A stretch of 59,096 nucleotides of DNA from Planctomycetota bacterium (GCA_036274635.1 DASUFI010000185.1:1-59096), one strand, 5' to 3'; shown: positions 1 to 59,096, counted from the first letter of the stretch. Notes: generated by a model from the sequence alone, not told the origin. Program-made: numbers and translations.

Positions 1-25
1 GTCCCCGCCGCGCCTCCACGCGACA

Positions 26-184
26 TCAGGCGCCGAGGTCAGTCTTCAGGGCACTGAACTTGCCCTTGACCCAGGTGCCGATCGCCACGACGACGGCGAT
101 GAGGCCGGCGACGATCATGCCTGCGATGATGGCGTACTCGACCGTCTCAAGGCCGCGGTCGTCGGCGAGGAAGCTCTTCAACAT
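26..184 (-). CDS. flp: Flp/Fap family type IVb pilin, copy 1 (52 aa)
   Basis: Manual reverse-strand read (below the ORF-track size cutoff): MLKSFLADDRGLETVEYAIIAGMIVAGLIAVVVAIGTWVKGKFSALKTDLGA. It has the Flp prepilin motif G/LETVEY followed by a hydrophobic helix. ATG is at 184-182 and TGA at 28-26. Confidence 0.85.
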   Translation of the reverse strand: MLKSFLADDRGLETVEYAIIAGMIVAGLIAVVVAIGTWVKGKFSALKTDLGA

Positions 185-272
185 GGAATTGTCCTTTCGA
201 GCAGGGTGGGAGACTCCCCGCGTCCAGCCCCTTTCGGTCTGCCCGTCGACCGACTTGAGCCCGCACGAACGA

Positions 273-316
273 GGACCGCCCCACGTCCGGCGCGCGGCCG
301 GAGCATGGGGCGGTCC
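273..316 (-). other. GC-rich stem-loop between flp copy 2 and copy 1
   Basis: GGACCGCCCCA (273-283) pairs with TGGGGCGGTCC (306-316). An inner TCCGGC/GCCGGA pairing sits in the loop. There is no clear U-tract, so it may be an intercistronic processing, stability or attenuation element rather than a terminator. Confidence 0.4.
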
Positions 317-348
317 CGGGGAGGAGCGAGTTCGAGCCGGCGCGGCGC

Positions 349-507
349 TCAGGCGCCGAGGTCGGTCTTCAGGTCGCTGAACTTGCCCTTGACCCAGGTG
401 CCGATCGCGACGACCACGGCGATGAGGCCGGCCACGATCATGCCCGCGATGATGGCGTACTCGACCGTTTCCAGACCACGGTCGTCAGCAATGAAGCGCT
501 TCAGCAT
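349..507 (-). CDS. flp: Flp/Fap family type IVb pilin, copy 2 (52 aa)
   Basis: Manual read: MLKRFIADDRGLETVEYAIIAGMIVAGLIAVVVAIGTWVKGKFSDLKTDLGA. It differs from copy 1 at 3 residues, but the DNA also carries many synonymous differences. Confidence 0.85.
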   Translation of the reverse strand: MLKRFIADDRGLETVEYAIIAGMIVAGLIAVVVAIGTWVKGKFSDLKTDLGA

Positions 508-595
508 GTGAGGGATCCTTTCGTTGCGGCGCAGACTGGCAAGCCGCTGACCGTTTCTCGGACGAGGCGCCGGACCACTTGAGCGCGGGCTCCGC

Positions 596-754
596 TCAGG
601 CGCCGAGCTCGGTCTTGAAGTCGCCGTAGGTGCTCTGGACCCACTGGCCGAGGGCGATGACCGCCAGGACGCAGGCGCCCACGATGAGGCCGGCGATGAT
701 GGCGTATTCCACCGTCTCGAGGCCGCGGCTGTCGGCGAGGAAGCGCTTCAGCAT
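596..754 (-). CDS. flp: Flp/Fap family type IVb pilin, copy 3 (52 aa, diverged)
   Basis: This is the C-terminal 52 aa of ORF 596..1225(-): MLKRFLADSRGLETVEYAIIAGLIVGACVLAVIALGQWVQSTYGDFKTELGA. The same G/xxxxEY motif is present. The long upstream extension of that ORF is Arg/Pro-rich shadow sequence. Confidence 0.8.
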   Translation of the reverse strand: MLKRFLADSRGLETVEYAIIAGLIVGACVLAVIALGQWVQSTYGDFKTELGA

Positions 755-1022
755 CACGGGGGGTCTCGCTGCGGGACGGGAGCGTCGCGGGGTCAGGGTT
801 TCGACCAGACGGCACCCCCGACTTGATGCGATTCCGGGGGCCGCGAGGCCTGACCCGCCGCCTGATCGGACCGTGCCCGCAAAAGAAAGCGCGCTGTCCG
901 CGCGCCGTCGGTCAAGTGATGCTGCACAGGGAACGAAGAGGCCTGTGTCACCGGGCCAGGCGATCCGCAGTCGGACACGCGGGCCCGCACGCCCCTCCTC
1001 CCCTCTCGATTGCGATGCTCCC

Positions 1023-2372
1023 ATGATGCACCACAACAGGCTGCACACGCTGTCCGGCTCCGGGCCGCGAAGGTCCGAGCGCGGCTTCGTCCTCGTGATC
1101 GTTGCCATCCTCGCGCTGGTGGCGGTCGGCTTCGTCGGCCTTGCCGTCGACTTCAGCCACGAGCAGTCCGTCGCGGGCCAGCTGCAGGACGCCGCGGATG
1201 CCTCGGCGCTCGCGGCGGCCGCCAAGCTCTACCAGGAGGTCGGCACGCCCGCCGCCCTCAGCGGCTACCCCGCCACGCGGCAGAAGGCCATCGACGTCGC
1301 CGCCGTGAACAAGGCCGCCGACGGTCCCGTCAAGCTGAAGGCCAACGTCCAGAATGCCTCGAACGGCGACATCGTCCTGGGCACCTGGAGCGCGAGCACC
1401 AAGACCTTCACGCCGAACGTCGTCGCGCCCAACGCGGTCAAGGTCCTCGCCTGCCGCACCGAGGGCTCGATCAGCGGCCCGCTGCAGATGTCCTTCGGCG
1501 GGCCCTTCGACGCCGTGACCGCGAACGTGTCGCGCTCGTCCATCGCCTGCTTCAAGGCCAACAGCAACCCGCTCATCCACGTGCTCGAGCCGCATGACCA
1601 CGACGCGATGCACATGAACGGCACGACCGGCCTGGACGTGGCCGCGGGCTCGGTGCAGGTGAACTCGGACGACTCGTGCGCGCTGCACATCAACGGCACG
1701 CCGGTGCTCACGGCCGGCGGGGTGAACGTCGTGGGCAACGTGTGCGTGCCGGCCGGCTCGATCATGGGCCCGGTGCACACCGGCGCCTCGGTCATCCCCG
1801 ATCCGCTGGCCAACATCCTGCCCGACAACGCGGCCTGGAACGCGGTCAAGAACGGCATGTCCAAGCCGCTCGGCGGCAACGGCAAGATCTCGGCGTCCGG
1901 CACCTTCTCGCCCGGCTTCTACCCCAAGGGGCTCGACGTCCAGAACAGCCAGGTCGTCATGCTGCAGCCCGGCACCTACATGTTCGGCGGCAACATCTCG
2001 ATGAACGGCCAGGCGGAGCTGCACGGCACGGGCGTCACGATCCTGGTCGACCAGGGCTCGTCCATCACGGTCAAGGGTGGCGCGGTCGTCGACCTCTCGC
2101 CGCCCGCGTCGGGCACCTTCGAGGGGCTCGTGATGATGTGCAACCGCAACACGACGGATGCGAAGGCCTGCGAGATCGGCGGCAACGGCGTGCTGGTCTT
2201 CGACGGCACGATCTACGTGCCGTCCGGCGGCGTGCTGCTCGGCGGCACGGGCGTCGTGCCCAAGATCGGCCAGCTCGTCATCCGCTGGCTCGACGTGAGC
2301 GGCACCGCGGACCTGACCGGCAACGACATCGTGCCCGCCGCGGCGGGCGGAGTCGTCAGCCTGGTGCAGTGA
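1023..2372 (+). CDS. TadE/TadG-like Flp pilus assembly protein (paralog 1)
   Basis: In-frame ATG at 1023 within ORF 630..2372. The N-terminus RGFVLVIVAILALVAVGFVGLAVDFSHEQSVAGQLQDAADASALAAAAKL is the TadE/G-like membrane-anchor motif. The C-terminal part is Gly/Thr/Val-rich and looks beta-rich. Confidence 0.75.
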   Translation: MMHHNRLHTLSGSGPRRSERGFVLVIVAILALVAVGFVGLAVDFSHEQSVAGQLQDAADASALAAAAKLYQEVGTPAALSGYPATRQKAIDVAAVNKAADGPVKLKANVQNASNGDIVLGTWSASTKTFTPNVVAPNAVKVLACRTEGSISGPLQMSFGGPFDAVTANVSRSSIACFKANSNPLIHVLEPHDHDAMHMNGTTGLDVAAGSVQVNSDDSCALHINGTPVLTAGGVNVVGNVCVPAGSIMGPVHTGASVIPDPLANILPDNAAWNAVKNGMSKPLGGNGKISASGTFSPGFYPKGLDVQNSQVVMLQPGTYMFGGNISMNGQAELHGTGVTILVDQGSSITVKGGAVVDLSPPASGTFEGLVMMCNRNTTDAKACEIGGNGVLVFDGTIYVPSGGVLLGGTGVVPKIGQLVIRWLDVSGTADLTGNDIVPAAAGGVVSLVQ

Positions 2373-2779
2373 GCGCGCGCCCCGACCGGGCGCGAAAGCC
2401 CTGAGCACCCGCGCCGTCGCGGCACGACACCACGTGCCGCGACGGCGCGCGTGTTTGTGCCAGGCCGTGCGGGAGTGAGCGCGCGCTCCAGCGGGCCGCT
2501 GCGTGCCGCGAGGGATCTGTGCGCTTCGCAAGTCAGCGCGTGAGACGACCTGCGCGCGCGCCTCGACAACCCTCTGTGTGCGGCGCGCGGCGCTGTGATT
2601 CGGCGCGGCGGATCGCGCCACGGGAGCGCGCCGGTCCGGACGTGACAGGCGCCTTCTCGAGGGCCCCGAAGGGCCGATTCCCGGGCCTCCGAATGCGCCT
2701 CCGGGAATTCCGTCGCACGCGCGTGCCGCGGGATAGTCTTCGCCACCTCCAGCGAAGCCCACCCAGGAAAACAACACCC

Positions 2780-4120
2780 ATGCTCGCACGCTCCGCCCGT
2801 CGTCCCTGCCCCTCGCGCCGCAGCCAGCACGGCCTCATCGTCGTGTTCGTCGCCATCCTGGCGATCGTCATCTTCGGATTCGTCGGCCTCGCGGTCGACG
2901 CCGCGCACATCCAGTCCGCCGGCAGCCAGCTGCAGAACGCGGCCGATGCGGCCGCCCTCGCGGCGGCGGCCAAGGTGCACCTCGAAGGCCTCACGGGCGG
3001 CTCGCTCGGGACCTACGCGGTGACGCGCAAGGCCGCGACGGACATCGCCGTGCTGAACCTCGCCGCCGAGAAGACGGTCACGCTGAAGGCCAACGCCTCC
3101 AATGACGCCTCGGGCGACGTGGTGGTCGGCTTCTGGAACAACGAGGACCATACGTTCACGCCGAACCTCGTCCTGCCCAACGCCGTCAAGGTCACGGCGC
3201 GCCTGTCCGGCGACTCGGCCGCCGGCGCGCTGCCCTTGACCTTCGGCTCGATGTTCGGCGCGGCCACCAGCGACGTCGAGCGCACCGCCATCGCCAGCCT
3301 CGACTTCGAGCCGAACGCCTTCATCCATGTCCTCGACCCGTCCGGCAAGGGCACGCTCAAGCTGAGCGGCACCGCCGACATCCAGTGCGCCGAGGGCAAG
3401 GTCCAGGTGGACTCCTCCAACAGCTGCGCCATCGACTTCAACGGCACGCCGACGCTCACCGCGGCGAAGACCACCGTGCACGGCGGCAGCTGCGCGGCGA
3501 GCGGGTGCATCCAGGGGCCCCTCGTGCAGAACGGCCCCGTCGAGGCGGACCCGCTGGCCGACATCCTTCCCACGACGACTGACTGGAACACCGTGAAGGC
3601 CGCGATGGCCAAGCCCCTCGGCGCCACCGGCGCGATCGCGGCGGCCGGTGTGTTCACCCCCGGCTACTACCCCAAGGGCCTTTCGATCAACAACTCGACG
3701 ACGGTCACGCTGCTCCCCGGCACCTACATGTTCGGGGACGACCTCTCCATGAGCGGGCAGACGCTGCTGTCGGGCGCGGGCGTGACCATCCTGATGGACA
3801 AGGGCGCCAAGGTCAGCGTGGGCGGCGGCGCGTCGCTCGTGCTCACGCCCCCGGTCGCCGGTCCCTACGAGGGGCTCACCGTGATGTTCCACCGCGAGAC
3901 GACGGGCGGATCCGTGTGCAGCATCGGCGGCGGCGGCGCGATCTCCTTCGAGGGCACGCTGTACTGCCCCAAAGGCGAGGTGGACCTGGGCGGCACGAGC
4001 GGCCTGCAGCAGTTCGGCCAGATCGTGTGCTGGCACCTCAGCTGCAGCGGCACGCCCCAGATCACGGGCGACGACATCGTGCCGCCCAAGGCCACGGGCC
4101 CGGTCTGCCTGGTGCAGTGA
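2780..4120 (+). CDS. TadE/TadG-like Flp pilus assembly protein (paralog 2)
   Basis: In-frame ATG at 2780 within ORF 2519..4120. HGLIVVFVAILAIVIFGFVGLAVDAAHIQSAGSQLQNAADAAALAAAAKV is colinear with the upstream paralog over the whole length. Confidence 0.75.
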   Translation: MLARSARRPCPSRRSQHGLIVVFVAILAIVIFGFVGLAVDAAHIQSAGSQLQNAADAAALAAAAKVHLEGLTGGSLGTYAVTRKAATDIAVLNLAAEKTVTLKANASNDASGDVVVGFWNNEDHTFTPNLVLPNAVKVTARLSGDSAAGALPLTFGSMFGAATSDVERTAIASLDFEPNAFIHVLDPSGKGTLKLSGTADIQCAEGKVQVDSSNSCAIDFNGTPTLTAAKTTVHGGSCAASGCIQGPLVQNGPVEADPLADILPTTTDWNTVKAAMAKPLGATGAIAAAGVFTPGYYPKGLSINNSTTVTLLPGTYMFGDDLSMSGQTLLSGAGVTILMDKGAKVSVGGGASLVLTPPVAGPYEGLTVMFHRETTGGSVCSIGGGGAISFEGTLYCPKGEVDLGGTSGLQQFGQIVCWHLSCSGTPQITGDDIVPPKATGPVCLVQ

Positions 4121-4126
4121 GCCGGG

Positions 4127-5128
4127 TCACTCGCGCGAGAAGCGGCTGACGCGGCCGCTGCGGCTCCAGTCCTCCACGAACAGGTCGCCGGCCGCGTCGA
4201 AGGCCACCGCGTGCGGCGCGCAGAGCACGTCGGTGCGCCAGTCGGACGGCGCCACCTCGAAGTTCGCTCGCTGGCCGGCGTCGGCGTTGTCGCCGACGAC
4301 GGCCAGCAGCGTGCTGTCGCGGTCGAGCAGGGCGACACGGCCCTCCAGCTCGGCCACCGCCACGCGGTCGCCGAGGAAGGCCACCGTGCAGGGCCGGCGC
4401 AGCCCCTGCGCGTAGACGCCCAGGAAGTTGCCGTCCAGGTCGAAGTGCAGCAGGCGCCTGTTCTCGCGGTCGCACACCAGCAGCCGCGGAGTCCCGAAGC
4501 GCGTATCGATGGCCAGGCCGTGCGGCACGTGGCATTGGCCAGGGCCCTCGCCCGGACCCGCGAAGCTGCGCAGCCAGCGGTGCTGGGCGTCGTACTCATG
4601 GATGAACGAGGTGCCGTAGCCGTCCGCCACGAACAGCCGGCCGTCGGGCGCGAGGGCCACGGCCGTGGGGTTGAAGTCCGTGGGCTGCGCATAGGCGCCG
4701 CACTCGAGGGGCGCGCCCAGCTCCCACAGCTCCGTGCCGTCGAGGCGCGCCTCGACCACGCGGTGCCGGCTCAGCTGCGCCACCAGCAGCCGCTGCTCGC
4801 CGCCGACGTCGTGCAGCAGCAGCGCGTGGCTGCCCGACAGGCCGGGGATCGACGCCACGAACTCCCCGTCGGGCGCGAAGGCCACCACCCCGTGTGGCCC
4901 GTCGGTCCCGGCCCACAGCCGGCCGTCGTGGTCGAAGACGAGGCCGCCATGCGTGGGCCCGAGGTCCAGCGGCGCGGCGGCCCAGCCGGGATCGGGCGTC
5001 CAGCGCGGCGGGGCCGTGCTGGCGGTGGACACGGAGGTCGCCGCTTGACCCGAGTCAACGGACAGGGCCGGCTCGCGCGTGGCGGGGGAGCAGGCGGCGA
5101 TCACGCTCAGGGCGAACACGGCACGCAT
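4127..5128 (-). CDS. NHL-repeat / six-bladed beta-propeller lipoprotein
   Basis: Internal ATG at 5128 with GGAGGAAG upstream. Signal/lipobox is MRAVFALSVIAAC. Repeated propeller motifs are present (GLVFDHDGRLW, AVALAPDGRLFVAD, PHGLAIDTRFG, PHAVAFDAAGDLFV). Confidence 0.7.
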   Translation of the reverse strand: MRAVFALSVIAACSPATREPALSVDSGQAATSVSTASTAPPRWTPDPGWAAAPLDLGPTHGGLVFDHDGRLWAGTDGPHGVVAFAPDGEFVASIPGLSGSHALLLHDVGGEQRLLVAQLSRHRVVEARLDGTELWELGAPLECGAYAQPTDFNPTAVALAPDGRLFVADGYGTSFIHEYDAQHRWLRSFAGPGEGPGQCHVPHGLAIDTRFGTPRLLVCDRENRRLLHFDLDGNFLGVYAQGLRRPCTVAFLGDRVAVAELEGRVALLDRDSTLLAVVGDNADAGQRANFEVAPSDWRTDVLCAPHAVAFDAAGDLFVEDWSRSGRVSRFSRE

Positions 5129-5163
5129 GGGCTTCCTCCGGGGAGGGCGGCCGGTGCCGGCGC

Positions 5164-5676
5164 TCACCAGCCTTCGTCGGGGCCGGGCACGTCGCCGCGC
5201 AGCATCTCCACGTCGGATCGGTCGCGCAAGGCCTTGCTCCTGCGGCGGCGCGGGTCGGCGGCGGCGCGCTCCTTGAGCGCGATGAGGTCCTCGCGGCGCA
5301 CGATGCGGATGGGAGTGCCGGCCACGCTGCAGGTCTCGGCGCGGTCGATGGCGGCGTCGAAGCCGGCGTCGAACGCCAATTGCAGCGGCTCGCCTTGCGC
5401 GTGCACCAGGTTGACGCTGTGGGCGAACCGGCCATGCAGCGCGAAACCGCCTTCGGCACCGCGCGGCTCTCCCGTTCGGACCGCGACGGCAAGGCCCCCG
5501 ATGAGCGCGTGACCGACTCCGGCGCGAGCCAGGCACGCGACAGATTCGACGAGGGCGCGCGGCAGCGTGGATGGCTCCCTCGGGGCCTCTGCTCCACGAA
5601 GCGCGGCAGCCAGCTGCCGATCCCGGCAAGTCAGCCGGGACGACATGTGGATGATCTCGGCTGCCCGGGCGGACAT
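5164..5676 (-). CDS. Hypothetical protein, nucleotidyltransferase-fold-like (MNT/AbiEii-like), apparently degenerate
   Basis: ALIGGLAVAVRTGEPRGAEGG...IRIVRREDLIALKERAAADPRRRRSKALRDRSDVEML resembles small nucleotidyltransferases (minimal NTases). The expected T-x-D-x-D catalytic stretch reads AEGGF instead. The start (5676 or 5646) is uncertain. Confidence 0.4.
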   Translation of the reverse strand: MSARAAEIIHMSSRLTCRDRQLAAALRGAEAPREPSTLPRALVESVACLARAGVGHALIGGLAVAVRTGEPRGAEGGFALHGRFAHSVNLVHAQGEPLQLAFDAGFDAAIDRAETCSVAGTPIRIVRREDLIALKERAAADPRRRRSKALRDRSDVEMLRGDVPGPDEGW

Positions 5677-5799
5677 GCTGGTCAGCCTAGCAGGCAGGCA
5701 TCGACGGCCTTGGGGCCCGTCGCCCAGTCACCGCGCAGCCGACGTGCATGCCTCCGCCCGGATGAGGTACGGTGCCGCCGTCTCCCGGAGGCCAAGGCC

Positions 5800-6681
5800 T
5801 TGAAGCCCACGCGTACCGCATCCCGTCTCGCGCTCGCCGCCCTGCTGCTCCCGCTGGCCGCCGCGTCCGCGTGCAGCTCGGAGAAGGCCACGTCCGCCAA
5901 GGCTGCGCCGACCCCGCCGGCAGCCCAGGCCGCGAAGACCTCGCCGGCCGCGCCCGGCTCCACGGCGATGGTCGCCATCTCGCAGCCGGCGACGGCCACG
6001 GCTCCGGCCAGCACCACGACGGTCAGCGTCGCCAAGCCCGCCGCCCCGCCGGTCGCGCCCGCACCCGGCGCGCCGGCCACTCCGCCGACGCCGGCCGCGC
6101 CGACCACTCCGCCCGCCCCGCCGACACTGGCTGCGCCCGCCGCCGCCGTCGCCAATCCCGCACCCGCCCAGGAGACCACCATGCCCGCGCCCGCCGCCGC
6201 GCCCGCCTCGTTCTACGCCTTCAAGACCACCACGCTCGAGGGCCAGCCCGCCGACCTGTCGCAGTACAAGGGCAAGGTGCTGCTCGTGGTCAACGTCGCC
6301 AGCCAGTGCGGCCTGACGCCGCAGTACACGGCCCTCGAGGCGCTGCACGAGGAGCTGAGCCCCAAGGGCTTCTCGGTGCTCGGCTTCCCGTCCAACGACT
6401 TCGGCGGTCAGGAGCCCGGCACCCCGCAGGAGATCCGCACCTTCTGCGACACGAACTACCACGTGACCTTCCCGATGTTCTCCAAGCTGCAGACCAAGGC
6501 CGGCGACGGCCAGTCGCCCATGTACGCCTGGCTGAACGAGAAGACCGGCAGCCTGCCGCGCTGGAACTTCGGCAAGTATCTGATCGGCAAGGACGGCAAG
6601 GTCATCGCCTTCTTCGACAGCAAGGTGACGCCCGACGACCCGGCGCTGCGCGCCGCGATCGACAAGGCGCTGAGCAGCTGA
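5800..6681 (+). CDS. gpx: Glutathione peroxidase (Cys-type) with lipoprotein signal and a roughly 100-aa Pro/Ala-rich tether
   Basis: TTG at 5800 is preceded by GGAG (5787-5790). The signal is LALAALLLPLAAASAC. The catalytic core is VLLVVNVASQCGLTPQY...LGFPSNDFGGQEPG...WNFGKYLI. The 5' part of ORF 4894..6681 was rejected as shadow. Confidence 0.8.
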   Translation: MKPTRTASRLALAALLLPLAAASACSSEKATSAKAAPTPPAAQAAKTSPAAPGSTAMVAISQPATATAPASTTTVSVAKPAAPPVAPAPGAPATPPTPAAPTTPPAPPTLAAPAAAVANPAPAQETTMPAPAAAPASFYAFKTTTLEGQPADLSQYKGKVLLVVNVASQCGLTPQYTALEALHEELSPKGFSVLGFPSNDFGGQEPGTPQEIRTFCDTNYHVTFPMFSKLQTKAGDGQSPMYAWLNEKTGSLPRWNFGKYLIGKDGKVIAFFDSKVTPDDPALRAAIDKALSS

Positions 6682-6773
6682 CGGCGGCCGCGGCTCAGCC
6701 CGGCTGCGAGCGGCCCAGCAGGTTCTGCAGGTCGACCACCGGCGTACTGCCGCCGCCGAGGACCCCGCCCGCT

Positions 6774-8360
6774 CTACCCGATCACCCGCGGCTCCTTCAC
6801 CGCCCGCACCTCGTCCGGCCGCCCGACGCTGCGTGTGTGCGGCGCCTGCCGCAGCACGTCGGGATCGCTCTCCGCTTCCTTCCAGATCTGCAGCATCACG
6901 TCGCAGAACCTGTCGAGCGTCTCCTTGCTCTCCGTCTCCGTCGGCTCGACCATGATCGACTCGGGCACGATGAGCGGGAAGTAGATCGTGGGCGGGTGGA
7001 TGCCGTAGTCGATGAGGCGCTTGGCCACGTCCAGCGTGCGCAGGCCGTTGGGCAGGCCCTTGCCGGTGAAGACGGCCTCGTGCATGCAGGTTTCGTCGTT
7101 CCACACGCGCCAGGTCTTGTGCAGGCGGGCGCGGATGTAGTTGGCGTTGAGGACCGCGCCCTCGGCGATGGCGACCAGGCCCTCGGGGCCGTGGGCGCGC
7201 ATGTAGGCGTAGGAGCGCACCATGACGCCGGCGTGGGCCATGTACCCGCGCGTGCGGCCGATGGACTTCGGGCTGCGCGTCACGGTCACGAACTTGTAGA
7301 CCGGCTTGCCGTCCTTGCCGACGCTCTCCTTGCGCTCCACCTTCGGCACGGGCAGGTACGGCGCGAGCGCCTCGGTGACCGCGATGGGGCCGGCGCCCGG
7401 GCCGCCGCCGCCGTGGGGCTGGCTGAAGGTCTTGTGCAGGTTGAAGTGCATGACGTCGATGCCGAAGTCGCCGGGGCGCGACTTGCCGACGATCGCATTC
7501 ATGTTCGCCCCGTCCATGTAGACGAGGCCGCCCACGGCGTGGATGCGGCCCGTGATCTCGCGGATGTTCTTCACGAACAGGCCGAGCGTGCTCGGGTTCG
7601 TGATCATCATGCCGGCCACGTCCTTGCCGTCGCCGATCTTGCGCTCGAAGTCGGCCATGTCCACGGCGCCGCCCTCGGTGCTCTTCACCTCGCGCGTGTC
7701 GAAGCCGGCGATGGTGCAGGACGCCGGGTTCGTGCCGTGCGCCGAGTCGGTGATGAGGATGACCTTTTTCTTCCGGCCCCCGTGCTCGTCGAGGGACTTG
7801 CGCATGACCATCAGGGCGGTCAGCTCGCCGTGCGCGCCCGCCGCGGGATGCAGCGAGACGAAGGGCAGGCCGGAGACCGCGATGAGCCAGCGCTCGACGC
7901 GCCAAAAGAGCTCGAGCATGCCCTGCGACTGGTCGTCGGTCTGCAGCGGGTGCATGTCGGCGAGGCCCGGGATCGCGCACGCCGCCTCGTTCACGAGGGG
8001 GTTGTATTTCATCGTGCACGAGCCGAGCGGATAGAAGGCGTTGGCGATCGAGAAGTTGAGCGAGGAGAGCCAGGTGTAGTGGCGCTGGCAGTCGGCCTCG
8101 CCGATCTCGGGCAGCGCGGCGGGCTCGGCGCGGCGCGCGAAGGCGGGCAGCGCGTCGTCGACGCGCGTGTCGGGCACGCCGGCCGGCGGCGGGCGCACCC
8201 CGCGGCGACCGGGCACCGAGGCCTCGAACACCGTGAAGGCCCGCGGCACGTCGGGCGCGAGGGGCGTGCCCTTGGCCGAGAGCAGGCGCGGCCGGCTCGG
8301 CGGGGCGCCCGGGGCGTGCGGGGCGGCGGGTGGCGTGCGGGGTGTCTCCACGGTGCTCAC
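6774..8360 (-). CDS. gcvPB: Glycine dehydrogenase (aminomethyl-transferring) subunit 2
   Basis: ...FYPLGSCTMKYNPLVNE...FNLHKTFSQPHGGGGPG... is the PLP-lysine region. GTG at 8360 has GGAGAG 6 nt upstream and overlaps the gcvPA stop (GTGA). An alternative GTG at 8249 would remove a Pro-rich 37-aa extension. Confidence 0.85.
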   Translation of the reverse strand: MSTVETPRTPPAAPHAPGAPPSRPRLLSAKGTPLAPDVPRAFTVFEASVPGRRGVRPPPAGVPDTRVDDALPAFARRAEPAALPEIGEADCQRHYTWLSSLNFSIANAFYPLGSCTMKYNPLVNEAACAIPGLADMHPLQTDDQSQGMLELFWRVERWLIAVSGLPFVSLHPAAGAHGELTALMVMRKSLDEHGGRKKKVILITDSAHGTNPASCTIAGFDTREVKSTEGGAVDMADFERKIGDGKDVAGMMITNPSTLGLFVKNIREITGRIHAVGGLVYMDGANMNAIVGKSRPGDFGIDVMHFNLHKTFSQPHGGGGPGAGPIAVTEALAPYLPVPKVERKESVGKDGKPVYKFVTVTRSPKSIGRTRGYMAHAGVMVRSYAYMRAHGPEGLVAIAEGAVLNANYIRARLHKTWRVWNDETCMHEAVFTGKGLPNGLRTLDVAKRLIDYGIHPPTIYFPLIVPESIMVEPTETESKETLDRFCDVMLQIWKEAESDPDVLRQAPHTRSVGRPDEVRAVKEPRVIG

Positions 8361-9733
8361 CGAATGCTCTCCAGCGCCGCGACGAGGCGATCGATCTCCT
8401 CGCGCGTGTTCATGTCGGTCACGGCCACCAGCCACTGGCTCGCGAGGCTCTTGTCCACGCGCCCGAGGTCGAGGCCGCCCAGGATGCCGTGCTTCTTCAG
8501 CAGCTGCTGGTTCACCTTGGCCGCCGGCAGCGGGCACGTGACGGTGAACTCGTTGAAGAAGGCGCGCTTGGGCCAGGTGATCGACCAGCCCGGGATCGCC
8601 GCGATGCGCTGCGCGGCATAGTGCGCGCGGGAGAGGTTCGTGCGGCCCAGCTCGACGAAGCCCTCCTTGCCCAGCAGCGACATCCAGATCGTCGCGCGCA
8701 GGGCCATGAGCTGCTGGCTGGTGCAGATGTTGGAGGTGGCCTTGGCGCGGCGGATGTGCTGCTCGCGCGTCGCGAAGGTGAGCACGAAGGCGCGGCGGCC
8801 CTGGCCGTCGCGCGTCTCGCCGGCGATGCGCGCCGGCATCTGCCGCACGAAGTCCATGCGGCTGCACAGGTAGCCGACGCCCGGCCCCCCGAACCAGGGC
8901 TTGTTGCCCATGGAGGTGGCCTCGCCGCACACCATGTCGGCGCGCTGCTTGCCCGGCGCCTCCACCAGCGAGAGGGCCACCGGGTTGGCGGCGACGACGC
9001 ACAGCGCGCCGAGGCCGTGCGCCGCGTCGGCGAGCTGCTTCACATCCTCGAGCACGCCGAAGAAGTTGGGCTGCTGCACGGCCACGGCCGCGACCTTGTC
9101 GGGCGACACCTTCTTGCTCGCCAGCACGGCGGCGAAGGCCGCCGGGTCCGTGGCGCCGTCGGCCAGCTCCACCTCGACCAGCTGCATGCCCAGCGTCCTG
9201 AGGTAGGTGGCCAGCGTGCCGCGGTAGTCCGGGTGCACGCCGCGCGAGACGACCACGGCCGTGCGGCCCTCGGCCTCCTTGAGGCGCAGTGCCATGAGCA
9301 CGGCCTCGGTGAGCGCCGTCGCGCCGTCATAGAGCGAGGCGTTGCTCACCTCGAGGCCGGTGAGCCGGCACATCATCGTCTGCCACTCGAAGATCGTTGT
9401 CAGCGTGCCCTGGCTGGCCTCGGGCTGGTACGGCGTGTAGGCGGTCCAGAATTCCGTGCGCTGCTGCAGGTTGTCCACCAGCGCCGGGCACATGTGGCGG
9501 TAGAGGCCCGCGCCGAGGAAGCTGGGATGGTCGACGGCCGAGACGTTCTTGTCCGCCAGCCCGCGCAGCTCGCGCAGGATGGCGTCCTCGGTGAGCGCCG
9601 GCTCCACCGGCAGCGCGCCCTGGTAGCGGCAGTCGGGCGGGATGCACGACTCGAACAGCGCGTCCACGGAGGGCGCGCCGATGGTCGCCAGCATGGAGCG
9701 CTTGTCGGCCTCGGTGTGGGGGACGTAGTGCAT
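8357..9733 (-). CDS. gcvPA: Glycine dehydrogenase (aminomethyl-transferring) subunit 1
   Basis: 458-aa [22 protein letters not shown]...FLGAGLYRH...[12 protein letters not shown]. It has typical GcvPA length and motifs. Confidence 0.9.
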
Positions 9734-9779
9734 GCCTCTCCGGTGGTGCGGCCCCGCGGGGCCGGTGCCTTGCTGTGCG

Positions 9780-10160
9780 TCAGGCCGTCTCGGCCACGAG
9801 CTTGTCGTAGGCCGACGCGTCCATGAGCGACGCAGGCGCCTTGCCCTTGATCCTGATCTTGACCAGCCAGCCCTTGCCGTACGGGTCGGAGGTGATGTCG
9901 CCCAGGCTGTCCGCCAGCGCGGAGTTCACCTCGAGCACCTCGCCGTCCACGGGGCTGTTGATGTCCGAGACCGCCTTGACCGACTCGATCTCGCCGCAGG
10001 CCTTGCCGGCCGAGACCTTGTCGCCCTTCTTCGGCAGGCCCAGGTAGACGAGGTCGCTCAGCGCGTGCGCGGCGTGGTCGGTGATGCCGATGGTCGCCGT
10101 GTCGCCGGACAGGCGCACCCACTCGTGGGTCTCGGTGTACTTCAGGTCCGGGGGATTCAT
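9780..10160 (-). CDS. gcvH: Glycine cleavage system H protein
   Basis: 126 aa, with YTETHEWV and the lipoyl-lysine motif [11 protein letters not shown]. Confidence 0.92.
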
Positions 10161-10182
10161 CGCGTCGGGGGTCTCCTGCGCC

Positions 10183-11286
<1,104 letters not shown>

Positions 11287-11329
11287 GGGCGTCGCTTTCG
11301 AGGCTGGACGGAAAGGGCGCCAATGATCC

Positions 11330-11475
11330 GGGAAAGCGCCTGGGGATGCCAGCCCCCTTGGCCCGAGCGGGGCTTCGCGGGCTCCGTCGTGGGCGTGCTG
11401 CCCGCGCTCCGCCACACCCCGAGCGCTGGCTCGCACGTGGTCGAACGGTCATCATCCTGCGCTCCCCCTCGAGGG
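11330..11475 (-). ncRNA. Candidate tandem glycine riboswitch (GC-shifted core)
   Basis: The 196-nt leader upstream of gcvT has two units on the minus strand. Each has GGAGCGC ... GCGCTC-GGG (P1-like pairing equivalent to GGAGAG...CUCUCAGG). The second unit also has ACGACGGAGCC (compare CCGAAGGAGCA) and CTCGGGCCAAGGGGGC (compare CUCAGGCAAAAGGAC). This was judged by eye only. Confidence 0.4.
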
Positions 11476-11482
11476 TGCTTGG

Positions 11483-14056
11483 ATGTCCTGCCGCGTCCGG
11501 AGCGCAGACCAAGGCTTCCCGGCCGCGGCCAGGCTGGCGGCGCTCGCCCTGGTGGCCTGCCTGGCGCTGGCCTTCCCGGCCCCCGCGCAGCGCGCGCCCG
11601 AGCAGCTCGACGGCGCGGCCATCCTGCACCGCCTGCACAAGCTGCAGACCTTCGGCAGCGCGCTCTACATCGCCGCGCACCCCGACGACGAGAACACGCG
11701 CCTGATCACGTGGCTCAGCAACGGCCGCAAGGTGCGCACGGCGTACCTCAGCCTGACGCGCGGCGACGGCGGGCAGGACCTCATCGGCCCGGAGCTGGGC
11801 GACGCGCTCGGCATCCTGCGCACCCAGGAGCTGCTGGAGGCGCGACGCATCGACGGTGGCGAGCAGTTCTTCACGCGCGCGGTCGACTTCGGCTACAGCA
11901 AGAGCCCGGAGGAGTCCTTCGCGAAGTGGGGCAGGCAGGAGGTGCTCGCGGACGTGGTGCGCGTCATCCGGACCTTCCGCCCGGATGTGATCATCACGCG
12001 CTTCCCGCCCGAGGGCGGCGGCGGGCACGGGCACCACACGGCGTCGGCGCAGCTCGCGCAGGAGGCCTTCGACCTCGCCGCGGACAGCTCGGCCTTCCCC
12101 GACCAGCTCGCCGCAGGGCTGCAGCCGTGGCAGGCGCAGCGGCTGTTCTTCAACGGCAGCACGTTCTTTCGCGCGGATGTCGCGGAGCAGGCCGCGAAGG
12201 ATCCCGCGCACTGGCTCGCGGTGGACGTCGGAGGCTTCGACCCGCTGCTCGGCGCCAGCTACACGGAGATCGCCGGGCGCAGCCGCAGCCAGCACAAGAG
12301 CCAGGGCTTCGGCGCCGCCGAGGCGCGCGGGCAACAGCTCGAGTATCTGCGGCTGGACAAGGGCACGCCGCTGGCCGCGCCGGATCCCTTCGACGGCATC
12401 GATCTGGGCTGGACGCGCGTGCCGGGCAGCGAGCGCGTGCAGTCGCTGCTGGCCGAGGTCGTGGCCGCGTACGACGTGCAGGCGCCCGAGCGCAGCCTGT
12501 CGGGCCTCGCGGCCGTGCTGCGCGCGCTCGAGGAGCTGGCCGCGTCGGCGGGACCCGACGCCGCCTTCGTGGAACACCAGGCGCAGGCCGCGCGCGAGCT
12601 GATCCTGCAGCTCTGCGGGGTCGTGGTGCAGGTGAACGCCCCGTCGCCGCGGGTCGCGGCGGGCGACACGCTGTCGGCCTCGCTGTCCGTGCTGCAGCGC
12701 GCGCAGGGCGCCGCGCTGGAGGTGGCCGCCGTCACGGGCCCCGACGGCGCCACGACCGCCGTGGGGGAGACCCTCGCCTGGAACCGCGCCCTCGAGCGGC
12801 CGCTGACGTGGAGCGTCCCGGCGACCCAGCCCATCGACCAGCCCTACTGGCTGGCCGCGCCGCACGGCGCGCTGTACCAGCCGGACCTGGGGCGGCACGC
12901 GGGCATCGAGCCCGTGGCTGCGGGGGCGGCGACCTTCCGCGTGGAGCTGCGCCTGCCCGACGGCTCGTCGGTGCGCGTCGATCGGCAGGCGATGCAGACC
13001 TGGGTGGATCGCGTCGCCGGCGAGCGCAGCCGGCCCGTCACGGTCACGCCGGTGGCCTCGATCGCGGTGGCCGATCCGGTGGCGCTGGTCCGCGGGGGAC
13101 GCGCGAGCGTCGACGTGGAGATCGAGGCGCTCACCGACGGGCTGAGCGGCGAGCTCGGCGCCACGCTGCCGACCGGCTGGACCCTGCAGGCCGCGCCGGC
13201 TCCGGTGCAGGCGCTGGCCCTGGGCGAGCGCGCGACGCGCCGTTTCGATCTGGTGGCCGGTCCGCAGGCCCAGCGTGGCGTGATGCACGTCGCCTTCACC
13301 GGCTCGCGAGGCGCGGCGGACCGCACGCTGCACGTGATCGACCACCCGCACATCCTGCCGCAGGCGTGGTCCACGCCCGCCGACGTGCTGCTGCTGCCGG
13401 CGGACGTGGCGGTCAGCACGAAGCGGGTGGGGTACATCGAGGGCGCGGGCGACGAGGTGCCGCAGGCGCTGGCACGCCTGGGCGTCGAGGTCGAGCGCAT
13501 CGACCCGGCCACGGCGCAGGGCTCGGACCTCGCGCGCTGCGAGGCGATCGTCATGGGCATCCGCGCCTACAACACGGTGCCCGCGCTCGTGCACTTCCAG
13601 CCGACGCTGCTGCGCTTCGTCCAGGACGGCGGCACGCTGGTGGTCCAGTACGACACGAGCGGCAGCGACCTCGTGCTGCCGGCCAGCCGCATCGGCCCCT
13701 ACCCCTTCGAGCTGACGCGCGACCGCGTGACGGTCGAGGAGGCCGTGCCCACCTTCCTCGCGCCGACGCACCCGCTGATGACGACACCCAATGCGCTGCA
13801 GGCGAGCGACTTCGACGGCTGGGTGCAGGAGCGCGGCCTGTACTTCGCGGGCGGGCTGGACCCCGCCTACGTGCCGCTCATCGCGTGGAGCGACCCGGGC
13901 GAGGCGCCGCTGGACGGAGCGCTCATCGCGTGCGACGACGGCCGGGGGCGCTTCATCTACACCGGGCTGAGCCTGTTCCGGCAGCTGCCGGCCGGCGTCG
14001 CGGGCAGCTACAGGATCCTGGCCAACCTCATCGCCCGCCGGTCCGACGCCCCGTGA
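11483..14056 (+). CDS. PIG-L/LmbE family deacetylase, large form with additional C-terminal domains
   Basis: Signal peptide followed by ALYIAAHPDDENTRLITWL...LTRGDGGQD...GGGGHGHH (the LmbE zinc/active-site motifs). 857 aa. Confidence 0.8.
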   Translation: MSCRVRSADQGFPAAARLAALALVACLALAFPAPAQRAPEQLDGAAILHRLHKLQTFGSALYIAAHPDDENTRLITWLSNGRKVRTAYLSLTRGDGGQDLIGPELGDALGILRTQELLEARRIDGGEQFFTRAVDFGYSKSPEESFAKWGRQEVLADVVRVIRTFRPDVIITRFPPEGGGGHGHHTASAQLAQEAFDLAADSSAFPDQLAAGLQPWQAQRLFFNGSTFFRADVAEQAAKDPAHWLAVDVGGFDPLLGASYTEIAGRSRSQHKSQGFGAAEARGQQLEYLRLDKGTPLAAPDPFDGIDLGWTRVPGSERVQSLLAEVVAAYDVQAPERSLSGLAAVLRALEELAASAGPDAAFVEHQAQAARELILQLCGVVVQVNAPSPRVAAGDTLSASLSVLQRAQGAALEVAAVTGPDGATTAVGETLAWNRALERPLTWSVPATQPIDQPYWLAAPHGALYQPDLGRHAGIEPVAAGAATFRVELRLPDGSSVRVDRQAMQTWVDRVAGERSRPVTVTPVASIAVADPVALVRGGRASVDVEIEALTDGLSGELGATLPTGWTLQAAPAPVQALALGERATRRFDLVAGPQAQRGVMHVAFTGSRGAADRTLHVIDHPHILPQAWSTPADVLLLPADVAVSTKRVGYIEGAGDEVPQALARLGVEVERIDPATAQGSDLARCEAIVMGIRAYNTVPALVHFQPTLLRFVQDGGTLVVQYDTSGSDLVLPASRIGPYPFELTRDRVTVEEAVPTFLAPTHPLMTTPNALQASDFDGWVQERGLYFAGGLDPAYVPLIAWSDPGEAPLDGALIACDDGRGRFIYTGLSLFRQLPAGVAGSYRILANLIARRSDAP

Positions 14057-14084
14057 CGAGCCGCCGCGCGCGCGGCCGCTGACG

Positions 14085-15788
14085 ATGCACCCGCTCGACT
14101 GGCTCGTCCTGCTGGGCACGCTGGGATTCATCGTGGCCTACGGCGTGTGGAAGACGCGCCGCGACAACACCCGCGAGAGCTACCTGCGCGGCGGCGGCGA
14201 GGACCGGTGGTGGACGGTGGGCCTCAGCGTCATGGCCACGCAGGCCAGCGCGATCACCTTCCTGAGCACGCCCGGCCAGGGCTATGTGGCCGGACTGGGC
14301 TTCGTCCAGTTCTACTTCGGCCTGCCGCTGGCGATGATCCTGATCGGGGCGGTGTTCATCCCGCTGTACTACAAGTGGAAGGTGTACACCGCCTACGAGT
14401 TCATCGGGCGGCGCTTCGACGAGCGCGCGCGACGGCTCACAGCCGGCCTCTTCCTCGTGCAGCGCAGCCTCGCGGCCGGCATCACGATCTACGCGCCCAG
14501 CATCATCCTCGCCAAGGTGCTCGGCTGGCCGCTCTCGTGGACCTGCCTCTTCATCGGCGTGCTCGTGACCCTGTACACGACCACGGGCGGCGCGCGCGCC
14601 GTCGGCGTCACGCACATGCAGCAGATGGCCGTCATGTTCCTCGGGCTGTTCACGGCCTTCGGGCTGATCGTCCACGCGCTCTCCGACACGCTGGGCTTCG
14701 GCGAGAGCCTGCGCGTGGCGCGCGAGCTGGGCAAGCTGGACGCCGTGGACCTGTCCTGGGACCCGGCCGAGAAGTACACGCTGTGGAGCGGGCTCATCGG
14801 CGGCTTCTTCCTGCAGCTGTCGTACTTCGGCACGGACCAGAGCCAGGTGCAGCGCTACCTGACCGCGCGGTCCATGCAGCAGGCTCGGCAGGGCCTGTGG
14901 ATGAACGGCGTGCTCAAGATCCCGATGCAGTTCTTCATCCTGCTCACGGGCGTGCTCGTCTTCGTCTTCTACCTGCTGCACCCCGCGCCGCTGCACTGGA
15001 ACGAGGCCAACCTGGTCACGGCGCGCGAGCTGGACACGACCTCGATCACGAGCGACCTGGAGCGCGAGCACGGCGAGGCGCTGGAGGCGCGCCGCGAGCA
15101 GACCCTGCAGCTGGCGGCGGCCTGGCGCTCCGGCGACGAGGCGCAGGCGCAGCAGGCGCTGGCCGGCATCCGGCAGCTCGACGCGCAGGATGCCGCGCTG
15201 CAGGAGCAGTTCCGCGCGCACCTCGCGCAGCTCGCGCCCGCCGCCGAGACCAACGACAGGGACTACATCTTCATCACCTTCATCATGGACCACCTGCCGG
15301 TGGGCATCATCGGCCTGCTGCTGGCGATGATCTTCTGCGCGGGCATGAGCAGCACGAGCGCCGAGCTCTCCGCGCTGGCCACGACGACCACCGTGGACCT
15401 GCTGCGCGGCGCGCGCGGCGAGGGCGCGCAGGTGCGCGCCACGCAATGGGCCACCGTGGCCTTCGGCGCCCTGGCCCTCGCCTTCGCCGCGCTGTTCTCG
15501 CTGTTCGAGAACCTCATCCAGGCGGTGAACATCCTGGGCTCGCTCTTCTACGGCACGATCCTCGGGATCTTCCTGGTGGCCTTCTTCGTCCGGTACGTGA
15601 AGGGCACGGCCGTCTTCGTCGCGGCGCTCGTGGCGCAGGCGGTCATCGTGGTGATGCACGTCACACACGTCGAGATCGCCTTCCTCTGGTACAACCTCAT
15701 CGCGCCCGCGATCGTGGTCGTGCTGGGCATCGCGCTGCAGGCGCTGCTGCCGCGGCGGGAGCCCGCGCGTCCCGCGCCGTCCGCGTGA
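14085..15788 (+). CDS. Sodium:solute symporter family transporter
   Basis: 567 aa and polytopic. The N-terminus ...WWTVGLSVMATQASAITFLSTPGQGY... is typical of SSF transporters. It starts 28 nt after the PIG-L gene. Confidence 0.85.
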   Translation: MHPLDWLVLLGTLGFIVAYGVWKTRRDNTRESYLRGGGEDRWWTVGLSVMATQASAITFLSTPGQGYVAGLGFVQFYFGLPLAMILIGAVFIPLYYKWKVYTAYEFIGRRFDERARRLTAGLFLVQRSLAAGITIYAPSIILAKVLGWPLSWTCLFIGVLVTLYTTTGGARAVGVTHMQQMAVMFLGLFTAFGLIVHALSDTLGFGESLRVARELGKLDAVDLSWDPAEKYTLWSGLIGGFFLQLSYFGTDQSQVQRYLTARSMQQARQGLWMNGVLKIPMQFFILLTGVLVFVFYLLHPAPLHWNEANLVTARELDTTSITSDLEREHGEALEARREQTLQLAAAWRSGDEAQAQQALAGIRQLDAQDAALQEQFRAHLAQLAPAAETNDRDYIFITFIMDHLPVGIIGLLLAMIFCAGMSSTSAELSALATTTTVDLLRGARGEGAQVRATQWATVAFGALALAFAALFSLFENLIQAVNILGSLFYGTILGIFLVAFFVRYVKGTAVFVAALVAQAVIVVMHVTHVEIAFLWYNLIAPAIVVVLGIALQALLPRREPARPAPSA

Positions 15789-15864
15789 CGTCGCGGCGAT
15801 CTCCGGGCCGGCCGGCTGCGCGGGCGGGTGCGCGCGGACGAGGCCTCGTGCTAGTCTGCGCGCC

Positions 15865-16731
15865 ATGAAGAACACCTTCCTGTGCGCCTCTCTCGTCGCC
15901 GCCGCGGCGCTGCTCTCTCCCGCCCTGCAGGCGCAGGACGCGCCGCTGTCGTTCCCGCAGGCCAGCCCGGGGGCCACGGTCAGCCAGCGCGTCGGCCTCA
16001 CCGACATCGAGATCAAGTACTCGCGCCCCGGCGCCAAGGGCCGCGCGATCTTCGGCGGGCTCGTGCCCTTCGGCGAGGTCTGGCGCACGGGCGCCAACGC
16101 CGCCACGAAGATCAGCTTCAGCACGGACGCGAAGCTGGGCGGCCAGGCGGTTCCCGCAGGCACCTACTCCCTGTTCACGATTCCGGAAGCGCGCGAGTGG
16201 ACGATCATCCTCAACAAGGTCCCCGACCAGTCGGGTGCGTTCGCCTACGACGCCGCCCAGGACCTGCTGCGCGTGAAGGCGGCGGTCGTGGCGCTGCCGG
16301 CGCCGGTGGAGAGCTTCACGATCGGCGTGGACGAGCTGAGCAGCCACTCCGCGATGCTCACGCTGGCGTGGGAGAAGACCGCCGTGCGCGTGCCGATCGA
16401 GATCGACGTCGTCGGGCAGCTGGTCCCGAAGATCAAGGCCGCGATGGCCGGCGACGGCCCGAAGCCCTACCTGCAGGCCGCGATGTTCTACTACGACAAC
16501 GACCTGGACCTCGCCCAGGCCACCCAGTGGATCGAAGCCGCGATCAAGGAGCAGCCCGAGCCGCCCACGTGGATGGTCTACCGCCACGGCCTCATCCTGA
16601 AGAAGGCCGGCGACAAGGCCGGCGCGCTGGCCTCCGCCAAGTGGTCGCTGGAGCTGGCCGAGAAGGCCGGCGGCGAGCTGGGCGCCGAGTACAAGCGGCT
16701 CAACGAGGAGCTGATCGCCAGCCTGAAGTGA
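15865..16731 (+). CDS. DUF2911 domain protein (secreted)
   Basis: Signal peptide, then IEIKYSRPGAKGRAIFGGLVPFGEVWRTGANAATKISFS...GTYSLFTIPEAREWTIILNK, which matches the DUF2911 signature as I remember it. Confidence 0.75.
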   Translation: MKNTFLCASLVAAAALLSPALQAQDAPLSFPQASPGATVSQRVGLTDIEIKYSRPGAKGRAIFGGLVPFGEVWRTGANAATKISFSTDAKLGGQAVPAGTYSLFTIPEAREWTIILNKVPDQSGAFAYDAAQDLLRVKAAVVALPAPVESFTIGVDELSSHSAMLTLAWEKTAVRVPIEIDVVGQLVPKIKAAMAGDGPKPYLQAAMFYYDNDLDLAQATQWIEAAIKEQPEPPTWMVYRHGLILKKAGDKAGALASAKWSLELAEKAGGELGAEYKRLNEELIASLK

Positions 16732-16897
16732 GGGCGGCGGGCTTGCCGCCGCGCGGCTGCACGTGGCCGCGGCGCCTCATGGCCTGACGGACCTCCCGGC
16801 GTGCGACCGCAACGCCCGCGGTGCCGCGGGCGCCGGCGATCCGCACCCGGGGCCCCGATCGGCCGGGAGGGCACGAGCACCGAGGGCGCGGCCCTGA

Positions 16898-16925
16898 TTG
16901 ACAAACATGGTATTGGCAATACCAT
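16898..16925 (+). promoter_or_regulatory. Sigma-70-type promoter candidate, TTGACA-N16-TACCAT
   Basis: A perfect -35 hexamer TTGACA lies at 16898-16903. TACCAT lies at 16920-16925. The predicted start site is only about 4-8 nt before the ATG at 16936, implying a leaderless or near-leaderless transcript. Confidence 0.5.
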
Positions 16926-16928
16926 GTT
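16904..16928. promoter_or_regulatory. Perfect 25-bp palindrome (12-nt arms), NsrR/Rrf2-type operator candidate
   Basis: AACATGGTATTG-G-CAATACCATGTT. It fills the promoter spacer and -10 region immediately upstream of the Rrf2 regulator gene. Confidence 0.65.
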
Positions 16929-16935
16929 CCGTCCC

Positions 16936-17370
16936 ATGCACCTCAAGCTCCGGACCGACTACGCCCTGCGCGTGCTGCTCTATCTCGGCCATGCCGGCCG
17001 CGCGGCGCCGGTGGACGAGATGGCGCGAGCCTTCGACATCTCGCGCGAGCACCTGGTGAAGGTGGTGCAGGCGCTGGCGCGCCGCGCGCTGGTGGTGACG
17101 CGGCCAGGCCGCCGCGGCGGCGTGGAGCTGCTGCCGGCGGGGCGGCAGGCCACCGTGGCGGAGGTGGTGGCGCACTTCGAAGGTCGCCGTACCGTGCTGC
17201 CCTGCGTGCTGCAGCCGAAGGCCTGCGTGCTCGAGCCGGGCTGCGACCTGCGCCGCCTGCTGATGTCCGCCGAAGAAGCCTTCTACGCCGCGCTCTCCGG
17301 AACCACCATCGCCGAGCTGGCGCGGCCGAGCCGCCGGCACGGCGGACTGCGCCACCTCGCGCTGCACTGA
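16936..17370 (+). CDS. Rrf2 family transcriptional regulator (NsrR-like)
   Basis: MHLKLRTDYALRVLLYLG...DEMARAFDISREHLVKVVQALARRALVVTRPGRRGGVEL. Three Cys residues (CVLQPKACVLEPGC) are spaced as an Fe-S cluster ligand set. Confidence 0.85.
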   Translation: MHLKLRTDYALRVLLYLGHAGRAAPVDEMARAFDISREHLVKVVQALARRALVVTRPGRRGGVELLPAGRQATVAEVVAHFEGRRTVLPCVLQPKACVLEPGCDLRRLLMSAEEAFYAALSGTTIAELARPSRRHGGLRHLALH

Positions 17371-17412
17371 GCGCGAATCGACATTCCTCCGTCCACCCCG
17401 CGAGAACCCACC

Positions 17413-17832
17413 ATGGACGTCGCCCTGCTCCGCTCCAGCTTCGCCTCCCTGCAACCTTCCGCCGACGCGCTGGCGCGCGGCTTCTACGCACGCCTCTTCG
17501 CGACCTACCCGCAGGTGCGCCCGATGTTCAAGGGCACCGACTTCGCCGAGCAGCGCCGCAAGCTCATGGCTTCGGTGGCCGCGGTGGTGGCGCTGGCGGA
17601 CCGTCCCGAAGCGCTGGAGCCGGTGCTGGCCGCCATGGGCCGGCAGCACGCCGACCTCGGCGTCCAGCCGCAGCACTACGACTACGTGGGGGCCTCGATG
17701 CTGGCCGCCATGGCGGACGAGTGCGGCGACGCGTGGACGCCCGAGCTGTCGCGCGCCTGGGACGCGGCGCTGCGCTTCGTGAGCGCGGGCATGCTGGCGG
17801 CGCAGACAGCGCAGGCGCCGACGAGGGCCTGA
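17413..17832 (+). CDS. Single-domain globin
   Basis: 139 aa: LLRSSFASLQPSADALARGFYARLFATYPQVRPMFKGTDFAEQRRKLMASV...LGRQHADLGVQPQHYDYVGASML. It has a globin helix pattern with a proximal His. It starts 43 nt after the Rrf2 gene. Confidence 0.8.
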   Translation: MDVALLRSSFASLQPSADALARGFYARLFATYPQVRPMFKGTDFAEQRRKLMASVAAVVALADRPEALEPVLAAMGRQHADLGVQPQHYDYVGASMLAAMADECGDAWTPELSRAWDAALRFVSAGMLAAQTAQAPTRA

Positions 17833-18067
17833 TCCGCGGCGCGGCGAGGCTCGACGGGCCGCCACTGTCTCGGTGCGCCGGAAAGCCATCCAGGCAAGCA
17901 CCGAGGCCGCGCGAGCTCACGGCGCCGTGCCGACCACGCCGTTGCTGGCGGCGAAGCCGTAGGGCGCGCCGGCGTCGGGGATTTGCGTCTCCCTGCGCTA
18001 ACACCCGGATGGGCTCGCGCCTCTTCCCGCTGGGGACCGGATCCGGTCCGAGCCAGGAGACCAGCGC

Positions 18068-19225
18068 ATGCAGGGACTTGCCGTGGGGTGGGCGTTCGCT
18101 GTCGCGGTGTGCAGCGGATGCCGGACCGCTGCCGAGCCCGCCTTCGTCGAGGGCCCGGACTCGCCGATCGCGGTGGGTCCCGGGCCGGAGACTCCGGCCC
18201 TTGCGGACTTCGACGGTGACGGAAGACCGGACATCGTGGTGACGTGCGGATCGCGCGCGGCGCCCCAGGTCGGGGGCGTGCTGTTGCTCCTCAACCAAGG
18301 GGGCGCGAGGTTCGCGGCCGCGCCCGCGGGACGCATCGAGCTGCCGCAGCCCGTGGACTCGCTCGCGGTCGCGGACTTCAACGAAGACCGGTGCGTCGAC
18401 GTGGCCGCGGTGGGGCACGACTCGTATCAGGTCCATCTGCTCTTCGGGGACGGGCACGGTGGGCTGTCCGGCGGCAGCTCGTTCGCCGCGCACGTGGGAC
18501 ACCATCCACACACCCACGCCGTCGCGGCTCTGGACGTCAATGGCGACGGCCACGCGGACGTGCTGACGACCAATGCGGATGACGACGCCATCTCCGTCCT
18601 GCTGGGCGACGGGCGGGGCGGCCTTGCGCCGGCGGCCGGATCGCCCTTCGCGGCGCCGCGTCACCCGTACTCGAGCCTCGCCGTGCAGGACCTGGATGGG
18701 GACGGCAGGCCGGACGTGGCAGCGCCGCTGCTGGAGTCGGGCGAGATCGGCGTGTACCTCGGCGACGGCGCAGGCGGTTTCGCGGCGGCACCGGGCTCGC
18801 CGCATGGCGTCGGGGCGCGCCCGGGCTTCGTGCACGCCGACGACGTCAACGGCGACGGCCGGCCGGACCTGCTGGCCACGCACGACGATGTGGGGCTGCT
18901 GGACGTGCTGCTGAACGAGGGCGGCGGACGGTTCGCGTTCGCTCCGGAGTCGCCGGTGCGCGTGCGCGAGCCGGTGTGGTCGATCGTCACCAGCGATGTC
19001 GATGACGATGGGGACCGCGATGCGATCCTGAGCACGCCGGGCCGGAGCCTGGTGCTGCTCCTGGGCGATGGTCACGGGGGCTTCTCGCGGGCGGAGCGGG
19101 CGGCCCTGGCGACCGGCGAGGCACCCAACCGGCTGGCGTCGGGCGATCTCGATGGCGACGGACGCGCGGATGTCGTGACGAGCAACCACGAGAGCGGAGA
19201 CATCACCGTGCTGCTGCGGCGATAG
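18068..19225 (+). CDS. FG-GAP/VCBS repeat lipoprotein
   Basis: The motif DFDGDGRPDIVV / DVNGDGHADVL / DLDGDGRPDV / DVNGDGRPDLL / DLDGDGRADVV is repeated about every 50 aa. Confidence 0.8.
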   Translation: MQGLAVGWAFAVAVCSGCRTAAEPAFVEGPDSPIAVGPGPETPALADFDGDGRPDIVVTCGSRAAPQVGGVLLLLNQGGARFAAAPAGRIELPQPVDSLAVADFNEDRCVDVAAVGHDSYQVHLLFGDGHGGLSGGSSFAAHVGHHPHTHAVAALDVNGDGHADVLTTNADDDAISVLLGDGRGGLAPAAGSPFAAPRHPYSSLAVQDLDGDGRPDVAAPLLESGEIGVYLGDGAGGFAAAPGSPHGVGARPGFVHADDVNGDGRPDLLATHDDVGLLDVLLNEGGGRFAFAPESPVRVREPVWSIVTSDVDDDGDRDAILSTPGRSLVLLLGDGHGGFSRAERAALATGEAPNRLASGDLDGDGRADVVTSNHESGDITVLLRR

Positions 19226-19461
19226 GCGCGGCCCCCGGGCACGGCGCAAGTGCCGTGCGCGCCGACGTCGGCCGCGCCGGCGAGGTCGAGCCGCCAGGCG
19301 CCTGCCGGGCGCCCTGCCGCCGGAGGGGCGCACGCCGGGTCGGAGGCGATACGATCGGGGCCTTGTTCCGCCACTCCCCTCCCGCGGGGAGTCCATTCCT
19401 CGCCCTTCTCTGGAGCGTGCCGGGACCGCTTCGCGCTCGCGGCCTGAGTTCTCTGACCTCC

Positions 19462-20709
19462 ATGTCGACCTCGAAGTCCAAACGGGGCGCCCGCTGGTTG
19501 CTCCCGCGCCTTGCGCTCGCGCTGCTCGCGGCCCTGATCTCGCTGGCGGCCGTCGAGGGCGGGGCCCGCCTCTATCTCGGCAACGCGTTCGTCCAGGACC
19601 TTCCCATCGGCCGGCCGGACAGGGCGTGCGCGCAGCCCGATCCCGTGCTCGGCTGGAGCAACCTTCCCAACGCGCGCGCGCGCGTCGATGCGCCCCGGTT
19701 CAGCTACTGGCTGCAGATCAACTCGAGGGGGCTCCGCGACACCGAGCACACCTTCCAGAAGAAGCCCGGCACGCTGCGCATCGCGCTGCTCGGCGACTCG
19801 CTCGCGTGGGGCTGGGGCGTGGACAACGGCAAGGCGTTCGCCGACATCGTCGAGCGCGACCTCGGCCCCGACGTCGAGGTGATCAACTTCGGCGTGCCGG
19901 GATACAGCACCGATCAGGAGTTGCTGGCGTTCGAGCGCGACGGCGTGAACTACGAGCCGGACCTCGTGCTGCTGTGCTTCGTGCTGAACGACGTGGTGGG
20001 CAACCACCAGCGCGAGTCCCAGGGGCGATTCAAACCGCACCTCGAGCGCCGTGGGGCCGAGTGGGTGATGGCGCCCTGTCCACCGCCGCGCCCGGTGACC
20101 GACAAGCTCCGCGAGTTCTCGACGCCGGAGTGGCTCTACTGGCACAGCGCCGTGCTGCAGGCGGCCAACCCTCCGGACGGCGAGAAGCAGCTGGCGAGCG
20201 AAGCGTCGCGCGTGACGGGCGGCGCCGACACCGAGGGACCCGATCGCGACGCCCCCTTGCCGGACCGGAGCGCCGAGGACGATCAGATCAAGGCGCTCTG
20301 CGAAGAGGTCGCCGACGAGTCATCCCCAAGCTACGCCCTGCTCGGCAAGCTCTCCGAGGCGTGCCGGTCACGCAAGCTGCCGCTGGTCGCCTTCTCGATC
20401 GCCCACCACCACGACAAGTATCTGTACTGGGTCGATGTGCCCCGACCGACGCCTGCCGGGCCCGAGCTTCGGACCCTGCTGACCGAGCGACTCGCCGACG
20501 CCGGCCGGCGACTCGGCTTCCAGACCTTCTCCGTGGACCAGGCCATGTTCGAGGAGACCGGCAAGGGCCACGTGCTGACCTGCGGCGACAGCCATCTCAA
20601 CGAGCTCGGCAATCAGGTCGTGGCGCGCCGGATCGTCGAGGAGTTGCGGCCGTTGCTCGCGAAGATCCGCGGCGGCGGCGACCCGGCGGCGATCCCTCCC
20701 GTCAGGTGA
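19462..20709 (+). CDS. SGNH/GDSL hydrolase family protein with N-terminal membrane anchor
   Basis: In-frame ATG at 19462. The anchor is WLLPRLALALLAALISLAAV. Block I is RIALLGDSLAWGWGV. The C-terminal GDSHLNELGNQVVA fits the catalytic D-x-x-H block. Confidence 0.75.
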   Translation: MSTSKSKRGARWLLPRLALALLAALISLAAVEGGARLYLGNAFVQDLPIGRPDRACAQPDPVLGWSNLPNARARVDAPRFSYWLQINSRGLRDTEHTFQKKPGTLRIALLGDSLAWGWGVDNGKAFADIVERDLGPDVEVINFGVPGYSTDQELLAFERDGVNYEPDLVLLCFVLNDVVGNHQRESQGRFKPHLERRGAEWVMAPCPPPRPVTDKLREFSTPEWLYWHSAVLQAANPPDGEKQLASEASRVTGGADTEGPDRDAPLPDRSAEDDQIKALCEEVADESSPSYALLGKLSEACRSRKLPLVAFSIAHHHDKYLYWVDVPRPTPAGPELRTLLTERLADAGRRLGFQTFSVDQAMFEETGKGHVLTCGDSHLNELGNQVVARRIVEELRPLLAKIRGGGDPAAIPPVR

Positions 20710-20817
20710 GCCCGCAGCTCACGCCGCCGCAGGCGCCGGCCTGCGCGGCCGGCTCGCGATCGCCGACGTCGCCTGGCGACGCCTGCGACTGGCGCCGCGG
20801 CGAGTGGCGTCGTAGGC

Positions 20818-23139
20818 TTGCGGCGCGTGGCTAGCCGATCGAACCCGACCGAGCCGGACGCGCGCAACGACGGGCCCGCTCCGGATGCCGCGCGCGGCGG
20901 CGCCCACTGGCCGTGGTGCCTGGCGCTGGTCCTGCTGATCCTTCCCGGCTACGCGCGGCTGCTCGTGGGCGACGAGGGCGCGATCGGCCGCGACTACGGC
21001 ACGGTGTTCCTCGACGCGCTCACGCAGCAGCGGGCGGCGCTGCTGGACGGGCACGTGCTGTTGTGGGACCCCAGCCAGGTCGGAGGCACCGCCTTCTGGC
21101 CGCTCCCCAACGAGTGTCCCCTGTATCCGCCGCTCATGGCGTGCCTGCTGGTGCGCGGCAACGTCGAGGGCCTCAACCTCTGCATCTTCCTGCACGTGGT
21201 CTGGGGCGCGCTCGGGACGTACGCGCTCGTGCACCTGCTGGGCGGCAGTCGCCTCGCGGCGCTCGTCGGCGGCGTGATGTTCGCGTACGGCTACTTCACG
21301 CAGCACCTCGTGGACATCCTGCCGCTCGAGGCCCTGGCCAGCGCGTGGATCCCGTGGGCGCTGTACGGCCTGTGCCGCGCCCTCACCAGCACGCGCTGGC
21401 TGCGCTGGGCGGCGTTCGCGGCCTTGGCCTATGCGGCGCTGCCGTGGCTGGGCAGCTACATCCAGTTCCTTCCGGGCCTGGTCCTGGCGGGAGTCATCGT
21501 GCTCGTCGCCTCGCTGCGCCGGCCCGGCCTCATCGGTCGCGGGCTGGCCAGCATGCTGGTCTTCGGCGTCATCATGGCGCTGGTGTCGGCGGCCAAGCTG
21601 CTGCCCACCTTGCACTGGATCAAGCTCACCGATCGCGCCGGCGGCATCACCGAGGGCTTCGCGATGGGGGGCGCGCTACGGCCGGCCGACGTGCTGGAGT
21701 GGACGCAGCGCGAGGGCTGGGCACCGTGGGCCCTGCTGCTGTGCGGACTGCTGCTCGGGCTGCGGCGCCGCGACTCCTTCGGCCTGCCGTTCGCGGCGGC
21801 CGTCGCCGTGCTCATGCTCATCTCGAGCGGGCTGATCTACAAGGCGATGTACGACTACATACCGGGGTTCCAGTACGTGCGCGAGCCGCGCCGGGTCTGG
21901 CTGCTGATGCCCGCGGTGCTGCCCGTGGCCGCCGGCCTCGGGCTCACGTACCTGCAGGAGCGCGTGCCCTGGCGCGGGCGCCGCGGGGCGCTGGCGGCCG
22001 GCCTCGTGCTGCTGGCCGTCGCCGCCGACATGATCGTGTGGTCGCGCTACGACCCGCCGCTCAGGCAGTCGCTGTCGGCGCGCGTGGCAGCCAATGCGAT
22101 CCATCAGAACCTGGCCAGCCGCGCGCGCAAAGAGCCGCGATTTCGCGTGATCGACGCGACCAAGACGCGCGCGCGCGTCAAGCAGACGGCCGACCTCATG
22201 CGCTCCAGCCTCGGGCTCGAGAGCATGGAGGGCATCATGGGCAACGTGGCGATCACCGCTTACGACATCGACTACCTGGAGGTCTGCCGCGACGCACGCG
22301 CCAAGCTGCTGGGCCTCATGAACTGCCGCTATCTCACCTCCCCGAAGCCGCTGGACGATCCGGACCTGTCCTTCGTGGCGAGATTCCCCCTCGATCGCCA
22401 GTGCGCCGTCATGGGCAGCGACGGCCCGCTGCTGTACAGCAACGACCTCGCGCTGCCGCGCGCCAGCCTGTCCGGGCATGCCCTGCTCCAGGTGGGCGGT
22501 GCGTCCCTGGATCAGAAGACGCTGCTCGAGAGCGCGTGGGACCCGCGACGCGCGGTCCTGATCCGCGTCGAGCCCGCGCAGCTCGCGGCTCTGACGGACG
22601 CGGAGCTCGCGCGCTTCGACGCGGCGGTCCTCTGGGCCCCCGTGGACGACGCGCTGCGCGCACGCCTGGTCGCGGCCGGCGTCGACTGCCTCGACCGGCG
22701 CGAGGCCACCGACCCGTCCGCGCTGGACAGCTGGCTCGGGCGCGTGCTGCCCGCGACGCCGACGCTGAAGCCCATCGCCGATCCGCCGCGCGAGTGGAAC
22801 GCCGAGCACGTGCAGCTGCCGGCCGACGCCGGAGGCCGCTGGCTCGTGCTGGCCGAGACCTTCGCGATCTATCCGGGCTGGAGCGCGACGGTCGATGGCG
22901 CGCCGGCGCCGCTGTTCGTGGCCAACGCCGTCACGACCGCGATTCTGCTGCCGCAGGGCGCGCGGGAGGTTGCCCTGGCCTACAGCCCGCCGGGCTTGGC
23001 CGCGGGACTCGGACTCACGTTGGCGGGCCTGCTCCTCGCCGGCTGTGCGATCCTCTGGCGCCCGGCTCGCGGCGGTCGCGCCGCGGCGCTCACCCCGCCA
23101 GCACCTCTGCACGCAGCCCCTCGCGCACCCAGCCCGTGA
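20818..23139 (+). CDS. Polytopic membrane protein, YfhO / glycosyl-transferase-C-like
   Basis: About 10-12 predicted TM helices are followed by a large soluble domain and a C-terminal TM. The N-terminal region resembles YfhO-type proteins. The start (TTG 20818 or GTG 20827) is uncertain. Confidence 0.6.
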   Translation: MRRVASRSNPTEPDARNDGPAPDAARGGAHWPWCLALVLLILPGYARLLVGDEGAIGRDYGTVFLDALTQQRAALLDGHVLLWDPSQVGGTAFWPLPNECPLYPPLMACLLVRGNVEGLNLCIFLHVVWGALGTYALVHLLGGSRLAALVGGVMFAYGYFTQHLVDILPLEALASAWIPWALYGLCRALTSTRWLRWAAFAALAYAALPWLGSYIQFLPGLVLAGVIVLVASLRRPGLIGRGLASMLVFGVIMALVSAAKLLPTLHWIKLTDRAGGITEGFAMGGALRPADVLEWTQREGWAPWALLLCGLLLGLRRRDSFGLPFAAAVAVLMLISSGLIYKAMYDYIPGFQYVREPRRVWLLMPAVLPVAAGLGLTYLQERVPWRGRRGALAAGLVLLAVAADMIVWSRYDPPLRQSLSARVAANAIHQNLASRARKEPRFRVIDATKTRARVKQTADLMRSSLGLESMEGIMGNVAITAYDIDYLEVCRDARAKLLGLMNCRYLTSPKPLDDPDLSFVARFPLDRQCAVMGSDGPLLYSNDLALPRASLSGHALLQVGGASLDQKTLLESAWDPRRAVLIRVEPAQLAALTDAELARFDAAVLWAPVDDALRARLVAAGVDCLDRREATDPSALDSWLGRVLPATPTLKPIADPPREWNAEHVQLPADAGGRWLVLAETFAIYPGWSATVDGAPAPLFVANAVTTAILLPQGAREVALAYSPPGLAAGLGLTLAGLLLAGCAILWRPARGGRAAALTPPAPLHAAPRAPSP

Positions 23140-23395
23140 GCCAGGACCACGCGTGCGAGGCACGATCGCCTCGCCTCCGTCGGCGATCAGCGTCAGCGAC
23201 TTGCCGCCAATGTCCGCAGAGAAGGCGTACTCGCCCGCAGCCACCAGCAGGCTCCCGGCAGCCCGCCGGCAGCCTCGTCATGAACCGCGCGCGCGGCTTT
23301 GGGGCACGCACGATCGAGGCCGGTGAAGATTTGCGCGAGCTGGCCGAGAGTTCCGCGAAGAGCGCCGCCAGCGAGCGCCGGCGCGCGAGGGGCCG

Positions 23396-24409
23396 TCAGG
23401 GCGACGCGATCGTCGCGAGGAAGGCCGCGCGCTCCGCGGCGTGCGTCCCGGCGTGCGCCTTGGCCATCTTCTGCAGCGACTTCCACAGCCCGCCGCTCGG
23501 ACCGTCCCGGAACAGCTGCGCCTGCAGGTCGAGCATCGCGGCGCTGGCCTTCAGCTCCATGTTCTGGTCGCCGCAGGTGTAGACATCGAGGGCGTCGTCC
23601 GCCTGGCGGCGCCAGTCGTCGTCGCGCGGCAGGGACGAGAGCGCCTTGCCGAGCGCCTCCACACGCGGCCGCGCGGCGGCGCCGAGACCCACGAGGAGCA
23701 TCTCGTTGCACCATTCGTACTGATTGAGGATCTCGTCGGCCACCAGCTGCGCCGGGCCCTGCAGGGTGCGCGCGGTGGCCTCGTCGTAAGGCGCCGAGAC
23801 GAGGCTGAGCGCCTTGGCCAGGTTGCCCGCGGACAGGGCCGTGAGCGCATCGCGCGTCTGCCCCGGGGCGCCCGGCCCACCGTTGCGGCGCTCGTCGACG
23901 AGGCGCTTCGCGGCGGCGGCCAGCTCCGCCTGCTGCGCCAGGGGGTCGCCCGCGAGCAGGGTGGCCTGCTTGGCGGAGATGAGCACGAAGGACGGCGTGG
24001 GCAAGGCCGCCAGGCCCGACGGCACCTCGCAGGTCCAGGCCGCCGTGCCGCCGAGCCAGTGCTCGCGCGCCGCGAAGCGCAGCATGTCCGTGTAGGAGAG
24101 TCCGCTGCGCTCCACGAGCAGCAGCGCGAGGTCGCCCTGGAAGGAGTCGGCCAGCGCGAGCGCCGCCGGCACGAGCCGCCGCGCGCCGGCGGGGTCGTCC
24201 GCGCGCCAGGAGACCACCAGCGTCGGCCGGTGCAGGAAGAGCATGAGCACCGAGTGCAGGCCGTCGCGATGGAAGGTGGCGCGGGACTGGTCCGGCAGGA
24301 CCACGCGCGGCAGGGGCGTGGCCGCGGCGGGAGGTGCCGCGATCGTCTGGGCCAGGACGGGACCGGACAGCGCGAGCAGGCCCAAAGCGAGCCGTGCGGC
24401 GCGCATCAT
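23396..24409 (-). CDS. Secreted hypothetical protein, thioredoxin-fold-like N-domain lacking CxxC
   Basis: Start ATGATG at 24409 overlaps the upstream stop (ATGA). The signal peptide is MMRAARLALGLLALSGPVLAQ. Confidence 0.6.
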   Translation of the reverse strand: MMRAARLALGLLALSGPVLAQTIAAPPAAATPLPRVVLPDQSRATFHRDGLHSVLMLFLHRPTLVVSWRADDPAGARRLVPAALALADSFQGDLALLLVERSGLSYTDMLRFAAREHWLGGTAAWTCEVPSGLAALPTPSFVLISAKQATLLAGDPLAQQAELAAAAKRLVDERRNGGPGAPGQTRDALTALSAGNLAKALSLVSAPYDEATARTLQGPAQLVADEILNQYEWCNEMLLVGLGAAARPRVEALGKALSSLPRDDDWRRQADDALDVYTCGDQNMELKASAAMLDLQAQLFRDGPSGGLWKSLQKMAKAHAGTHAAERAAFLATIASP

Positions 24410-24942
24410 TCGCCGAAGAGCTTGCGCGCCTCGGCGTCCCAGTCGATGTCGAGCCCGTCGCTCGGCCGGATGGCGGGCCGGTCGCGGTGGCGCAGCCACT
24501 CGTCGCGGCTCGCGAAGTCGCCCGGCGGTCGGCTGCGCGCGGCCGCGCGCGTGGCGGGCACGGAGGCCGAGGACGGCCGCGCCGGCCGGCGCGCGGACTC
24601 GATGACCACGCGGTACTCGGGCCGGTCCGTGCTGGCGCTGTGCTGGCGCTCGCGCAGCGTCTCGATGAAGTCGTCCGGGAAGCCCTCGAGCAGGTAGCGC
24701 GTGGGGTCCGTGTTGCGGGCGCGGGCGAAGAAGGTGGCGGCGCGCGCGAGGTCGTTCTCGCGGTAGTAGATCTTGCCCAGCAGCAGGTAGGCCTCGAAGG
24801 ACTCGAGCCCGCAGGTCAGCGCCTCGCGGAAGTGGCGGCCCGCGAGGCGCAGGCGGCCGAGGCGATAGGCGCGGCGCCCACTCAGCATGTGGTACCGCCC
24901 GAGCAGGGTGAGGAAGGCTCGGCGAAGGGGAAAGGCAGACAT
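24406..24942 (-). CDS. TPR-like hypothetical protein
   Basis: ATG at 24942. AYLLLGKIYYRENDLARAATFFARARNTDP is TPR-like. The gene is translationally coupled to the downstream gene. Confidence 0.55.
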   Translation of the reverse strand: MSAFPLRRAFLTLLGRYHMLSGRRAYRLGRLRLAGRHFREALTCGLESFEAYLLLGKIYYRENDLARAATFFARARNTDPTRYLLEGFPDDFIETLRERQHSASTDRPEYRVVIESARRPARPSSASVPATRAAARSRPPGDFASRDEWLRHRDRPAIRPSDGLDIDWDAEARKLFGE

Positions 24943-25053
24943 GGGCTCTGGAACCGTTCGGCCGTGTTGCGGTGGCGAGCTTACCACGGGCCGCTACGGC
25001 CGTCACGGCGGGCGTGATGGCCCGACGTCGGCTGCCCGACGCTGCCGCCCGGC

Positions 25054-28000
25054 TCAGGGCTCGGGCAGGTCGAGCACCTTGGCCGCCGAGCCGCCGACCA
25101 GCGTGACACCGCTGTCCAGCAGCTGCTCCGCGCCGCTCCGCACCTGCACGCGATAGTTGCCGGCCGCGTAGGTTCCGAGCGTCAGGGTGCCGTCCGCCTG
25201 GGACAGGCTGGCCAGGTCCGAGAGCGAGAGGAGCCGGCAGGGCAGGCTGCTGCCGTCCGGCCCGAGGACGGCCACGTCCAGCCCGGCCGCCGGCCGGCCC
25301 TTGAGGTCCAGGCGCAGCGGCGTGCCCGGCGGCAGCGTGACGTCCAGCGGCGTGCGCTCGCCCGTCTTCACCAGCACGCCGCGCACGATGGTCAGCGCGT
25401 GGCCGGAGTCCATGAAGGCCAGGGTCCACGCGCCATCACGCAGGTCCCCGACCTCGTAGCTGCCCGAGGAGTCGCTGGCCTCCTCGCTGAAGCGCGAGCG
25501 CGGCAGGCCGGCCGCGTCCAGCACCCACACGCCCACGCCGTCCAGCGGCTGCCCGGCCGGGTCGCGCACGCTGCCCGCCACGACCGCCGCCGGCTCGACC
25601 TCCACCTGCATGGTGAAGCCCGGCCCGCCCTCGAGCACCGACAGGTTCTCCACGCGCTTCTGGGCCCAGCCCGCCGCGCCCATGCCCATGATGCCCTTGC
25701 CGCCCGCCACCACTGCGTAGGTGCCGCCGGGCAGGTGGCGGAAGCGGAAGGCGCCGGAGTCGTCGGAGTAGGTCTCGCCGACGCGGCCACCCAGGGCGGC
25801 CACGTAGGCCACCTCGTGCGCCGCGGCGTCGGTGCGCTCGAGCACGAGCCGCACGCGCGGCACGGCGTGGCCGTCCTCCTTGCTCACGACGACGCCGTTC
25901 AGGATGCCGCCGGGGAGGTCGACGTCGTGGCGCTGCTCGGCCTGCGCACCCAGCACCAGCGGCGCGAACACCGCCGAGCTGGGCTGCCCGCCGCCGGTGC
26001 CCGCCAGGCTGTCGGTGGGAATCACCGTCATGCCGTAGCGGCCGGGCACGACATGCGCGAACTGGTACTCGCCGTCCTTGCCGGTGTTCGCCCAGCCCAT
26101 CTTGCCCCCGGCCGTCTCCGGCAGCAGCGTGATCATCGCGCCCGCCACGGGGCCGGCCGCGTCCTTCACCTGGCCCACGAGGCGCACGCCGCCCTTGGTC
26201 TGCACGTGCAGGTCCACGCGCCGGTCCTCGTCCTCGGCCAGCGTCACCGGCTCCATCACGAGGTTCTCGAGCATGGACATGGGCGGGCTGTCGCCGCCGA
26301 GGTCCATGGAGAAGTCCGTGCGCATGACGTTGTAGGTGCCGGCGCCGAGGCCCGACACGCAGTACTGGCCCTGCGCGTCGGTGCTGGTGCGCTTGAGCGT
26401 GGTGGCCATGGCGTTGGACACCAGGATGGGCGCGTCGGGCACGGGGCCCAGCGTGTCGTAGACGGTGCCGTGCACGGACGCGCCCGTGGAGAGGCCCAGC
26501 GTCCCGACGTCGTGCGTCTCGCCGTGCGACAGCGCGAACTCCGGCACGCCCAGCGTGCGGTAGCCGGGGTGCTCCACGGACAGCGCCACCGTGCCCGGCG
26601 CGAAGCCACCCAGCCGGAAGCGCCCCTGCGCATCGCTGCGCGCGAAGGGAGCGGGCGCGCCCATGTCCTTCATCATCTGCATCACGCCGCCGGTGCCGGT
26701 GCGCACGTGGGCGCCGGCCACGGGCTCGCCGCTGCGCGCGTCCACGATCTGGCCGACCACCGCGCACTCGGGCTCGAGCATGATGACCAGGCCCCGCCGC
26801 CCGTCGGGCCCCACCTCCACGTTGGGCTCGACGTGTGCGCCGAAGCCCTTGGCGGTGACCGACACGTCGTACGTGCTCGGCACGACCTTCGGGAGCGTGA
26901 AGGTGCCGTCCGCGCGGTCGTGGAAGCCTTGCGGCCGGATGAGGCGCTCGAAGCCCGCCTCCGCCTCCGTGCCCATCCAGTCGCCCGGCTTGAACAGGCC
27001 CTCGGAGGGCTTGGCGGACACCGAGAAGGCGGGCACCGGCTCGCCGTCCGTCAGCGAGACGACGATGCCCGAGAGCGAGCTGAGCGGCTGCAGGCGCACC
27101 TCCACGTCGCTGCTCCCGGCGGCGACGTCGAGCGACTCGGTGCGCCGATCGTCGCGCGAGCAGCGCAGGCGCACGTCGCCCGGCTCGTAGCCGCGCAGGG
27201 CGAAGGTGCCGTCCGCCGCCGTGTGCGCCCGGGGATACAGGTCGCGCTCGAAGGCCGACCCGAAGCCCATCATGCTCGGCTTGGGGAAGCCGTGCACGAC
27301 CACGTTCTCCAGCGGCGCGCCGGCCGCGTCGAGCACGCGCCCGGTCACGGACAGGCCCTCCTCGGCGAGCAGCTCCACGCCCTCCACCACGCCGCCCGAG
27401 TCCACGTGCACGTCCTTGGCGTGCGCCAGCCTGAAGCCTTCCTGCGCCAGCACCGCGGAGTAGGTGCCGTCGGCGACGTCCTTGAACTCGAAGCGGCCTT
27501 CGGCGTCCGTGCGCGTCTCGTCCTTGAAGGCCTGCGTGAGCGCGATGTCCTTGAGCGAGAAGCTCGCGCGGCGCAGGTTCACGCGCGCGTCGGCGAGGCC
27601 GCTGCCGTCCGTGTGCTCCACGCGCCCGCGCACGATGCCGGCGGGCCGCAGCACCAGCTCGACCACGCGCTGCTCGCCGGCCTGCAAGGCGCTCACGTCG
27701 GCGCGCGCGGGCTGCAGCAGCGGTTCGACCGGCGTGGCGTCCGACGTCGCGTCCGGCTCGGGCGCGCGCGGCCGCATGGCCACCACCTGCAGCGCGAGGC
27801 CCGTGGGCACCGCCGGGAAGAGGAAGCGTCCCTGCTCGTCGCAGCGCTGGCTGCCCAGCGAGGCCATGCGCGAGCTGCTGTCGAGGACGCCGTAGGGATC
27901 GAAGGGCGTCGCCGCGCGCACGTTGGCCCGCGCCACGGGATCGCCGTGGCCGTCGAGCACGCGGCCCGCGAGCGAGGCGCCGCGCTCGAGCGTCACGTCC

Positions 28001-28584
28001 AGCTCATCGGTCGCGCCGGCCGGCACCTGGAGCGGCGGCGAGGGGAAGACCGCGGCGCCGTGCACGCCCAGCCAGACCTCCGCCTCCGGGGCGGACAGCT
28101 CGAAGCGGCCGTCGTGGCCCGCGGGCACCTCCTGCGGCGCGGCGGCTTCCCGCAGCTCGAGCTCGTCCGAGCCGAAGGTGCCGGCGACGGCCGTGGCATC
28201 GCCTCCGCCCATGAGGTCGCGCATGGAGTAGAGCTGAGGCGGCGGGCAGCGCTCGGCCGTGAACACGGTCAGGCCCTCGGGCAGGGCGCTGCCGTCGGCC
28301 ATGCGCAGGACGCCGTGCAGCACGCGCCCGGGCTCGGCGGCGGCCGCGGCCCCCTCCGCGGCGGGGACCGACACGTCCGGTACCGCACTCTCCAGTGCAG
28401 TGGGCTGAGCTTCCTCGCCCGCCCCCGGCAGCTGGGCGGCCCGCGCCGCCTCGGCCTGCCGCGCGGCCAGCACGCCCCCGGCCTCGTCATCGGGTCCGTG
28501 ACTGCCTGCCAGCCATGCCAGCAGGCCCGCGAGAGCAAGTCCCGCGACACCGATTCCGAACAAGACTCCTTGCGACCGGTTCAA
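25054..28584 (-). CDS. Carboxypeptidase-regulatory-like (CarboxypepD_reg) multi-repeat surface protein, N-terminal signal anchor
   Basis: About 1176 aa with more than 10 repeats of the G-x-V-x-D...G-x-P-v-x-g-A-x-V...TDaxGrFxl..l.pGtY pattern. TTG at 28584 has AAGAGG 5 nt upstream; GTG at 28590 is the alternative start. Confidence 0.8.
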   Translation of the reverse strand: MNRSQGVLFGIGVAGLALAGLLAWLAGSHGPDDEAGGVLAARQAEAARAAQLPGAGEEAQPTALESAVPDVSVPAAEGAAAAAEPGRVLHGVLRMADGSALPEGLTVFTAERCPPPQLYSMRDLMGGGDATAVAGTFGSDELELREAAAPQEVPAGHDGRFELSAPEAEVWLGVHGAAVFPSPPLQVPAGATDELDVTLERGASLAGRVLDGHGDPVARANVRAATPFDPYGVLDSSSRMASLGSQRCDEQGRFLFPAVPTGLALQVVAMRPRAPEPDATSDATPVEPLLQPARADVSALQAGEQRVVELVLRPAGIVRGRVEHTDGSGLADARVNLRRASFSLKDIALTQAFKDETRTDAEGRFEFKDVADGTYSAVLAQEGFRLAHAKDVHVDSGGVVEGVELLAEEGLSVTGRVLDAAGAPLENVVVHGFPKPSMMGFGSAFERDLYPRAHTAADGTFALRGYEPGDVRLRCSRDDRRTESLDVAAGSSDVEVRLQPLSSLSGIVVSLTDGEPVPAFSVSAKPSEGLFKPGDWMGTEAEAGFERLIRPQGFHDRADGTFTLPKVVPSTYDVSVTAKGFGAHVEPNVEVGPDGRRGLVIMLEPECAVVGQIVDARSGEPVAGAHVRTGTGGVMQMMKDMGAPAPFARSDAQGRFRLGGFAPGTVALSVEHPGYRTLGVPEFALSHGETHDVGTLGLSTGASVHGTVYDTLGPVPDAPILVSNAMATTLKRTSTDAQGQYCVSGLGAGTYNVMRTDFSMDLGGDSPPMSMLENLVMEPVTLAEDEDRRVDLHVQTKGGVRLVGQVKDAAGPVAGAMITLLPETAGGKMGWANTGKDGEYQFAHVVPGRYGMTVIPTDSLAGTGGGQPSSAVFAPLVLGAQAEQRHDVDLPGGILNGVVVSKEDGHAVPRVRLVLERTDAAAHEVAYVAALGGRVGETYSDDSGAFRFRHLPGGTYAVVAGGKGIMGMGAAGWAQKRVENLSVLEGGPGFTMQVEVEPAAVVAGSVRDPAGQPLDGVGVWVLDAAGLPRSRFSEEASDSSGSYEVGDLRDGAWTLAFMDSGHALTIVRGVLVKTGERTPLDVTLPPGTPLRLDLKGRPAAGLDVAVLGPDGSSLPCRLLSLSDLASLSQADGTLTLGTYAAGNYRVQVRSGAEQLLDSGVTLVGGSAAKVLDLPEP

Positions 28585-28630
28585 GCACACCTCTTAGACT
28601 GGTGGATCGACTCTCCGCGACCGCCCCCGC

Positions 28631-30913
28631 ATGCCAAATCGCAAGCCGCTGCTGCTCCTGATGGCCGCGCTCCTCGCGGGCGTGGCCGGGCTCATCTTCA
28701 TCCTCCTGCAGTCGGGCGCCGGTGGCAATTCGCTGTCGGACTCGAGCGTGCTGCAGGGCGCGCGGACGGCGGCGCCTGACGCGGCCACCGTCCTGCCGGA
28801 GGGTGCGTCCGGCACGGAGCGCGGGCCGCTCGCGCTGGCGGGCACGCCAGGCGCAGCGGACGTGGGCGCGCTGTCGCTTGCCGGCCCGGCGCCGACGCGC
28901 GGCAGCGTGTCGGGGCGTCTCGTGGACGAGGCCGGCGAGGCGGTGGCCGGCGAGCCCGTCTGGCTGTCGCTGCAGGACGACGCGTGGGTGCCCGGCCGCG
29001 ACCCGCCGCGCCTGCCGCAGCTCGCGGCGCGCGGCGTGGCCGGCGACGATGGCAGCTTCGTGCTGCCCGCCTCCGCCGGCGTCGAGTACGACCTGCGCGC
29101 GGGCGGCAAGGCCTGGCCCGCGACGCGCCTGCGCGCGGTGCACGCCGGCGACCAGCTGCTGGTCACGCTGCCGCACGCGACGCAGCTCGACGGCGTGGTC
29201 GTGGACGAGAGGACCGGCGCGCCCGTGGACGGCGGGCGGGTCATGACCGTCACCGACGCGGGCAACCTCGCGACCGACGCGCGCCCCGACGGCAGCTTCC
29301 GCCTGGGGCCGCTGCCGTCGCAGGACGTGCTGGTCGCCGCCTGGGCGCCCGGACACGACGTGAAGCTGGTCGGCAACATCGCGCCCGCGGCCGGCTCGCT
29401 CACGGTCGAGCTGCCGCCGGGCCGCACGCTCTCGGGCGTGCTCGTGGACCGCATCACCGCCAAGCCGCTCGCGCAGGGCCACGTGCAGCTCGTCATGGAC
29501 GTCGAGGCCGCGCGCGCCGGCGGCGACGTCGTGCCGCTCACCCAGCTGGTGCAGGCGCGCGACACGGACATCACGTCCGACGGCAAGTTCAGCTTCGACG
29601 CCGCGCCCACGATGGGCTTCAACCTGCTGTGCACGGCTGACGGCTACCTGCCCGAGCGCTACGACCGCTACGAGGACCGCGCGCTGAACGAGGGCGAGGA
29701 CCTCATCGTGCAGCTCGACCCGGCGGGCGCGGTGACCGGGCACGTGCAGGTGGCGGGCAACTCGCAGGCCGCGCCGGACGTGGACCTGGCCCTGACCTCC
29801 TCGGGCGGCGAGCTGGGCCACGCGCGCTCGGACGCGTCGGGCGACTTCGCGCTGCTGTGCACGGGCGCGTCGCAGGAGGCGCTGCTGGCGCGGCCCGAGT
29901 ACGTGGTGGCGCGCGCCGGCGACCTGGCCGCGCGCGAGCGCGTCGGCCGCGAGCGCGACGGCCTGGTGCTGGAACTCGTGCCGGTGATGAAGCTCTCCGT
30001 GCAGGTGGTGAACTGCGGCACGCCGGTGGCGGGCGCCGACGTGGCCGCGCGCAGCAAGGGCGCCGAGACGACCGAAGGCGTGACCGACGCCGAGGGCCTG
30101 GTGCGCCTGGTGCACGCGCCCGCCGGCCCGGACGTCGACCACGTCGTGCTGCAGGCGCGTCACGCCGACCTCGAGAGCCTGGCACTGGTCCTCGACACGG
30201 CCGCACCGCCCACCGGCACCATCACGCTGGACATCAGCTCGGGCGCGTGGATCGAGGGCGGCGTCGCGGACGGCTCGGGCCAGCCGGTGCCGTCGGCGCG
30301 CGTCAGCGCCCGGCCCGTGGCCCGCGACAGCACCGACCCGCGGCGCTCGGGCTACACCCCGTCCGACGGCCACTTCCGCGTCGGCCCGCTGCCGCCCGGC
30401 GTGGAGTATCGCGTGTCCTTCAGCGCCGAGGGCTTCCTCGACCAGGAGCTGCCCTCGGTCATCCCCGGCGGCGCGCCGCTGCAGGTGACGCTCGCGCCCG
30501 TCGTGCGCTGGAGCGGCCGCGCGCTGGACGCCACCACGGCGCAGCCGCTGCCCGATTTCTGGGGCCAGCTGGTGCAGGAGACGCGCCAGGGCGACGCCGT
30601 GAAGCAGCGCCCCACGAACGCGCGGCTGCACCTCGTGTCCGGCTTGCCGGGCGAGTTCTGGTTCGAGCTGCCGGGCCCCGGCAGCTACCTGCTGCGCCTG
30701 TCCGCGCGCGACTACGTGGGGGCGAACAGCTCGACCTTCGCGTTCGACGGGCTGCGCGCGCCGCCCTTCACGGAGCTGTCGCTGTCCCCGGCGGCCGTGC
30801 TGGAGATCACGGTGCTGGACGGCCGCAGCCGCCCCGTGCCGGGCTACTCGGTGGCCGCCGCGCCGTGGGAGCTGGCGCGCGAGGCCGTCGCCCCCGCCGG
30901 CGATCTGCGCTAG
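28631..30913 (+). CDS. CarboxypepD_reg multi-repeat surface protein, N-terminal 760 aa, ending at an in-frame TAG
   Basis: Signal anchor KPLLLLMAALLAGVAGLIFILL is followed by repeats. The frame continues in the same phase after TAG 30911-30913 (see the next feature and the findings). Confidence 0.75.
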   Translation: MPNRKPLLLLMAALLAGVAGLIFILLQSGAGGNSLSDSSVLQGARTAAPDAATVLPEGASGTERGPLALAGTPGAADVGALSLAGPAPTRGSVSGRLVDEAGEAVAGEPVWLSLQDDAWVPGRDPPRLPQLAARGVAGDDGSFVLPASAGVEYDLRAGGKAWPATRLRAVHAGDQLLVTLPHATQLDGVVVDERTGAPVDGGRVMTVTDAGNLATDARPDGSFRLGPLPSQDVLVAAWAPGHDVKLVGNIAPAAGSLTVELPPGRTLSGVLVDRITAKPLAQGHVQLVMDVEAARAGGDVVPLTQLVQARDTDITSDGKFSFDAAPTMGFNLLCTADGYLPERYDRYEDRALNEGEDLIVQLDPAGAVTGHVQVAGNSQAAPDVDLALTSSGGELGHARSDASGDFALLCTGASQEALLARPEYVVARAGDLAARERVGRERDGLVLELVPVMKLSVQVVNCGTPVAGADVAARSKGAETTEGVTDAEGLVRLVHAPAGPDVDHVVLQARHADLESLALVLDTAAPPTGTITLDISSGAWIEGGVADGSGQPVPSARVSARPVARDSTDPRRSGYTPSDGHFRVGPLPPGVEYRVSFSAEGFLDQELPSVIPGGAPLQVTLAPVVRWSGRALDATTAQPLPDFWGQLVQETRQGDAVKQRPTNARLHLVSGLPGEFWFELPGPGSYLLRLSARDYVGANSSTFAFDGLRAPPFTELSLSPAAVLEITVLDGRSRPVPGYSVAAAPWELAREAVAPAGDLR

Positions 30914-30949
30914 AAGTCCGCCTCCGGCCGCACCGACGAGACCGGCCTC

Positions 30950-31432
30950 GTGCGCCTCAACCTCGGCGCCGGCGGCACCTACCGCCTCGCGGGCGGCCCG
31001 GGCTTGTGGTTCGACGACGCGCCCGTCACGGTCAGCCCCGGCCTGCCCGTCGCGCGCGTCTGCCGCCTGCCGCCCACCGGCGACCTCGAGGTGACCGTGC
31101 TCGACGAGCATGGCACTCCGCTCCCCGGCGCCATCGTCGAGGTGCGCACGAACAAGAACGAAAAGGTGCACATGGTCTCGCGCCGCGCGCGCACGGGCCT
31201 GGATGACGGCATGGTGCGGGTGGAGGTGCTGCCGCCGGCGGCCTACGATGTCTCCGCGCGACGCCGCGGCTACGAGACTGGCCGCGCGACGGTGACCGTG
31301 CGCGGCAACGCCGTCGAGCGCGTGACGCTGACCCTGCAGCCGCGTCCGCCCGATGCGACCGGCGGAGGCGGTCCGGGCGGCGCGGAGGTCAAGCAGGCGC
31401 TCAAGAGCCTCGGCTACGTCGGGGGCCACTGA
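30950..31432 (+). CDS. C-terminal continuation of the CarboxypepD_reg protein (same frame as 28631..30913)
   Basis: It is in the same reading frame. The codons between the TAG and 30950 read KSASGRTDETGL, which completes the repeat interrupted by the stop. There is no independent RBS or signal peptide. It ends ...KQALKSLGYVGGH. Confidence 0.6.
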   Translation: MRLNLGAGGTYRLAGGPGLWFDDAPVTVSPGLPVARVCRLPPTGDLEVTVLDEHGTPLPGAIVEVRTNKNEKVHMVSRRARTGLDDGMVRVEVLPPAAYDVSARRRGYETGRATVTVRGNAVERVTLTLQPRPPDATGGGGPGGAEVKQALKSLGYVGGH

Positions 31433-31614
31433 CCGCTCGTCCGCGCCGCGCGATCGGCTGCGCGGGCCGGGCCCGTTTGGCCAGTCGCCCGAGGCACAGT
31501 TCGCCGCGCCGCGGTAGGACATCGAGGCACGTCTTCGACGGGCGCCTCGCCCCGCGCAACGGCGCTACCATGCGGGCCGGCCGCGCTCACGCGGCGCGGC
31601 CGTGGAGGAACGCC

Positions 31615-33258
31615 ATGAACCTCCTCGCGGGGCGCGCGCTGCTCGTGGCGCTGCTGGCGGCGGGCGCCGCGGCGCAGACGCCGGTCTTCACGGTGGACGG
31701 CGACGCCGACGGTGACCGCAGCGGCGGCGAAGTCGCCGGCGCGGGCGACATCGACCTCGACGGCTTCTCCGACCTGCTGGCCGGCGCGCACTGGAACGAC
31801 TTCAACGCCGTGCACTGCGGCCAGATCAAGTGCTGCTCGGGCCGCGACGGCTCGCTGCTGTACGTCTTCTACGGCGACGGCCTCTCCGATCGGCTCGGCG
31901 TCTCGTGCAACAGCGGCGGCGACGTCGACGGGGACGGCCTTCTCGACGTGCTGGGCGGCGCCTACCAGGGCGACAGCGGCGCCGGCTACGTGCGCGCCTA
32001 CTCGGGCGCCACCGGCGCGATCCTGCACACCTGGCTCGGAACCGAGTTCATCGGGCAGTTCGGGGTCTCGGTGTGCGGGCCGGGCGACCTCGACGGCGAC
32101 GGGCGCGGCGAGATCGTGGTGGGCGCGCGCCGCATGGACAGCAGCGGCGGCCTGGACGCCGGCCGCACCTTCGTGTACCGCGGCGGCACGTGGGGCGTGC
32201 TCTACGTGTGGGACGGCGACTCGCCGCACGACGAGTTCGGCCACGACACCGCCGACGCGGGCGACCTCGACGGCGACGGCGCCGAAGAGATCGCCGTCGC
32301 GGCCTGGCTGGACGACCTCGGCGGCACGGACGCCGGCAGCGTGCGCCTGCTTGCGGGCGCCACGGGCGTCGCGGTCCGCACGCTGGTCGGCGAGGCGCCG
32401 GGCGACGCCTTCGGCTGGTCGGTGGCCGGTTGCGGCGACCTCGACGGCGACGGCGTGCCCGACCAGGTCGTCGGCGCGCCGCAGGCCGACCCGGCGGGCG
32501 ATCTCTCCGGCCGCGCCTACGTCGTCTCGGGCGCGAACGGGGCCTTCCTCTTCACCTTCGACGGCCTCGCGCCGGCCGACGCCTTCGGCTACAGCGTCGC
32601 GGGCGCGGGCGACGTGGACGTCGACGGCGTGCCCGACCTCGTCGTGGGCGCCTACCGCTCCGACCCGGCCGGCCCGGGCAGCGGCAGCGCACGCCTGCTC
32701 TCGGGCGCCGACGGGCACGAGCTCGCGACCCTGGCTGGCGCCGCGCCCGGCGACCAGTTCGGCAAGGGCGTGGACGGCGCGGGCGACAGCAACGGCGACG
32801 GCGTGGACGACGTGCTCGTCGGCGCCTGGTCGGACGACACGCCGAACGGCGTGGACAGCGGCTCGTTCACGCTGTTCCGCTACCCGGTGCCTGCCTTCGA
32901 GGACCTGGGCTTCGGCCTCGCGGGCGGAGCCGGCGTGCCGCAGCTCGCGGCCAGCGGCACGCTGCAGGCCGGCGATCCGGTGAGCGTGACGCTCACGGGC
33001 GCGGCGCCCTTGGCGCCCGTGACTCTCGTCGTCGGCACGTCCATCGTGCTGCTGCCTCTCAAGGGCGGGACGCTGGTCCCCGCGCCCGCCGCGCTGCTGT
33101 CCGGGCTGGTGACGGACACGGCCGGCACGCTGGCGCTGGGCGGCGCGACGCCGCCCCTCCCCTCGGGGACGCTGCTCGTGCTGCAGGCCTGGATCGTCGA
33201 CGCGGGCGGGCCGGCGGGCTTGGCCGCCAGCAACGGCGTGGCGCACGCCGTTCCCTAG
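31615..33258 (+). CDS. FG-GAP (integrin-alpha-like) repeat secreted protein with a distinct C-terminal module
   Basis: ATG at 31615 follows GGAGGAA. A signal peptide is present. There are seven or more repeats of the form FG.S(V)AGAGDxDGDGxxDLxVGA. Confidence 0.85.
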   Translation: MNLLAGRALLVALLAAGAAAQTPVFTVDGDADGDRSGGEVAGAGDIDLDGFSDLLAGAHWNDFNAVHCGQIKCCSGRDGSLLYVFYGDGLSDRLGVSCNSGGDVDGDGLLDVLGGAYQGDSGAGYVRAYSGATGAILHTWLGTEFIGQFGVSVCGPGDLDGDGRGEIVVGARRMDSSGGLDAGRTFVYRGGTWGVLYVWDGDSPHDEFGHDTADAGDLDGDGAEEIAVAAWLDDLGGTDAGSVRLLAGATGVAVRTLVGEAPGDAFGWSVAGCGDLDGDGVPDQVVGAPQADPAGDLSGRAYVVSGANGAFLFTFDGLAPADAFGYSVAGAGDVDVDGVPDLVVGAYRSDPAGPGSGSARLLSGADGHELATLAGAAPGDQFGKGVDGAGDSNGDGVDDVLVGAWSDDTPNGVDSGSFTLFRYPVPAFEDLGFGLAGGAGVPQLAASGTLQAGDPVSVTLTGAAPLAPVTLVVGTSIVLLPLKGGTLVPAPAALLSGLVTDTAGTLALGGATPPLPSGTLLVLQAWIVDAGGPAGLAASNGVAHAVP

Positions 33259-33293
33259 CAGCCGGTCGAAGAAGTCATTCGACGGGCTGCTGG

Positions 33294-34448
33294 CTACGGC
33301 CCGACGGTCTTGAAGTCGTTCGTCTCGTCGACGTCGTTGTCGGCGGGCACGGGATTGTTCAGGTCGAAGCCCTTGCTGCCCTTGGCCTTGTTCTCGGACA
33401 GCGTGTTGCCGGTGGCGCCCGTGAGGTCGAAGCCGTTGCCCTGCGCGCTGGTGGACGAGTTGCCGGTGTAGCTGCCGTCGTCGGCGTCGATCTTGTAGCC
33501 GTTGCCGCCGGCGCCGGAGACCTTGTTGCCGGAGAGGGTGGCGGTGTCGCCCTGCTGCCAGACGCCGTTGCCGCCGGGCTTGCTGATCTTGCTGTCGGTG
33601 AGGAAGGCCGCCTCGCCGGTGCACAGCAGGCCATTGCCGCCGGGCTTGGTGAACTTGCTCGTCTCGATGCGGGTGTCGGTGCCGCCGTTGACCTCGACGG
33701 CGTTGCCGCCGGCCCCCGTGATCTTCAGGTTCTTCAGCCGATTGCCGTCGCCCGTCACGACGACGCCCGCGCCCAGCGGCTTGACGGCCTTGGAGTTCTG
33801 GATGTGGTTGCCGGTGCCGAGCGTCGTGTTGTCGATCGCGTAGCCGTCGCCGTTGGCCTTCACGGTCTTGCAGCCGTCGACGAGGTTGCTGTTGCCGTTC
33901 AGCTCGACGCCGTCGTCGCCGGGCTCGAGGAGCTTGCAGTCCACGACCAGGTTGGCGTCGGTGAAGTCGGGGCTGCCGGCCGCCAGCGAGACCGCGTCCG
34001 AGCCGGCGTGCTTGATGGTGCACGTGAGGAGCTGGTTGCCGAGGCCGCCCTCGATGCGGATGCCGTCGCCGACCGTGTCGTCCACGCGGCACTTGAAGAA
34101 GACGTTGTCGCTGCTGTCCACGAGCTTGATGCCGTTGTCGCCGCCCAGCAGGCGCAGCTTCTCGGTGTAGCAGGACGTCGCGCCGTCGAGCGTGAGGCCC
34201 ACGCCCGCGGCCGGCGCGATGACCACCTTGCCCTTGCAGGTGATGCTGAGGAAGCTCAGCTTCGCGATCACCACGTTCTCGGCGTAGCTGCCCGCGCTGA
34301 TGACGATCTGGTCGCTGTCGCTGGAGGCATCCACCGCCCCCTGGATGGTGGGGAAGTCCTGCGGCACCTTGCGCACGACCTGCGCGGCGGAACCGGCGGC
34401 GAGAACGACGAGGGCCAGCGGGACGAGGGACGTGCGGATGCGCAGCAT
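33294..34448 (-). CDS. Right-handed parallel beta-helix repeat protein (paralog A)
   Basis: Signal peptide, then VPQDFPTIQGAVDASSDSDQIVISAGSYAENVVI, followed by about 22-aa coils (N..v..c.i...g.dGi). Confidence 0.75.
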   Translation of the reverse strand: MLRIRTSLVPLALVVLAAGSAAQVVRKVPQDFPTIQGAVDASSDSDQIVISAGSYAENVVIAKLSFLSITCKGKVVIAPAAGVGLTLDGATSCYTEKLRLLGGDNGIKLVDSSDNVFFKCRVDDTVGDGIRIEGGLGNQLLTCTIKHAGSDAVSLAAGSPDFTDANLVVDCKLLEPGDDGVELNGNSNLVDGCKTVKANGDGYAIDNTTLGTGNHIQNSKAVKPLGAGVVVTGDGNRLKNLKITGAGGNAVEVNGGTDTRIETSKFTKPGGNGLLCTGEAAFLTDSKISKPGGNGVWQQGDTATLSGNKVSGAGGNGYKIDADDGSYTGNSSTSAQGNGFDLTGATGNTLSENKAKGSKGFDLNNPVPADNDVDETNDFKTVGP

Positions 34449-34528
34449 GGTGGACTCCGGACCGCGACGGGGCTCGCGGGCCGCGCGGCAAGAAACACTC
34501 TAGCGATTGTCGGGCACCGGGGCTGGCC

Positions 34529-35695
34529 TCAGGGGCCGGTCTTCCCGAACGAGTTCGTGCCGTTGTCCCAGTCGTTGAGGCCCTCGCCGATGATGTCGTC
34601 GAGGTCGAAGCTCTTGTTGCCGTGGGCCTTGTTGCCCGTCAGCGTGTTGCCCTCGCCCTCGGACAGCACGAAGCCATCGTCCTTGCTGCCGTTGGCGATG
34701 TTGTTGGTGTAGCTACCGTTCAGGCCGTCGATCTCGAAGCCGTCGTCGAGGGCGCCGGTGACCCTGTTGCCGTCGACCACCGCGTCGTCACCGTCCATCT
34801 CCACGCCGTCGTCGCCCGGCTTGGGGATCTTGCAGCCGGTCACGTTGACCTGGCCGCAGCCCGGCTCGGAGCGGATCCCGTCCTCGGCGGGCTTGGGCAC
34901 CTTGCAGTCCTCGACCGTGTTGAACGAGCCCTGCAGGACGTGCACGCCCCGGTCGCCAGCGCCGATGAGCCTGCAGGCGCGCACGGCGTTGTTGTCGCCG
35001 GTGATGACCACGCCCGACCCGCCGGGCTTGATGACCTTGCTGTTCGTGAGCTCGTTGTCGTGGCCGTTCGTGATGTCGTCCACGGTGAAGCCGCTGCCCA
35101 GCGGCTTGAGGATCGTGCACTTGTCGAAGGTGTTGTCATTCCCCTCGACGTCGATGGCGTCCACCTGGGCCGCGATGAGCTTGCACTTGGTGACGAGGTT
35201 GTCGTGCGTGAAGGAGCCGGCCGACTGCGTGAAGGAGATGGCGTCGTTGCCGGCGTTCTTGACGGTGCACTTGTCGAAGCTGCAGTCGCCGCCGCCCTCG
35301 ACGCGGATGCCGTCGGTGGCCGAGTCGTCCACGCGGCACTTGGAGAAGCCGCAGTCCGTCGTGTCCACCAGCAGGATGCCGTAGGGCTGGCCGCCCGCCA
35401 CGCGGATCTTCTCCACGTTGCAGTTGTTGCAGCCGTCCAGCGTGAGGCCGGTGTTGCCGCTGGGCGGGTCGATGACCACCTTGCCCTTGCCCTGGATGAC
35501 CAGGTTGCTCTTGGCGTTGACGACGACCGCTTCCTGGTAGGTGCCGGCGCCGATGATGATGATGTCGTTGGCGCCGGCGACGTCCACCGCCTCCTGGATG
35601 GTGGGGTGCTCCTGCGGCACCAGGTGAATCGTCTGGGCCGCGGCGCCCGCCGTGAGGCAGGCAAGCGAAAGCAAGGACAGCGACGCGTGCTTCAT
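34529..35695 (-). CDS. Right-handed parallel beta-helix repeat protein (paralog B)
   Basis: Internal ATG at 35695: MKHASLSLLSLACLTAGAAAQTIHLVPQEHPTIQEAVDVAGANDIIIIGAGTYQEAVVV. It is colinear with paralog A and shares the C-terminal ending ...N(D/S)F(K/G)KTGP. Confidence 0.75.
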   Translation of the reverse strand: MKHASLSLLSLACLTAGAAAQTIHLVPQEHPTIQEAVDVAGANDIIIIGAGTYQEAVVVNAKSNLVIQGKGKVVIDPPSGNTGLTLDGCNNCNVEKIRVAGGQPYGILLVDTTDCGFSKCRVDDSATDGIRVEGGGDCSFDKCTVKNAGNDAISFTQSAGSFTHDNLVTKCKLIAAQVDAIDVEGNDNTFDKCTILKPLGSGFTVDDITNGHDNELTNSKVIKPGGSGVVITGDNNAVRACRLIGAGDRGVHVLQGSFNTVEDCKVPKPAEDGIRSEPGCGQVNVTGCKIPKPGDDGVEMDGDDAVVDGNRVTGALDDGFEIDGLNGSYTNNIANGSKDDGFVLSEGEGNTLTGNKAHGNKSFDLDDIIGEGLNDWDNGTNSFGKTGP

Positions 35696-35778
35696 GGGAA
35701 CCTCCCGCGCCGGCGTCCGGCGACGGACCGCACGACGCGGGAGCCACGATGGCGAAACCCGGACGCGCTGCGTCCGCT

Positions 35779-36318
35779 CTACTTCGACGCCGAGGCCCGC
35801 TTCCTGTAGGTCGACTTCACGATGGGCGCGGCGTCCGGCGCCGCGTCCTTGGCGACCATCGTGAACAGCCGCGAGCCATCGGGCTGGAGGGCCGTGGTCA
35901 GCACCATCGCTCTGTCTCCGGCGCCCATGTCGATGGTCTCCTCGACCGTGACGGTCTTCCCGTCCGCGCTCCAGTGACCCTCGGTGACGCTGATGCTCGG
36001 GTCCGTGTTGTCGGCCCAGATGGACAGCCACTTGCCCTGCGAGGGGTCGTAGCCCATGAGGCCGTGGCCCTCGAACTCCGCGCCCGGGCCCATGGGCGCG
36101 CGGTAGTCGGTCACGATGCACAGGCCATGGGTCAGCAGCGTGTTGGTCTCGACGCCCTTGGACGGCATGCCCATGAACGAGCCGTCGACGTCCCAGGTTC
36201 CGACGAAGCCCTCGAGCAGCTCCTTGGCGCGGGCGACCTCGTCGGTGGCGGGGCGGGGCGGGACGGCCGCGACGAGCAGGGCGAGCGCGGCGAGCGGGGC
36301 GAGGCGGATGAGGCGCAT
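35779..36318 (-). CDS. DUF1579-like secreted protein
   Basis: ATG at 36318. Signal peptide, then LLEGFVGTWDVDGSFMGMP...FEGHGLMGYDPSQGKWLSIWADN. Confidence 0.65.
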   Translation of the reverse strand: MRLIRLAPLAALALLVAAVPPRPATDEVARAKELLEGFVGTWDVDGSFMGMPSKGVETNTLLTHGLCIVTDYRAPMGPGAEFEGHGLMGYDPSQGKWLSIWADNTDPSISVTEGHWSADGKTVTVEETIDMGAGDRAMVLTTALQPDGSRLFTMVAKDAAPDAAPIVKSTYRKRASASK

Positions 36319-36421
36319 GACGGGCTCCGGGAGGGTGGGGCGCGACGCCGCGCCGGCTGCCTTGATGCCGGGCGCGCGCGGGATCCTTCGCGCGCACTCG
36401 AAGCACTTCTTCGACGGGCTC

Positions 36422-38215
36422 CTAACCGCCGGCGCGGATGACGAGTCGCCCCTCGCCCTGCCCCTCGCCCAGCTCGCGCCGCGTCGTGCTGCCGTCGGAC
36501 CAGCGCACCTCCACCGCCACCGCCCGCCGTGCGCCCAGGCCGAAGCGCACGCCGCGCTGGTGGCCGGAGAGGTAGCTGCCGTCACGGTGGACGAAGGCCA
36601 CGCGCCGGCTCCCGTCGTCCAGGGTCACGGTGACGCACGCGCCCACGGCCTCCCGTGGCACGGCGACGCCGTCACCCTCCGGCACCACGGCCAGCGCGCG
36701 TCCGCCGCGCTCGTTGCGCAGCAGCACGAGCGGTCCGTTGTTGGCGCTCAGCGCGAGGTCCAGGTCGCCGTCGGCGTCGTAGTCACAGGCGGCGAGGCCG
36801 CGCCCGGCCAGCTTGCGCGCGAAGTGCATGCCGGCGCGTGCCGGGGCCAGCAGCTCGAAGTGCGGCACGTCGCGGTGCGTCACGAGCGCGCCCGGCGGGG
36901 TGACGTTCTCGAACAGCTGCGCGACCTGCCCGACGCACTCCATCGTGGTCTCGTAGTCGGGGCTGGTGTAGCCATTGCTGATGCACAGGTCGTCGTCGCC
37001 ATCGTCGTCGAGGTCGGCCAGGGCGCAGCCCCAGCCCACGTAGCCCACGGTGGCCGGCCCGATGCCGGCGGCGATGGCGATGTCCTCGTAGCGCGGCATG
37101 AAGCGGCGCTGGCTGGGCAGGTGGTGCGCGTTGTTGCGGTACAGCGCGTCCGGCTCCACCTGCCAGTAGGTCACGACGATGTCCTCGTCGCCGTCGTCGT
37201 CCACGTCCGCGCACTGCACGCCCATGCCGCCGCGCGGGTCGTCGAGGCCCACCTGGAGCGCCACGTCCTCGAAGCCGCCGCGCCCGGCGCGTGAATCCGG
37301 CGGCGCGCCGTCCGTGGGCCAGTTGCCCAGGTTGCGCCAGAGCTGGTTGGGCGTGGTGTCGTCGGCCACGTAGGCGTCGGGCCAGCCGTCCTCGTCGTGG
37401 TCGAAGAAGACCACGCCCAGGCCCTTGCCCTGCTCGCCCGCGAGGCCCGCGCCGGCCGACACGTCGGTGAAGCGCGCGCCGTCCTCGTTGCGGTACAGAA
37501 CGTCGGCCTGCGCGGGAAAGACGTAGGGCAGCATCGCGATGGGGTCCTCGCGCCGCTCCACCGGCCGCCCGCTCTCGGGCGGGATGGCCGCGAGATCGAA
37601 CTGCAGGTAGTTGGTCACGAACAGGTCGAGGTCGCCGTCGCGGTCCACGTCGGCCCAGCCCACGGACGCCGACCACAGGCCGCAGCGCGTGCCAGCCTGC
37701 TCGGTCACGTCCGTGAAGTGGCCCGCGTCGTTGCGCCACATCGTGTTGCCGCCGTCGCGCGTGACGTAGAGGTCCTCGTCGCCGTCGTCGTCCCAGTCCG
37801 CGAAGCTCGCGCCCATGCCCGCGCCGCGCGGGCCGAAGAGGCCGCGCGCCGCGGCTTCGTTCGAGAAGGTGACCGCGCCGTCCGCGCCGCGGCCGCGCGA
37901 GACGAAGAGCGCGCCGTCCTGCCCGCTGCCGCCGACGACGTACAGGTCCTGCCAGCCGTCGCCCTGCACGTCGGACCACGCCAGGCCCGGGCCCATGGTG
38001 GGGCGGATGTCCCACTGCTCGGCGCCCTCGACGTGCATGAAGGCGAGGCCGGCGTCGGCGCTGACGTCGCTGAACCACGCAGGGCCGGCGTCGGCGACGA
38101 GCGCGTGCGCGGGGCCGTCGACCGGCTCCGCCGACGCCTTGGCCACGCCCGACGAGCCATCGCAGCCCGCCAGCGCGGCCGCGAGACCTGCGGCACAGGC
38201 GCCAAGCGCTCTCAC
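36422..38215 (-). CDS. CRTAC1-family lipoprotein (FG-GAP/VCBS repeats plus ASPIC/UnbV C-terminal domain)
   Basis: GTG at 38215 overlaps the upstream TAG by 1 nt. The lipobox is LAAALAGC. Motifs WSDVQGDGWQDLYV, FADWDDDGDEDLYV, WADVDRDGDLDLFV and LYRN are present. The C-terminus ...YLSGHQRGVRFGLG...VEVRWSDG is UnbV-like. Confidence 0.8.
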   Translation of the reverse strand: MRALGACAAGLAAALAGCDGSSGVAKASAEPVDGPAHALVADAGPAWFSDVSADAGLAFMHVEGAEQWDIRPTMGPGLAWSDVQGDGWQDLYVVGGSGQDGALFVSRGRGADGAVTFSNEAAARGLFGPRGAGMGASFADWDDDGDEDLYVTRDGGNTMWRNDAGHFTDVTEQAGTRCGLWSASVGWADVDRDGDLDLFVTNYLQFDLAAIPPESGRPVERREDPIAMLPYVFPAQADVLYRNEDGARFTDVSAGAGLAGEQGKGLGVVFFDHDEDGWPDAYVADDTTPNQLWRNLGNWPTDGAPPDSRAGRGGFEDVALQVGLDDPRGGMGVQCADVDDDGDEDIVVTYWQVEPDALYRNNAHHLPSQRRFMPRYEDIAIAAGIGPATVGYVGWGCALADLDDDGDDDLCISNGYTSPDYETTMECVGQVAQLFENVTPPGALVTHRDVPHFELLAPARAGMHFARKLAGRGLAACDYDADGDLDLALSANNGPLVLLRNERGGRALAVVPEGDGVAVPREAVGACVTVTLDDGSRRVAFVHRDGSYLSGHQRGVRFGLGARRAVAVEVRWSDGSTTRRELGEGQGEGRLVIRAGG

Positions 38216-38901
38216 TACTTGGGCGCCAGCGGGCTGCGTCCGCCGTTCCCCAGGTAGGCCATGATGCGGCCGCCCACGGCCAGCAGGTCGATGTCGCCGT
38301 CGTGGTCGAGGTCCAGCGCGAACAGGTCGCGCCCCTCGCCCCGCAGCGGCAGCGCGTCGAGGCCCAGCTCGTGCGTCTCGTCGTGCAGCTTGTCGTCCGT
38401 GCCGCGGAGCAGCACGCGCACCACGTTGCCATCCAGCTCGGCGTGGTCGGTGCGGCCGTTCCCATCGAGGTCCACCTCCACGACGTGCGGCGCGTCGGGG
38501 AAGGTGGTGGGCTGCACGCCGCCCTTGCTCCACGTGCCGATGCCGCTGTACTGCAGGCGCTCGAGCGAGGCGTCCGGCCGGCGGACCAGCAGGTCGAGGC
38601 CGTCGAGGCGCAGGGCCGTGGCCACGCGCGCCTTGTCCAGCGCGCTGCCGGGCGTCTCGTCGGTCCACTCGCCATCGTGGAAGGAGAGGTAGACGAGGCC
38701 CTCGGGCGTGGTGGCCACGATGTCGTAGTCGTGGTCGTTGTCGGGGTCCAGCGGCACCGCGTCCAGTACGTCCTCGCCGTCGTGGTGGAAGACGATGGGG
38801 TGCGGCACGAAGACCAGCGGCGGCTCGCCGCCGCAGCCTGCGAGGACCATGGTGAACAGCACGAGTGCCGGACGGCGATGGGAGGTGTGCAAGTGCACCA
38901 T
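38215..38901 (-). CDS. Small FG-GAP/VCBS lipoprotein
   Basis: ATG at 38901. The lipobox is LFTMVLAGC. Motifs VDLDGNGRTDHAEL and LDLDHDGDIDLLAVGG are present. Confidence 0.65.
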   Translation of the reverse strand: MVHLHTSHRRPALVLFTMVLAGCGGEPPLVFVPHPIVFHHDGEDVLDAVPLDPDNDHDYDIVATTPEGLVYLSFHDGEWTDETPGSALDKARVATALRLDGLDLLVRRPDASLERLQYSGIGTWSKGGVQPTTFPDAPHVVEVDLDGNGRTDHAELDGNVVRVLLRGTDDKLHDETHELGLDALPLRGEGRDLFALDLDHDGDIDLLAVGGRIMAYLGNGGRSPLAPK

Positions 38902-38942
38902 GGAACCCGCCGGAACGGGGCCGGCGCAAGGGTGTTGGGTGG

Positions 38943-41015
38943 CTAAACCGGGTGCCGCGGGCTTCGCAGCAGCTCCGTGGCCGAGGCCAGCGCCTCGGGC
39001 GTGCCCGCGACGGCCAGGACGTCGCCGACCTGCAGCCGGGTCGCTCCGCCGGGCGCCGCCAGGCAGTCCGCGCCGCGCTGCACGGCGACCACGGTGGCGC
39101 CCGTGCGTCCGCGCAGGTCGAGCTGGCCCAGCGTCGCGCCGTCGGCCCGCATGCCGGCCGACACCCTCAGCTCGACCAGCGAGCCGAGGCCCGGCAGGAG
39201 CTGCTCGACCTGCGAGACCCCGCGCGTCGCCTCCACCTGCGCCGGCGCCGCCGACGGGCCGGCTGCGCGCAGCGCCTCGAGGATGACCTCCGCGCCGGCG
39301 CGCACGTGCGCCTGCAGGTCCGCCGCGCTGCGCCAGAAGGAGATGCCGAGCAGCGTGACCAGCAGCAGCACCACCGGCGCACCCGACAGCGCCGGCAGGA
39401 AGGGCTGCGTCAGCGCCAGCACCGGCAGGAGCACGGCCAGCAGCACGCCCAGCTGCAGACCCACCAGCATCGCCCGCCGCGGAGCCGCGCCGAAGTCGGC
39501 GCGTCCGGCGGGTGCCGGCGGCAGCGCCATCTCGGCCAGCAGCGTGCCCAGCCGCCGCGAGACCGCGACCAGCCCCAGGAGCAGCGGCACGGCCACCGCC
39601 AGCGCCGCGCCGCGCACCAGCCAGCGCGCCGACAGGTCCTCCCAGCCCAGGCGCTGGTGCACCAGGTCGCGCAGCGGCTCGCGCGCCAGCGCCGTGCCGG
39701 CCACGAGAGCCGCCAGCAGCGCGCCGTCCAGCACCAGCAGCAGCGTCAGGCGTCGCACCCCCGAGCGCCCCGTGCGCCGCCGCGCGCGCAGACGCGCCAG
39801 CCAGGTGTCGTACAGCGTCACGAAGGTCTGCACCGCGTGCGGCAGCCGGCGCTCCACAGCCAGCGCCACCGGCTCGCTCGCGCGCATGAGCCACGGCGCG
39901 AGGAAGGCCGTGACCGCCGCCACCGCCACCACCACCGGCACCAGCGAGACGTCGACCACGCCCTGCTGCGCCCCGAGCGCGACGAAGATGAAGGAGAACT
40001 CGCCCAGCGGCGTGAGCGACAGCCCGGCCTGCAGCGAGGTGCGCACGCTGTGCCCCGAGAGCACGCCGCCGACCAGCACCGACGCGACCTTGCCCAGCAC
40101 GACCACGACCAGGAACAGCAGCACCGCCACCCAGTGCGTCACCAGCACGCGCGGCTCCACGCTCATGCCCGCCGCCACGAAGAAGATGGCCGCGAACATG
40201 TCACGCACCGGCCGCACGAGGTGCTCGACCTGCTCCCCGAGCTGCGCCTCCGCGATGAGGTTGCCCGCGAGGAAGGCGCCCAGAGCGATCGACAGCCCGA
40301 GGTTCTCGGCGGCCAGCGCCAGCGCGAAGGCCGAGCCCACCGACGCCACCAGCAGCGTCTCCGCGCTCGCCAGCCGCGCCACCGCGCGGATCGCGCGCGG
40401 CAGCACGAGGTAGCCGCCCGCGACCAGCGCCGCGAGCACGGCCAGCAGCTTGAGCATGGTCTGCAGCACCGCCACCAGCGAGGTGTCCGCGCGCTCGCCG
40501 CCCAGCGCCGTGAACACCGCCAGCAGCACCACCGCCGCCAGGTCCTCGACCACCAGCACCGACACGACCAGCTCGCGCAGCTCGCGCGCGGCCCGCTGCT
40601 CGTCCAGCAGCCGCGCCACGATCATGGTGCTGGCGATGCACAGCGAGGCGCCCGCGTAGGCCGAGGCCAGCGTCCCCCAGCCCAGCGCCTGCGCCGCCAG
40701 GTACCCCAGCCACAGCATCACGCTCACCTGGATCAGGGCGATGAGGCCCGCCGTCGGCATCACCGCCAGCAGCCGCCGGAAGCTGAACTCCAGCCCGATG
40801 CTGAACATGACCAGGATCACGCCCAGCTCGCTCAGCGTGCGCACCGACTCGGGCCGCGCGAACAACGGGAAGGGCACGTGCGGCCCGACCAGCACGCCCG
40901 CCAGCAGGTAGCCCAGCACCACCGGCTGCCGCAGCCTGCGGAACAGCACCGTCGTGACCGCGGCCACGCACAGCACCATCGCCAGGTCGCGCAGGAAGTC
41001 GCCGGCATGGTCCAT
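38943..41015 (-). CDS. Cation:proton antiporter (CPA2, Kef/YbaL-like) with C-terminal TrkA-C/RCK domain
   Basis: ATG at 41015. DFLRDLAMVLCVAAVTTVLFRRLRQPVVLGYLLAGVLVGP... is followed by 12-13 TM helices. The C-terminus LGQLDLRGRTGATVVAVQRG...LQVGDVLAVAG is TrkA-C-like. Confidence 0.85.
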   Translation of the reverse strand: MDHAGDFLRDLAMVLCVAAVTTVLFRRLRQPVVLGYLLAGVLVGPHVPFPLFARPESVRTLSELGVILVMFSIGLEFSFRRLLAVMPTAGLIALIQVSVMLWLGYLAAQALGWGTLASAYAGASLCIASTMIVARLLDEQRAARELRELVVSVLVVEDLAAVVLLAVFTALGGERADTSLVAVLQTMLKLLAVLAALVAGGYLVLPRAIRAVARLASAETLLVASVGSAFALALAAENLGLSIALGAFLAGNLIAEAQLGEQVEHLVRPVRDMFAAIFFVAAGMSVEPRVLVTHWVAVLLFLVVVVLGKVASVLVGGVLSGHSVRTSLQAGLSLTPLGEFSFIFVALGAQQGVVDVSLVPVVVAVAAVTAFLAPWLMRASEPVALAVERRLPHAVQTFVTLYDTWLARLRARRRTGRSGVRRLTLLLVLDGALLAALVAGTALAREPLRDLVHQRLGWEDLSARWLVRGAALAVAVPLLLGLVAVSRRLGTLLAEMALPPAPAGRADFGAAPRRAMLVGLQLGVLLAVLLPVLALTQPFLPALSGAPVVLLLVTLLGISFWRSAADLQAHVRAGAEVILEALRAAGPSAAPAQVEATRGVSQVEQLLPGLGSLVELRVSAGMRADGATLGQLDLRGRTGATVVAVQRGADCLAAPGGATRLQVGDVLAVAGTPEALASATELLRSPRHPV

Positions 41016-41117
41016 GGCGCGATCCTGCCACACGCCGGCGCTCGAGCGGCGCACGAGTTCGCGTCGTTCGCGAGAGAGCCACGGGTGGGTGCGGCATACT
41101 GCTCGCGGAGGCTCGCC

Positions 41118-41792
41118 GTGCCCGACGCCCACGCCCCGCCGACCGCGCTGACTGCCGACGAGGCGCTGGCCATGGATCGCTGGCTCGTGTCGCGCGGCTT
41201 CACCCTCGCGGCGCTCATGGCCACGGCCGGCGCGCGCGTGGCCGACGCGGCCCGGCGCCTTGCCCGCGAGCGTCAGCTGCAGCGCGCGGTCTTCCTCGTG
41301 GGCCCCGGCAACAACGGCGGGGACGCGCTGGTGGCCGAGCGCCTGCTGCGCGGCGAGCTGGAGACGCTCGTCTGGCAGCCGCTGCCGCGCGCGGCGGGCG
41401 CCGATCGCGACCCGCCGCCGCGGCGCGTGAGCGAGGCGCCGCCCCTCGACGCGCGCACGCTGCTGGTGGACGGGCTCTTCGGAGTCGGACTCGCCAGGCC
41501 GCTCGAGGGCGCCGCGCGTGCGGCCGTGCAGCACGTGAGCGACTCGCGCGCCACGGTGCTGGCCATCGACGTGCCCTCAGGCCTGTCGGCCACCACGGGC
41601 GAGGTCGTGGGCGGCGCGCGCGGCGCGGCGCTGCGTGCGCACGCGACCGTGACCTTCGTCGCGCCCAAGACGGGCTTCTTCCGCGCCGCGGGTCCGGAGC
41701 ACGTGGGGCAGGTGTACGTGGTCGATCTCGGCTTCCCGCCTTCGGAGCTGGAGCCGTGGCTCACCGCGCGGCGCGCCGGAGCGGCGACGTGA
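41118..41792 (+). CDS. nnrE: NAD(P)H-hydrate epimerase (stand-alone YjeF N-terminal domain)
   Basis: GTG at 41118 has GGAG 7 nt upstream. LMATAGARVA...VFLVGPGNNGGDALVAERLL...DGLFGVGL...AIDVPSGL. The rest of the 975-aa ORF is antisense to the antiporter gene. Confidence 0.8.
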   Translation: MPDAHAPPTALTADEALAMDRWLVSRGFTLAALMATAGARVADAARRLARERQLQRAVFLVGPGNNGGDALVAERLLRGELETLVWQPLPRAAGADRDPPPRRVSEAPPLDARTLLVDGLFGVGLARPLEGAARAAVQHVSDSRATVLAIDVPSGLSATTGEVVGGARGAALRAHATVTFVAPKTGFFRAAGPEHVGQVYVVDLGFPPSELEPWLTARRAGAAT

Positions 41793-41816
41793 CGCGCGTG
41801 CTGCGGGCCTGAGCCG

Positions 41817-42776
41817 ATGCCCGAGCTGCCCGACGTGACCGTCTACGTCGAGCGCCTCGCCGACCTGCTCGTCGGCCGCACGCTGCGACACGTGCGCATC
41901 CGGTCGCCCTTCCTCCTGCGCACGGTCGAGCCACCGCTGTCCGCGGCCGAGGGGCGCACGATCGCGGGCGTCCGTCGGATGGGGAAGCGCATCGTGCTGG
42001 AGCTGCGCGCGGCGGGCACGCAACCGGCCGCGGCGTCCGCCGAGCCGCTCTTCCTCGTGCTCCATCTCATGATCGCGGGGCGGCTGAAGTGGGGCGCGCC
42101 CGACGCCGGAATTCCGGGCAAGATCGGCCTTGCGGCCTTCGACGTCGACGACGGGACGCTGCTGCTCACCGAGGCGGGCAGCAAAAAACGGGCGTCGCTG
42201 CACCTGCTCGCGGGCGAGGCGGCGCTCGCGGCCCACGACCGCGGCGGCCTGGAGGTGATGGAGGCCAGCGCGGCGGACTTCGCGGCCGTGCTGCGTCGCG
42301 AGAACCACACGCTCAAGCGCGCGCTCACCGATCCGCGGCTGTTGTCGGGTATCGGCAACGCGTACAGCGACGAGATCCTGCACCGCGCGAGGTTGTCGCC
42401 GTTCATCCAGACGGGGACGATGAGCGATGAGCAGTTCGCGGCGCTGCTCGCCGCAACGCGCGCGGTGCTCGGCGAGTGGACGGCGCGGCTGCGCGAGGAG
42501 GCGGTGGCCGATGCGCGCGCAGGCCATGCGCTGCCGCGCAAGGTGACGGCGTTCCGGCCGGGCATGGCGGTGCATGGGCGCTACGGGCAGCCGTGCCCGG
42601 TGTGCGGCGCGCCGGTGCAGCGCATCCTGTATGCGGAGAACGAGGCCAACTACTGCGCGAAGTGCCAGACGGGCGGGAAGCTGCTGGCGGACCGCGTGCT
42701 GTCGCGGCTGATGAAGGATGACTGGCCGCGGACGTTGGAGGAGCTGGAGGAGAGGAAGCGGGAGGGGCGGGGATAG
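41817..42776 (+). CDS. Fpg/Nei family DNA glycosylase
   Basis: MPELPDV N-terminus with catalytic Pro2/Glu3. The H2TH region is LTDPRLLSGIGNAYSDEILHRARL. The zinc finger is CPVCGAPV...YCAKCQ. Confidence 0.85.
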   Translation: MPELPDVTVYVERLADLLVGRTLRHVRIRSPFLLRTVEPPLSAAEGRTIAGVRRMGKRIVLELRAAGTQPAAASAEPLFLVLHLMIAGRLKWGAPDAGIPGKIGLAAFDVDDGTLLLTEAGSKKRASLHLLAGEAALAAHDRGGLEVMEASAADFAAVLRRENHTLKRALTDPRLLSGIGNAYSDEILHRARLSPFIQTGTMSDEQFAALLAATRAVLGEWTARLREEAVADARAGHALPRKVTAFRPGMAVHGRYGQPCPVCGAPVQRILYAENEANYCAKCQTGGKLLADRVLSRLMKDDWPRTLEELEERKREGRG

Positions 42777-42787
42777 GATCGTCGGGC

Positions 42788-43372
42788 GTGGCGGCAGGCA
42801 GTCCGATCGTCGTCGTGATCGCCGGGCCGAACGGCGCCGGCAAGAGCACGACGGCGCCACGCATCCTGCGCGAGAACTTCGGCGTCGAGGAGTTCGTGAA
42901 CGCCGACACCATCGCGGCGGGGCTGTCGGCCCTGCGCCCCGAGAGCGTCGCCGTGGCTGCCGGGCGACTCATGCTGCGCCGCATGCGCGAGCTCGCCGCG
43001 CGACGGATCAGCTTCGGCTTCGAGACCACACTGGCCACGCGACGCTTCGCCCGCTGGCTCGCGGACCTGCAGCAGGCGGGCTACGCCGTGACCGTCCTCT
43101 TCTTCGCCCTCCCGCACGTCGACATGGCCATCGCCCGTGTCCGCGAACGAGTCCGGGCCGGGGGCCATGACGTGCCCGAGGCCACGATCCGTCGTCGTTT
43201 TCGGCGGGGCTTGGCCAATCTGGCGCGTGACTACATCCCCCTTGCCGATGAGTGGATCGTGTTCGACAATTCCGTCGCGCCTGGTCCTCGGCTCGTCGCC
43301 GAGGGCGGTCGGGCGACGCCCCCCGAGGTCCACGATGAAGCGTTCTGGAAGCAGCTCAGGTCGCGCGCCTAG
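42788..43372 (+). CDS. Zeta-toxin-like P-loop kinase / AAA ATPase
   Basis: GTG start. Walker A is VVVIAGPNGAGKST. FVNADTIA and ...VLFFALPHVDMAIARVRERVRAGGHDVPE fit the zeta-toxin family layout. Confidence 0.7.
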   Translation: MAAGSPIVVVIAGPNGAGKSTTAPRILRENFGVEEFVNADTIAAGLSALRPESVAVAAGRLMLRRMRELAARRISFGFETTLATRRFARWLADLQQAGYAVTVLFFALPHVDMAIARVRERVRAGGHDVPEATIRRRFRRGLANLARDYIPLADEWIVFDNSVAPGPRLVAEGGRATPPEVHDEAFWKQLRSRA

Positions 43373-43532
43373 GCGCGGCGCCAGGCGCTCGAGCTCGGCC
43401 ATTCTCGCCGTTGCACGCAAGGCCGTGGCCGAGGCGCTCGAGCTGCACCGGGCCCTGGGACAGCCGATCGCGGAATGGCGCGACGGGCATGTAGTGTGGG
43501 TTCGCGCAACGGAGATGCGAACCCGGCGCTGA
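43335..43532 (+). CDS. Small ORF (65 aa) overlapping the 3' end of the zeta-like gene; putative partner or antitoxin
   Basis: MKRSGSSSGRAPRRGARRSSSAILAVARKAVAEALELHRALGQPIAEWRDGHVVWVRATEMRTRR. The ...A.r.A..al..h+.lGqPia.WRDG.vV motif resembles small proteins I recall being paired with zeta-like ATPases. It overlaps the kinase gene by 38 nt. Confidence 0.4.
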   Translation: MKRSGSSSGRAPRRGARRSSSAILAVARKAVAEALELHRALGQPIAEWRDGHVVWVRATEMRTRR

Positions 43533-43652
43533 GGATTCCCGAAGTCGCGCCGTGCGAAGAAGTGGACCGGCGCGGCCAAGCCGCGACGCTCCGCACGCCG
43601 CCGCCGCGCCGGACGCCGACGTGACTCGATCGCCCGCGTAGCGGCGCGCCCC

Positions 43653-44447
43653 TCAGCCCTTCGCCACGAGCCACTTCCGCCCGTCGAGGCAGGTCTGCAC
43701 CAGGCGACCGGCGTCGTCGATCCACATGGAGAAGACCACCCGCCCCTCGCTGGTCACGTCGAAGCGGAAGGCCTTCACGGCCTTGCTCTCTCGCTGGATT
43801 TCCTCCGCCGCGCTCGCGCACTCGATCGTGCCGCCCGGCTTCACGACCATCTCGTTCGCGTCGAGGTAGTGCTCGTACGAGGCGACGAAGCCTGCGCGGC
43901 GCGGCAGCAGCGGGCCCAGGCGGTAGAGCTGCTCGACGCAGAGGGTGCCAGCGGGCACCGCGACTTCGCGCGTCTGGTCATCGAAGGTGACCCTCGCGGC
44001 TGACGCCGTGAAGTCCGCGGAGAACTCGTAGGTCTTGCCGTCGGGATACTTCATCGAGCTGCGCACGCTCAGGCTCTCGGGCCGCAGCTCGTTGCCGACG
44101 GCGCCGCGGACGCTCATCTCGATCCAGAAAGGCTTGCCGTCGGCCTGTCCGTCGCCTCGATCCTCGAAGGTGTACTTGCCGGCGTCGACCTTCGTGTCGA
44201 GCACGATGGTGCCCAGCGCGACAGGCGGGCCGGACGAGCCGGGCGGGACATCGCGGTAGTCGAACTCCTGGCGGCTGTCCTTCAGCTGGGCGAGCGGGAG
44301 GTCGAGCGAGGCGAGGGTGGGGACCGACGCCGCGGACGTGTCCTGCACGGCGTCGAGTGACGAGGTGAGGAGCAGCACTGTGCTGATGCAGGCGACGAGG
44401 GTCAGCGAGCTGGACACGGCAAAGACTCCGGGCGTTCGTCCCATCAT
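43653..44447 (-). CDS. Hypothetical exported protein
   Basis: ATGATG at 44447. The N-terminal anchor is VFAVSSSLTLVACISTVLLL. The composition is non-shadow (Lys/Glu/Tyr/Phe-containing). Confidence 0.6.
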   Translation of the reverse strand: MMGRTPGVFAVSSSLTLVACISTVLLLTSSLDAVQDTSAASVPTLASLDLPLAQLKDSRQEFDYRDVPPGSSGPPVALGTIVLDTKVDAGKYTFEDRGDGQADGKPFWIEMSVRGAVGNELRPESLSVRSSMKYPDGKTYEFSADFTASAARVTFDDQTREVAVPAGTLCVEQLYRLGPLLPRRAGFVASYEHYLDANEMVVKPGGTIECASAAEEIQRESKAVKAFRFDVTSEGRVVFSMWIDDAGRLVQTCLDGRKWLVAKG

Positions 44448-44571
44448 GCGCCAGACCGCGCCGAGGCGTCCAAGCCCTTGCGCTCTCTCTGGAATCCCGC
44501 GTCTTCCCTCCACGCGGTGGTGCCGTCGCGGGGACCGTGAGGCGCTGATCGGCAGCGACGGGCGCGTCGCC

Positions 44572-47352
44572 CTACTGCCCCACGATGACCACGCCGTTGG
44601 TCGCGCTCACCTTGCCGCCGTCCACGTACCACGCCTGGCACCACACCTCCGTCCCCGGCGCCGCATCCGGCCACGTGTCGCTCAGCACCATTCCCGCCAG
44701 AAGCAGCTGCCCGAATTCGGCCATCGGCACGAGCGTGCCGCCCTTGTAGGGCGTGAGTGCCGGCGAAGCGCCGAGCACCAGGAAGCCGAAGGCCGAGGCA
44801 GGCAGCCCCATGGCCGTGCAGCTCACTGTCTGCCCCGGCGCCGGCAAACCGTCGCCCACGAGATGTGGCTGCCCGTAGCTGCCGGGCAGGCCGAGGCCCA
44901 CGTCGAGGAACCAGCTCGCCCGCGAGAGCAGAACCTGCGCGGCGCCTTCGTCGTGGCCGCAGGCGACGACGTCCGGGTACGTGTCGCCGTCTGCGTCGGC
45001 GGCGAGCAGCGCGCTGCAGGCCAGCGGGCCGGCGACCGACTGCGTGGTCTCGAAGGTGAAGTCACCGTGGCCGCGGCGCACGAGGATTTCGTTGCGGGCG
45101 GGACGGGCGAGCACGAGGTCCGGGCGATGGTCGCGGTCGAGGTCCGCGGCCAGCAGCGACGTGGCCAGCGTGCCGAGGGAGAACGAGGACGCCTCCGTGA
45201 AGGCCCCGTCCCCGTGGCCGGCCAGCAGGCGCACCTGCTTGCCGGCAGAGCAAAGGAGGGCGAGGTCGGGCGCGCCATCGCCGTCGAAGTCTGCGGCCGC
45301 GACGCGGGTGGGCGAGCCGGATACGGCAAAGCTCGGCTGCGGCAGCAGCGTTCCGGCGGCGTCCAGGAGCACCTGCGCCTGTCCAGCGCTGGCGCACACG
45401 ACGAGGGCGTCGGGCCAACCGTCGCTGTTCACGTCGCTGACGGCCAGGGAGTCCATCGGCGCAGCCGTGTCGACCTCGCTGGCGGCGGGGAAGGTGAAGC
45501 CGACGTTGAGGCTCACGTCCACTCGGCCGAGGGAGCCTCGGGCGGCGAGCACGTCGAGCGCACCGTCGCTGTCGAGGTCCGCGAGGCAGAGCTCCGCGAG
45601 CCCCGCCGCCCCGAGCGTGTGCACGAGCGCGAAGCCGATGTCGCTGGTGGCGGACGCGCCACCCGTCGTTGGACCGAGGTTGCGCGCGACAATGAGCGTG
45701 CCGCCGCCCACGTCCGACTCGAGGACCAGGTCCGCCAGGCCATCTCCATCGAGGTCAGCCGCCCGCACGTGCGCGCCGTCCTGCCCCAGGCCGATGGAGA
45801 CCGCGGCCCCGAAGCTCATGGCTTCGTCGTCCACGGTGCCCAGTGCGTAGGCCGCAGCCGTGAGACCGGACTCCGAGCCCTTGCGCGTGACGACCAGATC
45901 GCCGTCGCCGTCGTTGTCGAGGTCCGCGATCGCGGCGCCCGCGGGCGGCGCGCCCACGGCCGCGCCAGCTGCGCCGGCGAAGAGCCCGTCGCCGCGTCCG
46001 AGCGCGAGGTCGGCGTCGACGATGCTGAAGAGCGGCTCGCCCTCGCCGTCCTCCACGAGCTGCAGCTCCTGGCCCAGCGCCACGTCGAGGTCGCCGTCCG
46101 CGTCGGCGTCGACGGTCGTGTCGCCCTCGGGCGACCCGCCGAGGTCGTACGTGGTGGCGGGCCCGAAGGCGCCGTGTCCGTCGCCCAGCAGCACGTCCAT
46201 GCCGCCCCCCGTCAGATCCGTGTAGTCGTCGTAGTTGGCCACGGCCACGTCGATGTCGCCGTCGCTATCGAGGTCTCCGCACGTCATGCGGTTGCCCAGG
46301 ATCGAGCAGTCGTACGTGCCCGTCATGTCAAAAGTGCCGTTGCCGTTCCCGTGCATCGAGATCACCGCCTCGACTGTGGCCGACTGGAAGGACAGCTCCA
46401 GCGCGCCCACGTCGAGTTGGCCGTCGAGGTCGAAGTCGGCGATGCAGACATCCATTGCGTACAGCGTGTCCGCCATGCTGCTCTTCAGCGCAGTGCCGAA
46501 GGTGCCGTCGCCCAGCCCCGGCGCCACGGAGATCTTGTCCGCGGCCGCCGCGGGCACGATGTCTGTGACGATGTCCAGGAAGCCGTCGCCGTTGAAGTCG
46601 GCCAGGCCGATGCCGCCCGGCGAGTTGCCCACGTCCACGTCCGCCGGCAGCTCGAACTTGCCGGTCGTCTTGCCGAAGGCCACGTGCACGCACTTGCAGT
46701 CGCTGAACAGGTCGCACAACGCGACGTCGGCGCGGCCGTCTCCGTTGAGGTCGCCCAGCGCCGCCCACCACGTGAAGTCGCCCAGCACGGTGTCCTTGGA
46801 TGTGGCGAAGCCGCCGCCGGCCTTGGCCACGTAGGTCCACACGTCGAAGATGCCGACGTCGACGAGATCCTCGAGCCCGTCGCCCGAGACGTCCGCGCGA
46901 CCCATGAGGTTGCCGTAGCTGCCCTTGACCTGGCTCACGGCGAACTCCGCGCCGGGCACTTGCTGCAGCAGATGGATGCCGTCGCCCGCGGCGCTCGCCT
47001 CCGTCGCCATGTCCTGCAGCCCGTCGCCGTTCACGTCCAGCCCGATGACGCTCTGGCTGTAGCTCGACTCGATCGCCAGCCGCACGTTGGGCAGAGGGCG
47101 CGTGAAGGGCATCGCCGCCGCCAGTGCGGATGCGGGCGCCGCGGGATCGGGCGAGCCGGACTGCGGAGCGAGCGCGCCGGAGTCGCGGGCCGTCAGGAGC
47201 TGGACGAGCTGCTGGCGGTGCGCGGTCTTGGCGGCCTTCGCCGCGGCGGCGGCGGGTGGGAGCGGCGGGGCCAGGGGCGCAGTCTGCGCCACTGCAGACA
47301 CGGCGAGCAGGGCCAGCAGCACGACGCGCGCGGCGGGGGCGGTGCACGACAT
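44572..47352 (-). CDS. Large FG-GAP/VCBS repeat secreted protein (926 aa)
   Basis: ATG at 47352 follows GGGAGA. A signal peptide is present. At least 14 repeats occur (DVNGDGLQD, DLNGDGRADV, DFNGDGFLDIV, DLDSDGDIDVAV, ...). The C-terminal module is shared with 31615..33258. Confidence 0.85.
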   Translation of the reverse strand: MSCTAPAARVVLLALLAVSAVAQTAPLAPPLPPAAAAAKAAKTAHRQQLVQLLTARDSGALAPQSGSPDPAAPASALAAAMPFTRPLPNVRLAIESSYSQSVIGLDVNGDGLQDMATEASAAGDGIHLLQQVPGAEFAVSQVKGSYGNLMGRADVSGDGLEDLVDVGIFDVWTYVAKAGGGFATSKDTVLGDFTWWAALGDLNGDGRADVALCDLFSDCKCVHVAFGKTTGKFELPADVDVGNSPGGIGLADFNGDGFLDIVTDIVPAAAADKISVAPGLGDGTFGTALKSSMADTLYAMDVCIADFDLDGQLDVGALELSFQSATVEAVISMHGNGNGTFDMTGTYDCSILGNRMTCGDLDSDGDIDVAVANYDDYTDLTGGGMDVLLGDGHGAFGPATTYDLGGSPEGDTTVDADADGDLDVALGQELQLVEDGEGEPLFSIVDADLALGRGDGLFAGAAGAAVGAPPAGAAIADLDNDGDGDLVVTRKGSESGLTAAAYALGTVDDEAMSFGAAVSIGLGQDGAHVRAADLDGDGLADLVLESDVGGGTLIVARNLGPTTGGASATSDIGFALVHTLGAAGLAELCLADLDSDGALDVLAARGSLGRVDVSLNVGFTFPAASEVDTAAPMDSLAVSDVNSDGWPDALVVCASAGQAQVLLDAAGTLLPQPSFAVSGSPTRVAAADFDGDGAPDLALLCSAGKQVRLLAGHGDGAFTEASSFSLGTLATSLLAADLDRDHRPDLVLARPARNEILVRRGHGDFTFETTQSVAGPLACSALLAADADGDTYPDVVACGHDEGAAQVLLSRASWFLDVGLGLPGSYGQPHLVGDGLPAPGQTVSCTAMGLPASAFGFLVLGASPALTPYKGGTLVPMAEFGQLLLAGMVLSDTWPDAAPGTEVWCQAWYVDGGKVSATNGVVIVGQ

Positions 47353-47634
47353 GGCGGGTCTCCCTGGGCGGGCGTGAGGGTGCCCGGTCCATGGGGAGAC
47401 ATGCGCCGTCGGGGCGCGAGAGCGGCCATGACGGATCGGGCTCTCCTCGGCGTAGCGGCTGGACGCAGCGGTCTGAGTTCGGTCCTCGCGGCTGCTCGCT
47501 TCCGCTCCGCCGGCCCCGTGTCTTGACCGTTCCCGCGGCTCTGTTACCGTTTCGGCATAACGTCGGCCTTCAAGTGCGCCCGGGCAGGGCGTCAGGGCTG
47601 GGCAGGCCGGGCCGGCGGGGAAGGGCGCCGCCGT

Positions 47635-47994
47635 TTGGAACCGGACGACCTGAGTCACGAGGTCGAGCGACTGGCCGGTCGTGACGCATTGCCCTCCGAT
47701 GGCCGGCTCGATCCTGCCAATCCGCTGCACGTCGACCGCGCCGCCGCTGCCCTGCTCGCGCGCTTCTTCGGCGAGAACGATCCAGCGGCCTTCGAGGCCC
47801 TGGCGCGTCTGACCTGGCCGCTGCTCTCGGGCGCGGCGCGGGCGCTGACGCGCGAGGCGGGCCTCGCGGTGCCGGCCGCCAGCCTCGTCGCGGATCACAT
47901 GGCGCGGCTGTTCACGGACCTGGCGCCCGACGCCCGCACGCGGGCCGGCGGGGCGCACTTCCTCGCGGCGGCCGGGCGAGCCATGCAGGCCGAC
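47635..47994 (+). pseudogene. ECF-like sigma-70 family factor, 5' fragment (interrupted by IS insertion)
   Basis: ...LLARFFGENDPAAFEALARLTWPLLSGAARALTREAGL..AASLVADHMARLF is region-2-like. After codon GAC (47992-47994) the frame runs into the IS inverted repeat and stops at 48054. Confidence 0.7.
47987..47994. repeat. Target-site duplication, left copy (AGGCCGAC)
   Basis: It is identical to the 8-mer at 51372-51379 and directly abuts the left inverted repeat (IR-L). Confidence 0.85.
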
Positions 47995-48015
47995 CGGAAG
48001 TATGCCCCTAGTGAA
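47995..48015. repeat. Left terminal inverted repeat, IR-L (CGGAAGTATGCCCCTAGTGAA)
   Basis: It is the exact reverse complement of 51351-51371. Confidence 0.9.
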
Positions 48016-48069
48016 TGGAGCCGCCGGTCGGGTTGCGCGGGGTTGGCCACCTAGGCTTCACTGTTCGGG

Positions 48070-48711
48070 ATGGGGCGACCGGAGCTATCAGGGCGGCGGG
48101 TTGCGATTGGGCTCGTTGCGTTCGGCGGCGTTGTATGGGGGCTGTGGGTACTCGCCGGCGCGCTGCGTCAAGCCGAAGCAGACGTGAGCGCAGCAGCCGC
48201 GCTAGAAGCGCGAGAGCTATGGTTCCGAGTCATTGTGTTTGCCGCCTTGGCAATTGCCGGCGGAGCCCTGTGGCCGTCGCTTGAGTACACGGGGCGCAAA
48301 CTGCTTGGACTGCCCATCGAGGGCGACGAAGCAGAGCGCGCGGCTCGGTGGATGCTGCAAGTGCGGCTTACGATCCCCATCTTCGGGGCGACAACGCTCG
48401 CGCATATCGTCGAACGCTGGGAAAGCATCTTTGACGAAGACCTGACCACCGAGAAACCTGGGTGCAACCTCGCTCTCTGGAACCTCATCCTATTCGGGCC
48501 GCCGACCGCCCACGGGCCGACGACAACCAACAGGCTTACCGGCCTGCTACTGGACAGGATGACCAAGCGCGGTCTAGTGAGGGTCAGTAGCCACTCACAG
48601 CCGCGTGAGCCGCGCTTCGTTGCCGAGGCACTGATGGCAGACGCATGCGACTTCCTGCGCGCAATGAAAGGGTTCCGGCCCCTGTCTAAGCCTTCCGGCC
48701 AGAATCCTTAG
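48070..48711 (+). CDS. Cargo: membrane protein with 2-3 N-terminal TM helices and a winged-helix-like C-terminal region
   Basis: 213 aa. TM helices are VAIGLVAFGGVVWGLWVLAGAL and LWFRVIVFAALAIAGGALW. The C-terminus is TNRLTGLLLDRMTKRGLVRV. I recognise no family. Confidence 0.5.
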   Translation: MGRPELSGRRVAIGLVAFGGVVWGLWVLAGALRQAEADVSAAAALEARELWFRVIVFAALAIAGGALWPSLEYTGRKLLGLPIEGDEAERAARWMLQVRLTIPIFGATTLAHIVERWESIFDEDLTTEKPGCNLALWNLILFGPPTAHGPTTTNRLTGLLLDRMTKRGLVRVSSHSQPREPRFVAEALMADACDFLRAMKGFRPLSKPSGQNP

Positions 48712-48859
48712 GCCGGGAAGGGGAGCCACCCCTGCCCAGCATCTTGTCGATGAGGGCGAGCGGATTCCCTTTGATCTTGACGCGCACGGGCTTCCGCCCA
48801 GCTTTCTTTCGGCCACGCTTTGCCATGCCGCCTGACCTTACCAGCCGTGCCGCAGGGCG

Positions 48860-49816
48860 TCACGCGGCCTCGGATGGTGAATCGCTGTAGCGCAGCCGCT
48901 TGCCCTCGGACGCCTTGACGGCGCACGCCACGCGGTCCGCGTCCGTCAGCTTCCGGGTGTTGTACAGGTAAGCCGCCTCAGCCACGTAGCGGTGCAGGTG
49001 TTCGCGGCTGATCGCGTGGTGCGTGCCGTAGACCTTGCGCTTGAGCAGCGAGAAGAAGCCCTCAATCGTGTTGGTCGTCACGTCGCCGCGCGCGTACTCG
49101 TACAGGTGGTGATCGACGGTCTCGTGACCGCCCTTGAACATCCGCCCTGCATAGCGATACATGCGCGCCTCATCGGTCATGAGCCGGCTCTCGGGCGTGA
49201 CGTTCTCGAAGAGGAAGCGTTGCAGGTTGCTCGACGTGACCTCGGTGACGGCACGAACGCGCACGCCCCCGCCGCGCTGAACAACCGCCAGCACCGGCGC
49301 GCGCGTGTTGCCGGGGTGCTTGGATGTCTGCTGATTGTTGCGGCGGCGCGGCTTGCCGCCCACGTACGCTTCGTCGGCCTCCACCGTGCCGGAGAGCTTC
49401 GGCGCCTCGGCGCCATCGTCCATGGCGAAGCGGATGCGGTTCATCATGAAGAGGGCAGCCCGGTAGCCGATGCCCGTCTCGCGCTGAATCTGGAGCGCGC
49501 TGACGCCTTTCTTGCTCGCGCACGCGCGCCAGTAGGCGTGCGCCCAGATCCGCATCGGCAGGCGGCTCTCCTCGAACACGGTGCCCGTCCGCACGCTGTA
49601 CTGGCAGGGCTTGCCGGCCTTGGCGCAGTCCGGGCAGCGCCAGCGGAAGTGCGCCTCGCGCCTGCCATCCTTCCCGACGATCTTGTGGACGGCCATCGAT
49701 CCGCACCGGGGGCAGGCCGGAGCGTCGGGCCAGCGGCGGCTCTCAAAGAACTCCACGGCCTTGGCTTCGTCGGTGGTCGCGTCGCGCAGCACGGCGAGGG
49801 CTTCTTTCGTGTTCAT
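48860..49816 (-). CDS. IS1595 family transposase (ISXO2-like DDE domain with N-terminal zinc ribbon)
   Basis: ATG at 49816. The zinc ribbon is CPRCGS...WRCPDC...YSVRTGTVFEESRLPMRIW. DDE-domain hallmarks are VEADEAYVGGK, LMTDEARMY and NTIEGFFSLLKRKVYGTHH. Confidence 0.88.
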   Translation of the reverse strand: MNTKEALAVLRDATTDEAKAVEFFESRRWPDAPACPRCGSMAVHKIVGKDGRREAHFRWRCPDCAKAGKPCQYSVRTGTVFEESRLPMRIWAHAYWRACASKKGVSALQIQRETGIGYRAALFMMNRIRFAMDDGAEAPKLSGTVEADEAYVGGKPRRRNNQQTSKHPGNTRAPVLAVVQRGGGVRVRAVTEVTSSNLQRFLFENVTPESRLMTDEARMYRYAGRMFKGGHETVDHHLYEYARGDVTTNTIEGFFSLLKRKVYGTHHAISREHLHRYVAEAAYLYNTRKLTDADRVACAVKASEGKRLRYSDSPSEAA

Positions 49817-49892
49817 GCGGCCCACAATATTTCCGTATACTGGAAATGTCAAGGGCTTTTATCGACTACCGAAATGCGGTACCGTCCGGCCC

Positions 49893-50081
49893 ATGAAGAA
49901 GCCGAAGCGAGGGCGCCCGAGACTTCCCAAGGGGCAGGCGAGAACCGCCGTGCTCCCCGTGCGACTCCGGCCGGACGAACTGGAGGCCATGGAGCGCGCT
50001 GCTGGGCGGCAGGAGGCCGCCATAGGCGTCTGGGCCCGCGATACCCTGCGGAGGGCTGCTGGGCTCACCAACGACGCCTGA
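49893..50081 (+). CDS. Cargo: small ribbon-helix-helix-like protein (62 aa)
   Basis: MKKPKRGRPRLPKGQARTAVLPVRLRPDELEAMERAAGRQEAAIGVWARDTLRRAAG. It is divergent from the transposase gene. Confidence 0.5.
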   Translation: MKKPKRGRPRLPKGQARTAVLPVRLRPDELEAMERAAGRQEAAIGVWARDTLRRAAGLTNDA

Positions 50082-50275
50082 GGCGCCCGGGAGGGCTCCG
50101 CCATCTACGCCCGCCACTCCCGGGAGCCAGAGGCTTGTTTCCGTGGTGGCGGTCTGGGCAAAATTTGGACGCACTTGCGCCTGATGAGGGCGTTCAACTG
50201 TTCGGTTCCCACTGATTGGTTGAGAAGTGCTCGCGACCCGCCGGATGCACCCGGCGGGTCGCACTCTTTCCTGGC

Positions 50276-50803
50276 CTATTCGAGAAGCTGGGCCATAAGC
50301 TCCTCCGCGCGCTTCTTGCCGGGATTGGTAAGGCTGTACTTCGTGCCGCGCTTGGCTCCGGCCTTCGTAATCAGCGTCCCCTCGTGCGTGCCCAGCACTC
50401 GATCCATGCGGTCGAGCGGGCAGCCAGATTTTCGGAGGCTTCGCGCCAGCGTGACCGCAAACACGAACGGCTCGCTTGTCAGGCGCAGGTGGCCGTAGAT
50501 CATGAGGAGGATCTGATCGGGCACGTCCTTCGGCTTTACGAGCATCGACACGATGCCTTCGCGATCCCGATGGAACACCCGCGCGAGCAGGTCGTCATCG
50601 GCGCTGCGCGGGCCGGACTCGCCATTGCTGGCGCTGGCGCCGCCTTGGGTCGCGCTGCCGATGGAGTCGTTTACGCTGGCGCCGCGACCGCCGCTCGCCC
50701 GCAACGCTTCCAGCCAAAGCTGGTAGTCCGCGCGGACCTCTTCCTTGTCGCCTTCGCCGTGGAACTCGGCTCCGCCGAGCTTCACGTTCAAAACATAGGT
50801 CAT
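50276..50803 (-). CDS. Cargo: hypothetical protein (175 aa) with a winged-helix-like C-terminus
   Basis: ATG at 50803: MTYVLNVKLGGAEFHGEGDKEEV.... It has a Gly/Ser linker. The C-terminus is ...LARSLRKSGCPLDRMDRVLGTHEGTLITKAGAKRGTKYSLTNPGKKRAEEL. Confidence 0.55.
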   Translation of the reverse strand: MTYVLNVKLGGAEFHGEGDKEEVRADYQLWLEALRASGGRGASVNDSIGSATQGGASASNGESGPRSADDDLLARVFHRDREGIVSMLVKPKDVPDQILLMIYGHLRLTSEPFVFAVTLARSLRKSGCPLDRMDRVLGTHEGTLITKAGAKRGTKYSLTNPGKKRAEELMAQLLE

Positions 50804-51113
50804 GTGTTCGGTTCCCAACGCCCCACTGCACGGGGCAGGCCCCTAATTACCAGCTTGCCGCAAGCGACTTCAAGTATCCGTCATTGACGGCATGCGGCCT
50901 TTTTTAAGGCGCGAGGAATACCGCCGGCGAGGCTCCGTTGGATACCGGCGAACGCTGCGGGGAAGGCAATTTGCAGATTTCGTAACCAGTTGTCACCTCA
51001 CACGTTAGATCCGTTTCTTGCGGATCGTCGCAGCTTGCCATCTTCGCCGGTATCCGATAGAGGGCCGCCGGCGCTACTCTTCGCGCACAACTTCCCGGTC
51101 TTCAATGGCCGGC

Positions 51114-51143
51114 GGGGCCGTCTCTGACGGCCCCACTTTTTTT
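51114..51143 (+). terminator. Rho-independent terminator (orphan)
   Basis: GGGGCCGTC-TCT-GACGGCCCC forms a 9-bp stem, followed by AC and TTTTTTT. No plus-strand CDS ends upstream of it. Confidence 0.65.
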
Positions 51144-51150
51144 GGGGCGC

Positions 51151-51315
51151 ATGGGAACAGCGAGCGCGAGGCAGCCGCGGCCACAGACCATCGTGTACGT
51201 CGATGGGCTGAACCTCTACTACGGTGCCCTCAAGGGGACGCCGCACAAGTGGCTGGACTTGGTGAGGTTTGCTGGCCGGCTGCGCATCAACGACGACATC
51301 GTCCGCGTGCGCTAG
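51151..51315 (+). pseudogene. N-terminal remnant of an NYN-domain protein (54 codons)
   Basis: ...TIVYVDGLNLYYGALKGTPHKWLDLVRFAGRL... matches the N-terminus of NYN-domain proteins (VY.DGFNLYYGALKGT.YKWLDL). It stops after 54 codons, 35 nt before the right inverted repeat (IR-R). Confidence 0.55.
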
Positions 51316-51350
51316 GCCGCGCGCAGCTTGAACGCCGACTCGCCGGTCTG

Positions 51351-51371
51351 TTCACTAGGGGCATACTTCCG
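51351..51371. repeat. Right terminal inverted repeat, IR-R (TTCACTAGGGGCATACTTCCG)
   Basis: It is the exact reverse complement of IR-L. Confidence 0.9.
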
Positions 51372-51379
51372 AGGCCGAC
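51372..51379. repeat. Target-site duplication, right copy (AGGCCGAC)
   Basis: It is identical to 47987-47994. Confidence 0.85.
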
Positions 51380-51874
51380 GCATCTGAGAAGCTGCGCGCC
51401 TTCGCCGAGTCGCCCGGCGCCGTGCTCGCGGCGCTGGACGGGCCGGCGGATCCGGTGGACGTGGACGCCCTCGGCCGTCTCGCCACCGCTTCGCCCGCCG
51501 CGCAGCTGGCCGACACCGCCGGCTTGGCGGCCCTCTCGGCCGAGTCCGGCGGCCCGCGCCTCACCGGCGCCCGCGGCTCACGCGCGTCACGACATGCCCA
51601 GGCCCTCTTCTCCACCGCTTTCCATCGCCTCGACCCGCTACAACGGCGGGCGCTGCTCGCCCGAGACGTGGACGGCCTGTCGCTCCCGGAGGTGGCCGAG
51701 GCGGTCAAGGTAGGCAACAATGCCATGGCGTCGCTCCTCGTGGCGGCGCGCACGCGGCTGGCGGACGAGCTGGCCGCGCTGCTGCGCACGTACGGAGGGC
51801 GGCCACCCGGCTCCCAAGGCCCCGGAGGCTCCGGCGGCCGCGGCGGCCCGGGCAAGGGCAGGAGGAGGCGCTGA
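51380..51874 (+). pseudogene. ECF-like sigma-70 family factor, 3' fragment (region 4)
   Basis: LDPLQRRALLARDVDGLSLPEVAEAVKVGNNAMASLLVAARTRL is a region-4 helix-turn-helix. It is in frame with 47635..47994 once the element and one duplication copy are removed. It ends in an RGG-like tail, GGRPPGSQGPGGSGGRGGPGKGRRRR. Confidence 0.7.
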
Positions 51875-53013
51875 TGAGTCCCGCCAAGCGCAAGTCGGCC
51901 AAGTCCGGGCGCAGCGCCACCGTCGCCGCGCGCGGCGGCAAGGCGCGCGGCAAGGCCCGAGGCTCGGCTCTCACGAAGGCGGTGAAGGTGAAGGGAAAGA
52001 CACCGGTGAAGGCCGGGGATCACCGGGTGAAGGCGCGGAATGGGGCGCGCACCGGCGCCAGGAATGGCGCGGGGGTTGCTTGCGATTTGCCGCGGGAGGA
52101 GCTCGAGCTGCTGCTGGATCGCGATGGCGGGCGGGCGGACGTGTTGACGCACGTGCCGGCTTGCCATCCGTGCACGACGTCGCTGACGGTGATCGCAGCG
52201 CAGCGGGATGCGATCCGGCATTTGACGGCGGAGCCCGGCGGGACGGCGGTGGAGTATCTGCTGGAGCGTGGCGCGAAGGCGGGGGAGCGGAAGCTCGCGG
52301 ATCTGGTGTACGAGCTGGCGAAGGCGTGTGTAGAGGTCGCCCATGACCTTGAGCGCAGACTTCGGATGGCGGATCACCCGCGTACCCGTGGAGTCGTGTT
52401 TAGTGAAGTTCGGCAGGCTGCAGCGAGGAACACTCGCAGCAATGCGCAAGCACTCGCGTCACGCCTTCCAAGTGAAAGCGCTCCGGGCGAGCGCGCCGTA
52501 GCTGCGTCGGTGAGTTGCTTGGCCATCCTTCGTGAGCTTGAGGGCGAATCTGAACGATTCGGCTTGACGGAGGCAGTTCTCCTTATCGCTTCAGACCGCG
52601 CTGGCGAAGCTGAAAAGAGGCTGCACCGTCTTGTCAGCCGTCCCCTGACGCCGGTGAATCGGAAGTTCGCGCTCTGGAACCTGACTTGGGCGTTGCTGGA
52701 GCAAGGGAAGTACACGGAGGTCGTGTCTGTTGGCAGCGATGCGCTTCGCGAAGTGCCCGGCGACTGGAGTATCAACTTCAACTTGGCTTCGGCATGTGCG
52801 TGGCTGCGCGATCTGAGTGGCTTCGAGCGCCACGCCGCAGCCTTGAGGAAGGCAAAGGCACCTTCGGAGCGAGATCGTTCCTTTAGGGATCGATTGCTCA
52901 GATTTGAGGTGCCCAATTTCGCCGAAGTACTTGGCGTCGGGCCGGAAATCGTCGCGCAGAGCTTTGGACTGGCTAGTCGCGCCGATGAGGTGAGGTCGGA
53001 TGAAGGTGGCTGA
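51874..53013 (+). CDS. Putative anti-sigma factor (HxxxCxxC, ZAS-type) with a basic N-terminal tail and helical-repeat C-terminus; no TM segment
   Basis: ATG overlaps the sigma stop (TGATG) and follows GGAGGAGG. The zinc-finger motif (zf-HC2-like) is C...LELLLDRDGGRADVLTHVPACHPC, with H-x3-C-x2-C at 52150-52173. The first 68 aa are Lys/Arg/Ala/Gly-rich. Confidence 0.6.
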   Translation: MSPAKRKSAKSGRSATVAARGGKARGKARGSALTKAVKVKGKTPVKAGDHRVKARNGARTGARNGAGVACDLPREELELLLDRDGGRADVLTHVPACHPCTTSLTVIAAQRDAIRHLTAEPGGTAVEYLLERGAKAGERKLADLVYELAKACVEVAHDLERRLRMADHPRTRGVVFSEVRQAAARNTRSNAQALASRLPSESAPGERAVAASVSCLAILRELEGESERFGLTEAVLLIASDRAGEAEKRLHRLVSRPLTPVNRKFALWNLTWALLEQGKYTEVVSVGSDALREVPGDWSINFNLASACAWLRDLSGFERHAAALRKAKAPSERDRSFRDRLLRFEVPNFAEVLGVGPEIVAQSFGLASRADEVRSDEGG

Positions 53014-53434
53014 TTCCCCTCGATTTCGATCCATCATCCGCTCTGCCGCCGCTGCAGTGCTTCTGATCACGTTGGTCGCGGCCGTCATTGTTGATGGCCC
53101 CAATGACCCGAGACTCAAGTGTGGACCCGGTGGAACGGGTGGCATCCCCAAGAGCACGCCCCCGAAGCCAAGTCCGGCAGGAAGTACCAGTCCGATAAAG
53201 ACGCCGACGGTTGGCCAGGTGCTCGATGAACTGACTAATCAGCCAATTGTCGGCGCGCTGCTGGTAGTGACCGCACCTTCTGGCGAAATCGCCGGCGTCG
53301 CCTTGACCGACGGCGATGGCATCTTTGTGGTGTACCTACTCGACGTGCCCGGCCTTGAGCTCGCGATTCCGAGCGAAGGGTTTGCAGGGCTGTCCATCGA
53401 GGCTGGAGACGTTCTAACGATTTTCGTGCCGTAG
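53000..53434 (+). CDS. Membrane-anchored protein with one G-P-G-G-T-G-G-I-P-K motif and a C-terminal CarboxypepD_reg-like domain (short paralog)
   Basis: The anchor is AAAAVLLITLVAAVIV. The C-terminus GQVLDELTNQPIVGALLVVTAPSGEIAGVALTDGDGIFVVYLLDVPGLELAIPSEGFAGLSIEAGDVLTIFVP aligns with the C-terminus of the next gene. Confidence 0.6.
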   Translation: MKVADSPRFRSIIRSAAAAVLLITLVAAVIVDGPNDPRLKCGPGGTGGIPKSTPPKPSPAGSTSPIKTPTVGQVLDELTNQPIVGALLVVTAPSGEIAGVALTDGDGIFVVYLLDVPGLELAIPSEGFAGLSIEAGDVLTIFVP

Positions 53435-53573
53435 CAGGGCATGGTGGTGATTCTCGCCCGCCCTCGGTGTCTTGGATGTACGTCGCCGTAGCCGCTTGCC
53501 GGCCGTAGGCGACCCGTCCTTGTGTTATGGCGACGATGACGTCTGACCCCGCGTGCATTCGGAGGGTGACCCA

Positions 53574-54635
53574 ATGAACTCGATCCACTTCGAGCGTTGT
53601 CTGCTGTGTGCCTTGCTCGCGGTAAGGATTTGCTCGGCCCAAGCGACCATGTTCCATGTGCAGCTTCCGGTCTGCGAGCTCGCCACGCCGCGACCGTGCA
53701 TGGCGCAAGCTACTGCGCTCATCACAGGCCAGAAAGCTCGGCCCACAGTCAGCGACCCTGGAAGCGTCGGAGGCCTCCCCTGCAATGCGAAGTTTGGTCT
53801 TGGACCGGACAGCACGGGAAGCCTTGCGAAGTCGCTGATGAACCTGCCTGAGAGTTCACCCGGGTCATCTCAGCGCTCGAACAGCTGCAGCGGCGCATCA
53901 CCGTTGCCCGACGCCGGACCCGGCGGCGGAGGCGAAGTGTCTCGTGAGGAAGTGAAGTCGACGAGCGATCCCGGAAGGGCCGGCAGCCTCCTTACGTCGG
54001 TCCCCGCGGCATCGAGTCCCGTCGTTGCCGGTGGTCCTGATGGCGTGGGAAGTCTTCCAAAGCCGCTGGAAAAGTTGCCTCCGATCCTGCCCGAATCTTC
54101 GCAGCGCCGGAGCAGCAGTGTGTTCACGCCGTCCACCGCCCACCCCGGGGGCGGAGGCGCGGCGCCTCACCTGCAAGCTACTGCGGCCTCGTGTCCCGAC
54201 GGTGCCGGCGGCATCCCTAGGTCTGTCACTGGTCGGCCGAGCTTGGTCGGTGTCGGTGGCCCTGACGGCGCCGGAAGCCTTCCAATCGTCTCGCCCCCTC
54301 CCGGCGCGCCACACCTCACCATCGGTGGAAACGGCACCGGCGGCATTCGTCTGACCTGCACACCCAGCTCCCTGCCGAGTACCCTTCCTTCGCCGGCAGG
54401 CCAGTGCGTCAGCGGCCTCGTATTCGACGCTTCGACCCGCCGCCCCATCGCCGGCGCGCCGGTCGTCGTGATCGATGTCCGTGCTGGCATCGCCAGCGTG
54501 ACCGTCACCGATGAACTCGGCCAGTTCATCGCCTACATCGACAACGCGGCCGGCCTCGACCTCGCGATCCCAACAGAAGGCATCGCAGGCATCTCGGTGG
54601 CGCCGGGCGACATCCTCGAGATCGCCGTGCCCTAG
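53574..54635 (+). CDS. Secreted protein with reiterated G-P-D-G-x-G-S-L-P-K motifs and a C-terminal CarboxypepD_reg-like domain (long paralog)
   Basis: ATG at 53574 lies 7 nt after GGAGGG. The signal peptide is MNSIHFERCLLCALLAVRICSAQA. Motifs GPDSTGSLAKS, GGPDGVGSLPKP, CPDGAGGIPRS, GGPDGAGSLPIV and GGNGTGGIRLT are present. Confidence 0.65.
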   Translation: MNSIHFERCLLCALLAVRICSAQATMFHVQLPVCELATPRPCMAQATALITGQKARPTVSDPGSVGGLPCNAKFGLGPDSTGSLAKSLMNLPESSPGSSQRSNSCSGASPLPDAGPGGGGEVSREEVKSTSDPGRAGSLLTSVPAASSPVVAGGPDGVGSLPKPLEKLPPILPESSQRRSSSVFTPSTAHPGGGGAAPHLQATAASCPDGAGGIPRSVTGRPSLVGVGGPDGAGSLPIVSPPPGAPHLTIGGNGTGGIRLTCTPSSLPSTLPSPAGQCVSGLVFDASTRRPIAGAPVVVIDVRAGIASVTVTDELGQFIAYIDNAAGLDLAIPTEGIAGISVAPGDILEIAVP

Positions 54636-54822
54636 CGTTCGTCTAGCGCGTCATGGCCGGCACGCGTCGATTGCGTTGCCGACCGACTGGGCTGCCGGTG
54701 GTGCCGGATGCACGGAAACCGTCAGCGTGAGCTCCAAGACCATCGCCTTCGAGCTCGCGCCCGCCTTCCGCTACAATCCCGCGCTTCCTTCCGCCTCCCC
54801 GGACGCTTGCTCGCCACACCCC

Positions 54823-56565
54823 ATGGGCGTCTCCACCTCCGACATCGCCTTCCAGATCCAGGACCTCGGCAAGCGCCACGGCGCCCGTATCCTGTTCGAG
54901 AACGTCTCGCTGTCCTTCCTCAAGGGCGCGCGCATCGGCGTCATCGGCCCCAACGGCATGGGCAAGAGCTCGCTGCTGCGCATCATGGCGGGCCAGGACA
55001 AGGAGTTCGAAGGCCAGATCCTGCCCGCGCCGGGGCTGACCGTCGGCTACGTCCCGCAGGAGCCGAAGCTCGACGAGAACCTGACCGTGGCGGAGAACGT
55101 CGAGAAAGCCGTCGAGCCGATCCGCGCGCTGATTCGCGAATACGAGGAGGTGAGCGCGAAGCTCGGCGAAGACCTGCCCGAAGCCGAGATGAACCGCCTG
55201 ATGGAGCGCATGACCCGCCTGCAGGAAGAGGTGGAAGCGCGCGACGGCTGGGAGCTGGACCGCCACCTCGAGCAGGCGATGCAGGCGCTCGGCCTGCCGC
55301 CGGCCGACAGCCCGGTGAAGCACCTCAGCGGCGGGGAGCGCAGGCGCGTGGCGCTGTGCCGCGCGCTCATGGAGCACCCGGACCTGCTGCTGCTGGACGA
55401 GCCGACGAACCACCTCGACGCCGACACGGTCACGTGGCTCGAGAAGCACCTGCAGGACTACAGCGGCACGATCATCCTCGTCACGCACGACCGCTACTTC
55501 CTCGACAACGTCGTGGGGTGGATGCTCGAGATCGACCGCGGGCAGTTCCGGCCCTACAAGGGCAACTACTCGGACTACCTGGAGGCGCGCCAGGAGTTCT
55601 ACCGGCAGCGGCAGAAGGGCGACGACGAGCGGGGCAAGCTCATCGCCCGCGAGCTGGAGTGGATCCGCACCAATCCCAGGGGCCGCACCACCAAGAGCAA
55701 GGCGCGTATCGCGCGCTACGACGAGTTGGTGCAGCAGGCGCGGCAGGCCATCGTGGACGAGCTGCACCTGCACATCCCGTTCACGCGGCGGCTGGGCGAC
55801 CAGGTGCTCATCGTCGATCACGTGAGCAAGGGCTTCGGCGGGCGCACGCTGTTCGAGGACCTCACCTTCGAGCTGCCGCCGGGTGCCATTCTGGGCGTGG
55901 TGGGGCCCAACGGCGCCGGCAAGACCACGCTGGTGAAGATGATCGTGGGCCAGGAGAAGCCCGATGGGGGCAAGGTGAAGGTGGGGCCGACGGTGGACCT
56001 CTGCTACCTGGACCAGTCTCGCGGCTCGTTGATGGACAACCGCACGGTGTACGACGAGATCACCGGCGGCAGCGACATGCTGCGCGTGGGCGACATCGAG
56101 ATGAACGGCCGCGCCTACGTGAGCCGCTTCAACTTCCGCGGCGAGCAGCAGAGCAAGCAGATGGGCACGCTGAGCGGCGGCGAGCGCAACCGCGTGCTCA
56201 TGGCCAAGATGCTGGCGCGCGGCGGCAACTGCATCCTGCTCGACGAGCCCACCAACGACCTCGACCTGCCCACGCTGCGCGAGCTGGAGGAGGCGCTGCT
56301 GGAGTTCCCCGGCGTGGTCATCTGCGTCACCCACGACCGCTTCTTCATGGACCGCATCGCCACGCACATCCTCGCGTTCACCGGCGAGGACAAGGCGCTG
56401 GGCGAGGGCGTCGCGATCGAGGGCAGCGGCGACGCGACCGGGCGGGTGTTCTTCCACCCCGGCAACTACCAGAGCTGGCGCGAGTACTACGGCATGCTGC
56501 GCGAGAAGGCGGGCCTGCCGCCGATCGAGGCGGTGGGGGCGCACCGGAAGTTCAGGGGGAGCTGA
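54823..56565 (+). CDS. ettA: ABC-F ATPase, energy-dependent translational throttle protein EttA-like
   Basis: ATG at 54823. It has two ABC cassettes (GVIGPNGMGKSS / LSGGERRRVAL...LLLLDEPTNHLD and GVVGPNGAGKTT / LSGGERNRVLM...ILLDEPTNDLD) and the linker typical of EttA. Confidence 0.88.
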   Translation: MGVSTSDIAFQIQDLGKRHGARILFENVSLSFLKGARIGVIGPNGMGKSSLLRIMAGQDKEFEGQILPAPGLTVGYVPQEPKLDENLTVAENVEKAVEPIRALIREYEEVSAKLGEDLPEAEMNRLMERMTRLQEEVEARDGWELDRHLEQAMQALGLPPADSPVKHLSGGERRRVALCRALMEHPDLLLLDEPTNHLDADTVTWLEKHLQDYSGTIILVTHDRYFLDNVVGWMLEIDRGQFRPYKGNYSDYLEARQEFYRQRQKGDDERGKLIARELEWIRTNPRGRTTKSKARIARYDELVQQARQAIVDELHLHIPFTRRLGDQVLIVDHVSKGFGGRTLFEDLTFELPPGAILGVVGPNGAGKTTLVKMIVGQEKPDGGKVKVGPTVDLCYLDQSRGSLMDNRTVYDEITGGSDMLRVGDIEMNGRAYVSRFNFRGEQQSKQMGTLSGGERNRVLMAKMLARGGNCILLDEPTNDLDLPTLRELEEALLEFPGVVICVTHDRFFMDRIATHILAFTGEDKALGEGVAIEGSGDATGRVFFHPGNYQSWREYYGMLREKAGLPPIEAVGAHRKFRGS

Positions 56566-56794
56566 GGGGCGGGTCGGGCTGTGCCGAGTGCGACCTCGCG
56601 CACCCATCCCGACTCTCGAGGATCTGCTCGCAGGTCCACCCGTCGGCCAGCAGCTCGATGACGAACTCGACCGCGATCCGCGTGTCCTTGATGCAGGGCT
56701 TTCCCACCAGGATCTCGGGGTTGAGCGTGATGCGGCCTTGCCAGTGCAGGACGGCGGCCCCGTTGCGGGATGGACGCTGGGCTCGGTCGGACAT
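56552..56794 (-). CDS. DUF433 domain protein
   Basis: ATG at 56794. ...ITLNPEILVGKPCIKDTRIAVEFVIELLADGWTCEQILE is the DUF433 core. The C-terminal tail is atypical and overlaps the ettA 3' end by 14 nt. Confidence 0.6.
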   Translation of the reverse strand: MSDRAQRPSRNGAAVLHWQGRITLNPEILVGKPCIKDTRIAVEFVIELLADGWTCEQILESRDGCARSHSAQPDPPLSSP

Positions 56795-57225
56795 TCTCTC
56801 GTCCTTTGCGGACTTGCGGAAGCACGCCGCACGCGCGCCGCTGCGCTCCAGTCGCTCGGCCGCGACGGCCCTTGCGGCGCCCCTCGCGCTGGTGCACGGC
56901 GCCTCGCTCCCCGCACGCGCCGTACCACTCCGCGTCGGCTCCGTCTGCGCGGCGGATGGTCGAGCTGGCGCCGCGCTGCCGGGCGACGTGCACTGACTGG
57001 AGCGGGCGCATGTGTTCCGGGATGCCGAGCGAAATACACGGGAGCCACGCATCGACTCATCGGACGTGCACCTCCGTTGCAGTCGAAGCATGCGACACGT
57101 TCGTTCGGAGCGCGCGACGCACCGCGTGCGACGACGGGGCGCGCGGTTTGACACGCGAATCGAGGCGGGCATAGAGTCCCAGCCGTTCGAGGGATCTTTC
57201 GTGAAGATCGCTCCGGAGGAGGCTC

Positions 57226-59037
57226 ATGATCCAGTCGTCACTCGTGCGGCCGCTGCTTTTCGCCGTCGCTGGCTTCGCGTGCACCGCGTGCTCGTCCGCG
57301 CAGGCTCCCGCGCCCAAGCCGGCTGCACCCGCGCCGCAGCAGACTCCTGCGCCCAAGCCCGCCGCGCCCGCGCCACAGCAGGCGCCGGGGACCAAGCCCG
57401 CGGCGGCGGCTCCCGCGGCCGCGCCGGCAGCGCAATCCGGCAAGAAGCCGAACATCCTGGTGATCATGGGTGACGACATCGGGTGGTTCAACATCAGCGC
57501 GTACCACCAGGGGATCATGTCGGGCAAGACGCCCAACCTCGACCGCCTCGCGAGCGAGGGCATGCGCTTCACCGACTACTACGCCGAGGCCAGCTGCACG
57601 GCGGGCCGCGCGGCGTTCATCACTGGCGAGATCCCGCTGCGCACGGGCCTCACGACCGTGGGGCAGGCGGGCGCGGACATCGGCATGCCGGACAAGGCCT
57701 GCTCGATGGCGACCGCGCTCAAGGAGCAGGGCTACGCGACGGGGCAGTTCGGCAAGAACCACCTCGGCGACCTGAACAAGTACCTGCCCACGCTGCACGG
57801 CTTCGACGAGTTCCAAGGCTACCTGTACCACCTCGACGCGCTGTCCGACCCGTACTGGTACTCGTTCCCCAACGACCAGGCCTACCGCGACAAGTACGGG
57901 CCGCGCGACGTGCTGCACTGCTGGGCCACCGACGCCGACGACGCGACCGAGATGCCGCGCTGGGGCAAGATCGGCAAGCAGAAGATCGTGGACGAGGGGC
58001 CGCTCGCGCCGTTCCCGGACATGTCCGACGTCCCGAACATGCATGACGTCACGCCCAAGGGCAAGTACGACATGACCACCGTGGACGACGTGTTCCTGAA
58101 GTCCTCCACCGACTTCATGGACAAGGCCAAGAAGGACGGCAAGCCCTTCTTCGTCTGGCACAACACCACGCGCATGCACGTCTGGACCTTCCTCTCGCCC
58201 AAGTACCGCGCGCTGATGAACAGCGATACGAATTACGGGCTGTACGAGGCGGGCATGGCGCAGCTGGACGACATCGTCGGTGCCCTGCTCAAGCACGTCG
58301 AGGACATGGGCGAGAAGGACAACACGATCGTCGTCTTCACCACGGACAACGGCGCCGAGGTGTTCACCTGGCCCGACGGCGGCATGACGCCGTTCAGGGG
58401 CACCAAGGGCACGGTGATGGAAGGCGGCTTCCGCGCGCCGTGCATCGTGCGCTGGCCGGGCCACGTCAAGCCGGGCACGGTCGAGAACGGCATGTTCTCG
58501 GCGCTGGACTGGTACCCGACGCTGCTCGCGGCGGCCGGCAACCCGAACATCACGGACCAGCTGCTCAAGGGCGCGACGATGGGCGGGACCAGCTTCAAGA
58601 ACCACCTCGACGGCTACAACCAGCTCGACCTGCTGCAGGGCAACGGCCCATCGAAGCGGCACGAGTTCTTCTACTTCGAGGGCCCGCAGCTGGGCGCGCT
58701 GCGCGTCGACGACTTCAAGTTCCAGTTCTTCGCCCAGCCGGGCGGCTGGCCGGGGCCCAAGGTCACCACCGACATGCCGCTCATGGTCAACATCCGCCAG
58801 GACCCGTTCGAGCGCACGCCGTCGATCGGCGGCCAGTCGCTCAACGACCTGGGCGGCGGCTACATGAACGACTTCTACGCCCGCGAGTTCTGGCGCTTCG
58901 TGCAGGTGCAGCAGTACGTCGGCCAGCTGGCCATGACGGCCGTCGACTATCCGCCCATGCAGGACCCGGCCTCGTTCAACCTGTCCGAGGTCAAGGCCAA
59001 GATCGAGGCCGTGATCAAGAACAAGCCCGGGCAGTAG
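57226..59037 (+). CDS. Arylsulfatase (formylglycine-dependent) lipoprotein with a Pro/Ala-rich tether
   Basis: An RBS GGAGGAGG is present. The lipobox is AGFAC. NILVIMGDDIGW...SCTAGRAAFITG is the C-x-A-x-R formylglycine motif. ...FVWHNTTRMH...TTDNGAE is also present. Confidence 0.88.
   Translation: MIQSSLVRPLLFAVAGFACTACSSAQAPAPKPAAPAPQQTPAPKPAAPAPQQAPGTKPAAAAPAAAPAAQSGKKPNILVIMGDDIGWFNISAYHQGIMSGKTPNLDRLASEGMRFTDYYAEASCTAGRAAFITGEIPLRTGLTTVGQAGADIGMPDKACSMATALKEQGYATGQFGKNHLGDLNKYLPTLHGFDEFQGYLYHLDALSDPYWYSFPNDQAYRDKYGPRDVLHCWATDADDATEMPRWGKIGKQKIVDEGPLAPFPDMSDVPNMHDVTPKGKYDMTTVDDVFLKSSTDFMDKAKKDGKPFFVWHNTTRMHVWTFLSPKYRALMNSDTNYGLYEAGMAQLDDIVGALLKHVEDMGEKDNTIVVFTTDNGAEVFTWPDGGMTPFRGTKGTVMEGGFRAPCIVRWPGHVKPGTVENGMFSALDWYPTLLAAAGNPNITDQLLKGATMGGTSFKNHLDGYNQLDLLQGNGPSKRHEFFYFEGPQLGALRVDDFKFQFFAQPGGWPGPKVTTDMPLMVNIRQDPFERTPSIGGQSLNDLGGGYMNDFYAREFWRFVQVQQYVGQLAMTAVDYPPMQDPASFNLSEVKAKIEAVIKNKPGQ
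57310..57387 (+). repeat. 39-bp tandem duplication (2 units) encoding APKPAAPAPQQ(T/A)P
   Basis: Units 57310-57348 and 57349-57387 are near-identical. They lie in the linker of the arylsulfatase. Confidence 0.8.
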
Positions 59038-59096
59038 CCGGCGCGGCGCGAGCGCCCGCATCACGAGACGCGCGGGCCGCTCCCCCGGGGGCGGCC

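Follow-up and report, generated by a model that had tools for sequence, protein, structure and literature searches.

A Planctomycetota gene module of divergent sigma factor, soluble zinc-motif/TPR partner and secreted Gly/Pro-motif proteins

The window, a 59,096-nt stretch of DNA from a Planctomycetota bacterium (GCA_036274635.1 DASUFI010000185.1:1-59096), carries a real and uncharacterised gene module that is found in Planctomycetota only and consists of a divergent sigma factor, a soluble partner with a zinc motif and a TPR domain, and one or two secreted proteins bearing a conserved Gly/Pro motif. Here, an insertion sequence has split the sigma gene. The features that a first-pass annotation had described here are present and exceed chance, and its interpretation of them is supported in part. 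The features are as follows.

47635-47994, plus strand: sigma gene, 5′ half (residues 1-120), starting at TTG, with a divergent sigma-2-like region
47987-47994, unstranded: left copy of the 8-bp target-site duplication, AGGCCGAC, identical to 51372-51379
47995-51371, unstranded: IS1595-family element of 3,377 bp, with transposase, inverted ends and target duplication
47995-48015 and 51351-51371, unstranded: perfect 21-bp terminal inverted repeats, the only two occurrences in the window
48860-49852, minus strand: transposase of the element (Pfam DDE_Tnp_IS1595, 8.5e-34; Zn_ribbon_IS1595, 3.5e-9)
51372-51874, plus strand: 3′ half of the sigma gene; right target duplication (51372-51379), then linker, sigma-4 and Gly/Arg tail
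51874-53013, plus strand: soluble anti-sigma-like protein of 379 aa (the partner; homolog alignment and AlphaFold model)
51874-52077, plus strand: polybasic disordered tail of the partner, residues 1-68
52081-52083, plus strand: partner Cys70 (homolog alignment)
52150-52173, plus strand: partner H-x3-C-x2-C motif, HVPACHPC, residues 93-100
52294-52329, plus strand: invariant partner helix LADLVYELAKAC (homolog alignment)
about 52486-52968, plus strand: partner TPR domain, residues 205-365, AlphaFold pLDDT 86-97
52340-53150, plus strand: hypervariable low-GC3 segment, from about partner residue 155 to the partner's end, and on through the part of the short gene that encodes the signal peptide
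53000-53434, plus strand: short secreted paralog of 144 aa, with predicted signal peptide, one motif copy, Pro-rich linker and beta-sandwich
53120-53155, plus strand: the single motif copy of the short paralog, CGPGGTGGIPKS
53204-53431, plus strand: beta-sandwich domain of the short paralog (AlphaFold beta strands at residues 70-111)
53574-54635, plus strand: long secreted paralog of 353 aa, with predicted signal peptide, Gly/Pro/Ser-rich stalk and C-terminal beta-sandwich from about 54408
53751-53786, 53799-53834, 53964-53999 (degenerate), 54030-54065, 54189-54224, 54255-54290 and 54321-54356, plus strand: motif copies of the long paralog (pattern positions)

What had been read as the sigma gene, at 51.4-51.87 kb, covers just the 3′ half: the element at 47995-51371 interrupts the gene at codon 120, so that it is not intact in the window. 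Joining 47635-47994 to 51380-51874 gives an open 284-aa frame (checked), and both halves align by tblastn with the 304-aa ortholog of locus L001: the 5′ half at 74% identity over L001 residues 22-141, and the 3′ half at 88% identity to residues 139-280. The ORF that holds the 5′ half (47635-48054) continues into the insertion, and the gene is intact in L001, L004, L008, L010, L017 and L020. The element is assigned to the IS1595 family by its DDE_Tnp_IS1595 and zinc-ribbon transposase domains, terminal inverted repeats and 8-bp target duplication, although it is long for an insertion sequence (3.4 kb) and carries passenger ORFs that match no family. Both junctions are bridged by contigs of run X1, and, to judge from the perfect inverted repeats and the target duplication, the insertion was recent. 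An apparent resemblance of 51170-51315 to the N terminus of an NYN-domain gene received no confirmation from Pfam and was set aside. Because the insertion splits the sigma gene, the window module is probably uncoupled from its sigma factor, and is probably either silent or freed from sigma control.

The sigma-4 domain is recognizable: Sigma70_r4_2 recognizes the window fragment (8.3e-8, 32.2 bits) and the restored protein (31.0 bits) above the Pfam cut-off of 25.7, and the family profile matches the sigma-4 domains of SigF, SigE, SigW and SigH in the PDB. For sigma-2, Sigma70_r2 gave no Pfam match in any member and the PDB profiles gave none either. NCBIfam ECF models reach across both domains with scores under their cut-offs, TIGR02937 aligning to residues 88-271 (26.7 bits; cut-off 42.9) and TIGR02999 to residues 68-147. 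The frame ends in ...GGRGGPGKGRRRR, the RGG-like tail noted previously, and orthologs end similarly. Upstream of the sigma genes lies a common arrangement of CTTGACCG, a 16-17-nt spacer, a TAnnnT-like element and ACGTCGGC, which from its sequence looks like a sigma-70 promoter rather than one of the ECF type; a search for an ECF-type promoter defined no shared target promoter. The intergenic regions between short and long genes, compared across loci, contained no convincing shared bipartite element, there was no shared promoter before the long paralogs, and a generic promoter and terminator scan returned background levels.

The partner begins within the stop codon of the sigma gene (TGA at 51872-51874, ATG at 51874-51876), giving the TGATG overlap described earlier. 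Also borne out are its lack of a transmembrane segment (highest 19-residue Kyte-Doolittle mean 1.14), its H-x3-C-x2-C at 52150-52173 and its Lys/Arg-rich 68-residue tail, in which 20 Lys and Arg accompany a single acidic residue. The tail, predicted to be disordered (pLDDT < 50), begins with a conserved MSPAKRK; its description as histone-like holds for composition only. Homologs extend the motif to C-x22-H-x3-C-x2-C by adding Cys70, 22 residues upstream: His93, Cys97 and Cys100 are invariant in 11 of 11 homologs and Cys70 is present in 10, and the signature is also conserved in L010, L017, L019 and L020. The earlier assignment to the ZAS-type anti-sigma factors stands as regards solubility and signature, but homology to zf-HC2 is not demonstrable for the window protein: PF13490 gives no match at E values up to 10. 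Three of the 11 relatives match, at E 0.024 or weaker, and the best score, from the isolated N-terminal domain of P0008 (E 0.0011, 19.5 bits), lies below the cut-off of 22.2. The N-domain profile matched no solved anti-sigma factor in the PDB, and the AlphaFold model of this domain is of low confidence (pLDDT about 55). L011 carries an in-frame fusion of sigma with the part of the partner that comprises LADLVYELAKAC and the TPR domain; the fusion lacks H-x3-C-x2-C and lends indirect support to a physical link between sigma and partner.

The TPR domain, which was absent from the first description, occupies the C-terminal 160 residues, or two-fifths of the partner. The family profile reaches a consensus TPR in the PDB at 2.4e-12 and every Foldseek match is a TPR protein; Pfam TPR_19 scores 22.3 bits on the window partner, just under the cut-off of 25. 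The domain falls within a hypervariable segment that is flanked on each side by conserved DNA. Inside the partner gene, DNA identity drops from 90-100% to about 45% at a sharp breakpoint; compared with L009 and L014, the window is 90% identical up to about 52330-52360 and 38-53% identical beyond, and GC3 falls from about 0.85 to 0.62 at 52351. The same pattern is found in the proteins, for which identities over the N-terminal, middle and end segments are 100%, 96% and 25% between P0009 and P0010, and 94%, 36% and 34% between the window partner and P0002. The reported dip in overall GC is present (0.59-0.65) from about 52.3 to 54.0 kb; it does not extend to 54.64 kb, as GC has returned to 0.68-0.71 by 54.1 kb. 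Within the module, GC3 is 0.62-0.72, as against 0.97 in the adjacent ABC-F gene. The suggestion that the module was possibly acquired horizontally is not the best reading of the dip if it means acquisition of the whole module by this genome alone: the GC3 dip starts at the breakpoint inside the partner gene and recurs in every orthologous locus (0.68-0.85). The sequence data fit allelic replacement of the hypervariable segment within a vertically shared module. The TPR segment would be exchanged among lineages through recombination, which would account for the low-GC, highly divergent stretch.

The two downstream proteins are predicted to be exported, as proposed before, with N-terminal hydrophobic segments (Kyte-Doolittle means of 2.46 for the short and 1.78 for the long paralog), and they share (I/L)(F/A)VP-type ends, TIFVP and EIAVP, respectively. 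Homology and a GGAGGG ribosome-binding site place the start of the long gene at ATG 53574 rather than GTG 53553. A single copy of the motif, [GD]-P-[DG]-G-x-G-[GS]-[LIV]-P, lies in the short paralog, as had been reported, and the long one carries six clear copies and one degenerate copy rather than about five, those at 53751 and 53964 being additional. Among about 35 sequenced relatives, the motif is found once in short and three to seven times in long paralogs, a conservation that sets it apart from ordinary low-complexity sequence. Orthologs of the short paralog are 50-73% identical; its AlphaFold model, in which the motif region is disordered, has a pLDDT of 53 and is too poor for a fold search. 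Orthologs of the long paralog were found by HMM search with the short-family profile (a word-based search with the long paralog found nothing); P0026, P0024 and P0021 share its layout, and its synteny is seen in L013 and L014. A scan of metagenome contigs with the short family returned only one locus, which was already in the comparison.

The C-terminal domain had been described as CarboxypepD_reg-like. Matches to PF13620 exist (E 1.7e-5 for the short and 4.8e-5 for the long paralog), but at 25.5 and 24.1 bits both fall under the Pfam cut-off of 32.3. Transitive support comes from the paralog family profile (A2), which reaches bona fide multi-repeat proteins at E 1e-17, among them P0031 (1.5e-17), itself scoring 272.9 bits on PF13620. 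The first half of the domain aligns with CarboxypepD_reg domains, whereas its final 30 residues (PGLELAIPSEG..AG..L.I.VP), like the motif stalk at the N terminus, belong to the paralog family alone.

Co-occurrence bears out the proposal of a sigma-linked module. The order sigma, anti-sigma-like protein, motif protein or proteins is kept without exception in 14 of 14 independent loci, all from Planctomycetota or metagenomes, in which the triad genes overlap by 4 to 14 nt. The anti-sigma profile finds the gene upstream of the motif proteins at 2e-70 to 1.5e-85, even for distant ones, and the sigma gene adjoins it wherever a locus reaches far enough upstream. No Pfam, NCBIfam or PADLOC model recognizes the partner or the motif proteins. 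PADLOC models searched against all module proteins and the passenger ORFs of the insertion gave no matches, leaving a tie to known defence systems unsupported.

Direct observations are the gene order, the stop/start overlap, the Cys/His signature with its invariant residues, a TPR fold, signal peptides and the conservation of the motif. For them the best explanation, which on balance we favour, is that the region is the downstream part of a four-gene operon specific to Planctomycetota. Its first gene would encode a sigma factor of about 284 aa, ECF-like but very divergent, in which a long linker separates sigma-2 from sigma-4 and a Gly/Arg tail follows; its second, a cytoplasmic anti-sigma-like protein translationally coupled to sigma; and the remainder, a short secreted protein joined in many loci by one or two longer secreted paralogs. 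We propose that the N-terminal Cys/His helical region of the partner binds sigma and keeps it inactive, as zinc-binding anti-sigma domains do, and that the TPR domain acts as the input by binding a cytoplasmic protein or peptide ligand, such that ligand binding or oxidation of the zinc site may release sigma. The secreted proteins would be co-expressed outputs, presenting one to seven copies of the 9-residue Gly/Pro motif on a disordered stalk before a CarboxypepD_reg-like beta-sandwich; in the cell envelope, the copies would most likely provide multivalent sites for docking or processing. The most likely identity of the module is a new system of ECF-like sigma factor and soluble anti-sigma protein, with a polymorphic TPR domain as its input.

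Soluble zinc-binding (ZAS) anti-sigma factors are paired with ECF sigma factors in RsrA-SigR and ChrR-SigE. Like these, the partner is predicted to be cytoplasmic, is encoded directly after sigma with an overlap, and combines H-x3-C-x2-C with another Cys about 22 residues before it, the N-terminal region that holds them being helical; it also resembles ChrR in bearing an extra C-terminal domain, although this is a TPR and not a cupin. Unlike them, it has a polybasic N-terminal tail and no demonstrable homology to zf-HC2 or solved anti-sigma domains, and in its sigma factor no sigma-2 domain is detectable and the linker spans about 90 residues.

There is a smaller but appreciable chance that the partner is a positive co-factor, a detached counterpart of the C-terminal TPR extension of ECF42, with sigma working only in the complex. 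ECF42 sigma factors require such an extension, of about 200 residues (PMC8999054; PMC7826278), and the L011 fusion, TPR in cis and zinc motif missing, suggests a similar functional tie of a TPR domain to an ECF-type sigma. The lack of significant homology between the partner and known anti-sigma domains would also fit this reading. In the window, however, sigma and the TPR domain belong to different proteins, with a zinc motif preceding the TPR, the Cys/His signature is invariant, with the usual ZAS spacing, in all unfused members, and some relatives give near-threshold zf-HC2 scores. Moreover, ECF groups that carry C-terminal extensions tend to have no separate anti-sigma factor (PMC7826278), so the fused and unfused forms could be two regulatory states.

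Improbable, in our view, is that the module is a decaying remnant in this genome, its sigma factor knocked out, its downstream genes drifting and its low GC3 reflecting relaxed selection. The split sigma gene, a terminator-like hairpin (51114-51134) that separates the native promoter from the module, and GC3 values somewhat under those of orthologs would agree with decay; yet the three downstream ORFs are intact and keep all family-invariant residues, the insertion appears recent from its perfect ends and target duplication, and the GC3 dip is also found where sigma is intact.

RRNPP-type systems comprise TPR receptors with adjacent secreted pro-peptide genes, as in Rap/Phr and PlcR/PapR. It is very improbable that the module works in this way, with the motif excised from the paralogs as pro-peptides, re-imported and bound by the TPR domain to release sigma. 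The likeness is one of layout, a cytoplasmic TPR sensor gene directly upstream of small proteins with predicted Sec export, a motif reiterated between variable spacers, and a TPR segment that is polymorphic between strains as in pherotype loci. The output here, however, would be a sigma factor instead of an HTH or phosphatase domain; hypervariability of the TPR contrasts with conservation of the motif, and the TPR end does not co-vary with the N terminus of the short protein (rho 0.03; 8 loci, 28 locus pairs). The exported proteins retain a folded, conserved beta-sandwich of about 75 residues, unlike a pro-peptide, and no peptidase or oligopeptide permease is conserved nearby. Finally, an origin of the motif by chance in a stalk that is 44% Gly, Pro and Ser, or by recent tandem DNA duplication, is refuted by 20,000 shuffles of the long protein (4 strict copies against 0.004 expected, 6 loose against 0.06), by matching positions across orthologs despite differing spacers, and by motif-coding DNA copies that are only 72-88% alike, with no array detected by Tandem Repeats Finder.

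We tentatively raise a further idea, itself rather unlikely, that the hypervariable TPR segment between its recombination breakpoints is a population-level polymorphic recognition cassette wired to sigma, a cytoplasmic sensor whose alleles track a variable partner such as phage or competitor proteins or strain-specific secreted partners, with the motif proteins as the envelope output; if true, both this kind of sigma-factor input and the secreted motif family would be new. The split sigma gene illustrates that annotating sigma plus anti-sigma by adjacency alone may mislead. Planctomycetota encode many ECF sigma factors, and how these are regulated is poorly understood; a sigma/anti-sigma architecture outside existing models is an addition to that repertoire. 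The secreted proteins, in which the 9-residue motif is reiterated, are candidates for a new family of envelope proteins, and the combination of a zinc motif and TPR in one soluble partner, whose sensor half is exchanged between near-identical backgrounds, offers a testable case of sigma-input diversification.

The sigma factor gene that the first-pass annotation had placed directly upstream of the partner gene is present there only as its distal half. Pfam detected sigma region 4 alone in the ORF adjoining the module, and tblastn with the 304-aa ortholog from the homologous locus L001 placed residues 139–280 at 51371–51796 (88% identity) and residues 22–141 at 47635–47994 (74% identity). The two halves are separated by an insertion sequence (IS) with the following features:

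47995–51371: IS1595-family element of 3,377 bp, separating the two sigma-gene halves
At the element ends only, within the window: perfect 21-bp terminal inverted repeats, CGGAAGTATGCCCCTAGTGAA
Flanking the element on both sides: 8-bp direct duplication, AGGCCGAC
48070–48711, plus strand: IS passenger ORF, matched by neither Pfam nor PADLOC
48860–49852, minus strand: IS1595-family transposase (DDE_Tnp_IS1595, 8.5e-34, plus zinc ribbon)
50233–50262: hairpin followed by a T run, inside the IS
50276–50818, minus strand: IS passenger ORF, matched by neither Pfam nor PADLOC
51114–51134: hairpin followed by a T run, inside the IS, between the native sigma promoter region and the module

Removal in silico of the element and one duplication copy yields an open 284-aa sigma frame. 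Contigs of X1, the soil-metagenome run containing the window, cross both IS junctions, and no uninterrupted sigma allele was found among these Logan contigs, from which rare variants get dropped. Because its sigma gene is split, the module is probably disconnected from its own sigma factor in the source genome. Word depth in the X1 contigs is raised about twofold at 48970–49126 (18 versus about 10), so further copies of the IS transposase are probably present in the soil community.

The match of the sigma factor to Sigma70_r4_2 exceeds the Pfam cut-off, and the family profile matches the sigma-4 domains of SigF, SigE, SigW and SigH; the N-terminal domain is highly divergent, with NCBIfam ECF models alone aligning across it, all below their cut-offs. 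A Gly/Arg tail is common to the window sigma factor and its closest relatives. This C-terminal tail and the Lys/Arg/Ala N-terminal tail of the partner lie next to each other at the gene junction (window 51820–52077) and co-vary in length, both being long in the window, L001, L002, L004 and L007 (with L008 nearly the same as L001 at this junction) and both short or absent in L003, L010, L017 and L020. Upstream of the sigma gene, a conserved region (window 47520–47640; L001:5040–5160; L008:975–1095; L004:1040–1165) comprises, in order, CTTGACCG, a 16–17-nt spacer, a TAnnnT-like hexamer, ACGTCGGC without variation, and a leader rich in G. This layout resembles a promoter of the housekeeping type rather than one under ECF autoregulation.

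The partner had been read as a soluble, ZAS-type anti-sigma factor, and its described features are all found in the sequence. The sigma-like frame stops at TGA 51872–51874, overlapping ATG 51874 of the 379-aa ORF; HVPACHPC, an H-x3-C-x2-C motif, is encoded at 52150–52173; the highest Kyte–Doolittle 19-residue mean is 1.14, indicating no hydrophobic (transmembrane) segment; and the 68-residue N-terminal tail holds 20 Lys and Arg against 1 Asp or Glu. The assignment to the ZAS type fares less well, as zf-HC2 has no match in the window protein. Weak zf-HC2 matches occur in 3 of 11 relatives (the isolated N-domain of the homolog P0008 scores 19.5 bits; cut-off, 22.2), and the N-domain profile matched none of the anti-sigma factors in the PDB. 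Signature and genomic context, rather than homology, thus underpin the zinc-finger assignment. Only ten partner homologs were found in 5.8 billion clusters. All begin with MSPAKRK, followed by a basic tail whose length varies; the H-x3-C-x2-C motif is invariant, a Cys 22 residues upstream is present in 10 of 11 members, and an invariant LADLVYELAKAC helix is accompanied by a helical C terminus. That C-terminal part is a TPR domain missed at first pass: AlphaFold predicts a helical repeat at residues 205–365 (pLDDT 86–97), with the tail disordered and the Cys/His region helical at low confidence, a PDB profile search with the family returned consensus TPR proteins (2.4e-12), and Foldseek matched TPR proteins only (for example, PilF, PEX5, SycD and PcrH).

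The two downstream proteins are exported paralogs, as first described: a hydrophobic, signal-like segment opens both the short ORF (53000–53434) and the long ORF, and the C-terminal residues are TIFVP in the former and EIAVP in the latter. The Gly/Pro motif is repeated in the long protein, beyond the five or so copies originally counted, with four copies by a strict pattern and six by a loose one against 0.004 and 0.06 expected (20,000 shuffles), and a seventh, degenerate copy at 53964–53999. As the DNA copies are only 72–88% alike and Tandem Repeats Finder reported no tandem array at the motif region, the repetition is maintained at the protein level. A search of 1.84 billion representative proteins with the short-family HMM gave 119 matches, of which about 55 are small (45–160 aa) or mid-sized (190–276 aa). 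Among the 38 sequences fetched, all 35 small or mid-sized proteins contain [GD]-P-[DG]-G-x-G-[GS]-[LIV]-P, and almost every one terminates in three hydrophobic residues followed by Val-Pro, which argues against ordinary low complexity; short forms carry a single copy shortly after the signal peptide and long forms 3–7. The motif region is predicted by AlphaFold to be disordered, and the motif falls outside all Pfam, NCBIfam and PADLOC models. In the remaining matches, all of them large proteins, CarboxypepD_reg repeats are numerous, pointing to that fold for the N-terminal half of the C-terminal domain. The homologs P0026, P0024 and P0021 are orthologous to the long protein, and the signal peptide and terminal GGNGTGGIR variant shared with them place its start at ATG 53574. 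A 180-nt (60-aa) stretch of the long gene (54068–54247), comprising part of a Ser/Pro-rich spacer and the motif copy at 54189–54224, is missing from the L014 ortholog, so motif copy number varies among close relatives. Two chimeras, P0018 (85 aa; the final 39 residues of the motif family behind a prepilin-type N terminus, PF07963) and L013:1–759 (an anti-sigma homolog with an unrelated N terminus), could be true recombinants at conserved edges or assembly artefacts.

Co-conservation with the sigma factor, proposed at first pass, is seen across loci. We examined the flanking genes of every homolog with enough surrounding sequence, giving 14 loci: the window, L001, L002, L003 (= L012), L004 (= L005), L007, L008, L009, L010, L011, L014 (= L013, L016), L017 (= L018), L019 and L020. 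A motif protein gene lies directly 3′ of the anti-sigma-like gene in all 14, mostly overlapping it, and the sigma gene directly 5′ wherever the contig extends that far. Three of the loci were found through distant motif proteins, and their upstream genes still match the anti-sigma profile (2e-70 to 1.5e-85). Downstream of the short paralog, longer, multi-copy ones are present in the window, L004, L009, L014, L015, L017 (two) and L019. Organism-named records are without exception Planctomycetota MAGs, and the neighbours FG-GAP, DUF7133 and 3keto-disac_hyd are consistent with this phylum. Directly after the module lies an ABC-F (EttA-like) ATPase gene (54826–56565; GC3 0.97); its presence beside the L002 module as well suggests common ancestry of the two chromosomal sites.

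The low-GC stretch from about 52.3 kb is real (GC 0.59–0.65, to about 54.0 kb; module GC3 0.62–0.72 versus 0.97 in the ABC-F gene), but the possible horizontal acquisition of the whole module read from it is not the best explanation. The GC3 dip is not peculiar to the window: every orthologous locus has GC3 of 0.64–0.85 in the distal anti-sigma and motif genes against 0.95–0.98 in the neighbours. DNA identity between the window and both L009 and L014 is 90% up to about 52330–52360, falls to 38–53% until about 53150 and is 66–79% thereafter (rest of the short gene, intergenic region and long gene); between L001 and L008, identity is 94–100% over the sigma gene and 440 nt into the anti-sigma gene, and 43–61% beyond that point. 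In protein, identity over the N-domain, middle and end is 100, 96 and 25% for P0009 versus P0010, and 94, 36 and 34% for the window versus P0002. Over locus pairs, N-domain identity tracks that of the short-protein C-terminal domain (rho 0.83) and not that of the TPR middle or end (0.08 and 0.22); the TPR end shows no co-variation with the short-protein N terminus (rho 0.03). These sharp drops and the uncoupling of N-domain from TPR indicate that the sensor half of the partner has been exchanged between lineages and that the GC dip begins at a recombination breakpoint inside the anti-sigma gene. Allelic recombination explains the stretch better than whole-module acquisition; the first-pass observations are confirmed and their interpretation partly supported.

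In the Planctomycetota MAG locus L011 (3576–8305), an in-frame fusion joins the sigma factor to the LADLVYELAKAC-plus-TPR part of the partner, the zinc motif being absent; next come a motif protein whose C terminus differs and then a second sigma and zinc-motif/TPR pair. The fusion offers independent evidence that sigma and partner work together. It also leaves room for the main rival reading, that of the partner as an ECF42-type TPR module with an activating role (PMC8999054, PMC7826278). An RRNPP-type peptide-signalling circuit is less probable, given a conserved motif alongside a variable receptor and the folded domain retained by the exported proteins. The evidence best supports a new ECF-like sigma factor paired with a soluble anti-sigma protein. 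We propose that the Cys/His N-domain of the partner would hold the sigma factor while its polymorphic TPR domain would take in a cytoplasmic signal, with the secreted motif proteins as the linked output.
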